Assembly: GCA_963748215.1 (NCBI GenBank)
Contig: CAVVHS010000007.1
Span: 128,001-192,000 of the forward strand
Direction of reading: 5' to 3'
Origin: an uncultured Gammaproteobacteria bacterium
GTDB lineage: Bacteria; Pseudomonadota; Gammaproteobacteria; UBA9214
Length of the DNA: 64,000 nucleotides
Notes under the pieces: model-generated
The model's input: only the letters and a program-made list of their open reading frames with translations
Database searches by the model: none
What the model was told of the DNA's origin: nothing
Shown here: positions 1 to 64,000 of the stretch, one piece after another
Numbering within the stretch: position 1 is the first letter of the stretch
Layout: every line of letters begins with the position of its first letter
Program-made: the position numbers and the translations under genes

Positions 1-1539
1 GCCACCCATGCCGCGGACGGTTATGCGCGTTCGACCGGCAAGCCGGGTGTGGTGCTGGTAACGTCCGGTCCGGGTGCAACCAATGCCGTAACGGGTATCG
101 CCACTGCGTACATGGACTCGATTCCACTGGTGGTGTTCACCGGCCAGGTGCCGACCCACCTGATCGGCAACGATGCCTTCCAGGAGGCCGACAACATCGG
201 CATCACGCGGCCCTGCGTGAAACACAACTTCCTGGTGAAGGACGTCACGAAACTCGCCGAGACCATCAAGAAGGCCTTCTATGTCGCGACCACCGGCCGG
301 CCGGGTCCCGTGGTGGTCGATATTCCCAAGGACATCACGGCGCACAAGACCGAGTATCACTATCCGGACAAGGTGCACATACGCTCCTACAACCCGGTGC
401 TTGTCGGCCATATTGGCCAGATCAAGCGGGCCGTGAGCCTGATGCTGGGTGCCAAACGGCCGATGGTCTACACCGGCGGTGGCGTAATTCTCAGCGATGC
501 CGCGGAATCCCTGACCACGCTTGCACGCGAGCTCAACTTCCCGGTGACCAATACCCTGATGGGCCTGGGCGGTTACCCGGCGACGGACCGGCAGTTCGTC
601 GGCATGCTGGGCATGCATGGCACCTACGAGGCCAATATGGCCATGCACCACTGCGATGTGCTGATCGCAATCGGTGCGCGCTTCGATGACCGCGTAACCG
701 GCAATATCGAGAAATTCTGCCCGCATGCAAGGATCGTTCACATCGATATCGATCCGGCGAGTATCTCCAAGAACGTCAAGGTGGACATCCCCATCGTCGG
801 CTGTGTCGACAACGTGCTCAAGTCCATGCTCGCAGAACTTGGCAACAATGCTCAGAGGCCGGATGCCGCGGCGCTGGCGGCCTGGTGGCAACAGATCGAT
901 GAGTGGCGCTCGCGTGACTGCCTCAAATACGACGGGGACAGCGAGTTCATCAAGCCGCAATACGTGGTCGAGACGCTTTACAAGGTGACCAACGGCGATG
1001 CCTTCATCACCTCCGACGTAGGCCAGCACCAGATGTGGGCGGCGCAATTCTACAAGTTCGACAAGCCACGGCGCTGGATCAATTCCGGCGGGCTTGGAAC
1101 AATGGGATTTGGCCTGCCGGCAGCCATGGGCGTGCAGTTTGCCCATCCCGAAAGCACGGTGGCCTGTATCACCGGCGAGGGCAGTATCCAGATGTGCATC
1201 CAGGAACTGTCCACCTGCCGCCAGTACTCATTGCCGATCAAGATCATCAACCTGAATAACGGTTACCTCGGCATGGTGCGCCAGTGGCAGGAGTTCTTCT
1301 ATCAGAAGCGCTACGCCATGTCGTACATGGAATCGCTGCCGGACTTCGTGAAGCTCGCGGAAAGCTACGGTCACGTGGGTATCCAGGTGACGCGGCCTGC
1401 CGATGTCGAGGGTGCGCTGATCGAGGCGATGCGGCAGAAGGACCGGCTGGTATTCCTGGATTTCCTGACCGACAGGGAAGAGAATGTTTACCCGATGATT
1501 CCGGCCGGCGGTGGCCAGAACGAAATGATCCTGATCTAG
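1..1539 (+). CDS. ilvB: Acetolactate synthase large subunit (5' truncated by window)
   Basis: Frame open from base 1 ([28 protein letters not shown]); TPP-binding motifs [10 protein letters not shown] and LGMVRQWQ; followed by ilvH and ilvC. Confidence 0.97.
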
Positions 1540-1802
1540 GGCCTGTTCACACTACCCGAATCGTAGCGTTGCTGCCCCAAATCGGGTCAGGCAAGGCGCG
1601 AGGAGAGAAGTTTGGTGATTCCAAATGAACGACGAGCAACGCAGCATGACCCGATTTGGGGCGCAACCCGGAGGGACGGGGCTATTTTCCCGTCCAACGG
1701 CGTTGCTGCTCGCTTATGTACTTCAGTACACTGCGCTCGCAGCGTCTTGTTGGCCGAAAAAATGGCCTCCGTCGCTACGATTCGGGTAGTGTGAACAGGC
1801 CA
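1539..1802. mobile_element. MITE with 29-bp perfect terminal inverted repeats and probable TA target duplication
   Basis: ggcctgttcacactacccgaatcgtagcg (1540-1568) and its exact reverse complement (1773-1801); TA at 1537-38 and 1803-04; internal 16-bp inverted repeat 1574-1589/1647-1662. Confidence 0.85.
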
Positions 1803-1806
1803 TAAT

Positions 1807-2298
1807 ATGCGCCATATCATCTCAATCCTGATGGAAAACGAGGCGGGTGCGCTGTCGCGCGTGGCCGGGCTGTTTTCGGCGCGCGGCTACAATATCGAGT
1901 CACTGACCGTCGCGCCTACCGAGGATGCCTCGCTGTCGCGCATGACACTGGTAACCAGTGGCACCGACGAGATCATCGAGCAGATCACCAAGCAGCTCAA
2001 CAAGCTGATCGACGTGGTCAAGCTGATGGATATGACCGATGGCCCGCATATCGAGCGCGAGATGATGCTGATCAAGGTCAGGGCGCAGGGCGACAAGCGC
2101 AACGAACTCAAGCGGATGTCGGACATCTTCCGCGGGCGCATCATCGACGTGACCGCAGAGACCTATACCATCGAGATGACCGGGGCGGGCGACAAGCTGG
2201 ATGCCTTCGTGCAGGCGCTGGACCCGGGACTGATCCTCGAGGTCGTACGCTCCGGCGTGTCCGGTATCGGGCGCGGTGACCGGTCGCTGAAACTCTGA
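1807..2298 (+). CDS. ilvH: Acetolactate synthase small regulatory subunit
   Basis: MRHIISILMENEAGALSRVAGLFSARGYNIESL ACT domain. Confidence 0.97.
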   Translation: MRHIISILMENEAGALSRVAGLFSARGYNIESLTVAPTEDASLSRMTLVTSGTDEIIEQITKQLNKLIDVVKLMDMTDGPHIEREMMLIKVRAQGDKRNELKRMSDIFRGRIIDVTAETYTIEMTGAGDKLDAFVQALDPGLILEVVRSGVSGIGRGDRSLKL

Positions 2299-2332
2299 AC
2301 GAACGCTACAGCGGTCTTTCAATCACACATGA

Positions 2333-3394
<1,062 letters not shown>

Positions 3395-3439
3395 GCTCTC
3401 GTCAGCACTGATGCTGCCAGAACATTCGGGTGTCCGGAC

Positions 3440-4051
3440 ATGAACCGTAATACCCTGATTTCACGCCAGGGGCTGTTGCCCTTGCTGGCTTCAACGCTGA
3501 CGGCAGTGCTGGTGCTGCACTTCGTTGGTCTGCGCGAGTCGCTGGCTTTCTGGGCGCTGGCGTTGCTGATACTGGTCCTGTTCCGTGATCCGGAACGCGA
3601 GGTGCCGTCCATCCCGCTGTCCGTGCTCAGTCCCGCGGACGGCCGTGTCGTTGTGATCGAGCAAACCGAAGACCCCTACCTGCGCCGGCCCAGTCTGAAG
3701 GTTTCCATCGACATGAATGCCTACGGTGTCTATACCACGCGCAGCCCCATCGGCGGCAAGGTGCTGGAACCGCCGAGCCACCTCGATGGCAAGCAGCAAC
3801 CGCACGGTGTCTGGCTGCAAACCGACGAGGGTGATGATGTCGTGCTGGTCATGAACAGGGGGCGTCTGAACAACAAGCCGCATTGTTACATTCGTTTTGG
3901 CGATCGGGTCGGCCAGGGCAAACGCTGCGGTTTTGTGCACCTGGGCGGACGTGTCGACATGTACCTGCCCGAGAACAGTCAGTCACAGGTTACCGTTGGC
4001 AGGACCGTGCGCGCCGGTGCCGACGTGATCGCCAGGCTGATCCATAACTGA
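3440..4051 (+). CDS. Phosphatidylserine decarboxylase-family protein (catalytic residues apparently missing)
   Basis: FRDPER, SPADGRV, G-x-R-x-G...RVDMYLP; position between ilvC and pssA; FGS self-cleavage motif reads LGG. Confidence 0.85.
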   Translation: MNRNTLISRQGLLPLLASTLTAVLVLHFVGLRESLAFWALALLILVLFRDPEREVPSIPLSVLSPADGRVVVIEQTEDPYLRRPSLKVSIDMNAYGVYTTRSPIGGKVLEPPSHLDGKQQPHGVWLQTDEGDDVVLVMNRGRLNNKPHCYIRFGDRVGQGKRCGFVHLGGRVDMYLPENSQSQVTVGRTVRAGADVIARLIHN

Positions 4052-4052
4052 C

Positions 4053-4847
4053 ATGGAAGAGCATCATAATGACTTTGGTGATGATGAGACCGTAGAAAGG
4101 AAGCGCCGCGGCATCTACCTGTTGCCCAACATGATCACCACGGCCGGGTTGTTTGCCGGCTTTTATTCCATCGTTGCAGCGATGAATAACCGCTTCGAGG
4201 CGGCCGCAATCGCCATTTTCGTGGCGATGATCATGGACGGGATCGACGGCCGCGTGGCGCGGTTGACCAACACCCAGAGCGAGTTCGGCGTCCAGTACGA
4301 CAGCCTCTCGGACATGGTCTGTTTCGGGCTGGCGCCCGCGCTGGTCATGTACGAGTGGTCATTGCAGTCCATGATGAGCGTGGGCTGGGCCAAGCTGGGC
4401 TGGCTGGCCGCGTTCATCTATACGGCCAGCGCCGCGCTGCGACTGGCGCGTTTCAATGCGCAGGTCACCACTGCTGAGAAAAAGTACTTCCGCGGTCTGC
4501 CGAGTCCGTCCGCGGCCGGTGTGCTGGCGGGCCTGGTGTGGGCGGCCACCGATCTGGGCATCGCCGGTGAGGACCTGGTCTATGCGGTGTTCGTACTGAC
4601 GGTGGCGACCGGTATGCTGATGGTCAGCAATATCCGCTATTTCAGTTTCAAGGAATTCAACTTCAAGAACCGGGTGCCGGTAGTCGCCCTGTTGCTGGTG
4701 GTGCTGGTCTATGCCTTTGCATCCATCGATCCGCCCAAGGTGCTGTTCGCGGGCTTCCTGGTTTATGCGATTTCCGGGATCGTCTACACATTGGTGTTGG
4801 TCCGCAACCGGCGCAGGGCCAGACGTCATGGTGAACAGGGCGGATAG
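4053..4847 (+). CDS. pssA: CDP-diacylglycerol--serine O-phosphatidyltransferase
   Basis: DGIDGRVARLTNTQSEFGVQYDSLSD CDP-alcohol phosphotransferase motif; RLARFN. Confidence 0.95.
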   Translation: MEEHHNDFGDDETVERKRRGIYLLPNMITTAGLFAGFYSIVAAMNNRFEAAAIAIFVAMIMDGIDGRVARLTNTQSEFGVQYDSLSDMVCFGLAPALVMYEWSLQSMMSVGWAKLGWLAAFIYTASAALRLARFNAQVTTAEKKYFRGLPSPSAAGVLAGLVWAATDLGIAGEDLVYAVFVLTVATGMLMVSNIRYFSFKEFNFKNRVPVVALLLVVLVYAFASIDPPKVLFAGFLVYAISGIVYTLVLVRNRRRARRHGEQGG

Positions 4848-4893
4848 GTACCTGGGGTTGCAAACGGGGCCTGTTTGCCTATAGTCTTGGAAT

Positions 4894-4995
4894 ATGAATT
4901 GTGCAATCAACAGCGCACGTAATAATCAGGCCACCCCGACCCGGGTGGCCTTGTTGCTGCTGTCCCTCCTGCGACTGCTGCCTGCGGGCAGATAA
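4894..4995 (+). CDS. Putative leucine leader peptide MNCAINSARNNQATPTRVALLLLSLLRLLPAGR
   Basis: 33-aa ORF below the ORF-track cutoff; 8 Leu in 10 consecutive codons; ends 132 bp before leuA. Confidence 0.75.
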   Translation: MNCAINSARNNQATPTRVALLLLSLLRLLPAGR

Positions 4996-5127
4996 TTCCC
5001 TGCCTGGCGAGGCGAAACGCACCCAGACACTACCCAGCCAGCCGCCGACAACCGGCAGATTTTCTACTATGCTGGCGCAAACCAGTGAAGGCGACCCTTT
5101 TGGCGAGCGGACGCCCGCGGGAGCAGG
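4929..5127 (+). promoter_or_regulatory. Putative translational attenuator of leuA
   Basis: Hairpin ggccacc..ggtggcc at 4929-4950; 4975-4989 (ctgctgcctgcgggc) can pair with 5113-5126 (gcccgcgggagcag), which covers the leuA SD. Confidence 0.6.
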
Positions 5128-6673
<1,546 letters not shown>

Positions 6674-6681
<8 letters not shown>

Positions 6682-7402
6682 GGGGTTGCGGGGGATGGAT
6701 GCCAGACTGCAGAACGCCTACCTGGAAGCGCTGGGTATCCAGCGCTGGGTGGTGCACAGGGTGTCTTCAGCGGTTGCCGATCCGGCCGATGGGCCGCGTG
6801 AGGAGGCACGGCAAGATGACACCGTCGGCACCATGGGCTGGGAGGCATTGCGGGCACAGGCCGCCGGCTGCACGCGTTGCGCCTTGCACGAGACGCGCAC
6901 GCAGGTGGTGTTCGGTATCGGTGACCGTAATGCCGACTGGATGCTGATCGGCGAGGCGCCGGGCGCCGATGAGGACCGTCAGGGTGAACCGTTCGTAGGG
7001 CGTGCCGGACAGTTGCTGAACGAGATGCTGTTTGCCGCAGGTTATCGGCGCGAACAGGTGTACATCGCCAATATTCTAAAGTGCCGGCCACCGGGAAATC
7101 GCAACCCGCAACCGGAAGAAGTGAGTCGCTGTGAAGACTACCTGCTGCGCCAGATCGAACTTGTGCAGCCGAAGATCATCCTGGCGCTGGGCGGTATCGC
7201 TGCGCAGAACCTGCTGCATACGGATGTGAGCGTCGGCCGCTTGCGCGGTATCAGGCACAGTTTCGGTGAACCGGGCATCCCTCTGGTCGTGACCTACCAC
7301 CCGGCCTACCTGTTGCGCTCGCCACTGGAAAAACGCAAGGTCTGGATTGATCTGCAGTTTGCCAGAGAGGTTTACAGCGAGCTTCAGGCCACAAATGATT
7401 GA
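6674..7402 (+). CDS. Uracil-DNA glycosylase, family 4 (Fe-S)
   Basis: Cxx[24 protein letters not shown]; start 6674 or 6698. Confidence 0.9.
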
Positions 7403-7429
7403 AGAAAACTGTGACGAGCAACAAACACA

Positions 7430-7894
7430 ATGAGCGCCATATTAAAAGCTCCTGCCCTTGAATTCCGACCCATGCGGCAGGAAGACCTCGATGAGATCAT
7501 GGATATCGAGAGTCGCAGTTATCCTTTTCCATGGACGGCGTCGATATTCGGCGATTGCCTGCATGCCGGCTACAGTTGCTGGGTATGTACCCGCGCCGGG
7601 GTCATTGAGGCCTATGGCATTATCACGGTTGCCGTCGGTGAATCACACCTGCTGAACCTGTGTGTGAGGGAGGAAGCGAGATCCCGGGGCGTGGGCCGGA
7701 AAATGCTCAGGCACCTGATATCCATCGCACGCCGCCATGACGCTGATATTCTGTTCCTGGAGGTGCGCGTCTCGAACCTGTCCGCGCGCAAGCTCTACGA
7801 AAACGAGGGTTTCAACGAACTCGGTACGCGCAGGGCCTACTACCCCCTGCACGGTGGCAGGGAAGATGCGCTGATCCTGGCCAGGACGCTGTAA
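7430..7894 (+). CDS. rimI: Ribosomal protein S18 alanine N-acetyltransferase
   Basis: GNAT: FLEVRVSN, LYENEGF, RRAYY, EDALI. Confidence 0.93.
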   Translation: MSAILKAPALEFRPMRQEDLDEIMDIESRSYPFPWTASIFGDCLHAGYSCWVCTRAGVIEAYGIITVAVGESHLLNLCVREEARSRGVGRKMLRHLISIARRHDADILFLEVRVSNLSARKLYENEGFNELGTRRAYYPLHGGREDALILARTL

Positions 7895-7965
7895 TTTCCA
7901 ACACTCCGGCGTCTGTATAAGTTAAAATACCCGTTTTACGAGAATCCCTCCGTTTTTCACCACCC

Positions 7966-9546
7966 ATGAGCAGCAAGAAGACCGAGACGGCGCGTCGCCG
8001 TACCTTTGCAATCATCTCGCATCCCGATGCGGGCAAGACCACACTGACAGAAAAACTGTTGCTGTTCGGCGGCGCAATCCAGCTTGCCGGTTCCGTCAAG
8101 GGACGCAAGGCGGCGCGGCATGCCACTTCCGACTGGATGGAGCTGGAGAAGCAGCGCGGGATATCCGTGACATCATCCGTTATGCAGTTTCCCTATGGCG
8201 GTGCTGTCGTCAACCTGCTCGACACGCCCGGCCACGAGGACTTTTCCGAGGATACCTATCGAACGCTGACCGCTGTCGACTCGGCGATGATGGTGATTGA
8301 CTGCGCCAAGGGCGTGGAGGCTCGCACGATCAAGCTCATGGAAGTGTGCCGCCTGCGCGATACCCCGATTTGCACCTTCATCAACAAGCTCGACCGGGAA
8401 GGGCGTGACCCTATCGAGCTGCTTGATGAAATCGAAGAGGTGCTGAAGATCAGGTGTGCGCCGGTGACCTGGCCGGTCGGCATGGGCAAGCGGCTCAAGG
8501 GCATTTACCACATGCTGAATGATGCCGTGCATCTGTACGAACCGGGCAAACACAGTCAGCGCCAGGAAGTCAGGAAAATCAATGGCATGGATAACCCCTT
8601 GCTCGATGAGCTGCTGGGCGACCAGGCCGCCGAGTTACGTGACGAGATTGACCTCGTCCGTGGAGCCAGCCATGCCTTCGACAAGACGGCTTACCTGGCA
8701 GGTGATATGACACCGGTATTCTTCGGCTCGGCGATCAATAATTTCGGTGTCAACGAATTGCTCGAACACTTCATTGCTACCGCGCCGTCACCATTGCCGC
8801 GCGCAACCACCACCCGTACTGTCGATCCGCAGGAGGAAAAATTCTCCGGCTTCGTGTTCAAGATACAGGCGAACATGGATCCCGCGCACCGTGATCGTAT
8901 TGCGTTCCTGAGGATATGTTCCGGTCGCTATCACAAGGGCATGAAGATGCATCATGTCCGGATTGGGCGCGACCTGCAGGTATCAAATGCACTTACCTTC
9001 CTCGCCTCGGACCGTGATCATGTCGACGAGGCGTTTGCCGGTGACATCATCGGTTTGCATAACCATGGCACTATCCGCATCGGCGATACCTTTACCCAGG
9101 GTGAAGATCTGAAATTCACCGGCATTCCGAGTTTTGCGCCGGAACTGTTCAGGCGCGCGGTGCTGCGTGATCCGCTGCGCATGAAAGCCCTGCAGAAAGG
9201 GCTGGACCAGCTGTGCGAGGAGGGTGCAACACAGCTGTTCCGACCGCTGAAAAACAACGACATGATCCTGGGTGCTGTCGGTATACTGCAATTCGATGTG
9301 GTCGCACATCGTCTCAAGCATGAATACGGCGTCGATTGCGCCTTTGAGTCGGTATCTGTCGCAACGGCGCGCTGGGTCGAGTGCAAGGATGATGCTGTCG
9401 AGGAGCGTTTTCGTGACAAGGCGTTCGAGAATCTCGGCGTAGATCAGGGTGGCGCGCTGGTTTACATCGCTCCAACTCGCGTGAATCTGGAGCTGGCGAT
9501 TGAGAAATGGCCTGACATCGTGTTTCACGCGACACGTGAGCACTGA
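7966..9546 (+). CDS. prfC: Peptide chain release factor 3
   Basis: [32 protein letters not shown]. Confidence 0.98.
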
Positions 9547-9550
9547 GTAA

Positions 9551-9988
9551 TCAGAAGTCGATCCAGTTGATAACGTAATCTTCGAAGTCTTCGCTGGGGA
9601 CTGATTGTTCATTAATAGTGCGGCCAGTCACCGAGATTCCCGCTTCCCTGACAGTGTCTGGATTGCCCGAGAGCAGTGGATGCCACCATTCGAGTGACCT
9701 GCCTTCCGCGAGTTTCCGGTATGCACAACTTCTCGGTAACCACTTAAACTGTTCCTTGTCCGCGACATCGATCACCAGGCAATCCCTGATCCGTGCCCTG
9801 CGGTGTTCGTAATCCGTGCAGCGGCAACTTTTCCCATCCAGCAGCTGGCATGCCACTTTGGTATAGAAAACCAGACCGGTGTCGATGTCCTCCAGTTTGT
9901 GCAGGCAGCAACGGCCACAGCCATCGCAGAGTGATTCCCACTCGGCAGGTGTCATTTCGTCGAGCTTTTTCTTATTCCAATATGCCAT
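9551..9988 (-). CDS. YcgN/UPF0260 cysteine-cluster protein
   Basis: WESLCDGCGRCCLHKLED, WLPRSCAYR, WHPLLSG. Confidence 0.9.
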   Translation of the reverse strand: MAYWNKKKLDEMTPAEWESLCDGCGRCCLHKLEDIDTGLVFYTKVACQLLDGKSCRCTDYEHRRARIRDCLVIDVADKEQFKWLPRSCAYRKLAEGRSLEWWHPLLSGNPDTVREAGISVTGRTINEQSVPSEDFEDYVINWIDF

Positions 9989-10071
9989 GCCTTCTGTAAC
10001 CATACGCCTGTCATTGCCATGCATTGCACCAGACTATCCATACCAAGTCCGGACCCGGGAGTAAAGAAATC

Positions 10072-11355
10072 ATGAGCCGTTCTCGACAAAAGTGGGGCTG
10101 GGCATTTTATGACTGGGCCAATTCTGCCTACTCGACGACAGTTATGGCGGGATTCTTCCCGGTATTTTTCAAGGAATACTGGAATGCTGGGCTGAGTGCG
10201 GTCGATAGTACGTTCAGGCTGGGAATGGCCAATTCCCTGGCCAGCCTGATCATTGTATTGATGGCGCCGGTACTCGGTGCGATTGCAGACAGTATGAGCC
10301 GTCGCAAGGCTATGCTGTTCGGGTTTGCCTTTCTGGGCATGCTGATGACCGGCGGTCTGTATCTCGTTGGCCAAGGTGACTGGATGCTGGCCGCAGTCCT
10401 GTATGGTATTTCAATGATAGGCTTTTCCGGAAGCAACGTTTTCTATGATTCGTTGTTGCCGTTTGTTTCAGATAATGAAGATGTCGACCGGGTATCGGCA
10501 CTGGGATTTTCGCTGGGTTATCTGGGCGGCGGCTTGTTGCTGTCGGTAAATGTGTTGATGACAATGCACCCGTCCTGGTTCGGACTGGTGGACGCTGAAT
10601 CAGCAGTAAGATTTTCCTTTCTCATCGTCGCTTGCTGGTGGATGTTGTTTTCCATGCCGCTGATGCTGCTCGTAGAGGAGCCGCGATTGCCAGCAAATGA
10701 CAGTCCTGTGTATTACATCGGGCAGGGATTCGTGCGTATCTGGCATACCCTGCATGAGATCAGGGCAATGCGCAACATCTGGATGTTTCTGATAGCTTAC
10801 TGGCTGTACATCGATGGTATAGACACCATTATACGCATGGCGGTTGATTATGGACTGTCGCTCGGATTCGACCAGAATAGCCTGATTGCGGCACTGCTGA
10901 TCACTCAGTTCGTCGGGTTCCCGTCTGCGCTGGCTTTCGGGTGGCTTGGCAGCAGGTATGGGCCAAAAGCAGGAATCATTACCGGTTTGTTGATTTACAT
11001 GGTTGTTACCGTCTGGGCGTCACTCATGAGCACGGCCACTGAGTTCTATGTCCTGGCGCTGATGATCGGGCTTGCGCAGGGAGGTGTGCAGGCACTCAGT
11101 CGATCTTTGTATGCGCGCATGATTCCGGAAAACCGTACAGCAGAATTTTTTGGCTTTTACAACATGCTTGGAAAGTTCGCCGCAATCATTGGGCCGGTTA
11201 TGATGGGGTGGGTCGGGGTATTGGCGAATAGTTCACGCGTCGGTATATTGTCGCTACTGGTATTGTTTGTCATTGGTGCAATGGTGCTTCTGAAGGTGGA
11301 TCCGGGCGCGCAGAATTCACCACATGCACTGAAAAGTAAGAGCAGCAGTATTTAA
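10072..11355 (+). CDS. MFS transporter, UMF1/ATG22-like family
   Basis: WAFYDWANSAY, QALSRSLY, about 12 hydrophobic segments. Confidence 0.9.
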   Translation: MSRSRQKWGWAFYDWANSAYSTTVMAGFFPVFFKEYWNAGLSAVDSTFRLGMANSLASLIIVLMAPVLGAIADSMSRRKAMLFGFAFLGMLMTGGLYLVGQGDWMLAAVLYGISMIGFSGSNVFYDSLLPFVSDNEDVDRVSALGFSLGYLGGGLLLSVNVLMTMHPSWFGLVDAESAVRFSFLIVACWWMLFSMPLMLLVEEPRLPANDSPVYYIGQGFVRIWHTLHEIRAMRNIWMFLIAYWLYIDGIDTIIRMAVDYGLSLGFDQNSLIAALLITQFVGFPSALAFGWLGSRYGPKAGIITGLLIYMVVTVWASLMSTATEFYVLALMIGLAQGGVQALSRSLYARMIPENRTAEFFGFYNMLGKFAAIIGPVMMGWVGVLANSSRVGILSLLVLFVIGAMVLLKVDPGAQNSPHALKSKSSSI

Positions 11356-11523
11356 TAAAATTATTAAAAACATATATTTAATAAATGCATGAACTTGCAG
11401 GTCGTGTAAGAATTTGATTACACGTATCAATATATGTAAAGTTTGTTCTGAAAAACAATACAAACAATAGAGTTTTTATGCAGCCAACATGATCTAGATA
11501 ACTGCGGACATCGGAGGTACGCC

Positions 11524-12432
11524 ATGGATAACAATAACAGCTCGGTAGTTACCCAGTTTTATGACCAGCTGGTAACTGACTTTGATCAGGGAAAAGGTGT
11601 GATGTGGTGCTATGCGAATCCTAGTCCACGACCATGTTTCACACCTGAACTATTGCAAGACTTGATCAGGTTTTTTAATGCAACAAGAAGCAAAATTACA
11701 GCTGATTTAGATCTAGGTCTTCCGTCACCTATCAAATATTTAATTCTTGGCTCATATAAACCAGGCATTTTTAGTCTTGGGGGCGATCTTGATTTATTTA
11801 CAAAGTGCATAAAAGAAAATGATCGCGAGAAATTAGAAAGTTATATGCGGTTAAGTATAGATGTACTGTTTGAAACTTATTCCAACATACATCTCCCACT
11901 TACTACAATTGCACTAATAAGGGGGAATGCACTTGGTGCGGGTTTCGAAGGCGCTCTTGCATGTGACTATTTGGTGGCGGAAAAGAGCGTGCAACTTGGT
12001 TTCCCGGAGGTTTTATTCAATATGTTCCCTGGCATGGGAGCGTATAGCTTTTTAGCTCGCAGAATAAGTCCAGTCAATATTGAGAAAATGATATTAAGTG
12101 GACGAATATATACTGCAGAAGAGCTATTTGAGCTCGGGGTTGTCGATTACCTTGCTGAAGATGGTGAAGGTGTGAATGAGGTTAATGACCTTATGAGGCA
12201 GCATGAGAAAAATACAAATACTCGAAAATCATTACTAAAAATACGTAATCGCGTAAACCCTGTAACCCACGAGGAGTTACTCGATATAGGTAATATCTGG
12301 GTAGATGCTGCAATGTCATTATCAGATAGAGATTTAAAAATAATGCAGAGGCTTATACGATCACAAGACAGAATGGCTCAATCGCTCGTGAATACTGTAG
12401 ATATCAAGGAAAAGAAGGTAAGTACTTCGTGA
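11524..12432 (+). CDS. rpfF: DSF synthase (crotonase/enoyl-CoA hydratase-like)
   Basis: PRPCFT, FSLGGDL, GAGFEGAL and GFPEVLFNMFPGMGAYSFL with both catalytic Glu; convergent with rpfC/rpfG-like genes. Confidence 0.88.
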   Translation: MDNNNSSVVTQFYDQLVTDFDQGKGVMWCYANPSPRPCFTPELLQDLIRFFNATRSKITADLDLGLPSPIKYLILGSYKPGIFSLGGDLDLFTKCIKENDREKLESYMRLSIDVLFETYSNIHLPLTTIALIRGNALGAGFEGALACDYLVAEKSVQLGFPEVLFNMFPGMGAYSFLARRISPVNIEKMILSGRIYTAEELFELGVVDYLAEDGEGVNEVNDLMRQHEKNTNTRKSLLKIRNRVNPVTHEELLDIGNIWVDAAMSLSDRDLKIMQRLIRSQDRMAQSLVNTVDIKEKKVSTS

Positions 12433-12466
12433 AGTAGGGCTGTTCTACATTTTCTAAATTATACCT

Positions 12467-12715
12467 ATGAATGATGAATTGGCAGAAATTATGTGCAGTG
12501 CTCTAAACAGTGATAGAAGTATAGATGAGCTTGCAATAAAACTTGGCGAGATAAAGACTCGAATTAGACATGAAAGGACTTATCTTGATAGTGATCGAGA
12601 AATAATAACCAAGCTACAAAGTATTGAAGCTTTATTAGAGCGTATGATTCTTCACGGATTTTATAAAGAACAACATAGGGTTTCGTCAAAGCCAGTCTTA
12701 AAAATAATAAAATGA
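12467..12715 (+). CDS. Hypothetical 82-aa helical protein downstream of rpfF
   Basis: Long ORF in AT-rich DNA, co-oriented with rpfF and 34 bp after it. Confidence 0.6.
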   Translation: MNDELAEIMCSALNSDRSIDELAIKLGEIKTRIRHERTYLDSDREIITKLQSIEALLERMILHGFYKEQHRVSSKPVLKIIK

Positions 12716-12778
12716 TATAAACTGCAGTACCCCAGGATTGACCAGACAGACAATTTTAAACAGCATATTTATTTAATT

Positions 12779-15337
12779 TCATATTCTCCGATTTTCACTA
12801 GATGTCTTGAGTCCGTCTGTTAGATAGTCTTCAAGCAAATCTTTTGTTTCCGCAAACGTATTTATGACGGATTTGAGGTATGAAATATATTCGTAATCAT
12901 TCAGGTCACTGCTTAGTCTTTCGCTGCAAAGTTTGTGAAGAGCCATGGCACCCATGCTGCCAGCGCTCCCCTTAAGGGCGTGTGATAAGTCATTATATTT
13001 TTTGAAGTCTCTTGTTGCTATAGCCTCTTCCATGTCGGTTATTAATTTGTCTGCATCTGCAAGAAATCCTCTAACCAACGGCTCCATAAAATTATCATCC
13101 TCAGATAAAAGCTTAAGATCGTTCAAGACCTTATAGTCTACGATGTCAATATTTTTGGCGATACTGGATTGTGTGCTTGAATCATGTTTGTCTTCAATAT
13201 TGAGGGATGTAATCTGTAGATCTTTAGTATGAGTAGAATTAACCCTGGCGGAGAGCCTTGCAACTGTATCGAGCAGCTTGTTTACGTTAATTGGCTTGGT
13301 TAAATATGCGTCTACATTAGCTTCCACGCATTCCCTCAATGCTTCGGTTGTTGCGTTAGCAGTTAAAATGATTATTGGGGCTTTGTTTTCTCTATTTGCA
13401 GTGTAGTTGTATATTTTTGTGGCCTCTATGCCGCCCATGACAGGCATCTGCATATCTAGGATAATTATGTCGTAATCATCCGCTTCCAATGCATCTAGCG
13501 CCTCTTGCCCATTATTAACAATGTGCGGGATATGGTGAGCACGTTCGAGTATTTTTGTAATTACAAGTTGATTCGTTGGATTGTCTTCCGCAACCAATAT
13601 TTTCAGATTGGATGCATTAGAGGCAGATTTCTCGAAATACTTGTTAAAGCTTATTACATTGATGTTATCGATCGCTCCAACGTTGGCAGCATGCAGTGCA
13701 TTATATAGTGCAGATTTATTTAACGGATAGCGTAGTACGAAATCATATTCATCGCTGCTGTATATTTCGTTATTTTCTTCACTGGTGAAATATATCATTG
13801 GTGCTGAAGTGAATTTTCTGCACTGTATAGCAAATTCATGAGCATCGACGCCTGCTTTCCAAATGTTTTCAGAGTCAACAATGATTGATGAATATGGATG
13901 TACGGGCATGGGCTTGGTGAGCTTCTCGATGGCGGTGGTTGGATTGCTGCACCAATCTGAAGATATTCCCCATGCGTGAAGTGAATCGGTTAAATCGTGA
14001 TTATCATATTCACCTATAACAAGCACATGAATATTATTTAATTCACCAAGGCTGTCTATATCTGCAGCATCCTCTTGCTTATCAAATACAATTTCGAACC
14101 AGAAAGTACTGCCTGCGCCTTCAGCGCTATGTAAACCGATTGTTCCACCCATTAATTCTACGATTTGTTTGGATATGGTGGTTCCGAGGCCAGTACCACC
14201 ATATTTTCTGGTGGTAGAACTGTCAGCCTGTGTGAAGCTCTCAAAAATATTCTTTTGTGCGCTAACTGATATGCCAATACCGGTATCGATAACCTCAAAA
14301 CGCAAGCGTGCAGATGACGCGTCTTCACTAACTGTCGTGATATTTATGCTCACAGAGCCTTTTTCTGTAAATTTGATGGCATTACCCAATAGGTTCACGA
14401 TGACCTGTCTTAAGTGATGGGGGTCGCCAACAAGTCTGTAAGGAGTGGTGGCAGTAATTGAGTAATTAAGTTTTAAATCTTTGGTGTCGGCCTGTACGCG
14501 CACCATAGAAACTGTATTATTAATTAAACTGTGGAGGTCAAAAGCAGTATTTTCAATGCAGAATTTGCCAGCCTCGATTTTTGAAATATCGAGTACATCT
14601 TCAATTAACGAGAGAAGTGATTGCGCAGAGGCGCGTAATGTCCTGGACAGCTCTTTTTGTTCATCTGTCAGTTCAGTGCTAGAAAGTAGGTCGCTCATGC
14701 AAATAACACCGTTTAATGGTGTTCTAATCTCATGGCTCATATTAGCAAGAAACACGCTTTTAGACCTGTTTGCATTCTCTGCGACGGCTTTTGCCTGTGT
14801 TAGTTTGCTGAGCAAAACATAAAAGAATATTGGTAAAATTACGAGGCCTATTAATAGGCCAATGCCGGCGATTCGCTGCTCGATCCAGTAATCTGTTGTG
14901 AGTAATACTATGGAAAATTCAGAGACAGCAATGATGGTCCCAGCGATGAGGTAGTGCTGGCCAAATCTCATGCCGTAACCGATAATCAGCCACAGGTAAA
15001 CCGAGAAGCAAATTGTAGCTTCATCGCCACCATAATGTAGAGTTAGTGAGAGAAAGGATAAATCTAATACTAACGTGAAACCACGTCTTAACTTCGAGTC
15101 GTCTCGGTAGAGCTTGAAGCTGAAAAGAATAAGAATCGCTATTGCATCATAGCTTGTTAAAAAGCCAACAGGCTGTTCAAGAATATTTGGTAGGCCAAGT
15201 AGTGTGTAATGCAGAGATAAGTAGACTGTAATTGCAGATAAGATAATCAACCTTATTACAGCTTGTTCAAATTCACCACTACCTTTCGAATGTGGAAATT
15301 CAAGGGCGCCAATTAAGCGAGTGAAGAAACTAGACAT
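12779..15337 (-). CDS. rpfC: Hybrid sensor kinase, RpfC-like (5 TM-HisKA-HATPase-pseudo-REC-REC-HPt)
   Basis: [10 protein letters not shown]-terminus, [44 protein letters not shown]. Confidence 0.85.
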
Positions 15338-15348
15338 AATGTCTACAC

Positions 15349-16407
15349 TTAACGTGACATGTGTTTTTCAATATCCGGCAACAATCCCTGAATCTTTGCA
15401 ACAGCGTCTATCTGCGATTTGAACGCATCCAGAATCTCCGGATCAAAATGCTTGCCGCGGTGACTCTCCATGTAATCAAGCGCAGCCTGTGTAGACCAGG
15501 CATTTTTATACGGGCGCTCTGATACCAGGGCATCAAACACGTCAGCAACGGCTACAATTCTAGCTTCAATGGGTATTTCCTCGCCTTTTTTCCCATATGG
15601 GTAACCGCTGCCGTCGTATTTCTCATGATGTCCAAGCGCAATAATTCCACCCATCTGGAGAAACTTTGAAGGGCTGTCTTTGAGAATATCGTGTCCGATA
15701 ATCGTGTGTGTCTTCATTATCTCGAACTCAGCGGGTGTCAATTTCCCGGGCTTTAATAATATATCGTCCCTTATGCCGATTTTCCCGATATCGTGCATGG
15801 GTGCTGCCATCTCGATAACCTCGGCATTATCCCGTGAGAGACCAATTTCTTCGGCTATGATGCGCGAGTACTTCGCCATGCGGATAATATGATTACCGGT
15901 TTCCTCATCCCGGTATTCACCCGCACGTGCAAGACGCAGCAGGGTTTCGCGTTCACGCATACGTACCTCGCTGGTCGCCTCGGCAACACGACGTTCGAGC
16001 CAGCGTGATCTGTCGCTGATAATTTTGTATTGCTGATGTTGTGTCAGCAGGTTGCGGCAGCGTGCGCGACATTCGTGATGATCAACGGGCTTCATCAGGA
16101 AGTCGGTGGCGCCAACTCCGAGTGCCTCATAGCGGACATTTCTATCCTCAATAGATGTGACCATGATGACCGGCACATGTGCGGACGAGGGACTCAAACG
16201 GAACTTGCGGATAAATTCAACACCGTTCATTTCCGGCATCTTGTAGTCAACCAGTACGAGATCAACCGGATGATTAGCAGTCCATGCCAGCGCTTCCAGC
16301 GGGTTGGCAAAATCATGCACGGTAATATTCTGCTCAATGGTGCTGACCAGTTGTTTGAGAATCTGCCGGCTGGTCAGCTGATCATCAATAATCAAGATTG
16401 TGCTCAT
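15349..16407 (-). CDS. rpfG: REC + HD-GYP c-di-GMP phosphodiesterase, RpfG-like
   Basis: VDYKMP receiver; HDIGKIGI; [11 protein letters not shown]; directly upstream of rpfC. Confidence 0.88.
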
Positions 16408-16733
16408 TTCTCCGACCCTGATTTACGCGAATATTTTAATTTCATCTGCAACGGCACCTTGGAACCCGGCAATTTACCTGTTTCTGCATGATCAGAATGA
16501 CATAACATATTGAATATCAAGATATATACCTTCAGGCCAGGTTCATACAGTAATATCGGCGTAATTCACAAAAAACTTAAACCTTTCAGGTATCTGTGTG
16601 TTTCGATGTGGTTACTGAAACGCGCGGACACAATGTGTGCCGGTGCTGCCATGATTCCAGGTCCAAAATGGCAGCACAGTTGCGGGTGGCGGGACGGACT
16701 GTACAATACTGCGAACTTTACAACGGAACATGT

Positions 16734-16958
16734 ATGGACAACGAAGACAAGCAGGGCAACACGGCGCCTTCAATGCTGGATGTGCTGTACAGTGTGCTGG
16801 CCAGTATGTTCGGGGTGCAAAGCAATCGCAATCGTGAAAAAGATTTCACGCATGGCAAGCCGTCTCAATACATCATTATCGGCCTGCTGGTGACAGTGTT
16901 TTTCGTGCTGAGTGTCTGGGGTGTGGTGCAGCTGGTGATGAAGCTGGCGGGCATCTGA
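16734..16958 (+). CDS. Small membrane protein, DUF2970-like
   Basis: SVLASMFGVQSNRNREKDF...GKP motif plus a TM helix. Confidence 0.8.
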   Translation: MDNEDKQGNTAPSMLDVLYSVLASMFGVQSNRNREKDFTHGKPSQYIIIGLLVTVFFVLSVWGVVQLVMKLAGI

Positions 16959-19724
16959 TTACAAGGCCAGGATCTTCTCCAGCTGTGCTTGCAGGTTACT
17001 GATTGCCGTCAGCAGTTCCGATACGCGTGACCGCTCTTTGTCGACAACAGCTGCAGGTGCCTTGTCAACAAAGCTTGCGTTGTTGAGTTTTTTCTCGCAG
17101 CGATCCAGTTCGTCCTTCCTGCGTTCCAGATCTTTCCTTAGTCGGAGTATCTCCGCGTCCTTGTCGATCAGGCCGGCCAGCGGAATCAACAGTTTCATGT
17201 TGCCAACCAGCGCAACTGAAGACTCCGGTGCCATCTCCCCTTCATTCAGCCAGGTCACTGACTCAATGCGTCCAACCGTGCTGAGGTAATGGCCATTTTG
17301 ATCGAGCAGCGTACGATCCCTGGTGTTGCCACCTTCCAGCAGCACGGGAAGCATTTTGCGTGGATCGATATTCATCCCGCTACGGATTTTGCGCACACCG
17401 ATGATGAATTCCTTTAACCAGCCGATTTCTGCGCATGCGTTTGCATCAATTCTGTCGGGGTCGGGGAGCGGGTAGGGCTGCAGCATTATCGTGCTGCCTT
17501 CGACAGCCGCAAGAGGTGCCATGCGCTGCCAGATTTCCTCGCTGATAAACGGGACCAGCGGATGTAGCAGGCGCAGCACGGTTTCCATGACACTCACGAG
17601 AGTGCGGCGCGTACCGCGCAGCGCAGCGGGGCTGCTATTCGGGTCGGTCAGTACCGGCTTGGACAGCTCCAGGTACCAGTCACAGTACTCGTCCCAGATA
17701 AACGAGTACATGGCCTGTGCGGCATGGTCGAAGCGGTAGGTTCCGATCGCATCGAGTACTGCCTGCTCGGTTTCCTGCAATTGCGAGATGATCCAGCGGT
17801 CTGCGGCGCTCAGTTCGACCACGTCGCCGGCCTGGCCGCAGTCCTGGTCTTCCGTGTTCAAAAGTACGTAGCGGGCGGCGTTCCATAACTTGTTGCAGAA
17901 ATTCCGGTAACCCTCGATACGGCCAAGATCGAAATTGATATCGCGCCCGGTAGAGGCCAGCGCGGCAAAGGTGAAGCGCAGGGCATCGGTCCCGTAGGCC
18001 GGAATGCCGTCCGGGAAGTCCTTGCGTGTGAGCTTTTCGATCTTGTCGGCCATCTGTGGCTGCATCAGCGCTGAACGCCGCTTGGCAACCAGCGATTCAA
18101 GATCGATGCCGTCGATCAGGTCGATCGGATCGAGGACGTTGCCCTTGGATTTGGACATCTTGTTGCCATGGGCATCACGCACCAGACCGTGGATGTAGAC
18201 TTCCCGGAACGGGACATCACCCATGAACTTCAGACCCATCATGATCATGCGGGCAACCCAGAAGAAGATGATGTCGAAACCGGTGACCAGTACACTCGTC
18301 GGGTAGAAGGTCTTGACCGCTTCCGACTGGTGCGGCCAGCCGAGGGTGCTGAACGGCCATAAGGCCGAGGAGAACCAGGTGTCCAGCACGTCCTCGTCCT
18401 GACCCAGCGGCACGCTGCTGCCCAGCTTGTGTTTGGCGCGCACCTCGGCTTCCGTGCGCCCGACATAGACATTGCCGTCGTCGTCATACCAGGCCGGGAT
18501 ACGGTGACCCCACCAGATCTGGCGCGAGATACACCAGTCCTGGATGTTGCGCATCCACTCGAAATAGGTGTTTTTCCAGTTGTCGGGCACGAAGCGGATG
18601 GTGCCGTCTTGCACGGCCCGAATTGCCGGTTCCGCCAGTGGGCCGATCTTCACGAACCACTGATCGGTCAGATACGGTTCCACCACCGCTCCGGAGCGGT
18701 CCCCGCGCGGCACCATCAGCCTGTGATCGTCGATTTTCTCCAGCAGGCCCTGCGATTGCAGGTCGGCGACGATGCGCTTGCGTGCCTCGAAACGGTCCAG
18801 ACCCTGGTAGGCACAATCGACCGTGTCGTTGACGCAGGCATCGACGGTGAAAATGTTGATCAACGGCAGGTCGTGACGCTTGCCCATTTCGTAGTCGTTG
18901 AAGTCGTGCGCGGGCGTTATCTTCACGCAGCCGGTGCCGAACTCGGGATCAACGTATTCGTCCGCTATCACGGGTATCTCGCGTTCGGTTAGCGGCAGGC
19001 GGATAGTCTTGCCGACCAGCGCCTGGTAGCGTTCGTCGTCGGGGTGGACAGCGACTGCCGCATCACCGAGCATGGTTTCCGGACGGGTGGTGGCGACCAC
19101 CAGGTGTCCGGTGCCGTCGGACAGCGGGTAGCGCATGTACCAGAGATGTCCGGCTTCCTCTTCGGAGACCACTTCGAGATCGGACACCGCCGTATGCAAT
19201 ACCGGGTCCCAGTTCACCAGGCGCTTGCCGCGGTAGATCAGGCCTTCCTCGTAGAGGCGCACAAAGGTTTCCTTTACCGCCTCGGACAGGCCATCGTCCA
19301 TGGTGAAACGTTCGCGCGACCAGTCCAGCGACGCGCCCATGCGGCGCAGCTGGCGGGTAATGGTGCCGCCCGACTCGTGTTTCCACTCCCAGATGCGCTT
19401 GATGAATTCCGCGCGGCCGAGGTCATGACGGGTGACATTCTGTGCGGCGAGCTGTCGTTCCACCACCATCTGGGTTGCGATGCCGGCATGGTCGGTGCCG
19501 GCCTGCCAGAGGGTGTTGTCGCCGCGCATGCGGTGATAGCGGGTGAGGGCGTCCATCAGGGTGTCCTGGAAGGCATGTCCCATGTGCAGGCTGCCGGTGA
19601 CATTCGGCGGCGGGATCATGATGCAGTAGGGAGTGCCCGTACCGGATGGCGCAAAGTAGCCTTCCCGCTCCCAGGTTTCATACCAGTGCTGCTCGATGGC
19701 GTGAGGATTGTAGGTCTTGTCCAT
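16959..19724 (-). CDS. valS: Valine--tRNA ligase
   Basis: [19 protein letters not shown]-terminal coiled coil. Confidence 0.98.
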
Positions 19725-19805
19725 GTGCTATCGGTAAGGTCAGCCAGGCCTGCTCGCCCAAAGCCGGGGATTATACCCGATGGCGGGTGATTTGCCCGGT
19801 AAGTG

Positions 19806-20183
19806 CTAGGAGATGATGCCTTCGTCCTGCAGGGCCTTGGCCAGCAGTTCGGGCAGTGCGTCCTCCAGCTGGTTACGGATCAGCTCGAAGGAGCGGACAT
19901 TGTTGTCGTCCAGGGCCTTGTTGACGACGTTCTCGATGGCGATGCCGAGTGTCTGTTCGATCTGCAGCCGGATGCCGCGTGTCAGTTCCGCGGCGACCTC
20001 GTCGAGCTGTTGCTGAAAGAGTTCGCTGCGGAGCAGTTCCTCCGCGAGTTCGGCCGTGCTCAGGCCGGGGGAGGGCAGATCGGGGGCTGCCTCTGCGGCA
20101 AGCAGCGATTCTTCGGATACGATATCGGTGAGGATGGGGACACCCTCGGAATCGACCGGTATATCGTGATAATGCTCGCTCAT
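19806..20183 (-). CDS. Acidic hypothetical protein in the holC-valS operon
   Basis: Overlaps the holC stop (ATGA); VPILTDIV motif followed by helical region. Confidence 0.75.
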   Translation of the reverse strand: MSEHYHDIPVDSEGVPILTDIVSEESLLAAEAAPDLPSPGLSTAELAEELLRSELFQQQLDEVAAELTRGIRLQIEQTLGIAIENVVNKALDDNNVRSFELIRNQLEDALPELLAKALQDEGIIS

Positions 20184-20605
20184 AACTTGTGCGTGTTAAG
20201 AGTGTAGCCACGGTCCTGGTAGAAGCGATAGCGCTCGCGCGCCGCGGCTCGCGCTGTTTCATCGCCACCGACCAGTTCGGCCACGCGCTTGAAGCGGCCG
20301 AACCAGAGCGGCACATCGCTGTCGAGGTTAACCAGCACGTCAGCGGGGCCGTCGGGTTCGAGCGCATGGCCGATCAGGATGGGCTGGCCGGCGTCGGTTG
20401 TTCCGGAATAGACCATATGTGGCAGAAAACTGCCGGCGCGAAAGGTCCACAACAGGTCATCGAGCTGTTTCAGTTGCGGTGCGGATTGCGCATTGATGTA
20501 CACCTGGTGGCCCTGCTTGTAGGCCTTCTCGGCCAGCCGGCAGGTGAACAGCGTCCACGCCTCCGGCGCAGAGTCATTCAGGATGTAGAAATCCACCTGT
20601 GTCAT
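20180..20605 (-). CDS. holC: DNA polymerase III chi subunit
   Basis: MTQVDFYIL, LDDLLWTF..SFLPH, ARERYRFY. Confidence 0.95.
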   Translation of the reverse strand: MTQVDFYILNDSAPEAWTLFTCRLAEKAYKQGHQVYINAQSAPQLKQLDDLLWTFRAGSFLPHMVYSGTTDAGQPILIGHALEPDGPADVLVNLDSDVPLWFGRFKRVAELVGGDETARAAARERYRFYQDRGYTLNTHKL

Positions 20606-22095
20606 CAGTCAGCGCAACGGTCCAGCAGGAACTGGGTGAGCAGGGTAACCGGTCGCCCGGTGGCGCCTTTCTCCTTGCCGTTTTTCCAGGCGACCCCGGC
20701 GATGTCGAGATGCGCCCAATGGTAGTTCTTTGTGAAGCGTGACAGGAAGCAGGCCGCGGTGATGGTGCCGGCTTCGCGTCCACCGATATTGGCCATGTCG
20801 GCGAAGTTGCTGTCGAGCTGGGGCTGGTAGTCCTCCCATAACGGCAACTGCCAGGCGCGGTCAGCGGCGCTTTCCCCGGCGGCCAGCAACTGGTTGGCCA
20901 GGTCACCATCGTTGCTCAACAGGCCGGCGGCATGGCCGCCGAGCGCGATTACGCAGGCGCCGGTCAGCGTGGCGATATCGATCACCACGTCCGGCTTGAA
21001 GCGTTCGCTGTAGGTCAGGGCATCGCACAGGATCAGGCGGCCTTCGGCGTCGGTGTTCAGAATCTCGATGGTCTGACCGGACATGCTCGTCACGATGTCG
21101 CCAGGCTTGATGGCGCGCCCGCCCGGCAGGTTTTCAGTGGCGGGAATCACGCCCACCACGTTGAGCGGCAGGTTCATCTCGACGCAGGCCCTGAGTGTGC
21201 CCAGCACACTGGCGGCGCCGCACATGTCGAATTTCATCTCATCCATGGCCGCGGCCGGCTTGATGGAGATGCCGCCTGAGTCGAAGGTGACGCCCTTGCC
21301 GACCAGTACTACCGGCTTCGCGCCGGCTTTGCCGCCGCTGTATTGCAGGGTGATCAGCTTGGCCGGCTCGTCGCTGCCGCGTGCGACCGAGAGCAGCGCG
21401 CCCATGCCATGTTTCTTCATCGAGGCCTCTTCCATGACGCTGACCTTGAGCTTGGGGCTGGACTTGGCCAGTTCGCGTGCCTGGCTGGCCAGGTAGGCCG
21501 GTGTGCAGATGTTGCCCGGCAGGTTGCCGAGGGTACGCGCCAGTTCCACGCCGTTTGCGATTGCCTCGCCGTCGGTGATGGCCTTGCGGGACGACTCCTG
21601 TGCCTCGGCATGCACGTTGATTCCCATGCGCCGCAGCGGGCGGCTTTCCTTGTCCTTTTTGCTTTTCAGCTCGTCCGGGGTGTAGAGCGTGCTGCGTATG
21701 ACTTCCACATGTGCGCGGATCTTGTGGTAGTAGTCGCAGCCGTTAACGTCGAGGTCGGCGAGATAACTGACCGCGTCGCTGGCGCCGGATGCATTCGCGG
21801 CCAGCGCTGCACTGGCAAGTGCCGTGCGATAGGCGATGGCGTTGAATTCGCCCGGCTTGCCGCAGCCGACCAGCAGCACGCGTTCGCATTTCGCGCCTTC
21901 CGGGTAATGCACCAGCAGGGTCTGGCCGCTCTTGCCGTCCATATCGCCGTTGGCGAGCAGCCTGGCCAGCAGTCCGCTGGCCGACTTGTCAAAACGGCTG
22001 GCGGCATCGGATAGCTTGCGGCGTTCGAAAACGCCGAGGATTACACAGCCGGTCTTGATGTTCGCGGGGTTCTCGCACTTGACGGTGAATTTCAT
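20605..22095 (-). CDS. pepA: Leucyl aminopeptidase
   Basis: GKGVTFDSGG, MKFDM, NTDAEGRL. Confidence 0.97.
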   Translation of the reverse strand: MKFTVKCENPANIKTGCVILGVFERRKLSDAASRFDKSASGLLARLLANGDMDGKSGQTLLVHYPEGAKCERVLLVGCGKPGEFNAIAYRTALASAALAANASGASDAVSYLADLDVNGCDYYHKIRAHVEVIRSTLYTPDELKSKKDKESRPLRRMGINVHAEAQESSRKAITDGEAIANGVELARTLGNLPGNICTPAYLASQARELAKSSPKLKVSVMEEASMKKHGMGALLSVARGSDEPAKLITLQYSGGKAGAKPVVLVGKGVTFDSGGISIKPAAAMDEMKFDMCGAASVLGTLRACVEMNLPLNVVGVIPATENLPGGRAIKPGDIVTSMSGQTIEILNTDAEGRLILCDALTYSERFKPDVVIDIATLTGACVIALGGHAAGLLSNDGDLANQLLAAGESAADRAWQLPLWEDYQPQLDSNFADMANIGGREAGTITAACFLSRFTKNYHWAHLDIAGVAWKNGKEKGATGRPVTLLTQFLLDRCAD

Positions 22096-22253
22096 ACAAC
22101 TTTCCTCAATGGGCTGTCGTTGTGATTGCAGACAGCGGGCCCGGTGTTATACGGTAGCCGCAGTCTGAATGGATACCGCTCCAGGGTATCAACATAACAG
22201 GGGAGTGTACTGGAAGCCGTCGTGATTTTCATGGGGCTTCCGGACCCGGATAC

Positions 22254-23351
22254 ATGCTGCGAATCTTCGACCGCTACCTGCTTAAAGAAGTCATCTATGG
22301 CTGGCTGGCAGTGACCGTCGTGCTGTGGCTGGTGCTGGTCAGCAACCGCCTGGTGCAGTATTTGGCCGAAGCCGCGGAGGGCAATATTCCCGGCAGCCTG
22401 ATCTTCAACCTGCTGGCCCTGAAAATGGTCTGGTACCTGGTGCTGGTGGTGCCGTTTGCGCTGGCGCTCGGGGTGGTGCTGGGGCTCAGCCGCCTGTACC
22501 GGGACAACGAGATGGTGGTCATGTCGGCCTGCGGGGTGGGGCCCGCGCGCATCTATCGCCCGTTGCTGGGGTTGTCCATGATCGTTGCCGTGCTGATTGC
22601 CTGGCTGTCGCTCTATGTCAGCCCCGAGGTGCAGGGCATGAGCGACCGCCTCAAGGTCAGTGCACAACAGCAGGCCGACCTCACCGTGCTGGGTGCCGGC
22701 CGTTTCAACGATTTGCAGGGCGGCCGCGTCACCTTTTATGCGGAGCGGTTGTCTGCCGACCGCTCGCAAATGGAGAACCTGTTCATCGTGGTGCGCAGCG
22801 CCTCTGCCCAGACGCGGCCGCCGCAGCTGCTGACCGCAAAGACCGCCCGCCGCACGCTTGATGCGGACACCGGTGAGGATTTTCTGGTGCTTCAGGACGG
22901 TTACCGCTATGACGGTACGCCGGGTGAAGCCAGTTATCGCATCATGCAGTTCAGCCAGTACGGTGTGCGTATCGATCTGCCGGACGCCGTGGATCCCGGC
23001 GAAATGCGCGAGGCGGTAGCGACCCGGCGCCTGCTGGCATCGTCTGATCCGTGGGACATTGCCGAGCTGCAGTGGCGTCTGTCCATGCCGCTGTCGGTCA
23101 TCGTGCTGGTGCTGCTGGCGGTGCCGCTGACTCGTGGGGGGCCGCGGCAGGGCCGCTACGGCCGCCTGGTGATGGCCGTGCTCCTGTTTGTCGTCTACTA
23201 CAATCTGCTCGGTACGGCCAAGGTATGGGTCGGCAAGGGTGCCGTGCCACCCCAAATCGGCCTGTGGTGGGTGCCATTGCTGCCGGTCATCCTGACGCTG
23301 TTGCTGTACAACGGCGGCCGCATCGCCTGCCGGCTGGGCCTGCGGCGATGA
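22254..23351 (+). CDS. lptF: LPS export ABC permease
   Basis: YjgP/Q family, DNEMVVMSACG, AELQWR; divergent from pepA. Confidence 0.93.
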   Translation: MLRIFDRYLLKEVIYGWLAVTVVLWLVLVSNRLVQYLAEAAEGNIPGSLIFNLLALKMVWYLVLVVPFALALGVVLGLSRLYRDNEMVVMSACGVGPARIYRPLLGLSMIVAVLIAWLSLYVSPEVQGMSDRLKVSAQQQADLTVLGAGRFNDLQGGRVTFYAERLSADRSQMENLFIVVRSASAQTRPPQLLTAKTARRTLDADTGEDFLVLQDGYRYDGTPGEASYRIMQFSQYGVRIDLPDAVDPGEMREAVATRRLLASSDPWDIAELQWRLSMPLSVIVLVLLAVPLTRGGPRQGRYGRLVMAVLLFVVYYNLLGTAKVWVGKGAVPPQIGLWWVPLLPVILTLLLYNGGRIACRLGLRR

Positions 23352-24409
23352 AGTTGCTCGACCGCTACATCGGTGGCGTGGTGCTGGGCGGCACGCTGGT
23401 TGCGCTGCTGGTGGTCGTGGGTCTCGACATCTTCTTCACCGTGATCGACCAGATCGAGGACGTGGGACGCGGCGGCTACACCATGGTTACCATGCTGAAA
23501 TATGTTGCCCTGACCACGCCGCAAAGCCTTTACACGCTGTTTCCCATGGCTGCCCTGCTTGGCAGTCTGATGGGCATGGGCACGCTGGCGTCCAACAGCG
23601 AACTGATTGCGATGCGTGCCAGCGGCCTGTCGATCTGGCGGATCGTGCGTTCCGTGCTGCAGACTGGAGTGCTGATGCTGGCGGTCGCCGTGTTGCTGGG
23701 CGAGGTGGTTGCGCCGATTGCGGAGCAGTATGGACAGCACCTGCGCGTGTCGGCCACCAAACAGGGCATCAGTTTCCTGGGCGGAGAGGGACTGTGGGTG
23801 CGTGATGAGCGGTTGTATATCAATGCCCGTCGCGTGCTGGATCGTGAGCGGCTGGCCGACCTGACCGTTTACGAGTTCGACGATGATGCGCGGCTGAAAA
23901 TGGCGACCCGTGCCACGCATGCGGAATTCAGCGCCGGGCAGTGGGTGTTGCACGGCGTAGAGCAGTCCGGCTTCTCGGACGGCGGGATCGAGGTCAATCG
24001 CTTCGACACGGTGTCATGGCCGTCGCTGCTGACGCCGGACCTGCTCGGCATCGTCATGCTGAAACCGAAGCACATGTCGGCACACGATCTTGACCAGCTG
24101 GTCGGCTACCTCGCCGACAACGGGCTGGATACCCGGCAGTACCGCTTTGCCTTCTGGGGCCGCTTCATGACCCCGGTTTCGTCACTGGTGATGCTGTTCA
24201 TATCGGTGCCATTCGTGTTCAGCAGCCTGCGCTCGGTGAGTGCCGGCCAGCGCATTTTCATCGGCGTGCTGATGGGCTTCGGTTTCTATATTCTCAGCCA
24301 GGTGGCGGCCCAGATGGGGCAGGTGTACGGCCTGCCGCCGCTGGCGACCATGGTGGTGCCGAATCTCGTCTTTGTGCTGATTGGCGTCCGCGCGGTGCGC
24401 CGGTTGTAG
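23348..24409 (+). CDS. lptG: LPS export ABC permease
   Basis: MKLLDRYIG, NSELIAMRASG; ATGA overlap with lptF. Confidence 0.93.
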   Translation: MKLLDRYIGGVVLGGTLVALLVVVGLDIFFTVIDQIEDVGRGGYTMVTMLKYVALTTPQSLYTLFPMAALLGSLMGMGTLASNSELIAMRASGLSIWRIVRSVLQTGVLMLAVAVLLGEVVAPIAEQYGQHLRVSATKQGISFLGGEGLWVRDERLYINARRVLDRERLADLTVYEFDDDARLKMATRATHAEFSAGQWVLHGVEQSGFSDGGIEVNRFDTVSWPSLLTPDLLGIVMLKPKHMSAHDLDQLVGYLADNGLDTRQYRFAFWGRFMTPVSSLVMLFISVPFVFSSLRSVSAGQRIFIGVLMGFGFYILSQVAAQMGQVYGLPPLATMVVPNLVFVLIGVRAVRRL

Positions 24410-24422
24410 GCGTGGCGGCCGG

Positions 24423-24863
24423 CTAGCTGCGCTTCGGCAGCACTACCATCACCGATTCCGAAAAGCGGTCGTAAAGCGTCATTTTCTTCGGATCGACCAG
24501 CATCCAGAACAGGCCCAGTCCGCCCAGGGCCAGAGAGGGGATTGCCACCATGAATCGCAACAGGGCCTGCCAGATGGTGATCGGCCCGCCGTCGACGCTT
24601 TGCACTCGCAGTCGCCAGGCACGCATGCCCAGCGTCTGTCCGCCGTGCAGCCAGAACCAGGTGTAGAAGGAAAACCAGATCAGGAACAGGACGCTCTTGT
24701 ACCAGGGGTTGTGGTAGCTGAGTGCGCCGCGGGTGAGCATCATCGCCAGCGCGGTGGCCACCAGCAGGGCGGATAGCAGCAGCAGGCTGTCATAGAACAT
24801 GGCCACCAGGCGGCGCAATAGCCCGGCGGGCGGGTAGTCTGAGCCGCTGTCGACCTTGTCCAT
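24423..24863 (-). CDS. RDD family membrane protein
   Basis: RRLVAMFYD, GQTLGMRAWRL. Confidence 0.9.
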   Translation of the reverse strand: MDKVDSGSDYPPAGLLRRLVAMFYDSLLLLSALLVATALAMMLTRGALSYHNPWYKSVLFLIWFSFYTWFWLHGGQTLGMRAWRLRVQSVDGGPITIWQALLRFMVAIPSLALGGLGLFWMLVDPKKMTLYDRFSESVMVVLPKRS

Positions 24864-24905
24864 GCTCGTTACCGTACAGCCCCGTGCGCTGTGAGCCAGG
24901 GTCAA

Positions 24906-24980
24906 TGGCGCTCCCTAGGGGATTCGAACCCCTGTTACCGGCGTGAGAGGCCAGTGTCCTAACCACTAGACGAAGGGAGC
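24906..24980 (-). tRNA. tRNA-Glu (anticodon CTC)
   Basis: Minus strand gctcccttcgtctagtggttaggacactggcctCTCacgccggtaacaggggttcgaatcccctagggagcgcca; cloverleaf with encoded CCA. Confidence 0.93.
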
Positions 24981-25046
24981 ATTTAGCCCATGGGCTGGAA
25001 AGCAGTGGTATTATACGCAGACACTTTTTATCCACAAGCAACAACA

Positions 25047-26370
25047 GTGAGCGACGCAGGTCCAATTCCCAGTCACAGCGAACCCAACATTATTACCCGG
25101 TCAGCGCACTCCGTTTCCCGGGCCAATATCAGCCAGAATGCGCTGAAAGTGTTGTACCGCTTGAAAGAATCCGGCTACCAGGGACACCTGGTGGGCGGCG
25201 GTGTGCGTGACCTGCTGCTCGGCCGGGAACCCAAGGACTTCGATATCGCCACCGATGCGACCCCCGAGGACGTGCGTCGCCTGTTTCGCAATTGCCGCCT
25301 GATCGGCCGTCGTTTCCGGCTGGCGCATGTCATGTACGGGCGTGAAATCATCGAGGTCGCCACCTTCCGCGCCATGCAGGATATGGACAGCGACGATGAC
25401 GGCCATCACGTCGACGGTGAAGGCCGTATCGTGCGCGACAATGTCTACGGCACCATCGAGGAAGACGCGCTGCGCCGCGACTTCACCGTCAACGCCCTTT
25501 ACTACAACATCGCGGATTTCTCGATCATCGACTACGCCGGCGGCATGGCGGACATCGAGTCCGGCGTGCTGCGCCTGATGGGCGATCCCGAGGTGCGCTA
25601 CCGCGAGGACCCGGTGCGCATGCTGCGCGCCGTGCGCTTCGCCACCAAGCTGGGCTTCCGGCTCGACCCCGCGACCGAGGCGCCCGTCAGGACGCTGGCA
25701 CCGCTGCTGGGCGATATCCCGCCGGCACGCCTGTTCGAGGAAATACTCAAACTGTTCCTCAGTGGCTACGCGCTGGCGAATTTCGAAATGCTGCGCCATT
25801 ACTACCTGTTCGGCCAGCTGTTTCCGCAGACCGAGGAAGCGCTGACGCACGAGGAAAACAGCTTTCCGCTGACCCTGATCAGCCACGGCATGAGCAATAC
25901 CGATGCGCGCATCGAGGCCGACAAGCCGGTCACGCCGGCCTTCCTGCTCGCCGTGCTGCTATGGGAGCCGGTGCGCTTGCGCGCCGCAACACTCGAGGCA
26001 GGAGGGCAGCACCCCGCGCTGGCCCTGCAGCATGCCGGTTCGCAGATCATCGAGGAGCAGGCCCGGGTGATGGCCATGCCGCGCCGCTTCTCGCTGCCCA
26101 TGCGCGAGATCTGGATGTTGCAGTTGCGCCTGCAGCAGAAAGGTGGTCGCCGCAGCCAGCGGGTGCTGGAACACCCCCGCTTCCGGGCCGCGTACGATTT
26201 CCTCTTGCTGCGCGGCGCGGCCGGCGAGGTGGAGCAGGATATCTGTGACTGGTGGACCGAGTACCAGCAGCTGCAACCGGAACAGCGCGCCCGGGCCGAA
26301 CCCGTCAAGCGTGAAGCGGCGGCGCGGCGGTCGCGGTCGCCGCAAGCCGGCGCAGGAACCCGCGTCATGA
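25047..26370 (+). CDS. pcnB: Poly(A) polymerase I, with apparent +1 indel near 26313 creating an in-frame fusion to folK
   Basis: VGGGVRDLLLG..PKDFD, GRRFRLAHV, RRDFT, EDPVRMLRA; Arg-rich tail lies in the +1 frame, ending at TGA 26370; start uncertain. Confidence 0.9.
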
Positions 26371-26858
26371 CGGTTCGCGCCTACATCGGCATCGGCAGTA
26401 ACCTGGACGACCCGGTGGCGCAGGTGAAAGAGGCGCTCGAGGAGCTGGCGGTGTTGCCGGACACCCTGCTGGCCGCGCGCTCCAGCCTGTACAGCAGCAA
26501 GCCCATGGGCCCGGCGGAACAACCCGATTACGTCAATGCCGTGGCGGCGCTGGACACCCTGCTGTCCGCCCCGGAGCTGCTGGCGGCCCTGCAGCGTATC
26601 GAGAACCTGCAGGGTCGGGACCGGACCGGGGAGCAATGGGGGCCGCGCATTCTTGATCTGGACCTGCTGCTGTACGGCAAGCAGGTGATCGATAGCGACA
26701 CGCTCAAGGTGCCGCACCCGGGCCTGCATGAGCGCGACTTTGTTATCATCCCGCTGGCAGAAGTCGCCGGCAACCTGAACATCCCGGGCAAGGGCTTGCT
26801 TGGCACCCTCATCAAAAACGTCGAAACGCATTCGCTCAGGAAGCTGGTCACCGGTTGA
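26367..26858 (+). CDS. folK: 2-amino-4-hydroxy-6-hydroxymethyldihydropteridine pyrophosphokinase
   Basis: AYIGIGSNL, QPDYVNAV, WGPRILDLDLL, VPHP. Confidence 0.95.
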   Translation: MTVRAYIGIGSNLDDPVAQVKEALEELAVLPDTLLAARSSLYSSKPMGPAEQPDYVNAVAALDTLLSAPELLAALQRIENLQGRDRTGEQWGPRILDLDLLLYGKQVIDSDTLKVPHPGLHERDFVIIPLAEVAGNLNIPGKGLLGTLIKNVETHSLRKLVTG

Positions 26859-27508
26859 TGGGCTTGCTGCATCCCGGGTATATCGTTGTCGAGGGTCCGA
26901 TCGGTGTCGGCAAGACCAGTCTCGCACAACGTCTTGCGCAGAGTTTCGAGAGCGACCTGCTGCTCGAGGGCGCGGAAGAAAATCCGTTCCTGGAACGTTT
27001 CTACGAAGACCCGCGTACGGGTGCGCTGCCGACACAGCTGTTCTTCCTGTTTCAGCGCGCCCGACAGATGGCGAACATGCGCCAGGCCGACATGTTCCAG
27101 CCGGTGCGGGTATCCGACTTCATGATAGAGAAGGACCGCCTGTTCGCCGAGTTGACCCTGGATGCCGAGGAGCTGAAGCTATACGAGCAGGTGTACCGGC
27201 ACGTCACCGTCGATGCGCCGGTGCCGGACCTGGTGATCTACCTGCAGGCGCCGGTCGACGTGCTGCTGAAGCGTATCGCCCGGCGCGGCATCCGCTACGA
27301 GCGCAGGATCGATGCCAGCTACCTGCGCCGGCTGTCCGAGGCCTATGCACGCATGTTCCTGCACTACGATGCGGCGCCGCTGCTGATCGTGAATGCGGCG
27401 CACATCAACCTGGTCGACAGCGAGGCGGACTATCAGGCGCTGCTGGAGCAGATCCACGCCACCGGCAAGGGCACGCAGTATTTCAATCCCATGTCGGCGG
27501 CGATCTAG
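26858..27508 (+). CDS. Deoxynucleoside kinase family protein
   Basis: VEGPIGVGKTS, NPFLERFY, RIARRG; usual folK-panB context. Confidence 0.92.
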   Translation: MGLLHPGYIVVEGPIGVGKTSLAQRLAQSFESDLLLEGAEENPFLERFYEDPRTGALPTQLFFLFQRARQMANMRQADMFQPVRVSDFMIEKDRLFAELTLDAEELKLYEQVYRHVTVDAPVPDLVIYLQAPVDVLLKRIARRGIRYERRIDASYLRRLSEAYARMFLHYDAAPLLIVNAAHINLVDSEADYQALLEQIHATGKGTQYFNPMSAAI

Positions 27509-27540
27509 ACCGGGCCCTGAATTCATGCCAGCTGAATAAT

Positions 27541-27570
27541 GGCCACGGAATCACACGGAAGAACACGGAA
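27541..27570 (+). repeat. CACGGAA-type short repeat (family recurring across the window)
   Basis: ggccacggaatcacacggaagaacacggaa; related copies near 46503, 48432 (minus), 53236-53880 and 56604. Confidence 0.7.
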
Positions 27571-27647
27571 TAACGAGGTATGCCAGCATTCGGATACTTG
27601 CGGCTGATGCCGTGTAATGCAGGGGTTTCTCCAGGCCGGTTAATGGT

Positions 27648-28458
27648 ATGACGGATACAATTGCCGAATGCATCACGCTCGGGGATTTGCATGCCATGAC
27701 GGCGCGCGGCGAGAAGATCGCCAGTCTGACCTGCTACGATGCCGGCTTTACGCGATTGCTGGAGGCGGCCGGCGTGGAGGTGTTCATTATCGGTGATTCG
27801 CTGGGCATGGTGCTCATGGGCCATGATTCGACCGTACCGGTGACCATGCGGGACATGGTTTACCACGCGGCGAACGTGGCACGCGTCGGACAGCATGCGT
27901 TCCGGGTGGTGGACCTGCCTTACCGAAGCTATACCGATGCCACGCAGGCCCTGCACAACGCACGCCGCCTGGTTGACGAAGGCGGGGCGCACATGGTCAA
28001 GCTCGAGGGTGGCAGCGACAAGGCGGGCATCGTGGCGCAACTGGTCGAGGCGGGTATCCCGGTGTGCGGGCATATCGGCCTGTTGCCGCAGTCGGTCGAA
28101 CAATTCGGTGGCTACAAGGTGCAGGGCAGGGACGCGGATTCGGCCGCGTCCCTGCGCGCGGATGCGCAGGCACTCGAGGCGGCCGGTGCGGGTCTGCTGG
28201 TGATGGAGTGCATGCCGGCGGCACTGGCGGCCGATATCACGCAGTCCGTCGCGCATCCCCACCATTGGCATCGGCGCCGGTCCCGGCTGCGACGGGCAGG
28301 TGCTGGTGCTGTACGACATGCTCGGCATCACCCAGGGCAGGCTGCCGCGCTTCGTACACGATTTCCTCGGCACAGCTGGCAGCATCGACGGGGCGGTGCG
28401 CGCCTACGTCGCTGCCGTGAAGACAGGCGCCTACCCGGCACCGGAGCACTGCTACTGA
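27648..28458 (+). pseudogene. panB: 3-methyl-2-oxobutanoate hydroxymethyltransferase with +1 frameshift at about 28251 (possibly a sequencing error)
   Basis: IGDSLGM, VKLEGG, CGHIGL; conserved [21 protein letters not shown] continues in the shifted frame to TGA 28458. Confidence 0.85.
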
Positions 28459-28462
28459 GGTC

Positions 28463-29317
28463 ATGATGGAGACCGCCCGCAACACAGCGGCTTTGCGTGC
28501 CCGGATCGGGGCCTGGCGTCGCGCCGGCGAGCAGATTGCCTTCGTGCCGACCATGGGCAATCTGCATGCCGGCCATCTGGCGCTGGTGCGGTATGCCCGA
28601 AGCTGTGCCGACCGCGTCGTGGTGAGCGTGTTCGTCAACCCGATGCAATTCGGGCCCCGGGAAGACCTCGCCAGCTATCCCGTGACGCTGGCCGCGGACC
28701 GGGCGGCGCTCGAGCAGGCCAACGCCGACCTCCTTTACCTGCCCGGGATGGGGGACATTTACCCGGAAGGAGTGGAGCGCACCACGCGTGTCGTGGTGCC
28801 GGGGCTGAACGCCATGCTGGAAGGGGAGCACCGGCCCACGCACTTCGACGGCGTCAGCACGGTGGTCGCGAAGCTGTTCAACCAGGTGGCGCCGGACAGC
28901 GCCGTGTTCGGCGAAAAGGACTTTCAGCAGCTGCTGCTTATCCGGCGCATGGTCGCCGACCTGTGCATGCCGATCCGGATCGACAGCGTGGCCACGGTGC
29001 GCGAGCCGGACGGGCTGGCGCTGAGTTCGCGCAACAGCTACCTCGACCCCGCCGCCCGCGGGCTTGCCCCGCAGCTCTACCAGACCCTGCTCGACGTACG
29101 GGGCGTCGTCGAGGGCGGGGAGCGCGATTTCGCCGGCCTGGAGCAGGCCACCCTGGCGCAGCTCGTGAAGGCAGGATTCGATCCCGACTATGTCAGCATC
29201 CGGCGTGCGGCGGACCTGGCCAGGCCGATGGCCGGCGATGAGTCGCTGATCGTGCTGGCCGCCGCCACTGTCGGTCGAGCGCGCCTGATTGACAATGTCA
29301 CGATATCAGTTAGTTAG
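28463..29317 (+). CDS. panC: Pantoate--beta-alanine ligase
   Basis: FVPTMGNLHAGH, FGEKDFQQ, LSSRN, RLIDN. Confidence 0.97.
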   Translation: MMETARNTAALRARIGAWRRAGEQIAFVPTMGNLHAGHLALVRYARSCADRVVVSVFVNPMQFGPREDLASYPVTLAADRAALEQANADLLYLPGMGDIYPEGVERTTRVVVPGLNAMLEGEHRPTHFDGVSTVVAKLFNQVAPDSAVFGEKDFQQLLLIRRMVADLCMPIRIDSVATVREPDGLALSSRNSYLDPAARGLAPQLYQTLLDVRGVVEGGERDFAGLEQATLAQLVKAGFDPDYVSIRRAADLARPMAGDESLIVLAAATVGRARLIDNVTISVS

Positions 29318-29420
29318 GATGTCTATCTCAGGTTGAAACTATCCATTATTGTTGCAGTCTTATGAATGAGGCAGCATAATCACGCCGTTTAACGGACGCA
29401 GACAGGATGTAATCAAGCCC

Positions 29421-29801
29421 ATGCAGATCACCTTGCTGAAATCCAAGCTCCACCATGCCAACGTTACCCATGCGGAACTCGAGTACGAGGGTTCCTGCGC
29501 TATTGACGGCGCGCTGCTCGAGGCGGCCGATATCCGCGAGTATGAGCAAATCCAGATCTACAACCTGAACAACGGCAAGCGTTTCACCACCTATGCCATC
29601 CGTGCCGAGGACCACTCCGGCATCATCTCGATCAACGGTGCCGCGGCACACAAGGCGAGTCCGGGCGACCGCATCATCATCTGTACCTATGCCAGCCTGT
29701 CACAGCAGGAGGCCGCGGTGTTCAGGCCCACGCTGGTCTACCTCGACGCCGACAACCGCATCAAGGACCGGCGTAGCGCCATCCCGGTCCAGGTGGCCTG
29801 A
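29421..29801 (+). CDS. panD: Aspartate 1-decarboxylase
   Basis: KSKLH, YEGS cleavage site, RFTTY, NGAAAH. Confidence 0.97.
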
Positions 29802-29927
29802 GCGCCGGAGCGATTGCCTGGATTATTATCGACTTGCGCCCGGTTTATGAGCGGGCGTATTCATTGGTGCCGACGGCAATGCGGGTGGCTGAACCTTCCT
29901 CCCTTATCACGGCCTAACCTCGCTGTC

Positions 29928-30800
29928 ATGTATACGTTCCGGAACAGCCTGCTTTGCATCACGCTCCTAATGGGCCTGCCGGCCGCGGCCGGTGCGGGCG
30001 AGGTAATCGAGAATTTCCTGGCCATGCGCTTCGTGCGCGTACCCGCCGGCGAGTTCGTCATGGGAACGGAAAATATCGAGGCGGCGCGACGGGAAGTGCC
30101 TGAACCCGACGCGGACACCGCGCGTGACGAAGCACCCGCCCATCGCGTTGTCATCAGCCAGCCGTTTTTGCTCGGCGAGACCGAGGTGACACAGGGTGTC
30201 TGGCTGCGGGTGATGGAAAACCGGCCCGGCCCTGCGGCACTCTGGTCGCGCCCCGACTGGGCGCAACTGCCGGTATCGGCGGCCTCCTGGTACATGGCCG
30301 CGCGCTTCGTCGAAGAGCTCAATATGCTGGACTCCGATTACCGCTATCGCCTGCCAAGCGAGGCGGAGTGGGAGTATGCCGCACGTGCCGGGAATCCCGG
30401 GTTGCGCCCGGTGCCGCTCGACGAGCTGGAGGAGAACGCATGGTTTATCAATAACTCGGGAGATATACCTCAGCCGGTTGCAACGCGGCGACCGAATGCC
30501 TTTGGTCTCTACGACATGCTGGGCAACGTGTGGGAGTGGGTGGCTGACTGGTATGCGCCCGATGGCTATGCAGCGTCAGAGACAACGGATCCTGCCGGCC
30601 CGGGCGAAGGGCTCGCGAAGGTACGCCGCGGTGGCTCCTATCACTGCCCGTCACACCTGGTGCGGCCTGCCTACCGGTCGGCCAATACCCCGGACACGGC
30701 CTGGACGGTGCTGGGCTTCCGGGTGGTGGCCGAGCCACGCCGGTTGACCTCGAAAAATTATCACCGCCCGGTGTCACCCTTTCTGGTCCCGCCGCGTTAG
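29928..30800 (+). CDS. FGE-sulfatase (SUMF1/EgtB/PvdO) domain protein with signal peptide
   Basis: RLPSEAEWEYAAR, PNAFGLYDMLGNVWEW, RGGS, GFR. Confidence 0.9.
   Translation: MYTFRNSLLCITLLMGLPAAAGAGEVIENFLAMRFVRVPAGEFVMGTENIEAARREVPEPDADTARDEAPAHRVVISQPFLLGETEVTQGVWLRVMENRPGPAALWSRPDWAQLPVSAASWYMAARFVEELNMLDSDYRYRLPSEAEWEYAARAGNPGLRPVPLDELEENAWFINNSGDIPQPVATRRPNAFGLYDMLGNVWEWVADWYAPDGYAASETTDPAGPGEGLAKVRRGGSYHCPSHLVRPAYRSANTPDTAWTVLGFRVVAEPRRLTSKNYHRPVSPFLVPPR
30772..30800 (+). promoter_or_regulatory. Putative ECF-sigma promoter, copy 1 (TGTCACC-N16-CGTTAG)
   Basis: Boxes identical upstream of all three paralogs while the spacer diverges. Confidence 0.55.
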
Positions 30801-30835
30801 CAAACACCAGGTAACCCACACAAAAGGACATCGCT

Positions 30836-31183
30836 ATGAATATCGTACCCCGTTCCCTGCTGGCTGCTGTTGTTGCGCTTTCCCTGGCCATGCCCGGCAT
30901 GGCTTCAGCCGACCGCCGCGGTGATGGTTACCGCGATCATGGCGACCGGCATGGCTACCGGCACAATCAAGGCTACAAGAAACAGTATCAAGGCCGGCAT
31001 CATGACCGCCGGGGGTATTACCGCGACAGGCACCCTAACTATCGTGGTTATCGCGACCGGCACGTAACCCGCTATTACTCATATGATGACGATAACGACG
31101 ATCTGCTGCTCGGCCTGGCGATTGGCGGCCTGCTGGGTTATGCGATACCCCGGTACCCCAATTACTATTACTACGACCGCTAG
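30836..31183 (+). CDS. Secreted Arg/His/Tyr/Gly-rich low-complexity protein, paralog 1
   Basis: Signal peptide ...GMASA, DRRGDGYRDHG repeats, GxxxG zipper LLGLAIGGLLG; SD aaagga. Confidence 0.85.
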   Translation: MNIVPRSLLAAVVALSLAMPGMASADRRGDGYRDHGDRHGYRHNQGYKKQYQGRHHDRRGYYRDRHPNYRGYRDRHVTRYYSYDDDNDDLLLGLAIGGLLGYAIPRYPNYYYYDR

Positions 31184-31197
31184 TGATTTTCAGTCGG

Positions 31198-31226
31198 TGT
31201 CACCCTTTCTGATCCCTGCGCGTTAG
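31198..31226 (+). promoter_or_regulatory. Putative ECF-sigma promoter, copy 2
   Basis: tgtcaccctttctgatccctgcgcgttag. Confidence 0.55.
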
Positions 31227-31259
31227 CCGGTACCAGGTAACCAAAAAAAGGACATTGCC

Positions 31260-31586
31260 ATGAACACGAAACCCCGTTCCCTGCTGGCTGCTGTAGTTGC
31301 GCTTTCACTGGCCGTACCCGGCCTGGCCTCCGCCGACCGCCGCGGTGATGGTTACCGCGACCACGGTGACCGGCATGGGTACCGGCACGATCAAGGCTAC
31401 AAGAAACAGTATCGAGGCCGGCATCATGACCGCCGGGGGTATTACCGAGACCGCTATGTCACCCGCTACTACCAGCAGGATGACGATAACGACGATCTGC
31501 TGCTCGGCCTGGTGGTCGGCGGCGTGCTGGGTTACGCCATCAATGGTGCCCAGTACAACAATCGATACAACTACTACGGCCGGTAA
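31260..31586 (+). CDS. Secreted low-complexity protein, paralog 2
   Basis: N-terminus nearly identical to paralogs 1 and 3; glycine zipper. Confidence 0.85.
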   Translation: MNTKPRSLLAAVVALSLAVPGLASADRRGDGYRDHGDRHGYRHDQGYKKQYRGRHHDRRGYYRDRYVTRYYQQDDDNDDLLLGLVVGGVLGYAINGAQYNNRYNYYGR

Positions 31587-31600
31587 CGATACCCGCCCGA

Positions 31601-31629
31601 TGTCACCCTTTACAGTGCCATCGCGTTAG
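31601..31629 (+). promoter_or_regulatory. Putative ECF-sigma promoter, copy 3
   Basis: tgtcaccctttacagtgccatcgcgttag. Confidence 0.55.
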
Positions 31630-31663
31630 TTATCACCAGGTAATCACAAAAAAGGACATCGCT

Positions 31664-32209
31664 ATGAACATCAAACCCCGTTCCCTGCTGGCTGCTGTAG
31701 TTGCGCTTTCCCTGGCCGTGCCCGGCATGGCCTCCGCCGACCGCCGCGGTGATGGCTACCGCGATCAGGGTGACCGGCACGGTTACAAACAGAGTCACGG
31801 CTATAAAAAACAGTATCGTGACCGCCACTACGATCGCCATGACCGTGGTGGCCGGCATTACGATCGCCATGAGTATCGCGATCGCCATATCACCCACTAC
31901 TACAAGCAGGATGATGATGACGGTGAGAAGCTGCTGATTGGACTGCTGGTCGGCGGCGTGCTGGGCTACGCCATCAACGGTGCCCAGCACAGCAGCAGCT
32001 ACGTTGACTCCGATCGCTATGCACCGCGTGCGCAGCCCGAGGCCTACCCGGCGGACAGTTACGCGTACAGCGACAGCACCTGCCTGCAGGAACGCGAGTA
32101 CCAGACGACGGTGGTGGTCGGTGGCAAGAACGTCCCGGCCTACGGCACCGCCTGCCTGCAGCCGGACGGCTCCTGGAAGCGCGATCGCGCGCAGCTGGTT
32201 TCCTACTAG
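31664..32209 (+). CDS. Secreted protein, paralog 3, with C-terminal 17-kDa surface-antigen-like domain
   Basis: Same N-terminus plus C..EREYQTTVVVGG...AYGTACLQPDGSW. Confidence 0.85.
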   Translation: MNIKPRSLLAAVVALSLAVPGMASADRRGDGYRDQGDRHGYKQSHGYKKQYRDRHYDRHDRGGRHYDRHEYRDRHITHYYKQDDDDGEKLLIGLLVGGVLGYAINGAQHSSSYVDSDRYAPRAQPEAYPADSYAYSDSTCLQEREYQTTVVVGGKNVPAYGTACLQPDGSWKRDRAQLVSY

Positions 32210-32233
32210 AGACGGCGTTTGCCTGGTCCCCGA

Positions 32234-32268
32234 GCCTTCCGCAGCACACCGGTGCGGGAGGCTTTTTT
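32234..32268 (+). terminator. Rho-independent terminator
   Basis: gccttccgca / tgcgggaggc stem followed by tttttt. Confidence 0.75.
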
Positions 32269-32367
32269 ACAGATTGTTCGGGTTCCCGGCCGCCCGCCGC
32301 GCCGTTGCCGGCCGTGCTGTCCTGTCAGGGGGGTAACTGCAGGCACCATTGTTCTACAATCCAGACT

Positions 32368-32931
32368 GTGAAAAACGCAACGCCCACAATCTTGCTCATG
32401 ATCCTGGCGCTGGCGGCGCCGGTTCGTGCCGGGGATGTCGTGCACGAGGTCAACCCGGCGTCGGGCCTGTCAACCTGGCGTATGGAGGATGCGGCCTTCA
32501 GTATCGAGCTGATCCAGCTGCTGCCGGATTTCGTCCGTGCCGTGTTTGCCTCCAAGGGGCTGCCGCAGGAGGTGATCGATGCCGTGAGCAGCTACTGTGC
32601 GTTCGGTACCATCGTGCGCAACCGGTCCGCGGCCCCGCTGTCCTACAATGTCGCGGACTGGCGCTACCTGACGGCCGATGGTGTGGCGCATACCGGCAAG
32701 ACCAAGGCCGCGTGGGTGAGCGAATGGCGCGATAGGGGGATTGCGTTCCGCTGGACGCTGCTACCGGAGGCACAGACCTTCCAGGTCGGTGACTGGGGTC
32801 AGGGCTTCACCACGGTCGGGCTGCCGCCCGGCACCCGTTTCGATCTGCACTTTGGCTGGAGCCAGCACGGCAAGGCCATTCATCGCATCATAAAGGACAT
32901 GCAGTGTGCGCCTGAAGATATTGAAAAATAG
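32368..32931 (+). CDS. Hypothetical exported protein
   Basis: Signal-like N-terminus (..APVRA), host-like codon usage, overlaps the next gene; start uncertain. Confidence 0.7.
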   Translation: MKNATPTILLMILALAAPVRAGDVVHEVNPASGLSTWRMEDAAFSIELIQLLPDFVRAVFASKGLPQEVIDAVSSYCAFGTIVRNRSAAPLSYNVADWRYLTADGVAHTGKTKAAWVSEWRDRGIAFRWTLLPEAQTFQVGDWGQGFTTVGLPPGTRFDLHFGWSQHGKAIHRIIKDMQCAPEDIEK

Positions 32932-33454
32932 GTTTATATTATTGATAACCGTGCTGTTGCCGGGCGCTTTGCCGCTTGCACAGGAGGCGGTCCCGGAACT
33001 GAGTTACCAGCTGACGCGGCTGGAAGTACCGCTTGTGGCGCCCGGATTTGCGCTCACCGATATGGATGGCAAGACTCACCGCCTGGAGGACTACCGCGGT
33101 AACTGGGTGCTGATCAACTTCTGGGCGACCTGGTGTCCGCCCTGCCGCAAGGAGATGCCGTCGCTGGAACAGCTCTACCAGGCGTATCACGACCGGTCGT
33201 TCCGGGTGCTGGCGGTGAACCAGTGGGAGGACGTCGACCACGTGTTTTCCTACATGGGCGAGCTGAATGTGTTTCCGAGCTTTCCGATCCTGTTCGACCC
33301 GGAGAGCAAGATATCGGAAGCCTACGGGGTACGCGGCCTGCCGACCTCGTTCATCATCGATCCGCAGGGTCGCATCGCTTATCGGGCGGTCGGCGGGCGG
33401 GAATTCGATCACCCGGAGGTGATCAGGCTGATCGAGGGATTGCTGGCGCCCTAG
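32921..33454 (+). CDS. TlpA/ResA-like thiol-disulfide oxidoreductase
   Basis: NFWATWCPPC, YGVRGLPTSF. Confidence 0.92.
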   Translation: MKNRFILLITVLLPGALPLAQEAVPELSYQLTRLEVPLVAPGFALTDMDGKTHRLEDYRGNWVLINFWATWCPPCRKEMPSLEQLYQAYHDRSFRVLAVNQWEDVDHVFSYMGELNVFPSFPILFDPESKISEAYGVRGLPTSFIIDPQGRIAYRAVGGREFDHPEVIRLIEGLLAP

Positions 33455-33483
33455 CCCGCATTTCTCACCGGGCGGGACGGCAG

Positions 33484-34056
33484 TTATTTGCCGGTGGCGG
33501 GGCCGGTCGCGGGATCCGTGCTTTTCCTTTGCGACGTGTTGCGGATGTCGAAGTGGGTCTTGATCTCGATGCGGCCATCGGCTTCCAGCGTGCCGAAGCG
33601 GTCTCCTTCGGCGCTGACAATGACCACCACCGGATCCTGGAACAGCGGCCGGCGTACGAAATGCAGCTGCCAGCCGAAGTTCTCGATCTGGCGCAACGAG
33701 GTCATCTGCTGCTTGTTGAGGATGTCATCGAGATTCCTCGGTACAGGGGCCAGGCCGTCGCGCTTCTCGGACCAGCTTACTGCGCCGGGGTCAGGAACAT
33801 CGGCTCCGCCGCTGCCGGAACGGACTGCGAATTCGGTGTCGATCCTGATTCTGCCGTCCGGGTCGAGCACGCCGATCTGGTCGTTTTTCGCGTTGCTCAC
33901 CACAGGGATCGGGTCCAGGAACAGCGGGCGGCGCACGAACTTCAGCTGCCAACCCAGTGCAGTGATCTCGTCCAGCGTCTTTGCCTGCGCCGCGGTCAGC
34001 ACCTGTCGCAGGTTCTGGGGAATGGCCTGTTCTCCCTTGCGCTTGTCGTTTTGCAT
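33484..34056 (-). CDS. Hypothetical protein made of a tandemly duplicated ~80-aa domain
   Basis: GWQL[KH]FVRRPLF.DP and G.L..DGRI.I.T.F..R each occur twice. Confidence 0.85.
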   Translation of the reverse strand: MQNDKRKGEQAIPQNLRQVLTAAQAKTLDEITALGWQLKFVRRPLFLDPIPVVSNAKNDQIGVLDPDGRIRIDTEFAVRSGSGGADVPDPGAVSWSEKRDGLAPVPRNLDDILNKQQMTSLRQIENFGWQLHFVRRPLFQDPVVVIVSAEGDRFGTLEADGRIEIKTHFDIRNTSQRKSTDPATGPATGK

Positions 34057-34213
34057 CAGTCGATACCCGTGTTGCCCGGAACGGAAATGGTTGTGAATCC
34101 ATGAGGGTATTCGGCGCCGCCGGCCGATCCCTTGAGCGGAATGTTCCCCGGGCGGCCATTCCAGACGGCCGTCGCGGCCGGCAAGACCCCTGCGCCGCCC
34201 CGGAACAGGGCTA

Positions 34214-34887
34214 TGCTGTGTGGTATGTCACTGCGATCAGCTCTTTTCCTGCCGGCCATGGGGCTGCTGCTGTGTGCAGCCGCGCTGGCAGAAGACGCCG
34301 ACTGGCCCGAGTCCGTCACGGCGGCCGATACCGCCCGGGTCAACGAGGGGGCGCTGGTATTTCTTGCGTCTGCCCCGGAGCGCCGGATACTGCAGACGCG
34401 CAATCGCCTGACCATCGGTGCGGACAGCCTGGCCAGCGGCTGGCTCGCGCTCGAACAGTGCCAGGGCAACCTTGACCCCGTCGCCGCGGTAGAAATCGTA
34501 TATCGCTACCACGGTCTGCGCGGTCTGCGCGTGGCTTCGGCAACGGCCATGGATGCGGCGCACGTGGCCGGCAACACCGTGCAGCTGAGCGGTGTGCGGC
34601 CGGGCGGCGAGGTGTGCATCGTGGCCGAGGTGCAGGTGCTGAAGCCGGACGGTGCCGGTGGCTACCGCCTGCAAAGCGGCCCGTTTCACCGACGCTTCCT
34701 GGATGGCTATTACCCGCTCGCACTCGACTACCGGGTCGAGTGGCCGGCTGATCGGCTTGCACTGGTGTCGGTAGCGCCCGAAGCGCAGCCGGGATATGCG
34801 ATACATGCGCGGCCGGGAGTCCTGCACATCGACACCCTGTTCGAAGGCCGGCTGACCATTGAACTGCAATTCGAGTCCCGAAGATAA
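34214..34887 (+). CDS. Hypothetical exported protein
   Basis: Signal peptide ..AALA; GPFHRRFLDGYYP motif; start uncertain. Confidence 0.7.
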
Positions 34888-34904
34888 TCATCACAATCAA
34901 GTCG

Positions 34905-35236
34905 AGCCAAGACGCGAAGACGCAAAGAAAAACAAAACCCGCCACAGGGGCCACCGAGTCACAGAGGCAATAAATCCTGTTAGCTGTGCAGGATGCGGTG
35001 TGCCTGCAAACCGCATCGAATGTATTGCGATGTTGTATGTACTTTCGGCAGGTGTGGGCCTGGATCGCGAACACATCAAGCACCGCGGTTGCCGCCAAGT
35101 GCAGTTAGCGTTAGTGAAACCCGGCTTACGGACTGTTGTTTTTGGCTGGATTCCCGCCTGCGCGAGAATGACATTACTAATCTCTGCTCCCTCGGTGCGC
35201 TCTGTGGCATATTATTCTTTGCGTCTTTGCACGAGA
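34905..35236. repeat. Mosaic cluster of REP-like short repeats
   Basis: caggatgcggtg..aaccgcatcga (also at 43737 and 56655), ggattcccgcctgcgcgagaatgac, and gccacagag / cgcaaag-type units in both orientations. Confidence 0.65.
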
Positions 35237-35260
35237 TATATGTTTCATGCAACTCTGTAA

Positions 35261-36145
35261 TCAGCCACTGCCCGAGCTGGCGATCAGGAACACCCCGAAC
35301 ACCATCAGGGCGCCCGCAGCAAGGTTTTTCGACAGCCCCTGTTCGTGAAACAGCCAGGCGCCGTACAGCATGCCGAACAGCAGGCTGGTGCGCTTGACTG
35401 CGATCATGTAGGCGACCTCGATCTGCCCGATGGCGTAGAAATGTGTCACCACCATGATCGCCATGCAGGCGCCGATGGCGAGGTGCGCCAGCGGATGCCG
35501 GCCCAGTGCGCGCCAGGTGCCGATTTGCCGCGATCCGAACACCAGCGCAGTCACGCCGCCCAGCGCGACGAAATAGAACGGACCGAAAAACCCCGGCGTG
35601 ACATGCGCTAACGCCGCTTTGCCAAGCACCGAGGTCAGGCTGTAGATGGCCGCGGTGATCAGCATCAGGCGCGAGCCCGGCTCGCGTGCGATAGCGTGAA
35701 ACGGTGCGAATATGCGCCAGCCCGTGCTGTCGCGCGCCGCCTGCAGATTCAGCAGCCAGGCACCGCATACCACCAGCAGGATACCGGCGAAGCCGGCCGG
35801 GCTGACCTGTTCGCCGAGCAGCAGGTAGCCGGTCAGCACGTTGAACACCGGGGTGAAGGCCAGGTAGGGCAGGGTAAGCGAGAGGGGCGATTCGCGGATC
35901 GCCCGCATGTACAGCCACATGGCGAGGATTTCCAGCGGCATCAGCACGGCCACCCAGCCCCAGAATGCGGCCGTCAGTGCCGGCCACGGTTGCAGCAGCA
36001 ACAGGGGCAGCAGCAGCACACCGGCCACTCCGAATCGTACCAGCACCAGTTCGCCGGGCCGGTAGTGTGCGAGGAAACGCTTGGACAGCGCATCCGCGGT
36101 CGCGAGGAAAAAAGCGGACAGCAGGGTCAGTCCAAGCCAGTTCAT
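35261..36145 (-). CDS. EamA/DMT family transporter
   Basis: About 10 TM segments; SPLSLTLPYLAFTP, YMIAVKRTS. Confidence 0.9.
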   Translation of the reverse strand: MNWLGLTLLSAFFLATADALSKRFLAHYRPGELVLVRFGVAGVLLLPLLLLQPWPALTAAFWGWVAVLMPLEILAMWLYMRAIRESPLSLTLPYLAFTPVFNVLTGYLLLGEQVSPAGFAGILLVVCGAWLLNLQAARDSTGWRIFAPFHAIAREPGSRLMLITAAIYSLTSVLGKAALAHVTPGFFGPFYFVALGGVTALVFGSRQIGTWRALGRHPLAHLAIGACMAIMVVTHFYAIGQIEVAYMIAVKRTSLLFGMLYGAWLFHEQGLSKNLAAGALMVFGVFLIASSGSG

Positions 36146-36378
36146 GGGGGTGTGAGGTGTGGTTGAATCGGGCCGGGTACCGGGCGCGAACGCCAGTATA
36201 CCGGTTCTCCGCGCGCCGTCAGCAGTGATCGCGCAGACGATAATCGCGCCGTTTTTTATACAATACGGGTATCATCGGAAATACGGGTATTCCTTCCGCA
36301 GCCTGGTTGTCTCCCCCTGGACCTGGAATGTGCCCGCTTACGTCGTCGACCTCGACCGCATACAAGGGTAACTCAGCT

Positions 36379-37092
36379 ATGAAATGCAGTGCAGAACGCC
36401 TGATCGACGCCATGATCGGCGTCGACCTGGCCAAGCAGCGCAAGGCCGAACAGGAACGGGCCACCATCGCCAGAAAGGCCACCTATGTCGTGACGGTGTC
36501 GCGCGGCTACGGCTCGCGTGGCAAGCAGGTGGCACAGGCGCTGGCCGACCGCCTGGGCGTGCGCTGTTGCGACCGCACCATCCTGGAGGAGGTTGCCAAG
36601 CGCGCCGCGGTAGACATCGAGCTGGTCTCGAAACTCGATGAAACCGTCAGGCGTTCCGCCCTGATGCCCTGGAAGGCCGCGTTCACCGGCAAGACACTGG
36701 GCGAGCAGCGCTACCTGGATCACCTGATAAAGGTGGTTCTGAACATCTCGAAAAAGGGCGGTGTCATTGTCGGGCGCGGCGCGCACCTGATTCTCGGGCC
36801 CGAACGCGCCTTTCGTGTCCGTATCGTCGGCAGCCCGGATGCCTGTGCCGCGCGGATTGCCGAGCGGGAACACATTGACCTGGCAGCGGCCAGGGAACGC
36901 GTGCGGACTGTCGACGAGGAGCGAGCCCAGTACCTGGAGAAACTTTACGGTTCAGACATCAAGGACTGCAGCGACTACGACTTCGTCATCAACTCGGACC
37001 GCTTCAGCCTCGAGCAGATGGTCGACATGATACTCGGTGGCATGCGGCAGGCGGGCTACGACATCACTCCGGATATCCTGCAGGCTGGCTGA
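36379..37092 (+). CDS. Cytidylate kinase-like family protein
   Basis: TVSRGYGSRGKQVA, VIVGRGA, D..R..Y, YDFVINS. Confidence 0.88.
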   Translation: MKCSAERLIDAMIGVDLAKQRKAEQERATIARKATYVVTVSRGYGSRGKQVAQALADRLGVRCCDRTILEEVAKRAAVDIELVSKLDETVRRSALMPWKAAFTGKTLGEQRYLDHLIKVVLNISKKGGVIVGRGAHLILGPERAFRVRIVGSPDACAARIAEREHIDLAAARERVRTVDEERAQYLEKLYGSDIKDCSDYDFVINSDRFSLEQMVDMILGGMRQAGYDITPDILQAG

Positions 37093-37248
37093 GCAGTCCT
37101 GGCACGTAATCCCGCCGGGGGGTGCTGGCGCCGCGTGGCCAGGGCCGGATGGATGCAGCGGGTCCGGACTGTCCGTGGCGTGGTATCAACCCGGTTGTTC
37201 GCAAGGGGGCTATGCCCGGCCGGCACTTGCTGCCGGCTGAATACCCGC

Positions 37249-39870
37249 TTATCTGACCAGACTCAGGGAGGGTCTGGTAAACAACAGCTGCTCGATTTCC
37301 GCGGCAGGTCGGGGCGGACTGAATAGATAACCCTGCATTTCATCGCAGCCGTTATCGCACAGAAAGGCGCGCTGTTCATTTGTCTCCACACCCTCGGCAA
37401 TGACAGTCAGATTGAGGGTATGACCGAGGGCGAGGATGGCCTTGATGATGGCCGCATCGTTCCTGTCATGCGGGATATCCTGCACAAATGAACGGTCGAT
37501 TTTCAGCTTGTTCAGCGGGAACCGCTTCAGGTAGCTCATCGATGAGTAGCCGGTGCCGAAGTCATCGATTGCCAGGCGCACACCCAGCTTGCGCAGCTCG
37601 CCCAGTTTCTCGATGGTTGCGACAGCGTTGTGCATGATGCAGCTCTCGGTTATTTCCAGCTCCAGGCAATGCGGCTCGAGCCCGGTATCGGCCAGGATCT
37701 TGCTGACGGTCCGGATCAGGCGGTCATTGATCTGGTGGCCAGAAAGATTTATTGCCATTCGCAACGGGGTTTCCGGCGCATCCTGCCATCTCCTGGCCTG
37801 CGTGCAGGCGGCATGCATGACCCATGCCCCAAGCGACTCGATCAGGCCGGCATCTTCGGCAACCGGGATGAACAGGTCGGGCGGCACCATGCCATGCTGT
37901 GGATGCCGCCAGCGCAGCAGTGCCTCCAGACCCACGATACGACCGGTCTCCAGCGATACCTGTGGCTGATAGTGCAGCAGGAATTCATTTCTCTCCAGTG
38001 CATGGCGCAGGTCAGTCTCCATTGTCAGTCGCTTGTTGGCGGCTGTCGTCATGTCGACGAGGTAGAACCGGTACTTGTTGCCGCCATCAGTCTTGGCGTC
38101 GAACATGGCAACATCTGCATGTTTCATCAGCGAGGTCACGTCGTGCCCGTCCTGGGGATACATGCTGATTCCGATGCTGGCACCCAGGAAGACTTCCCGC
38201 CCGGAAACATGGAATGGCCTGGCCAGAGTGGCCAGCAGCCTTTGCGCAACCTCGGGCACAGAATCCGGGTCGCCCAGGTCCTCGAGGATAATCGTGAATT
38301 CGTCGCCACCCAGGCGTGCGACGGTATCGCCCTCGCGTGCGGTGTGAAGCAGGCGCTGCGCGACCTGCTTCAGCAAGTCATCACCTGCCGGATGGCCGAG
38401 CGAGTCGTTGATTTTCTTGAAGCCGTCCAGGTCCAGGAACAGCAGCGCCAGCTGCCGTTGATTGCGCCGGTGATGCTGCAGGGCATGGGTGAGCCGGTCG
38501 CTGAACAGCAGCCGGTTGGGCAGGTCTGTGAGCGAGTCATGATGCGCCATGTGGTCCAGCTTTTTCCGTGTGGCGTGACGTTCGCTGATGTCCAGAACAA
38601 TGGCGACAAATGCCTGTTCGGCACCCGGCGCGGAAAGCTGCAGATTCACCTCCACGGGGTAACAGGTACCGTCCCTGCGACTGTGTACCGTCTCGAACTG
38701 CACGCGCTGGCTGGATCCGTCCAGCAAGGGCTCGAGCGTTTCCAGGAACGCCTCGCGGGTCACTTCCGGCTTGATGTCCACGGGTGTCAGGTGGTGAAGT
38801 TCCTCCATGGTGTAACCGAGGTTGTTACGCGCACCCTGGTTAACATTCATGAACCTGAGTGAATCCTTGCTGAAGATGTAGATCTCGTTTAGCGATTGTT
38901 CGAGAATTTCGCCCAGGCTGTTCGCCTTTTCCTGGAGATGCCGGCCGAGCAATTGCCGGGCTTGCCGGTGTTCGTTGAAGATCGCTGTCAACAGCAGGGT
39001 GGTAATGGATATGGTGCCCACGAATGACTGCAGCAAGAGCAGCGATTCGTTCATGTCGGCGCGCACGAACGGGCCGGCACCGCCGATGGTGCCCCACAAG
39101 GCACTGGTCGCGACGAGGGCGATACAGGCGGTGGCACCATGCTTGCCAAAGCGCAGTGCGGCCCAGGTGAGCGGGATAAGGGGCAGGAATGCCAGCGGGT
39201 AGTTATTGACCGCGAGCGAAGACTGGCGTCCGAACACGACATGCGCAATCAGCAGTGTGCCGGTTGACAGGCATGCGGCTTCAAGCAGGCGTACAGCGGA
39301 CCAGTCCGGTTGCGGCAGGGTCTTCCAGGTCAGCAGCAGGGGTGTAAGCAGCAGGACACCGCCGGCATCGCCCAGCCACCAGGTGATCCAGATCGCCGCG
39401 AAATCCGGCCTGCTGGCGGGTGCTGTTTCCAGCAGCGTAAGGGTGCCTACCGTCGCACTGAGCATGGTCGCCAGCAGGCCGCCGGCAACGACAAGGACAA
39501 TCAGACCGCGGGTGCTGTCCAGCGGATTCCCGGGTCTGGCCAGTTTCTGCACCAGCAGGGCGCCCGAGACGGCCGCGAGCGTATTGCCCGTCGCGATACC
39601 CAGTGACCCGATCACTGACAGATCGGCCATGACATTGACGGTAAACGCGCCAAGTGTGATGAAAGGCCACAGGCGCAGGCCGAACATCAGCAACGCTGCC
39701 AGGGCGATACCGCTGGGTGGCCATACGGCGGTGACGTTGTTGTGCACGACGGCCAGCTGCAGTCCCAGCTCGGCTGACAACACGTAGAGTAATGTCACGC
39801 CCAGGCCGGCCAGAATCAGTCGCGTCGTTTGCTGGTTGTCGTGCTGCGCGACATACGGGTTGCTGTCCAT
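37249..39870 (-). CDS. MASE1-PAS-GGDEF-EAL diguanylate cyclase/phosphodiesterase
   Basis: VWPPSGIALAAL and WWLGD (MASE1); RxxD..RLGGDEF; EALLRW; DDFGTGYSS. Confidence 0.95.
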   Translation of the reverse strand: MDSNPYVAQHDNQQTTRLILAGLGVTLLYVLSAELGLQLAVVHNNVTAVWPPSGIALAALLMFGLRLWPFITLGAFTVNVMADLSVIGSLGIATGNTLAAVSGALLVQKLARPGNPLDSTRGLIVLVVAGGLLATMLSATVGTLTLLETAPASRPDFAAIWITWWLGDAGGVLLLTPLLLTWKTLPQPDWSAVRLLEAACLSTGTLLIAHVVFGRQSSLAVNNYPLAFLPLIPLTWAALRFGKHGATACIALVATSALWGTIGGAGPFVRADMNESLLLLQSFVGTISITTLLLTAIFNEHRQARQLLGRHLQEKANSLGEILEQSLNEIYIFSKDSLRFMNVNQGARNNLGYTMEELHHLTPVDIKPEVTREAFLETLEPLLDGSSQRVQFETVHSRRDGTCYPVEVNLQLSAPGAEQAFVAIVLDISERHATRKKLDHMAHHDSLTDLPNRLLFSDRLTHALQHHRRNQRQLALLFLDLDGFKKINDSLGHPAGDDLLKQVAQRLLHTAREGDTVARLGGDEFTIILEDLGDPDSVPEVAQRLLATLARPFHVSGREVFLGASIGISMYPQDGHDVTSLMKHADVAMFDAKTDGGNKYRFYLVDMTTAANKRLTMETDLRHALERNEFLLHYQPQVSLETGRIVGLEALLRWRHPQHGMVPPDLFIPVAEDAGLIESLGAWVMHAACTQARRWQDAPETPLRMAINLSGHQINDRLIRTVSKILADTGLEPHCLELEITESCIMHNAVATIEKLGELRKLGVRLAIDDFGTGYSSMSYLKRFPLNKLKIDRSFVQDIPHDRNDAAIIKAILALGHTLNLTVIAEGVETNEQRAFLCDNGCDEMQGYLFSPPRPAAEIEQLLFTRPSLSLVR

Positions 39871-40045
39871 GAAATCCCTTTCTCGAGTGGGTCATTCCGG
39901 GCATCGTCCCGGATACCCGCCATTCCGAGAAGGAGCATCGACCACGGGTTCCGTATCTTGACCCTGTCCAGATGTCTGGCGGGCACGTTAATGCGGAATA
40001 AATTGCTGATTTACGGTAAAATACCGCTTCAACAGGAAGTCCATC

Positions 40046-42229
<2,184 letters not shown>

Positions 42230-42351
42230 CCTGCAAATTGCATCAGCCGGAACAGGCATGGAGGTTGCCTGCATGCAGACGATCAGTATCTTGTTCGTCG
42301 TTTCCGCGTGCCCGACATGACCACCCGGTGATACTGGACTATGCTGCCGTT

Positions 42352-43626
42352 ATGACACAACCGCTTCTGCACATTCGCGGCATGCCCTACGTGCCCGGCA
42401 GCGCTCGCGGCGTGCTGCAACACGGCATGGGTGAGGACAGTGACGGCCGTATCGTTGTGCTAGAAACACTCCTGTCGGGATCATTGCCGCATCCCCCGGC
42501 CGGTATTGTCGTGGTCAATGGCGCGCCGCTGTCACATGCCATGATCCCGCTGCTTGGCAGCGGCGTACCCACGGTTCTGGTCACGCCTGCACAGGCCGCG
42601 GTCCTGCGCGAGGGTGTCGAGGTGTTGCTCGATGGCAGCACCGGCCTGATCATCTCATCCGCCGTGGCCACCACCGGGACCGGTTTGCCGCCGGTGCTTC
42701 CGCCCGCGGTGACATCCGATGGTACCCGGATCACCCTGCGCGTCAGTGCCCGTGACCCGCACGATGTGCAACGTGCCGTTGCCCTCGGCGCCGAGTCAAT
42801 CGGCCTGGTGCGTTCCGAGTTCCTGGTGCCCGCTGATGCCCGGCAGCGCCCGGATGCGGCCTTCTTCCGACAGGCCTTCGCTGCGTTGTGCGCAGCTGCC
42901 GGCGGCCTGCCGGTGACCATCCGCCTGATCGATATCGCGGCTGACAAGCAGCCGGCCTGGCTGCCGGCACAGGCCGGTGTCGGCGGGGCGCTAGGACGTC
43001 AGGGTGTACGCTTGTACACGGACCCGGTCGTGCATGCCATCTATCGGGCGCAACTGGAGGCCATTGACAGCCTTGCGGCTGAGGGTGAGTTGCGCGTGTT
43101 GTTGCCGTACGTGGCTGATCGGGTGGAACTGGAATACTGGTGCCGGGATATCCAGGCACAGCTGTCACGGCCCCTGCCCATCGGCGCCATGGCCGAGACA
43201 CCGGCCGCCGCGCTGGCGCTTGGCGAATGGCTCGAGGTCGCGGACTTCGTGGGACTGGGATGCAATGACCTGATGCAGTGCCTGTTCGGTGCCGACCGCG
43301 ACCGCCCGGAACTGGCGCATTACCTGGATCCCCATGCACCCGCGCTGTACCGTTTCCTGCGGCAGGTTGCCGTCGGGATGCGGGGGCAGGGTGAGCAGGT
43401 ACAGCTGTGCGGGGTATTGCCGCAGCTGCCCGCTATCCTCCCGGTGTTGCTGGGCCTGGGGTTCCGCGTCTTCTCGGTGGAAGCCGCACAGCTGCCCTGG
43501 CTGGTGCGGTCGATTGCGCAGACCGATATCGGGGTGGCGCGGGATCTGGCAGAACAGGTGTGCCGCGCGGACGCGTCATCCGGGGTGCGGGAGTTGCTGG
43601 GGCTGGCTGTATGCCGGGCGTTGTAG
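42352..43626 (+). CDS. PEP-utilizing enzyme, Enzyme I-like (phospho-His domain + TIM barrel)
   Basis: PLSHAMI, IGLVRSEFL, IRLIDIAADK, MAETP, GCNDLMQ, LCG. Confidence 0.8.
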   Translation: MTQPLLHIRGMPYVPGSARGVLQHGMGEDSDGRIVVLETLLSGSLPHPPAGIVVVNGAPLSHAMIPLLGSGVPTVLVTPAQAAVLREGVEVLLDGSTGLIISSAVATTGTGLPPVLPPAVTSDGTRITLRVSARDPHDVQRAVALGAESIGLVRSEFLVPADARQRPDAAFFRQAFAALCAAAGGLPVTIRLIDIAADKQPAWLPAQAGVGGALGRQGVRLYTDPVVHAIYRAQLEAIDSLAAEGELRVLLPYVADRVELEYWCRDIQAQLSRPLPIGAMAETPAAALALGEWLEVADFVGLGCNDLMQCLFGADRDRPELAHYLDPHAPALYRFLRQVAVGMRGQGEQVQLCGVLPQLPAILPVLLGLGFRVFSVEAAQLPWLVRSIAQTDIGVARDLAEQVCRADASSGVRELLGLAVCRAL

Positions 43627-43651
43627 CAGCACAGGCGTTCGCAAATTGCTG

Positions 43652-43980
43652 TCTCGCGCCAACACGCAAGGATGCCAAGGAAAACCCGCTACAGAGGACA
43701 CGGCGCACACAGAGAAAATACAGCCCTGATGACTGTGTAGGATGCGGTGAGCCTGCGAACCGCATCGAACGTATTTCTACGCTGCCAGTTCTGGCTGCAG
43801 GAGCGGACCGTCACCGCGAAAAAATCTCGCGCGGAGGGCGCAAAGACAACATCGCGAATGAGAGAGCCAGATACACAGGAAGTCTGAATGTCATCCCCGC
43901 GCACGATCTATGGGGAGATGGCGAGAACGGGAACCGGTCTCACCTCCTCCCTGCAGTCATGCGCTCCTACACTCAATAGC
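43652..43980. repeat. Mosaic REP-like repeat cluster
   Basis: gtaggatgcggtgagcctgcgaaccgcatc, gcaggagcgg..ccgcga, atgcgctcctac; unit order similar to 34905-35070. Confidence 0.65.
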
Positions 43981-44042
43981 TGCACCGGGGCAGGCGCGGA
44001 CATTGTCCACGAACGTTTCGGAAATAGGGTAATGCATTGAAA

Positions 44043-44092
44043 GGCAGGGGCCGGGGTTTTGCACCGGGTGGTGCCTGTCCCCGGCCCCTGCC
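44043..44092 (-). terminator. Strong hairpin after the Gly/Tyr/Pro repeat gene
   Basis: 14-bp stem ggcaggggccgggg / ccccggcccctgcc; short U-run on the minus strand. Confidence 0.55.
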
Positions 44093-44115
44093 GAATGGAT
44101 CAACCAACGGACGGG

Positions 44116-44730
44116 TTACTCGGTCGGTGCGCCATAGCCGGGGCCTGGGCCGTAGCCTGGGCCGTAGCCGGGTCCGGGGCCGTAGCCGGGGCCTGGGCCG
44201 TAACCCGGTCCGGGGCCGTAACCGGGGCCCGGTCCGTAACCTTCCTCCCGGCCTCCACCCATGCCGAATCCCGAGCCGTCGCCATCACGCGGACCGTAGC
44301 CGCGGTCGCGGCCGTAGTCACGATTGCTGCGGTCGCGGCCGTAATCCCGGTTGCTGCGGTTACCCATGCCGAAACCGGAGCCTGAACCTGAGCCCGTGTC
44401 GCTGTCATTGCCCGGACCTTGGCTATTGCCCGGTCCCGGTCCATACCCGGCCTCGCGCCCGTCGCCTGGCCCGTACTGGCGTTGATAGCGCTGTTCATGG
44501 CGATTCTGGTAGCTCTCGCCATAGCCGCGGTCGCGGCCGTAATCCCGGTTGCTGCGACTGCCCATGCCGAAGCCCGAGCCGCTGCCCTCGCGCGGGCCGT
44601 AGCTGGAGTCGCGATCCTGGCCGCGGCTGGAGCCCATGCCCATGCCACCGGCTTCGGCCGTGGTTATCACCATCGAGCCGGCCAGCGCCATGGCGGCCAG
44701 GATGCTGGAAATCTGGAATGATCGTTTCAA
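44116..44730 (-). CDS. Secreted Gly/Tyr/Pro-rich repeat protein (possibly sulfur-globule-envelope-like)
   Basis: SD aggaga; signal peptide ..AEA; GSGFGMG x3, RDYGRDR x3, (GYGPGP)n tail. Confidence 0.8.
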   Translation of the reverse strand: MKRSFQISSILAAMALAGSMVITTAEAGGMGMGSSRGQDRDSSYGPREGSGSGFGMGSRSNRDYGRDRGYGESYQNRHEQRYQRQYGPGDGREAGYGPGPGNSQGPGNDSDTGSGSGSGFGMGNRSNRDYGRDRSNRDYGRDRGYGPRDGDGSGFGMGGGREEGYGPGPGYGPGPGYGPGPGYGPGPGYGPGYGPGPGYGAPTE

Positions 44731-45035
44731 GTTGTATTCTCCTTCTGAACTGTTAGGGTTTTGTTTGGCGCGGCTATATCGCGCGCTTCACGCACTTCCG
44801 GTGCGCGCTGTTCATAATGCGCCACAATTCCGCCATTGCCAAATGGTCCCGGTCAAGCGCCGTGGTGTTCCCGGGGCCGCCGGTGTTCGCGCGCCGCGAC
44901 TTCTGTCCTCGCAGGGTGCTGATTCCAGTCGGAAACATCGCTGCCGATACTTTGCAAACAGTGCGCCGTGGTTATATCGTTCACGGCCTCGCAAGCCGGG
45001 AATACAACCGGCGTTCAACCGGGAAAATACGAACC

Positions 45036-46406
45036 ATGCAGTATGAAACCATTGATGCCGTGATCACTCCGCAAGGCAGTCTCGACGTGCTGTCGCGGGC
45101 CGAGGTCGCCAAGCTTCTCGATACCACCAAGGGCGGTCTGTACAGCACACTGCGCAACTGTGCGCTGGCGGTGCTGAACGTGGGCAGCATGCTGGACGAC
45201 GGCAAGGAATTGCTGGAGCGCTACAAGTCCTTCGACATCCAGATCATCCCGGAAGAGCGCGGTATCAAGCTCAAGGTCACCGGCGCGCCGGCCAGTGCCT
45301 TCGTCGACGGCGTCATGATCAAGGGCATCAGCGAGCACCTGCTGGCGGTGCTGCGCGACGTGGTGTACGTCAGCGACAAGATCGCCACCAATCCGAAGTT
45401 CGACCTGGTGTCCTCGGAAGGTATCACCAACGCCGTGTTCCACATGCTGCGCAACGCCAACATCCTGCGCCCGCTGACCAACCCGCGCCTGGTGGTGTGC
45501 TGGGGCGGCCACTCGATCAGCCGCGAGGAATACGATTACACCAAGGAAGTCGGCTACGCGCTCGGGCTGCGCGGCCTCGACACCTGCACGGGCTGCGGCC
45601 CGGGTGCAATGAAAGGCCCGATGAAGGGCGCGACCATCGGTCACGCCAAGCAGCGTATCCGCGACGGCCAGTACCTCGGTATCACCGAACCCGGCATCAT
45701 CGCTGCCGAATCGCCCAACCCGATCGTCAATGACCTGGTGATCCTGCCGGATATCGAGAAGCGCCTGGAGGCGTTCGTGCGCACCGGCCACGGTATCGTG
45801 GTGTTTCCCGGCGGCGTGGGCACCGCCGAGGAAATTCTCTACGTGCTCGGTATCCTGCTGCACCCGGATAACGCGAAGTTGCCGTTCCCGCTCATCTTCA
45901 CCGGTCCGGCCGGGTCCGCCGACTACTTCCGCGAGATCGATGCCTTCATCGGCGCCACCCTTGGACCCGATGCGCAGCGCCGCTATTCGATCATTGTCGA
46001 TGACCCGGAACGCGTGGCACACGATATGAAACGTGGTATCTCGGAGGTGCGCGAGTACCGCAAACACCGCGACGATGCCTATTATTTCAACTGGTCGCTG
46101 AAGATCGAGCTGGAATTCCAGCGGCCGTTCGTACCAACCCATGAAAACATGAGCAACCTGCAGCTGCACCGGGACCAGCCACGTCACACCCTGGCGGCCA
46201 ACCTGCGGCGCGCGTTCTCCGGTATCGTCGCCGGCAATGTCAAGAACGATGGTATCCGTGCCATCGAGAAATACGGCCATTTCGAGATCCGCGGCGACGC
46301 CACCGTCCTGGGCCCGCTGGATTCGTTGCTAAAGTCTTTCGTCGCGCAGCAGCGCATGAAACTGCCGGGCACGGAATACGTGCCCTGCTACCGTATCGTG
46401 AAGTAG
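45036..46406 (+). CDS. ppnN: Nucleotide 5'-monophosphate nucleosidase (YgdH/LOG family)
   Basis: VVCWGGHSI, GCGPGAMKGPMKGA, PGGVGTAEE. Confidence 0.93.
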   Translation: MQYETIDAVITPQGSLDVLSRAEVAKLLDTTKGGLYSTLRNCALAVLNVGSMLDDGKELLERYKSFDIQIIPEERGIKLKVTGAPASAFVDGVMIKGISEHLLAVLRDVVYVSDKIATNPKFDLVSSEGITNAVFHMLRNANILRPLTNPRLVVCWGGHSISREEYDYTKEVGYALGLRGLDTCTGCGPGAMKGPMKGATIGHAKQRIRDGQYLGITEPGIIAAESPNPIVNDLVILPDIEKRLEAFVRTGHGIVVFPGGVGTAEEILYVLGILLHPDNAKLPFPLIFTGPAGSADYFREIDAFIGATLGPDAQRRYSIIVDDPERVAHDMKRGISEVREYRKHRDDAYYFNWSLKIELEFQRPFVPTHENMSNLQLHRDQPRHTLAANLRRAFSGIVAGNVKNDGIRAIEKYGHFEIRGDATVLGPLDSLLKSFVAQQRMKLPGTEYVPCYRIVK

Positions 46407-46679
46407 GGTGCGTTCTACGCACCGCTAATGATGCACAAATTACATCCTGCAACTGAATCAGAAAATGTGAAACGTGAGACGTGAGACGTGAAAAGTAGAA
46501 TAGCCACGGAAGCACACGGAAGGACACGGAAAATTGATTATTACCGAGTGCGTTCTACGCACCAATAAGGGTGCACAAATTGCAACCTGCAACAGCAACG
46601 GTACACAAAAGGGACCCGATTACCTTTACATGCAGGGTATATTCTACACACGGGTAATGGTGCACGGAGTGCACCCTAC
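46403..46679. repeat. GTAG-type REP/REPIN cluster with GTGAGAC and CACGGAA units
   Basis: gtagggtgcgttctacgcacc ... ggtgcacggagtgcaccctac; includes the stop codons of both flanking genes. Confidence 0.8.
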
Positions 46680-47371
46680 ATCTTCCTGAACTCCAGGAAA
46701 TAATTGGTGCGCAGCAGCGGCTTGTCGTCCACCAGCCTGAAGCCGGCGGCCTGCACCTCGCGGATCACCTGGTCCCGGTCGCCGCGCACGTGTGACATGA
46801 CCCAGCGCGAGCTGATGCGTGGATCACGGTGGAAGTCGATAATGATAAGCCGCCCACCCCGGCGCAATGCACGGTGGATGGAGGCCAGCATGTCGTCCGG
46901 GTATTCGAAGTGATGGTAGGTGGCGGTGACGAAGGCCAGGTCGACGGCGTCATCGGGCAGGCCGGTGGTGTGCTGTGAATTGATAATACCCTGCACATTG
47001 GTCAGCCCCTGTTCGCGGCAGGTGCGCAGGATGTTCTCGACAAAGGTGTCGGAGATGTCGACCGCGTACACCGTGCCGCCGGGTTCGACCGCCGGTGCAA
47101 ACAGGCGGGTGAACAGGCCGGTACCGGCGCCGATGTCGGCCACCGTCATGCCGGGACGTACGGCACTGGCGGTGACAATGGCCTCGCGCCGTTCATACAC
47201 CTCGCGATCGCGCCGTTCGAAGGTACTGACCCACTGCTGCCAGTTCGGGTGTTCGTAGCTGCGGTTGATGCCGGGGCGGACGCTTTGCTCCTGCGCCGCG
47301 AGCGAGCCGGCGGCCAGCAGCAGGGTCAGTACAAACAGCACGAACGAACGGCGGCGGAGCAGGGCGGTCAT
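46676..47371 (-). CDS. Class I SAM-dependent methyltransferase with signal-like N-terminus
   Basis: VADIGAGTG, VYAVDI, TYHHF, GGRLIIIDF. Confidence 0.9.
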   Translation of the reverse strand: MTALLRRRSFVLFVLTLLLAAGSLAAQEQSVRPGINRSYEHPNWQQWVSTFERRDREVYERREAIVTASAVRPGMTVADIGAGTGLFTRLFAPAVEPGGTVYAVDISDTFVENILRTCREQGLTNVQGIINSQHTTGLPDDAVDLAFVTATYHHFEYPDDMLASIHRALRRGGRLIIIDFHRDPRISSRWVMSHVRGDRDQVIREVQAAGFRLVDDKPLLRTNYFLEFRKM

Positions 47372-47465
47372 GGCTGATAGCATAGCTGCTGGATTCGCCG
47401 TGGTCAGGCCGGCGAGTTGCGCGACTATAATCAAACTGTCCAGACGCTTCTTAAGGAACTGCAGA

Positions 47466-48320
47466 ATGAAAGGTAACTGCTTGATGGCCTTGCTGTTCAT
47501 GGCTCTGCCAGGTGCCGTGTCGGCCGGCCCGGCTGGCAACCCCTGGTGGTGGGACGATGCCTGGTGGAACGACGGCCTGCTGACGGCGCCGGAAAATTTC
47601 GCCACCGAGACACGCTGGATCAACTATCAGAGCGGGGACGTGGAGGTTCCGGCCATGGTGGTGCGACCGGCACAGCCAGGCAGGTTTCCGGCGGTACTCT
47701 TCCAGCACGGCCGGCGCGGGCTGGACAGCCTGGTGCAGCGGCTGGCGCAACGCATTGCGGCGCGCGGCTTCGTGGTGCTGGCCCCGGATATCTACACCGC
47801 GCACTTCATCGGTACGCACCCGATCGAACACGATTATGCATTGGAAAAGGATGTCGATGCCGCGGTCGACGTGCTGCTGGCGCGTGATGACATCAGCGGT
47901 ACCCGGGCGTGCCTGTATTCCCATACGCGAGGCGGCTACTACGCCCTCAAGGTGGCGACCACATTCAAACGCCAGGAACGTGATATCGCCTGTTATGTCG
48001 CCACTTACCCGCACCTGCAGGATCCGAATGCCCCCGAGCCACTGCAGGTCTACGGTTATGCGCCCGAGATCGAAGACCTGATGTTGCCGACGCTGGTCTT
48101 CATCGGTGACGAGGAGCAATACCAGCGCCGGCGAGTGATCGAGACCAGCATCAAGATACTGCAGGACAAGGGCCGGGATGCCCGACTGGTGATCTATCCC
48201 GGTGTCGGGCGCGGTTTCGATTTCCGCGATGCGGATGTTCGCACCTTTGCCGATGATCTGGCCTCGAAAGATGCCGTGCAGCGCGCGGCGGAGTTCATGC
48301 GCACGCATCTCGCGCAGTAG
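47466..48320 (+). CDS. Dienelactone hydrolase-like alpha/beta hydrolase, exported, with atypical catalytic motifs
   Basis: PAVLFQHG, GFVVLAPD, SHTRGG, YPGVGRGF. Confidence 0.8.
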   Translation: MKGNCLMALLFMALPGAVSAGPAGNPWWWDDAWWNDGLLTAPENFATETRWINYQSGDVEVPAMVVRPAQPGRFPAVLFQHGRRGLDSLVQRLAQRIAARGFVVLAPDIYTAHFIGTHPIEHDYALEKDVDAAVDVLLARDDISGTRACLYSHTRGGYYALKVATTFKRQERDIACYVATYPHLQDPNAPEPLQVYGYAPEIEDLMLPTLVFIGDEEQYQRRRVIETSIKILQDKGRDARLVIYPGVGRGFDFRDADVRTFADDLASKDAVQRAAEFMRTHLAQ

Positions 48321-48535
48321 GTGCGGATGCGCTCCGCGATCAATTTAAATATCGCATCGCGCATGAGATGCGCTCCTACTCTCAATAAGAGTTGCCGGTG
48401 CGTAAAACGCACCCTACGTCCGGGTTTTATTTTTCCGTGTTGTTCCGTGGATTCCGTGGCCATTATCTATCGCGCATGAGATGCGCTCCTGCGCCAATAG
48501 ACGCTCCTGTCGGAGCGGACGCTGTCCGCGAATGA
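48317..48535. repeat. REP/REPIN cluster (cgcgcatgagatgcgctcctac family and others)
   Basis: gtaggtgcgga..ccgcga; atcgcgcatgagatgcgctcctac x2; ggtgcgtaaaacgcaccctac; ttccgtg units. Confidence 0.8.
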
Positions 48536-48588
48536 AACAACCGTTGCGGGTGGAAATAAACTGATATGCCGCCATAATGCCCGGTACG

Positions 48589-48828
48589 ATGCCTGCCTGC
48601 GCGCACTGCAATTACCCGGGGCGGCCGCGCCTGCAGCCGGCCTGGCTGCTGTGGCTGGCCATCCTGGTGTGGCTGGTGCCACTGGGCTTCCTGGCGCAGG
48701 GCTACTGGCCGTTTTTCCTGCTGCCTGCCGTGGCCATCAGCGCGTGGGCCTTTACCGCTGTGCGCCGCACCTGCCCGAACTGTGGCACAGTAGGATCGAC
48801 ACGCAAGCCGGGCGCTGGCCCGCGGTAA
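48589..48828 (+). CDS. Small membrane protein with two CxxC motifs flanking 2 TM helices
   Basis: CAHC ... hydrophobic pair ... CPNCG; upstream of xdhC. Confidence 0.65.
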   Translation: MPACAHCNYPGRPRLQPAWLLWLAILVWLVPLGFLAQGYWPFFLLPAVAISAWAFTAVRRTCPNCGTVGSTRKPGAGPR

Positions 48829-48856
48829 CCAGGAGACCGAATCTGCGACCGACACC

Positions 48857-49843
48857 ATGAAACCACTGTACAGCACCGACCGCGAAGTCCTGGACACGGC
48901 CATCCGCTGGCTGGAGGCGGGGCAGCGCCCGCTCCTGGTGACGGTGGCGAAGACCTGGGGATCGTCGCCGCGCCCGCCCGGCGCCCTGATGCTGATGGCT
49001 GCCGACGGACGCCAGGTCGGCTCGGTGTCGGGCGGTTGCGTGGAGGCAGACCTGGTATCGCGCTACCAGGACGGGCAGCTCGGCGACCGGTTCCCGACCC
49101 TGATCGACTACGGCGTCGACCACGCGCAGGCGAGCCGGCTCGGCCTGCCCTGCGGCGGACGGCTGGAGCTGCTGGTCGAACAGCTCGACAGCGCGGCTCC
49201 GCTCCGGCACATCCTGGAGCGAACCGGCGCCGGGCAACTGGTGACGCGGCGCGTCTGCCTGGCTACCGGCGAGGTGAGCCTGCATACAACCACCGATGCC
49301 GCCGACGCCTTCAGTTACCAGGTCGACGTCCTCAACAAACTGTTCGGTCCGCGCTGGCGGTTGTTACTGATCGGCGACGGTGAACTGGCCCGCTATGTCA
49401 CGCAACTGGCATTGACGCTGGATTATCACGTCATCATTTGCGATCCGCGCGACATACCAGAGGCGGCACCACTCCCGGAGGGTGTCGACCGCGTACATAC
49501 GATGCCCGACGAGGCGGTACAGGCCTGGGTCACGCATGCGCGCAGCGTGGTCATTGCCCTGACGCACGATCCGAAACTCGATGACATGGCGTTGCTCGAT
49601 GCACTGGATTCACCGGCCTTCTATGTCGGTGCCATCGGCTCGCGACTCAACAGTGCGCGGCGCCGCGAGCGCCTGCAGGCGCTCGGCCTGACCGACGCAC
49701 AAGTGCAGCGCCTGCATGCCCCGGTCGGCCTGCCGATCGGCAGCCATGCACCGCCCGAGATCGCGCTGTCGATCATGGCCGAGATCACGGCGCTGCGAAA
49801 CCGGGTGCAGCCCGTGGCCGCGGTACCGGCCATGCCTGCATGA
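48857..49843 (+). CDS. XdhC/CoxI molybdoenzyme maturation factor
   Basis: TWGSSPRPPG, GSVSGGCVE, LPCGG, THDPKLDD, YVGAIGS. Confidence 0.93.
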   Translation: MKPLYSTDREVLDTAIRWLEAGQRPLLVTVAKTWGSSPRPPGALMLMAADGRQVGSVSGGCVEADLVSRYQDGQLGDRFPTLIDYGVDHAQASRLGLPCGGRLELLVEQLDSAAPLRHILERTGAGQLVTRRVCLATGEVSLHTTTDAADAFSYQVDVLNKLFGPRWRLLLIGDGELARYVTQLALTLDYHVIICDPRDIPEAAPLPEGVDRVHTMPDEAVQAWVTHARSVVIALTHDPKLDDMALLDALDSPAFYVGAIGSRLNSARRRERLQALGLTDAQVQRLHAPVGLPIGSHAPPEIALSIMAEITALRNRVQPVAAVPAMPA

Positions 49844-50412
49844 GGCCGGCCTGCACCGCCATCCTGCTGGCCGCGGGGCAGGGCACGCGCTTCGGCGCCA
49901 ACAAGCTGCTGCAAGCCCTGGCGGACGGCACGCCGATGGCCGTCGCCTGTGCACGCACGCTGCAGTCCGTGCCGGCACAGTGCCTCGCCGTGGTCGACGA
50001 TCCGCAGGGTGCGGTCGCAGGGTTGCTGGCGGATGCGGGCCTGCGGATCGTCGCCAACCCGCAGGCGCACGCCGGCATGGGCACGAGCATTGCCTGCGGC
50101 GTGGCCGCCAGTGCGACGGCAGCTGGCTGGATCATTGCACTGGCCGATATGCCGTACGTGCCGGCCGGCGTGGTGCAGCAGGTGGCCGACCGGCTGGTGC
50201 AGGGCGCGGACCTGGTGGCGCCGGTCTGGCACGGCCGGCGCGGCCACCCGGTCGGATTCGCGGCACGCCACGGGCCGGCCCTGCGAGCGCTGCGCGACGA
50301 CCGGGGTGCGCGCGACATCCTTGACGCCCACCGTAACTCGCTGGAATTGATCGAAACAACGGACCGCGGCGTCATTATCGACATCGACACCCCGGCGGCA
50401 CTGGCGCGCTGA
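49840..50412 (+). CDS. Molybdenum cofactor cytidylyltransferase, MocA-like
   Basis: LAAGQGTRFG..KL, LADMP, GHPVGF, DIDTP. Confidence 0.9.
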   Translation: MRPACTAILLAAGQGTRFGANKLLQALADGTPMAVACARTLQSVPAQCLAVVDDPQGAVAGLLADAGLRIVANPQAHAGMGTSIACGVAASATAAGWIIALADMPYVPAGVVQQVADRLVQGADLVAPVWHGRRGHPVGFAARHGPALRALRDDRGARDILDAHRNSLELIETTDRGVIIDIDTPAALAR

Positions 50413-50497
50413 TGTCATACAATCGTCCATGACAGCGCCGCACCATTTCCATTAACATGGGCTCCCTGGTGTCGTGCAAGTGCTCAGGAGGTGGGTG

Positions 50498-50962
50498 ATG
50501 CTGCAACTGAAAGTGAACGGTCAGCTCCACGAGCTGGACATCGATCCCGCCACGCCGCTGCTGTGGGCGCTGCGCGACCACCTGCACCTGTACGGCACCA
50601 AGTACGGCTGCGGCATCGGCCTGTGCGGTTCCTGCACGGTGCATATCGATGACAACGCGGTACGCGCCTGCCTGGTGACGGTCGCTGACGTCAGCGGCAA
50701 GGCCGTCACCACCATCGAGGGCCTGGCGCCGGACAGCGAACCGGTGCAGCTGGCCTGGCAGGCCTTCCAGGTGCCGCAATGCGGCTACTGCCAGCCGGGC
50801 ATGATCATGGCCAGCGTCGCCCTGTTGCGTGACAAGCCATCACCCACCGATGCCGACATCGACGCCGCGATCACCAATATCTGCCGCTGCGGCACCTACA
50901 ACCGCGTGCGCCAGGCCATCCACGCGGCCGCCGCCGGGAAAAAGGAGGGCGCCGATGTCTGA
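50498..50962 (+). CDS. Isoquinoline 1-oxidoreductase-like 2Fe-2S subunit (IorA-type)
   Basis: GCGIGLCGSC, QCGYCQPG, CRCGTY. Confidence 0.93.
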   Translation: MLQLKVNGQLHELDIDPATPLLWALRDHLHLYGTKYGCGIGLCGSCTVHIDDNAVRACLVTVADVSGKAVTTIEGLAPDSEPVQLAWQAFQVPQCGYCQPGMIMASVALLRDKPSPTDADIDAAITNICRCGTYNRVRQAIHAAAAGKKEGADV

Positions 50963-53129
50963 GTCCTACAAACTGACGCGTCGTGCCTTCCTGGTGCGCA
51001 GCGGCGTGGCCGGTGCCGGCCTGCTGCTGGGCTTTCACCTGCCCGCGCGGCGCAAGTTCGCCGCGGCACCCGTGGCCGGAACAGAAGCCGGCCAGCCGGC
51101 CGAGGTCAATGCCTGGATCGAGATCCATCCGGACGACAGCGTGCTGATCCGCGTCGCACGTTCCGAGATGGGGCAGGGTATCTTCACGGCGCTGCCCATG
51201 CTGGTGGCGGAGGAGCTGGACTGCGACTGGGGCAAGGTGCGCGCGGAATATGCCTCGGCCAGCGAGAACCGGCGCCGCGGCGAGGTCTACCGCTCGATGA
51301 GCACCGGCGGCAGTCGCTCGGTGCGCGATTCCAACGATTACCTGCGCATGGCCGGTGCGGTGGCGCGCGAGATGCTGGTCGCGGCGGCAGCCAGCCAGTG
51401 GAAGGTACCGGAGGAGGAATGCCGCACCGCCGACAGCGTCATTACCCACACGCCCAGCGGGCTCACCAAGCGCTATGGCGCGGTGGCCGCGGCGGCCGCG
51501 CAACGGCAACCGCCGGAACTGGTATTTCTCAAGGAACCCGACGAGTGGCGCCTGCTGGGTACACCGGTGCAGCGCCTGGACATCCCGGACAAGATCGCCG
51601 GCAAGCCCGTGTTCGGCGCCGACGTGAACCTGCCCGGCATGCTGCATGCCGCGATCCGCGCCTGCCCGGTGTTCGGCGGCAAACTCAGGCAGCATGACGC
51701 CGCGGCGATCGCGAAGCGGCCCGGCGTGGTGCAGGTGGTGGCACTCGACGATGCCGTGGCGGTGGTGGCGGAGAGCTGGTGGCAGGCACAGCAGGCGCTG
51801 CTTGACCTGCCGGTGACATGGGACGAGGCTGGAAACGGTGCCGTTGCCGATTCCGACATCCGCGCCAGTCTCGAGGCCGGGCTGGCAGTGGAGGAGGCGG
51901 TGGTCATGGCCGAACACGGCAAGCCGGACAGCGTCTTCGCTTCACCCGCGCAACAGGTCGAGGCGATCTTCTACGCGCCCTACCTCGCGCACGCGACCAT
52001 GGAGCCCATGACCTGCACCGCGGCCGTGCACAGTGACGGCCGTGTCGAGGTCTGGGTGCCGACGCAGAACGCGAGTGCCAGCCTGGAGGCCGCGGCGCGT
52101 GCCGCAGGTGTCGATCCGCTGCGGGTCGAGGTGCACAACACGCAGCTCGGCGGCGGCTTCGGCCGGCGCGGCACCAGCCAGGATTTTACCGAGCAGGCCG
52201 TGCGCATCGCCAAACAGGTCGGCCGGCCCGTGAAGCTGTTGTGGTCACGCGAGGAAGACACGCAGCATGACTTCTACCGCCCGGCCAGCATGGCGCGCCT
52301 GACGGCTGCGCTCAACGACAAGGGACACCTGACCGGTCTGCGCGCGCGCGTCGCCGCGCCCTCCATCCTGACCTCGCTGGGTATGAAGGCGTCAGACGGC
52401 AGTGACCCGATCGCGCTGCAGGGCCTGGCCGACACCTTCTATGCCGTGCCCCATCTGCGCGCGGACTTCGCCCTGCGCACGCTGCACGTGCCGGTCGGAT
52501 TCTGGCGTTCGGTGAACCATTCCCAGAACGCGTATTTCCGCGAACACTTTCTCGACCAGGTGGCGCGCGCGGCCGGTCAGGACCCGTACCGGTTCCGGCT
52601 CGACCTGCTCAAGGAGGCGCCGAAGCAGCGCGCCGTGCTGCAGGCGGTCGCGGAGCAGGCCGGCTGGGACAAGCCGCTGGCGAAAAACACCTTCCGCGGC
52701 ATCGCGGTGGAGACCAGCTACGGCAGTCACTGCGCGCAGGTGGTGGAGGTCAGGGTCAACGACGACCGTACCTTCCAGCTGCTGCGCGTGTTCTGTGCCA
52801 TCGATCCCGGACACGTGGTCAACCCGGATACCATCGCCGCCCAGGTCGAAAGCGCGATCACCTACGGCCTGACCGCCGCGCTGTTCGGCGACATCACCAT
52901 CAGCAAGGGCCGGGTGCAGCAGGGCAACTTCGACGATTACCCGATGTTGACCCTGCGCCAGATGCCGCTGGTGGAAACCCGCATCGTCGCCAGCGGCGAC
53001 TTCTGGGGCGGTATGGGCGAGCCGCCACTGCCGCCGGTTACCCCGGCGTTGTGCAACGCCCTGTATGCCGCCACCGGCAAGCCCATCAACTCCCTGCCGC
53101 TGAGCGCACACGGCCTGCACCCGGCCTGA
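50955..53129 (+). CDS. Xanthine dehydrogenase-family molybdopterin subunit (IorB-type), Tat-exported
   Basis: LTRRAFL Tat motif, SEMGQG, TGGSRS, GGGFGRR, GMGEPP. Confidence 0.93.
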   Translation: MSESYKLTRRAFLVRSGVAGAGLLLGFHLPARRKFAAAPVAGTEAGQPAEVNAWIEIHPDDSVLIRVARSEMGQGIFTALPMLVAEELDCDWGKVRAEYASASENRRRGEVYRSMSTGGSRSVRDSNDYLRMAGAVAREMLVAAAASQWKVPEEECRTADSVITHTPSGLTKRYGAVAAAAAQRQPPELVFLKEPDEWRLLGTPVQRLDIPDKIAGKPVFGADVNLPGMLHAAIRACPVFGGKLRQHDAAAIAKRPGVVQVVALDDAVAVVAESWWQAQQALLDLPVTWDEAGNGAVADSDIRASLEAGLAVEEAVVMAEHGKPDSVFASPAQQVEAIFYAPYLAHATMEPMTCTAAVHSDGRVEVWVPTQNASASLEAAARAAGVDPLRVEVHNTQLGGGFGRRGTSQDFTEQAVRIAKQVGRPVKLLWSREEDTQHDFYRPASMARLTAALNDKGHLTGLRARVAAPSILTSLGMKASDGSDPIALQGLADTFYAVPHLRADFALRTLHVPVGFWRSVNHSQNAYFREHFLDQVARAAGQDPYRFRLDLLKEAPKQRAVLQAVAEQAGWDKPLAKNTFRGIAVETSYGSHCAQVVEVRVNDDRTFQLLRVFCAIDPGHVVNPDTIAAQVESAITYGLTAALFGDITISKGRVQQGNFDDYPMLTLRQMPLVETRIVASGDFWGGMGEPPLPPVTPALCNALYAATGKPINSLPLSAHGLHPA

Positions 53130-53231
53130 GTGGACGGCGCCTGCAGGTGTCGAAAAGCTGTTTCGCGCCAGGACGCAAACACGCAAAGGAAATCTCATCA
53201 GCGGGTGCGAGACGTGAGACGTGAAAAGAAG

Positions 53232-53945
53232 AATGGCCACGGAAGCAAATCACGGAATTCACGGAAGAACACGGATGAACAATGCCCGGGCGCAGGGTGC
53301 GTTTTACGCACCGCGAACGGTGCACGGAGTGCACCCTACAAAAATAACGGCCACGGAATCCACGGAAGGGCACGGAAAAACACTGCCCGGGCGCAGGGTG
53401 CGTTTTACGCACCGCGAACGGTGCACGGAGTGCACCCTACAAAAATAACGGCCACGGAATCCACGGAAGGGCACGGAAAAACACTGCCCGGGCGCAGGGT
53501 GCGTTTTACGCACCGCGAATGGGGCACGGAGTGCACCCTACAAAAATAACGGCCACGGAATCCACGGAAGGACACGGAAAAATACTGCCCGGGCCCAGGG
53601 TGCGTTTTACGCGCCGCGAACGGTGCACGGAGTGCACCCTACAAAAATAATGGCCACGGAATCCACGGAAGGGCACGGAAAAATACTGCCCGTGTGTAGG
53701 GTGCGTTTTACGCACCGCGAATGGTGCACGGAGTGCACCCTACAAAAATAACGGCCACGGAATCCACGGAAGGGCACGGAAAAATACTGCCCGGGCGCAG
53801 GGTGCGTTTTACGCACCGCGAATGGTGCACGGAGTGCACCCTACAAAATAACGGCCACGGAATCCACGGAAGGACACGGAAAAATACTGCCCGGGCGCAG
53901 GGTGCGTTTTACGCACCGCGAGCGGGGCACGGAGTGCACCCTACA
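53232..53945. repeat. Tandem array of seven ~101-bp REPIN-like units
   Basis: Units end at 53340, 53441, 53542, 53643, 53744, 53845 and 53945; each has (CACGGAA)3 + agggtgcgttttacgcacc + ggtgcacggagtgcaccctac. Confidence 0.95.
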
Positions 53946-54555
53946 TCTTTTTCATTTTGCCGGGCCGGGTCGCGCCGGTGACGCCTGCGGTCAGGGTGAA
54001 GCGCATCGCTTCCTCCATGTTCATGTCGACCGGCCGGATGGCGCTGCGCGGCATCAGTACAGCATAACCACCGATCATGTAACTCAGCGGTAGATAGACC
54101 AGGACGCTGTCCGGTGTGCGAAAATCTTGCGGCAGATTGTCAGGATCGGTCTGGGTCACGAAGCCGATCATCTCCATGCCGTTATCACCCAGCGTCACCG
54201 CCACAACCTGATCGAATTCTTTTTTGTTGTTCGGTGAAAAATAATTCAGGAAGTCGCGCAGTGCCGTATAAATCGATTTGATCACGGGTGTGCGAAAAAG
54301 CAGGCTTTCGCCGTGGGCGAACAGGCGTTGCACCACGTAGGCATGCATCAGTAATCCCACGATGAATGTGACCAGCAGCCCGGCCAGTACACCCATGCCG
54401 GGTTTGTAGCGATCCTCCGGCAGCCACAGGCGAATCATGTCGCCCAGCATGGATTCCGCCGAGATGACCAGCCAGTACAAGAGGTAAAGCGTGAGCACGA
54501 CGGGCAGGATCGTCACCAGTCCGGTAAGAATGTGTTTGCTAATGAATTTCAGCAT
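53941..54555 (-). CDS. DUF502-like membrane protein
   Basis: TGLVTILPVVLT, PVIKSIY, IGFVT, VYLPLSY..GG, MEEAMRF. Confidence 0.88.
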   Translation of the reverse strand: MLKFISKHILTGLVTILPVVLTLYLLYWLVISAESMLGDMIRLWLPEDRYKPGMGVLAGLLVTFIVGLLMHAYVVQRLFAHGESLLFRTPVIKSIYTALRDFLNYFSPNNKKEFDQVVAVTLGDNGMEMIGFVTQTDPDNLPQDFRTPDSVLVYLPLSYMIGGYAVLMPRSAIRPVDMNMEEAMRFTLTAGVTGATRPGKMKKM

Positions 54556-54771
54556 CTGAACTGCCTCCAGTTTGAAACGGTGCCCGGCCCGCAACGCCGG
54601 TATACATAAAGCTCGCTATGTCCGCAAAAAGTAGCACGAAACGGACTCGAAGACCGGGTCAGGCGGGGATCGGCAATGGCAGTTCGGCGCTAACACTGCC
54701 ACTATTGCACCGGTGTGCCGGCCTGTCATGCCGGCGATCAGTTGCCTGCGGTCAACCTGGAGGAGGTCCAC

Positions 54772-55374
54772 ATGTGGTTTACTCGCTGCAAGACGGTCAT
54801 ACTGTGCGTGCTTGCATTTCCCCTGTTAACTGCCATGGCCGCCGATTCCACCCTGATTCTCGATGATCGCAGCACCGGCGACCTGCAATCGACGCAGGGT
54901 CCGGCCTGGCGTCTGGTCACCGACGGTGTCATGGGCGGTGTATCGCAAGGCAGCCTGACGCCGGATACCGTTGCGGGGCGGCCCTGTCTCCGGCTGCGCG
55001 GGGCAATCAGTCTGGATAACCGCGGCGGCTTCCTGCAGGCGGCGCTGGATACCGGGCAGGGCGGTACGCTGGATGCATCCGGTTACGACGGTGTGTTGCT
55101 GGATGTGTATGGCAACGACGAGGAATACAACGTGCACCTGCGCACCGCGGATGTCTGGCTGCCCTGGCAGGCCTATCGTGCGTCCTTCAACGCGGCGCCG
55201 GCCTGGCACACGGTGCGAATACCGTTCAGCGCATTTTCGGGCTATCGCATCCGGGCCGGGCTGGATGCCACTGCCCTGCGACGCATCGGCATACTGGCGA
55301 TCGGGCGCGTCTTCCAGGCGGATCTCTGCGTGGCGCGGGTGGGGTTGTACCGGGACGATGCAGGCAGCCCTTGA
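54772..55374 (+). CDS. CIA30-family protein
   Basis: WRLVTDGVMGGVS, SLDNRGGF, IPFSAF; SD ggagg. Confidence 0.88.
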   Translation: MWFTRCKTVILCVLAFPLLTAMAADSTLILDDRSTGDLQSTQGPAWRLVTDGVMGGVSQGSLTPDTVAGRPCLRLRGAISLDNRGGFLQAALDTGQGGTLDASGYDGVLLDVYGNDEEYNVHLRTADVWLPWQAYRASFNAAPAWHTVRIPFSAFSGYRIRAGLDATALRRIGILAIGRVFQADLCVARVGLYRDDAGSP

Positions 55375-55387
55375 TCAGCCGCCGTTG

Positions 55388-55452
55388 TTCGCGCATGAGA
55401 TGCGCTCCTACGCCAATAGACACTCCTGCAGGCGCGGACGCGTTCCGCAAAG
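55388..55452. repeat. REPIN-like element
   Basis: ttcgcgcatgagatgcgctcctac-spacer-gcaggcgcggacgcgttccgc. Confidence 0.75.
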
Positions 55453-55516
55453 GAACCGGCTAGCAGGATGCTATTCCCTACAGCACACCTGCAGGGCCGG
55501 CTACGGTCCGTGCAGG

Positions 55517-56479
55517 CTATGACCCTGTGGCCAGGCTGCAACCCGGCTGGCCTGAATACCGGCGCAGGGCGCGCTTGAGGTCTTTCGCAAAGCCTTTCTG
55601 CGCCGGTTCCGCCTGCGCGAACACCTCGCGCGCCTTGTAGAACTCCAGCACCTTCACATTGCTGATGTCCGGGTGCACGTAGATATCGGGGCGCCGCTGC
55701 TTGAGCTTTTCGGCCAGCAGATTGTTGCTCATGACGTGAAAGCTTTGCAGCAGCACACCTATCGACGATAGCTTCTCGCCATTCTCGTTCTCGCGGTTGC
55801 CGCTGACGTCGACGGCGATGACGATGTCGTTGTCCGATTCCAGCAGGTCGAAGGGCAGTGGGTTGGCCACGCCGCCGTCAACCAGCAGGTGGTCGCCGAT
55901 CTTCACCGGTGGAAACACCCCGGGCACCGCCATGCTGGCCTGGATGGCGGGCAGCAGTGCGCCGGAGTCGATGATCACTTCCTGTCCGGTCATCAGCTCG
56001 GCGGTTACCACCTTGAACGGGATCTTCAGCTCGCGGAATCCCCTGGCGGGCATTACCTCGCCGAGGTACTCGATGAAATCGTCGCTGCTGAGCAGGCCGC
56101 CGCCGGCCAGCGCCGGATCGATGAAGTCCAGCCAGCGGATCGACTTCGGCAGCGTGAATATCGAGCGGTCCGCATCGCTCTGGTCGACGAAGAACTGCTC
56201 GATCTGGGCGCGGATGTCGCGGCCGCTCATACCGGCGGCATACAGTGCGCCGATGATGGCGCCGATGCTGCAGCCCGTGATGGCATGCGGGACGATGCCC
56301 ATCTCGTCCAGGGTTTCCAGTATCTGGATGTGCGCCAATCCCTTTGCGCCGCCGCCGCCCAGCGCCAGTCCGACCTTCGGCGTGCCGCCCTTGCCGCAGG
56401 CGGTCAGCGCGAGTACGGCAGTGGCGGCGGTGAATGCGAGGAAATCCCGGCGCGAGAGTACGAACTGGTCAGGCGGCAT
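55517..56479 (-). CDS. Patatin-like phospholipase with Tat motif and lipobox
   Basis: SRRDFL, LTAC, GGGGAKG, GCSIG, DGG. Confidence 0.92.
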   Translation of the reverse strand: MPPDQFVLSRRDFLAFTAATAVLALTACGKGGTPKVGLALGGGGAKGLAHIQILETLDEMGIVPHAITGCSIGAIIGALYAAGMSGRDIRAQIEQFFVDQSDADRSIFTLPKSIRWLDFIDPALAGGGLLSSDDFIEYLGEVMPARGFRELKIPFKVVTAELMTGQEVIIDSGALLPAIQASMAVPGVFPPVKIGDHLLVDGGVANPLPFDLLESDNDIVIAVDVSGNRENENGEKLSSIGVLLQSFHVMSNNLLAEKLKQRRPDIYVHPDISNVKVLEFYKAREVFAQAEPAQKGFAKDLKRALRRYSGQPGCSLATGS

Positions 56480-56538
56480 GGCGTGGTGTGGGTCGTTACG
56501 GACGATGCCGGCAGTATAGCGCCGGCACGGGTCGATGC

Positions 56539-56845
56539 GTAGGCGCGGATCGTCTCAGCGTGTTTTTCGTAGGGTGTGAGACGTGAGACGTGAAAATAAG
56601 AATGGCCACGGAAGCATACGGAAGGACACGAAAAAATAGATGATTGTAGCCGCACAGGATGCGGTGAGCCTGCGAACCGCATCGATCGGTTTTCAACGTC
56701 GCTGAATGCCGGGCAGGGGTGGACGGCGCCCGTGATTTTTTATCCGGGATCGGCCTTGAGAAGCGCCCCTACAGAAATAGATACACCGGTTGATGTAGGG
56801 TGCGTTTTACGCACCGGGGATAGTGCACAGCGTGTACCCTACGGC
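56539..56845. repeat. Mosaic REP-like repeat cluster
   Basis: gtgagacgtgagacgtgaaaa, gccacggaag, caggatgcggtgagcctgcgaaccgcatc, gtagggtgcgttttacgcacc. Confidence 0.75.
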
Positions 56846-56880
56846 CGTGGTCCGTGAACAATGCGTTCGCGGCTCCGCAT

Positions 56881-56910
56881 AAAAACAAACCCCCGCCTGC
56901 GGGCGAGGGT
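56881..56910 (-). terminator. Rho-independent terminator
   Basis: Minus strand accctcgcc-cgca-ggcgggggt-ttgttttt. Confidence 0.65.
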
Positions 56911-56943
56911 CCGGCATGGAAACCCGGCGCCCGGCGCCAGGCT

Positions 56944-57225
56944 TCAACGCATCTGATACTTGCGGGAGCTGCGCACCAGCGAGCGCACCTTGGACATGTG
57001 ACTGCCCGTGCTGATGATCACGTGGCGCTCGACGTCGTCATAGACGCGCTGGGCATCGCAGTTGGCCGGATTGCCCGAGTTCTCGCATATATCCTTGACG
57101 AAGGCCTGCACACAGACCGGCAGCTGATCGTCGGTGCAGCCGAGGCAGCCATCGAAGGCGTGGTCACAGGCCAGCGCGCCGCCCGCAAACAGGATCATTG
57201 CCAGTATCAGCGCATGTCTGCGCAT
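56944..57225 (-). CDS. Small secreted Cys-rich protein
   Basis: Signal ..GALA, 6 Cys including CxxC; followed by a terminator. Confidence 0.75.
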   Translation of the reverse strand: MRRHALILAMILFAGGALACDHAFDGCLGCTDDQLPVCVQAFVKDICENSGNPANCDAQRVYDDVERHVIISTGSHMSKVRSLVRSSRKYQMR

Positions 57226-57499
57226 GGTAAAACCTAACTCCATGATTTATCTCCAAAATCACGATAGTGTCAACAAAACAGTGCCACAGTATACGCCTCG
57301 TTTACCGCAAGCGTAGTACAAATCAACGGCAGGTTTGGGGGAATGTCGAGGGCCAGGGGGTGAAAAAATGTGAATAGTTTCTTGTCAGACAGACGGTTGG
57401 CATGACCTCTTTCGAAAGCCTTCACTTTCCCCATATAAATTGCGCGGATAATTCGAGCGACGCACAGGCAGGAGTCGAGACCGTTTTTACGGGCATAGC

Positions 57500-57715
57500 C
57501 TCGGTCTCACCTTCTCCCCCTGTGCTCCACGACACCTGGACATCCCCGGCAACTGCTCCATGCGTTGTTCTACCTCCTACATCCATGTAGTCGTGCGTCC
57601 CTGCAGTCGTGTCCGTCGTCGCGGGAGACATCGACGATGTGCAGGGATGAAAAAGTGTCGCGGGAGGGCAGGATGCCCGTAGCGACCGCCGGTAGCGACC
57701 GATGTGCAGGGAGAA
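57500..57715. other. GGA-loop-rich structured element (possible CsrA/RsmA-binding RNA or repeat)
   Basis: Minus strand hairpins tgcAGGGAcgca, ctacATGGAtgtag, gcATGGAgc; plus strand gggcAGGATgccc. Confidence 0.4.
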
Positions 57716-58021
57716 GTCAGACTGCGCAGAAACCGGCGTCAGCGCATAAATAGTCTGAAAATAACAGCGGAAATGGTTCCCGGATCCGCTATACGTGGCG
57801 ACAGCACTCGACTGACGACAGAGGGCGGGGGGTCGCATTAAAGTCTGCTGCCCGGTCTGTCGATTGTGTCACAGGTAAGCTCAGGCCGGGAAACATGTCT
57901 GCCAGCGCTTGAGGCCATCGCAATATCGCGCGTGCTGGCGACAACTGCCAGCGAACGTGCCGGTGTGCCGCCATGACCGGCTATCAACAGCCAGACAAAA
58001 ATCTTCAGGATTGGCGGTGCC

Positions 58022-59083
58022 ATGCAAGCGAGTGTTGTGTCGATCACCAGGCTGAAGGCCGGCCTTGCCGGCCGGCGAGACTGGCTGGCAACCATCCTGC
58101 GTGTACCTCTCGGGGGGGTGCTGGCATGCGCACTGTTGACGGGTTGTACCGTGGTCAACACGGCGGTGCCTGAATCCCGGCCCGGGTCGTCGCCTGAGCT
58201 GCAGGTAGAAAAATCTCCGGTCTACAAGCCGCCCCCGGTGCCGAAATTCCTGCTGCCCGTTGCGATCCTGCTGAGCGATGATGTACCCGCGTATAGCCGC
58301 ATTGCCGATGAACTGGTGACGCGGCTTGCCCGCAGCCACGAGATCATTTCCCTGCATGGCGATCCTGCCGCCGGTGACCAGGCCATCAGCAAGCTGAATG
58401 ATTCCGGTCACGGTTATATTGTTGCCATCGGACCGTTGGCGGCACAAATCGCGCGCCGGCTCACCGGCCGGCAGATCGTCTTCTGCCAGGTCTTCAATTA
58501 TCAGGAATATGGATTGACTGCAGACCACATTCGCGGCGTGAGTATCCTGCCGCCTGCAGAGCTGCAATTCAGCACCCTGAAATATCTCGACACCGGGCTG
58601 AAACAGGTCGGCGTGATCAGCGGTCCGGGGCATGAAGCACTGATCGCTCAGGCGCGCAGTGCCGCACGGCGTCACGGGATCGAGCTCGTTCATCGCGTGG
58701 CGCACTCCGATAAGGAAATGCTCTATACCTTCAAACGCCTGTCACCTGAAATCCAGGGTCTGTGGCTTTTGCCGGATGATCGTATTCTCAGCCGCCGGGT
58801 ATTGCGCGATGTCATGGCATACAGCAACAAACACGGCAAGCAGGTTATGGTTTTCCACCCGGAATTGCTGCGACTCGGTGGACTGCTCAGCGTGAGCGGG
58901 ATTGATGCCGACATCGCGGACCAGGTGATTGTTGCGCTGCGTGCCTCATCTGCCGGTACTGCTCCACCGGCAGCCGGCCTGCTGCCACTGACGCGGATAC
59001 GTATCGAGATCAACGCACAGGGCTTGCAAAAGTTGCACACTCCGGCTGAAACACGACGCCAGGCGGTGACCGATGTCCCGTAA
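58022..59083 (+). CDS. ABC-type solute-binding-like lipoprotein
   Basis: LLTGC lipobox, IVAIGPLAA, VFCQVF, GVS, LWLLPD; overlaps the next gene; start uncertain. Confidence 0.8.
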   Translation: MQASVVSITRLKAGLAGRRDWLATILRVPLGGVLACALLTGCTVVNTAVPESRPGSSPELQVEKSPVYKPPPVPKFLLPVAILLSDDVPAYSRIADELVTRLARSHEIISLHGDPAAGDQAISKLNDSGHGYIVAIGPLAAQIARRLTGRQIVFCQVFNYQEYGLTADHIRGVSILPPAELQFSTLKYLDTGLKQVGVISGPGHEALIAQARSAARRHGIELVHRVAHSDKEMLYTFKRLSPEIQGLWLLPDDRILSRRVLRDVMAYSNKHGKQVMVFHPELLRLGGLLSVSGIDADIADQVIVALRASSAGTAPPAAGLLPLTRIRIEINAQGLQKLHTPAETRRQAVTDVP

Positions 59084-61697
59084 GCGGCTCCCGGCAGCCG
59101 GGGCATCGAATCCGCACTCGCTGCTGTCCCGGCTGCGGGCGGTTATCCCGCGCATACGCAACGTCGGTACCGGGCGCTCGCGCAGCATGATCAACGACAT
59201 CCTCCTGCTGCAGCTGGTGTTTGCGACTTGCCTGGGATTGCTGGCCATCGGTGGCTTGTGGGCAATTTCAAAGACCGTCATCGGGGATAATCTGCAAAAG
59301 TGGGCGCAGGCCTGGATTACGGAACTGGAGGAGCTCGGTGCGCCACTGTATCAATCCGGGGATGAAGAGCGTTTTCTCCGGGTCGAAAACTATGTTGCGA
59401 ACTTCCCGGAAATTGCCCTGGTCCGCTATTACACGCCGGCAGGGGAGATCCTGTTCACGCTGGACCGCAGGGTGGCGCCTGACAGGTCCGTGCTTGCCCC
59501 GCTCAGCGCCCGGCAGCTGGACAAGCTGCGCACCGCCACCGCACCGGAAAAGCCCTATCTGCTCGACACCTCGACAGCGAGTCAGTCGATGTTCCGGGCA
59601 AGTTCACCGGTCTGGATCGAGTCAATGAGGCCGGCAGACCTGTTGAACCTGGATCTCGACTCAGGGCCGGCAGACCAGGTCGAGTTGATAGGGTACCTGG
59701 AAGTCGTCCTGGATTTCAGCCACTACCAGAACCGTCTCATTGCCGGGATCAAGATCGGCAGCGTGGCGCTCACGCTTGCGCTGCTGCTGGTGGCTATGGT
59801 CGGGCGGTATTTCCTGAAGAGTGCGCTGAAGCCGCTCGCCGATCTCGCGACCCCGCTGGCCCGGCTTGCCGCCGGCGAGACCGAGGTCAGCGTGAAGGCT
59901 ACCGGGCACAAGGAGATCATGGCCATCAGCAACGCGCTGCAGACGACGATTCGTGCGCTGAACGAGCGCGACAGGATGCTGCGCCGGCTTGCACACTACG
60001 ATCCGTTGACGGGATTGCCGAACCGGCGCTTCTTCACCCAGCGACTGGAGGATGAAATCGCCTCGATCGTACAAAGCGCCGGGAGCAGCGCATTGCTGTT
60101 CGTGGACCTTGACCAGTTCAAGTACGTCAACGATACGCTGGGGCATGCCGCCGGTGACCGGGTGCTCGTTCAGGCCGCCGGCTGCCTGCAGGGCAGACTG
60201 CGTGGAAAAGACGAGATCGCGCGCTTTGGCGGTGACGAGTTCACGATAATCCTCAAGGATATCACCAGGGAAGATACAACCCGTCTGGTGGAGGATCTGC
60301 TCAGGTTCATGCAGGACATTCACTTTGTCGAAAACGGCCAGTCAATCAACGTACCGTGCAGCATCGGGGTGACAATGATCAACACCGGGCGATATACGCC
60401 TGACGAGCTGCTTTCCCAGGCAGATATGGCGTGCCACGATGCGAAGGCGCGTGGACGCAACCGCTGTTGTTTCTACGAGATATCCGGTCTGGAAAAGCAA
60501 CGGATGAAAGAGGATATCGGCTGGTCGCACAGAATAAAACAGGCACTGAATGAAAACGGTTTCCTGCTGCAATACCAGCCGATCATCGATTTGGGCAGTG
60601 GTCGCCCGGTCATGCACGAGGTCCTGCTGCGGATGCGCGACAGGAATAATAAACTGATACCGCCTGCCGCTTTCATGCCGGCCGCCAATCGGTTCGGCCT
60701 GATGGCGAAAATCGATCACCTGGTGATTCGCTGTGCCTTGCAGGCACTGGCACGTTTCAGGGAAAACGGTCATCACGTCATCTTCACCCTGAACCTTTCC
60801 GGTTATGCGTTTGAGGATCCGGCGCTGGTCACGTTCGTGCGCGAGCACCTGGAAAAGAACCGGCTGGACCCGTCTGCGGTGATCCTGGAAATTACCGAAC
60901 AGGTCGCGGTAAGGCATCTGGAAAAGGCGCGCGGGTTGATTCAGGAGCTCACGGCAATCGGCTGCCGGTTTGCCCTTGACGATTTCGGCGCCGGCTTCAG
61001 CTCTTTCAATTACCTGAAATACCTGCCTGTTGACTTCATCAAGATAGACGGCGGCTTCGTCAGGAACATGGCCAGCGATCCTGTTGACCAGGCCATGGTG
61101 AAATCGATCATCCAGGTTGCCAATGCGGTGGGCAAACAGACCATTGCCGAATATGTTCAGGATGAAGAAACACTGCAGATGCTGTGTCAACTGGGTGTCG
61201 ACTATGCCCAGGGATTCCATATCGGCAAGCCGGCCGATACCCTGCTCGCCGAGCCGTTTAAACTACCTCACAAAGGTCCGGAGCGGATCGAGTGGCAGGA
61301 CTTTCAGGAGGAATTCATTCAACTTTGCGTCCAGTGGCACCTGCGTGACGAGCCGAGTTACCGGCGGCTCGAAGAGATGATGCTGGAGCGGGGTGTGCCC
61401 GTGCGGCATACAACCATTCATGGCTGGGTGCAGCGTTACAGCCCGGAGTCGGACAATCCCGTGCAAGCCCCGGCGCATCCTGTCAACCGTGATTATCACG
61501 TCGAGGAGACATCTGTCTATGTCAAGGACCAGCGCAAGTATCTGTACCGCGCCATCAGCGCCAACGGCGATACACTGGACTTCATACTTTTTGATGCCCC
61601 CGACAGCTGGGCTGCCAGAGAGTTTTTCCTCAAGCACCTGCAGACAGGTGTAGTCACCGGCAGCGTGTTGAAAGAAACCGGGCAGCTGGCGAAATAA
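59073..61697 (+). CDS. TM-periplasmic-HAMP-GGDEF-EAL protein with C-terminal IS6-transposase-derived domain
   Basis: Two TMs, HAMP, DPLTGLPNR, RGKD..RFGGDEF, EVLLRM, DDFGAGFSS; C-terminal SYRRLEEMMLERGV..HTTIHGWVQRY..KYLYRAISANGDTLDF. Confidence 0.92.
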   Translation: MSRKRLPAAGASNPHSLLSRLRAVIPRIRNVGTGRSRSMINDILLLQLVFATCLGLLAIGGLWAISKTVIGDNLQKWAQAWITELEELGAPLYQSGDEERFLRVENYVANFPEIALVRYYTPAGEILFTLDRRVAPDRSVLAPLSARQLDKLRTATAPEKPYLLDTSTASQSMFRASSPVWIESMRPADLLNLDLDSGPADQVELIGYLEVVLDFSHYQNRLIAGIKIGSVALTLALLLVAMVGRYFLKSALKPLADLATPLARLAAGETEVSVKATGHKEIMAISNALQTTIRALNERDRMLRRLAHYDPLTGLPNRRFFTQRLEDEIASIVQSAGSSALLFVDLDQFKYVNDTLGHAAGDRVLVQAAGCLQGRLRGKDEIARFGGDEFTIILKDITREDTTRLVEDLLRFMQDIHFVENGQSINVPCSIGVTMINTGRYTPDELLSQADMACHDAKARGRNRCCFYEISGLEKQRMKEDIGWSHRIKQALNENGFLLQYQPIIDLGSGRPVMHEVLLRMRDRNNKLIPPAAFMPAANRFGLMAKIDHLVIRCALQALARFRENGHHVIFTLNLSGYAFEDPALVTFVREHLEKNRLDPSAVILEITEQVAVRHLEKARGLIQELTAIGCRFALDDFGAGFSSFNYLKYLPVDFIKIDGGFVRNMASDPVDQAMVKSIIQVANAVGKQTIAEYVQDEETLQMLCQLGVDYAQGFHIGKPADTLLAEPFKLPHKGPERIEWQDFQEEFIQLCVQWHLRDEPSYRRLEEMMLERGVPVRHTTIHGWVQRYSPESDNPVQAPAHPVNRDYHVEETSVYVKDQRKYLYRAISANGDTLDFILFDAPDSWAAREFFLKHLQTGVVTGSVLKETGQLAK

Positions 61698-61711
61698 ATT
61701 CGACCAGCGCA

Positions 61712-61970
61712 TTCGCGCATGAGATGCGCTCCTACGCCCGATCGATGCTCCTGCAGGAGCGGATCCCATCCGCGATCATTTCAAACACCGCATCGCGCAT
61801 GAGATGCGCTCCTACGCCTGAGGAATCTCTGATTAATTCTCTCTTCGTCATCCCGGCGCATGCCGGTATCCGGATTTATCAATGACCTGGATGCCGGCCT
61901 TCGCCGGTATGACGAATTAATCAGAGATTCCCTGAATGATGCACCTGCAGGAGCGGACATGGTCCGCGAA
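61712..61970. repeat. Two REPIN-like elements, the second interrupted by a MITE
   Basis: cgcgcatgagatgcgctcctac x2, each followed by gcaggagcgga..tccgcga. Confidence 0.8.
61822..61931. mobile_element. 110-bp MITE with 18-bp TIR and CTGA target duplication
   Basis: ggaatctctgattaattc (61822-39) / gaattaatcagagattcc (61914-31); CTGA at 61818-21 and 61932-35. Confidence 0.85.
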
Positions 61971-62002
61971 CGATGCATGTTATCGCGACTGGTGCCTGCG
62001 GG

Positions 62003-62938
62003 TTATTCCAGCGGCCGGCCGGGCGGCGCCAGTACATGCCCGGCATTGAGCACCACCAGTGTATAGCGCTGGCCGTTCACCTTCGCGGCCAGCCACGGCC
62101 GCACGGTATCGACCAGTTCCTGCCGTGCCACCAGCGTCGGTAATGCCAGCCGCAGGTAGTCGCCTTCGCCGTTGAGGATGACCTGTTCCTCCCCGTCCGG
62201 CAGGTGCTGGATCACGAAGTGGTTCCAGTCCATGCGAATGCCGCCGGCCACCTCGCGCGTGATGGCCGCGGCGAGCGTACCCAGTTCGGCCAGTGCGCGC
62301 CCGCAGGCAGCACGCTTGGCACCGAGGTTTTCCATGCTGAAGAACTGGAACTCCAGCCCGTCACCGCTATCGCACACCGGTCCCGCCTGCTGGCTGAAAC
62401 TCCATTGCGCCTCGGCGCTGCTGACCTCCGGCAGGTACGCCGGGTCGGCGGTTGCCACCGGTTCGTCCAGCAGGCCCTCGCACCGGTTCAGCTCGCAGAA
62501 ACGCGCGATCACGCGCTGCTCGAAGGCGGACTGTTCCTGCATGCGCGGGCTGCTCGCCACCACCGGACGGCCCGCCACGATCAGGTACAGGCTGCCCTCG
62601 GGGCCGGTGCTGAGTTCGACCGGCGTGTCGGGCAGGATACTTTGCGCCAGCAGGGTGTAATCGACCGCCAGCTGTTCGACCGCGGCGGCCCAGCGCCGCA
62701 GCCCGCCCTGCTGTGTGCGGTCGCGCTTGTCGCGGCGCGCGCGTTGCGCCTCGTCGGAGTAGGCCGCGGCCAGCTCCTCGATGGTGGCGCGTGCCAGGTC
62801 GGCGCGCAGCGGCGCGGGCTGCCCGGCAAGGTTCGCCGCCAGGCCGTTCAGCCGGTAGATCGGCGTGACTGACTGTGCCTGCGCCGTTCCCGCCGGCAGG
62901 CTGCAGAGCATCGCGAGTATGAACAGGTATCGATACAC
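62003..62938 (-). CDS. Hypothetical exported protein
   Basis: GTG start, signal ..AQA, host-like codon usage, paired Cys. Confidence 0.8.
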   Translation of the reverse strand: MYRYLFILAMLCSLPAGTAQAQSVTPIYRLNGLAANLAGQPAPLRADLARATIEELAAAYSDEAQRARRDKRDRTQQGGLRRWAAAVEQLAVDYTLLAQSILPDTPVELSTGPEGSLYLIVAGRPVVASSPRMQEQSAFEQRVIARFCELNRCEGLLDEPVATADPAYLPEVSSAEAQWSFSQQAGPVCDSGDGLEFQFFSMENLGAKRAACGRALAELGTLAAAITREVAGGIRMDWNHFVIQHLPDGEEQVILNGEGDYLRLALPTLVARQELVDTVRPWLAAKVNGQRYTLVVLNAGHVLAPPGRPLE

Positions 62939-63222
62939 TCAGGGCATCCCTGTTGGCATGTCATGGCAAGTCACGTAGTGACGAAGCCATCGTCGGCCGT
63001 GTGATTCATGAACAGGAAAGCTCGCTTCGCTGCGTGCGTCATGACGAAATCCTGGCTGAATGAGGGGCTTCATGAGAAACAGTATACCGGGCCGCTTGCC
63101 CGGACGGGCCTGATGTCGATCAGGATTTTCCGGTGCCGGTCTGTGCCATGATGAAGAACGTGATGGACACAACGCCGCTACCCGCTATCCCGCAGCTGCC
63201 CGCCGCACCGGCCGCGCTGCTC

Positions 63223-63267
63223 CCGGCATGCGCCGGGATGACGATGAGTGAATTAATCAGAGGTTCC
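63223..63267 (-). mobile_element. Solo inverted copy of the 61822 MITE left end
   Basis: 42/45 match to the reverse complement of 61822-61866; followed by CTGA. Confidence 0.7.
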
Positions 63268-63509
63268 CTGAATAATCGCGCTTGGGAAGCGCTCCTGCAT
63301 TGATAGATACACCTGCGGATCCGGATATCCGCGTAGGGTGCGTTTTACGCACCGGGGAGGGTGCCCAGCGTGCACCCTGCGGGCGCGGTCCGTGTGAAGA
63401 CCTGCTTTTTGCAATCAAACAGCCACATTCTCCCGGAATCCGCAAATCTCATAACCGCTGCTTTGGGTTCTATGTTAGGTTCTGTGACAGTAGCGAAAGG
63501 AGGTGGTGT

Positions 63510-63986
63510 ATGCGTAAACACATAACCGGCGAGGTCGCCCAGAAAACCTCGCCTGCAGGAAATGAGAACTGGCTGGACCTGGATCAGCTGGTGACCGTCG
63601 AGCTGACGTCCGAGGATGCGGCCTATCCGATCGAGTCGGCGCTGCTGGCCGATGGCGGGCCTGGCTGGCGCGCGCAAGACCCCGGAAAGCAGACGATACG
63701 CCTGCTGTTCGACAAGCCGCGCAGAATCAGTCACATCCAGTTGGTGTTTCAGGAAACGGCGCGGGGGCGTACCCAGGAATTCGTGCTGCGCTGGTCCGCG
63801 GGCGGCGGGGCACCCGATCGGGAGATCGTGCGCCAGCAGTACAACTTCAGTCCGCCCGATGCGACCCGCGAACTGGAAGACTATGTCGTCGAGCTCGACG
63901 GGTTGACGGTGCTGGAACTGATGATCATCCCCGATATCAGCGGCAACGACACGCGGGCGTCGCTGGCCCAGTTGCGGCTTGCCTGA
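63510..63986 (+). CDS. Putative carbohydrate-binding (galactose-binding-like fold) protein
   Basis: SD aaaggagg; TSED..YPIESAL, GWRA..PG.QTIRL.FD, RTQEF, RQQYNFSP. Confidence 0.75.
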   Translation: MRKHITGEVAQKTSPAGNENWLDLDQLVTVELTSEDAAYPIESALLADGGPGWRAQDPGKQTIRLLFDKPRRISHIQLVFQETARGRTQEFVLRWSAGGGAPDREIVRQQYNFSPPDATRELEDYVVELDGLTVLELMIIPDISGNDTRASLAQLRLA

Positions 63987-64000
63987 TCGTTCCCTGCGCG

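What the first reader, a model, noticed from the sequence alone, without database searches (positions are those of the whole stretch)
61287..61697. IS6-family transposase domain apparently domesticated as the C-terminus of a membrane c-di-GMP enzyme
Seen: after the EAL domain ends (QGFHIGKP), the ORF continues without a stop for about 150 aa as IEWQDFQEEFIQLCVQWHLRDEPSYRRLEEMMLERGVPVRHTTIHGWVQRYSPE...YHVEETSVYVKDQRKYLYRAISANGDTLDFILF..DSWAAREFFLKHL. Knowledge (from memory): this follows the IS6/IS26/IS240 transposase N-terminal half (F..EIIL.CVRWY...SYRDLEEMMAERGV.VDHSTI.RWVQRY.PE...WRVDETY..V.G.W.YLYRAVD..G.TIDF.L...RD..AA.RFF.KAL). The HTH region is best preserved, the first catalytic Asp (VDET) reads VEET, and the rest of the DDE core is absent. 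I saw no IS6 terminal repeat. Inference: many substitutions without a stop or frameshift suggest an old, selected fusion rather than a recent insertion. That would give a membrane-anchored cyclase/phosphodiesterase a transposase-derived DNA-binding or dimerisation module, an architecture I do not recognise.
Basis: partly seen in the sequence, partly recalled or inferred. Interest (0 to 1): 0.85.

Follow-up and report, generated by a model that had tools for sequence, protein, structure and literature searches.

The report
Transposase half domesticated in signalling enzyme
The front half of an IS6-type "jumping gene" enzyme, with its cutting site lost, has been kept by selection as the tail of a membrane-bound c-di-GMP signalling enzyme in one family of uncultured sediment bacteria, a rare bacterial case of a transposase piece being put to host use.

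Summary

- **The gene.** The ORF at window 59073-61697 (874 aa) reads TM/HAMP-like, then GGDEF, then EAL, then a 154-aa tail.
- **The tail.** It matches NCBIfam transpos_IS6 over profile positions 2-120 of 202 (E 2.7e-36). That covers the three-helix HTH plus strands 1-3 and helix 1 of the RNase H fold.
- **What is missing.** The first catalytic Asp is replaced: 0 of 25 fused tails keep it, against 74 of 75 IS6 transposases. The second Asp and the Glu are gone. No IS6 inverted repeat lies nearby.
- **Not an accident of this assembly.** The same junction occurs in 6 species genomes of 3 genera in one gammaproteobacterial family of MAGs. It also occurs in at least 23 protein clusters.
- **Origin.** All 25 tails fall on one side of a branch against the IS6 transposases.
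- **Selection.** Tail dN/dS is 0.14-0.39 in all 10 genome pairs. The linker and the last 14 residues of the same gene drift near 1.
- **Ancestral form.** Orthologs in other families sit in the same two-gene operon and stop 16-42 aa after EAL.

Function is inferred, not shown. I read the tail as a non-catalytic docking module, binding either DNA through the HTH or a protein partner, comparable to trigger phosphodiesterases. The window's own copy has lost one Arg that IS26 transposase needs for DNA binding. My searches found no paper describing this architecture.

The parts
58022..59083 (+). Upstream operon partner, a periplasmic ABC_sub_bind-like protein of 353 aa. Its stop overlaps the start of the GGDEF-EAL gene by 11 nt.
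   Evidence: Pfam PF04392, E 3.6e-7. The same 11-nt overlap is seen in G018, G003 and the tail-less ortholog of G198.
59073..61697 (+). The whole gene, 874 aa plus stop: N-terminal membrane/periplasmic sensor region, HAMP-like segment, GGDEF, EAL, linker and IS6-derived tail.
   Evidence: ORF list, Pfam, 15-sequence alignment A1.
59991..60464 (+). GGDEF domain, residues 307-464. The GGDEF motif and an RxxD five residues upstream of it can be read in the sequence.
   Evidence: PF00990, E 9.9e-44. Motifs read; the motif definitions are recalled.
60531..61232 (+). EAL domain, residues 487-720.
   Evidence: PF00563, E 7.3e-70. Folded in the AlphaFold2 model. dN/dS 0.05-0.17.
61233..61289 (+). Linker, residues 721-739. 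It holds the old junction between the host gene's C-terminus and the captured transposase reading frame.
   Evidence: Model residues 234-256 (full-length 716-738) have pLDDT below 50. dN/dS is 0.4-3.4, roughly neutral. There are no indels among the 15 sequences. Spacing from the PF.L motif to the conserved W is the same in P0175.
61290..61442 (+). Transposase-derived three-helix HTH, residues 740-790. It corresponds to Tnp26 positions about 5-55.
   Evidence: NF033587 match begins here. Helices predicted at pLDDT 89-94. dN/dS 0.14-0.37. About half of the tail's invariant residues lie here.
61422..61424 (+). Codon of G784, the position equivalent to Tnp26 R49. Arg in 19 of 25 fused tails, Gly in the window's copy.
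   Evidence: R49A abolishes TIR binding by Tnp26 (abstract of PMC8477213).
61443..61490 (+). Variable loop between the HTH and the RNase H remnant, residues 791-806. It has lost the basic residues that IS6 transposases carry here.
   Evidence: dN/dS 0.3-2.4. Net charge -2.7 against +2.3 in IS6. Lower pLDDT, 61-75.
61491..61652 (+). Remnant of the DDE/RNase H core, residues 807-860: strands 1-3 and helix 1 only.
   Evidence: PF13610 profile 3-54 of 139. Three strands plus a helix at pLDDT 89-95. dN/dS 0.15-0.41 in the 6 pairs where dS could be computed.
61503..61505 (+). Codon of E811, the former first catalytic Asp.
   Evidence: 0 of 25 fused tails have Asp here (V 16, E 7, A 1, N 1). 74 of 75 IS6 transposases have Asp.
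61653..61697 (+). Disordered, freely drifting C-terminal 14 residues and the stop codon. The rest of the transposase is deleted.
   Evidence: pLDDT below 50. dN/dS 0.56-2.05. No profile match beyond position 120 anywhere in the genome.

Best explanation
**What happened (shown)**
- An IS6/IS26-family insertion sequence once landed at the 3' end of a membrane sensor GGDEF-EAL gene. Its transposase reading frame became joined in frame to the enzyme's C-terminus.
- The element then lost its inverted repeats, the second half of its catalytic core and its first catalytic Asp.
- The remaining 120-residue N-terminal half has since been kept by purifying selection as a new C-terminal domain. It is joined to the EAL domain by a flexible, freely evolving linker of about 20 residues.
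- That half consists of a short N-terminal arm, a three-helix HTH, and strands 1-3 plus helix 1 of the RNase H fold.
- This is therefore a domesticated (exapted) transposase fragment, not a decaying insertion.

**How it most likely works (inferred, not shown)**
- The tail cannot cut DNA.
- It most likely serves as a macromolecule-docking module. Such a module would give this periplasm-sensing c-di-GMP enzyme a local target, in the manner of 'trigger' phosphodiesterases such as PdeL.
- My split for the target is about 40% a specific DNA site read by the retained HTH, about 35% a protein partner or self-association, and the rest other or none.

**Confidence in the parts**
The domestication part I hold at about 0.93. 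The docking-module part is much less certain.
For: **The tail is IS6-derived**
- Profile hits to the IS6 family.
- The nearest free-standing relatives are IS6 transposases at 44-48% identity.

**The tail is conserved as a fusion**
- In the family search, 6 of the 54 genomes carry it: 5 in open frames of 744-925 aa and 1 split at a contig end.
- A database search with the tail returned 15 clusters, and all 15 carry GGDEF and EAL. A search with the sensor region found more.
- Contigs from two separate studies cover or tile the junction with 0-1 differences. One variant contig bridges 61199-61372.

**The tails share one origin**
- The 25 fused tails form one side of a branch against 75 IS6 N-terminal regions, SH-aLRT 92. 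Without the divergent P0175, the other 24 have support 96 (one search gave 100 for 18 tails).
- The junction spacing is identical in P0175.

**The tail is under selection**
- dN/dS for residues 740-860 is 0.14-0.39 in 10 of 10 pairs.
- In the same gene the linker gives 0.4-3.4 and the last 14 residues give 0.56-2.05.
- 0 of 1000 bootstraps per pair had pN >= pS.
- Only the sense frame is open in all 5 genomes.

**The tail is catalytically dead**
- The first Asp is absent in 25 of 25 tails.
- The profile ends at 120 of 202.

**The tail is predicted to fold**
- AlphaFold2 gives three helices, three strands and a helix, with mean pLDDT 80.9. The linker is disordered.

**HTH determinants are largely kept** (mapped to Tnp26 numbering through the family consensus and PMC8477213)
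- G39 25 of 25, W50 25 of 25, F9 23 of 25, R29 20 of 25, R49 19 of 25.

**The ancestral state is known**
- A tail-less ortholog in another family sits in the same operon and stops 42 aa after the EAL motif.
Against: **Against a function that is needed everywhere**
- Tail-less orthologs work without it.
- P0168, nested in the tailed clade, ends 13 aa after EAL. This could be a loss or a contig end. I could not check it, because the contig look-up tool is marked closed in its own description and I did not call it.
- The G018 copy has a frame break in its sensor region.

**Against Tnp26-like DNA binding**
- The aromatic residue at the F4 position is absent in all 24 tails that cover it.
- The window's subclade has G, N or S at the R49 position. 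F4A and R49A each abolish TIR binding by Tnp26 (abstract of PMC8477213).
- The aligned region has net charge -0.8 on average, against +9.0 in IS6 transposases. By my own count on the sequence printed, the window's HTH is about -3.
- No exact IS26-type TIR is in the genome. With up to 1 mismatch there are 18 matches against 7 for the reversed control.

**Other limits**
- Structural matches to DNA-binding HTH domains are weak, Z <= 4.4.
- There is no expression or biochemical evidence.
- All carriers are uncultured MAGs.
Confidence: 0.75

Rival explanations
1. The tail is kept for protein-protein contacts rather than for DNA. It could drive self-association that sets the EAL/GGDEF dimer state, or dock a partner protein. 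The half RNase H sheet and the retained F9 arm would provide the interface.
For: - The strand 2-3 motif (K822, L824, Y825, R826, A827, G832, D836, F837, L839, D841) is invariant although catalysis is gone.
- A three-stranded half fold would expose a face that is normally buried. This is inference.
- Ten basic columns of IS6 transposases are lost, and the net charge falls from +9.0 to -0.8.
- R49 is lost in the window's subclade, and F4 is lost everywhere.
- The Discussion of PMC8477213 says the F4/F9 arm may act in multimerisation.
Against: - The most invariant stretch is HTH helices 2-3, and its residues are those of the IS6 consensus. R29, G39, W50, and R49 in 19 of 25 tails, are kept.
- No partner is known.
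Confidence: 0.35
2. Chance read-through into a decaying, recently inserted IS6 copy. The tail would have no function and would merely not yet have acquired a stop.
For: - IS fragments next to genes are common (general knowledge).
- The last 14 residues and the linker do drift neutrally.
Against: - The same junction and frame are found in 3 genera and at least 23 clusters.
- Synonymous sites between genera are near saturation, pS up to 0.70, yet there are no stops and dN/dS is 0.14-0.39.
- There is no TIR.
- There is no other IS6 in the genome.
Confidence: 0.02
3. The tail is a truncated-transposase inhibitor. An HTH-only fragment would bind the ends of incoming IS6 elements, or poison their transposase multimers, and so protect the genome against IS6 invasion.
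For: - Truncated transposase N-termini act as transposition inhibitors in other IS families. This is recalled and was not checked here.
- In the family search, none of the 6 genomes with the fusion had a free IS6 match, and none of the 5 genomes with a free IS6-like frame had the fusion.
- G000 has no IS6.
Against: - Zero overlap between 6 and 5 of 54 genomes is what chance predicts (about 0.6 expected), and related genomes are not independent.
- The free IS6 copies in the family are only 25-30% identical to the tail.
- Tethering an inhibitor to a membrane enzyme has no obvious rationale.
- F4 and, in part, R49 are lost.
Confidence: 0.05
4. Assembly or gene-calling artefact: a chimeric contig joining an EAL gene to an IS6 fragment.
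For: All the sequences come from metagenome-assembled genomes.
Against: - Independent assemblies from NCBI, JGI, ENA and Logan sources show the same architecture.
- Contigs of two studies cover the junction.
- The tail co-diverges with the body.
Confidence: 0.01

Closest known systems
IS6/IS26-family DDE transposases (NCBIfam NF033587, Pfam PF13610; Tnp26 of IS26)
   Same: - The N-terminal arm, the three-helix HTH and the first three strands plus helix 1 of the RNase H core align residue for residue, covering profile 2-120.
- The tail is 44-48% identical to the closest free transposases.
- G39, W50, and mostly F9, R29, R49 and Y54, are conserved.
   Different: - There is no DDE triad. The first Asp is replaced in 25 of 25 tails, and the second Asp and the Glu are deleted.
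- There are no inverted repeats and no other copy in the genome.
- It sits at a fixed syntenic locus as the C-terminus of a host enzyme.
- The F4 aromatic is lost.
- It carries about 10 fewer positive charges.
Trigger phosphodiesterases, in particular E. coli PdeL (YahA): a LuxR-type HTH joined to an active EAL domain (PMC5052742; passages read)
   Same: One polypeptide joins an apparently active EAL domain to an HTH domain. PdeL binds DNA and controls its own promoter in a c-di-GMP-dependent way, which is the working model proposed here.
   Different: - PdeL is soluble, its HTH is N-terminal and of LuxR type, and it has no GGDEF domain.
- Here the HTH is C-terminal, comes from a transposase and carries a half RNase H fold.
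- Here the enzyme is membrane-anchored and has a periplasmic sensor region.
- DNA binding has not been shown for this protein.
Tail-less orthologs of the same sensor GGDEF-EAL protein in other gammaproteobacterial families (for example P0173 in G198)
   Same: - The same sensor region (56-62% identity), the same GGDEF-EAL body and the same operon with the ABC_sub_bind gene, including the 11-nt overlap.
- The native C-terminal 'PFPL' motif matches the start of the linker in the tailed forms.
   Different: They stop 16-42 aa after the EAL motif and have no IS6-like sequence.
Domesticated transposase DNA-binding domains in general (recalled; eukaryotic examples such as CENP-B and the Pax paired domain)
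   Same: A transposase DNA-binding domain is kept by the host after the loss of catalysis and mobility.
   Different: - This case is bacterial.
- The source is an IS6 element.
- The recipient is a second-messenger enzyme rather than a stand-alone transcription factor.
- Half of the catalytic fold was retained along with the HTH.

Membership tests
IS6/IS26-family transposase (functional member) | Sequence match to the family profile over its full length and above the curated cut-off | tested here: not met
   Only profile positions 2-120 of 202 are matched. The score is 125.2 bits for the excised tail against a cut-off of 125, and 123.7 bits in the genome search, marked as not over the cut-off.
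IS6/IS26-family transposase (functional member) | DDE catalytic triad (D78, D138 and E173 in Tnp26) | tested here: not met
   The first Asp is Glu in the window and is absent in 25 of 25 fused tails. The region holding the second Asp and the Glu is missing. Triad positions are from the legend of Fig. 1 in PMC8477213.
IS6/IS26-family transposase (functional member) | N-terminal three-helix HTH with conserved R29, G39, R49, W50 and Y54 | tested here: met
   Three helices are predicted. G39 and W50 are kept in 25 of 25, R29 in 20 of 25, R49 in 19 of 25 (Gly in the window), and Y54 in 17 of 25.
IS6/IS26-family transposase (functional member) | Two aromatic residues four apart in the N-terminal arm (F4 and F9) | tested here: not met
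   The F9 position is Phe in 23 of 25. The F4 position is I, V, M or L in all 24 tails that cover it.
IS6/IS26-family transposase (functional member) | 14-bp terminal inverted repeats flanking the gene | tested here: not met
   There is no TIR-like match between 61000 and 62100. Across the window there are 8 matches against 5.6 expected. No exact match exists in the genome.
GGDEF-EAL c-di-GMP turnover proteins | GGDEF and EAL domains above Pfam gathering scores | tested here: met
   PF00990 scores 149.4 bits against a cut-off of 23.8. PF00563 scores 235.4 bits against 31.3.
GGDEF-EAL c-di-GMP turnover proteins | Intact active-site motifs: GGDEF with an RxxD site, and the EAL-type catalytic residues | tested here: inconclusive
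   GGDEF, an RxxD five residues before it, and EVL, DDFG, KID and QGF can be read in the sequence and are invariant in alignment A1.
Trigger phosphodiesterase (PdeL-like HTH-EAL effector) | Active EAL domain joined to a module that binds a macromolecular target | tested here: inconclusive
   An EAL domain and an HTH are present in one chain. Target binding cannot be tested with these tools.
Trigger phosphodiesterase (PdeL-like HTH-EAL effector) | N-terminal LuxR-type HTH | tested here: not met
   The HTH is C-terminal and of IS6 transposase origin. Pfam reports no LuxR-type family.
Domesticated (exapted) transposase-derived domain | Loss of mobility and catalysis, a fixed orthologous locus across species, and purifying selection | tested here: met
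   - There is no TIR, no DDE triad and a single copy.
- The operon is the same in G000, G018 and G003.
- The tail is present in 3 genera.
- dN/dS is 0.14-0.39, with neutral internal controls in the same gene.

The most novel reading that the evidence does not exclude
The protein is a membrane-anchored trigger enzyme. Its exapted IS6 HTH still reads a short TGT-containing DNA site, a relic of transposon-end recognition. One candidate is the conserved element about 190 nt upstream of its own operon, at window 57834-57880. Under this reading, periplasmic sensing and c-di-GMP turnover are wired directly to transcription, or to tethering of a chromosomal locus at the membrane. That would be a signalling output built from a transposase.
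Probability: 0.2. Interest if true: 0.85.

Novelty: new variant of a known kind. Interest (0 to 1): 0.62.

Why it matters
**Why the case is unusual.** Clear bacterial cases are few in which a piece of a DDE transposase has been kept by the host as a domain of a non-mobile protein (my recollection, not checked). Here the history can be read almost step by step:
- Tail-less orthologs show the ancestral state.
- One junction is shared by all the tails.
- Catalysis and the inverted repeats are lost.
- The gene carries its own neutral controls.

**What it adds to c-di-GMP signalling.** It adds a new output or docking domain to the repertoire of GGDEF-EAL proteins. It offers a natural test of the 'local signalling' and 'trigger enzyme' idea, because the same enzyme exists with and without the module.

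**A practical point for annotation.** Pipelines currently label these proteins simply 'EAL domain-containing protein'. A contig-end fragment of the tail is labelled 'IS6 family transposase, partial'. Tails like this can therefore inflate IS counts in MAGs.

Tried and rejected
**Attempts that gave no usable answer**
- **Homodimer prediction of the tail**. The result was 'no answer' with score 0.00, and the controls were not folded. It is not evidence either way.
- **Sequence search of solved structures with the tail**. The best E-value was 0.22, to an unrelated monooxygenase. No IS6 structure is available.
- **Foldseek against the PDB with the tail model**. No match reached E <= 0.001. The weak top rows were retroviral integrases and the ISCth4 transposase.
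- **VIA-align wide search**. The best Z was 4.4, and no row reached Z >= 5. The top rows were DNA-binding HTH domains: DeoR, TrpR, the Tc3 transposase DNA-binding domain, ISCth4 (rmsd 1.0 Å over 41 residues) and IS629 TnpE. This is compatible with an HTH but too weak to count.
- **IS26-type TIR motif in the window**. The count was at chance level.
- **IS26-type TIR motif in the whole genome**. There were 18 hits with one mismatch against 7 for the control, and none was exact. No candidate target emerged.
- **Rfam on 57000-64000**. The only row was COG3860 RNA at E 0.23, below its gathering score.
- **Promoter and terminator scan**. Counts were no higher than in shuffled sequence.
- **Expression**. 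One RNA run held 6% of the sampled words. When laid, its contigs covered only parts of the EAL domain, with many differences, and the downstream repeat. None lay on the tail. These are contigs, so nothing can be said about transcription.
- **Antisense ORF 61263-61769** (168 aa). It is open only in G000 and carries 2-5 stops in the other four genomes. I rejected it as the reason for conservation.
- **Search for stand-alone tails** (proteins of 84-270 aa). Every hit at 54% identity or more either carries an EAL remnant or is about 104-118 aa long. Most of these short ones lie on contigs of 1-4 kb, and one is the end of a long contig. No clear free-standing form was found, but I could not inspect the contigs.

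**Literature searches**
- (IS6, transposase, EAL, GGDEF, domesticated) listed 13 papers. None was relevant by title or abstract.
- (DDE_Tnp_IS240) listed 5 papers. None was relevant.
- (domesticated transposase, bacteria, c-di-GMP) listed no paper holding the phrase 'domesticated transposase'.
- I saw only the listings for these searches. Supplements were not consulted.

- The look-up of encoding contigs is marked closed and was not called. As a result the ends of P0168 and P0175 could not be checked on their contigs.


Full report
**1. What is in the sequence**

One ORF runs from 59073 to 61697 on the + strand and encodes 874 aa. Pfam finds these domains:

| Domain | Residues | E-value | Note |
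|---|---|---|---|
| HAMP | 249-297 | 0.037 | weak, below the cut-off |
| GGDEF | 307-464 | 9.9e-44 | |
| EAL | 487-720 | 7.3e-70 | |
| DDE_Tnp_IS240 | 807-858 | 1.6e-8 | profile 3-54 of 139, above the gathering score |

The 154 residues after the EAL domain match NCBIfam transpos_IS6 (NF033587). E is 2.7e-36, and tail residues 20-138 align to profile positions 2-120 of 202. In window coordinates this is 61290-61646.

- The position of the first catalytic Asp reads Glu (E811).
- The match stops before the second Asp and the Glu. In Tnp26 the triad is D78, D138 and E173 (PMC8477213, section 4).
- An IS26-type terminal repeat is not found near the tail.
- This is the only IS6-like sequence in the 3.5-Mb genome.

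**2. Is it an accident of this assembly?**

No. Three lines of evidence agree.

*Genome searches.* I searched the 54 species genomes of the window's family with the tail. A later search showed that these 54 are also all the genomes held for the order. Five genomes carry the tail at the end of long open frames:

| Genome | Genus | Tail identity to G000 | Open frame |
|---|---|---|---|
| G000 | g1 | (query) | 875 aa |
| G061 | g1 | 88% | 901 aa |
| G018 | g1 | 57% | 744 aa |
| G052 | g21 | 59% | 890 aa |
| G056 | g22 | 55% | 925 aa |

A sixth genome, G003, has the gene broken across two contig ends. Five other genomes of the family have free IS6-like frames of 199-299 aa. These are only 25-30% identical to the tail.

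*Protein database searches.*
- A search with the tail region returned 15 clusters. All 15 carry GGDEF and EAL, and their tails are 50-100% identical to the query.
- A search with the sensor region added more.
- The sources are independent: NCBI, JGI, ENA and Logan.

*Sequencing runs.*
- Five DNA runs from two studies hold 88-94% of the sampled words of 60700-61900.
- When laid, one study gives a 4089-nt contig across the junction with 1 difference.
- The other study gives overlapping contigs with 0 differences, plus a variant contig that bridges 61199-61372.
- The first study may be the source sample, so it is not independent support.

All named records are MAGs of uncultured Gammaproteobacteria or Pseudomonadota. 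One is labelled as an archaeon, which is probably a mislabel.

**3. Ancestral state and origin**

*Tail-less orthologs.*
- Orthologs sharing the sensor region at 56-62% identity end 16-42 aa after the EAL 'QGY.IGKP' motif: P0173, P0174 and P0177-P0182.
- P0173 lies in G198, in a different family of the same class. It sits on a long contig in the same two-gene operon, with an ABC_sub_bind-like gene overlapping its start by 11 nt.
- In a sample of 400 genomes of the class, only G000 matched the tail at E <= 1e-25. Eight of the 400, counting G000, matched the tail-less ortholog at E <= 1e-150.
- The native C-terminus of the tail-less forms ('...SLC.SPFPL...') resembles the start of the linker in the tailed forms ('...TLL.EPF.LP...'). 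This places the junction just after that motif.

*Tree of the tails*.
- It holds 100 N-terminal regions over 123 columns.
- The rows are 25 fused tails and 75 IS6 transposases. I picked the 75 from the 147 non-fused proteins among the 150 best hits. I left out most of the long, N-terminally extended proteins and many short ones.
- The 25 fused tails form one side of a branch with SH-aLRT 92. Without P0175 the other 24 have support 96. An earlier tree of 18 tails gave 100.

*Tree of the enzyme body*.
- It holds 36 rows. I left out P0167, which is cut at a contig end, and P0183, which has no EAL domain.
- A clade with support 96 holds 22 tailed proteins and P0168.
- P0175, whose tail is divergent, sits among tail-less proteins with support 94.
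- The fewest changes of state on this tree is 3.
- P0175 has the same spacing from the 'PFPL' motif to the conserved Trp as the other tails.
- I therefore favour one capture followed by a few losses. Two captures are not excluded.

**4. Selection**

I made codon alignments of the five genomes and computed Nei-Gojobori estimates for the 10 pairs.

| Region | Residues | dN/dS |
|---|---|---|
| GGDEF | 307-464 | 0.03-0.32 |
| EAL | 487-720 | 0.05-0.17 |
| Linker | 721-739 | 0.42-3.4 |
| Tail core | 740-860 | 0.14-0.39 |
| HTH part | 740-790 | 0.14-0.37 |
| Loop | 791-806 | 0.30-2.4 |
| RNase H remnant | 807-860 | 0.15-0.41 (6 pairs; dS saturated in 4) |
| Last 14 residues | 861-874 | 0.56-2.05 |

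- The drifting linker, loop and C-terminal end act as internal controls. They show that the method can detect relaxed constraint in the same gene.
- In 1000 codon bootstraps per pair, pN >= pS never occurred.
- Third codon positions vary at 91 of 121 tail codons, against 56 and 51 for positions 1 and 2.
- Only the sense frame is open in all five genomes. The 168-aa antisense ORF of the window has 2-5 stops in the others.
- The tail evolves about twice as fast as the EAL domain at the protein level. Between more distant pairs it is 47-62% identical, against 77-84% for EAL.

**5. Anatomy of the tail**

*Predicted structure.*
- AlphaFold2 on EAL plus tail (25-row alignment, mean pLDDT 77.5) gives a folded EAL domain and a disordered linker at model residues 234-256. 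After the linker come three helices, a loop, three strands and a helix. The C-terminus is disordered.
- The tail alone (93-row alignment) gives the same elements with mean pLDDT 80.9 and pTM 0.74.

*Comparison with Tnp26.* The paper on Tnp26 (PMC8477213; abstract, section 4 and Discussion read) reports the following.
- The disordered arm (M1-D12, with F4 and F9) and the three-helix HTH (I13-R53) bind the 14-bp TIR.
- F4A, F9A, R49A and W50A each abolish binding.
- The M1-P56 fragment alone binds only weakly.
- R29 is proposed to read the TGT of the TIR.

I mapped these positions through the IS6 consensus. The spacing F-4-F, ERG and RWVQRY fits the paper's numbering. Across the 25 fused tails the counts are:

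| Tnp26 position | Residues in the fused tails |
|---|---|
| F4 | I 18, V 4, M 1, L 1; no aromatic |
| F9 | F 23 |
| R29 | R 20 |
| G39 | G 25 |
| R49 | R 19; G, N, S or Q in 6, including Gly in the window |
| W50 | W 25 |
| Y54 | Y 17, H 5, F 2, L 1 |
| First Asp | V 16, E 7, A 1, N 1 |

In the 75 IS6 transposases the first Asp is D in 74.

*Charge* (18 fused tails against 75 IS6).
- Over the aligned region the net charge is -0.8 (range -7 to 7) in the tails and +9.0 (range 2 to 16) in IS6.
- The HTH itself differs little: +1.5 against +2.3.
- Ten columns that are basic in IS6 are lost, mostly in the loop and the RNase H remnant.

So the HTH is the part kept closest to its ancestor. The DNA-contact surface of the catalytic core has been stripped.

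**6. How it most likely works**

*Shown.* The tail cannot catalyse transposition. It is conserved at the protein level. It is tethered by a flexible linker.

*Inferred.* It is a docking module. The nearest functional precedent is the trigger-phosphodiesterase idea. PdeL joins a LuxR-type HTH to an active EAL domain, binds its own promoter and responds to c-di-GMP (PMC5052742, passages read).

*For a DNA target.*
- The strongest constraint sits on helices 2-3.
- The conserved residues there are those of the IS6 consensus.

*Against a DNA target.*
- F4 is lost in every tail.
- R49 is lost in the window's subclade.
- By my count on the sequence printed, the window's HTH region (tail-query positions 4-55) has a net charge of about -3.
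- No TIR-like site stands out in the genome.

*For a protein contact.*
- The strand 2-3 motif is invariant although it has no catalytic role.
- A half RNase H fold must bury its open face somewhere.

I cannot decide between these readings with these tools. I give DNA about 40% and protein contacts about 35%.

*Candidate site, speculative only.* A conserved element lies 186-207 nt upstream of the operon in 5 of 5 genomes. It contains a conserved TGTCGA.

**7. Novelty**

- My three literature searches (listings only) found no description of an IS6-derived domain in c-di-GMP enzymes.
- Source annotations call these proteins 'EAL domain-containing protein' or 'diguanylate cyclase (GGDEF)-like protein'.
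- The kind is known from other systems: a transposase DNA-binding domain exapted by the host, and an HTH joined to an EAL enzyme.
- This particular variant appears to be undescribed. It combines a bacterial IS6 source, retention of half the catalytic fold, a C-terminal position on a membrane GGDEF-EAL sensor, and living tail-less orthologs for comparison.

**8. Verdict**

- Domestication is well supported, at about 0.93.
- The mechanism remains open.
- Interest is moderate to high for people who work on mobile-element exaptation and on c-di-GMP signalling. It is limited by the absence of any cultured carrier and of functional data.

Noticed in passing
window 61713-61969 and 63223-63304: Short repeated elements lie just downstream of the gene. 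A 29-nt unit occurs twice (61713 and 61793). A 45-nt inverted pair (61822-61866 and 63223-63267, 93% complementary) brackets the minus-strand 311-aa ORF 62003-62938, which has no Pfam hit. The 24-nt core occurs 7 times in the genome. In metagenome contigs this stretch has summed depth of 200-1200 against about 10 for the gene, so it is a widespread REP- or MITE-like repeat family.
   Followed up: partly
window 57834-57880: A conserved element of about 45 nt (CATTnAAGTyTrC, a spacer, then TGTCGAwT) lies 186-207 nt upstream of the ABC_sub_bind gene in 5 of 5 genomes from 3 genera. It has no Rfam match. It may be a promoter or a regulator-binding site of the operon.
   Followed up: partly
L004 (G018:C16) 3650-4102 and 1477-3705, minus strand: The G018 ortholog is split in its sensor region into overlapping ORFs of 150 aa and 742 aa. 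This is either a frameshift or an assembly error. The record is titled 'uncultured Halobacteria archaeon', although its relatives are gammaproteobacterial MAGs.
   Followed up: no
proteins P0168 and P0175: P0168 is nested in the tailed clade but ends 13 aa after EAL, which could be a loss or a contig end. P0175 groups with tail-less bodies yet carries a divergent 137-aa tail in which the first Asp is Asn.
   Followed up: partly
protein P0191 (G003:C3, locus L019 1459-1812): A contig-end fragment of the domesticated tail is annotated by its source as 'IS6 family transposase, partial'. Tails of this kind can be miscounted as insertion sequences in MAGs.
   Followed up: no
proteins P0024, P0027-P0038: Many IS6 transposase relatives of 298-471 aa carry N-terminal extensions of 100-240 aa ahead of a complete transposase. 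I looked at only two (P0024 and P0038) and did not analyse them further.
   Followed up: no
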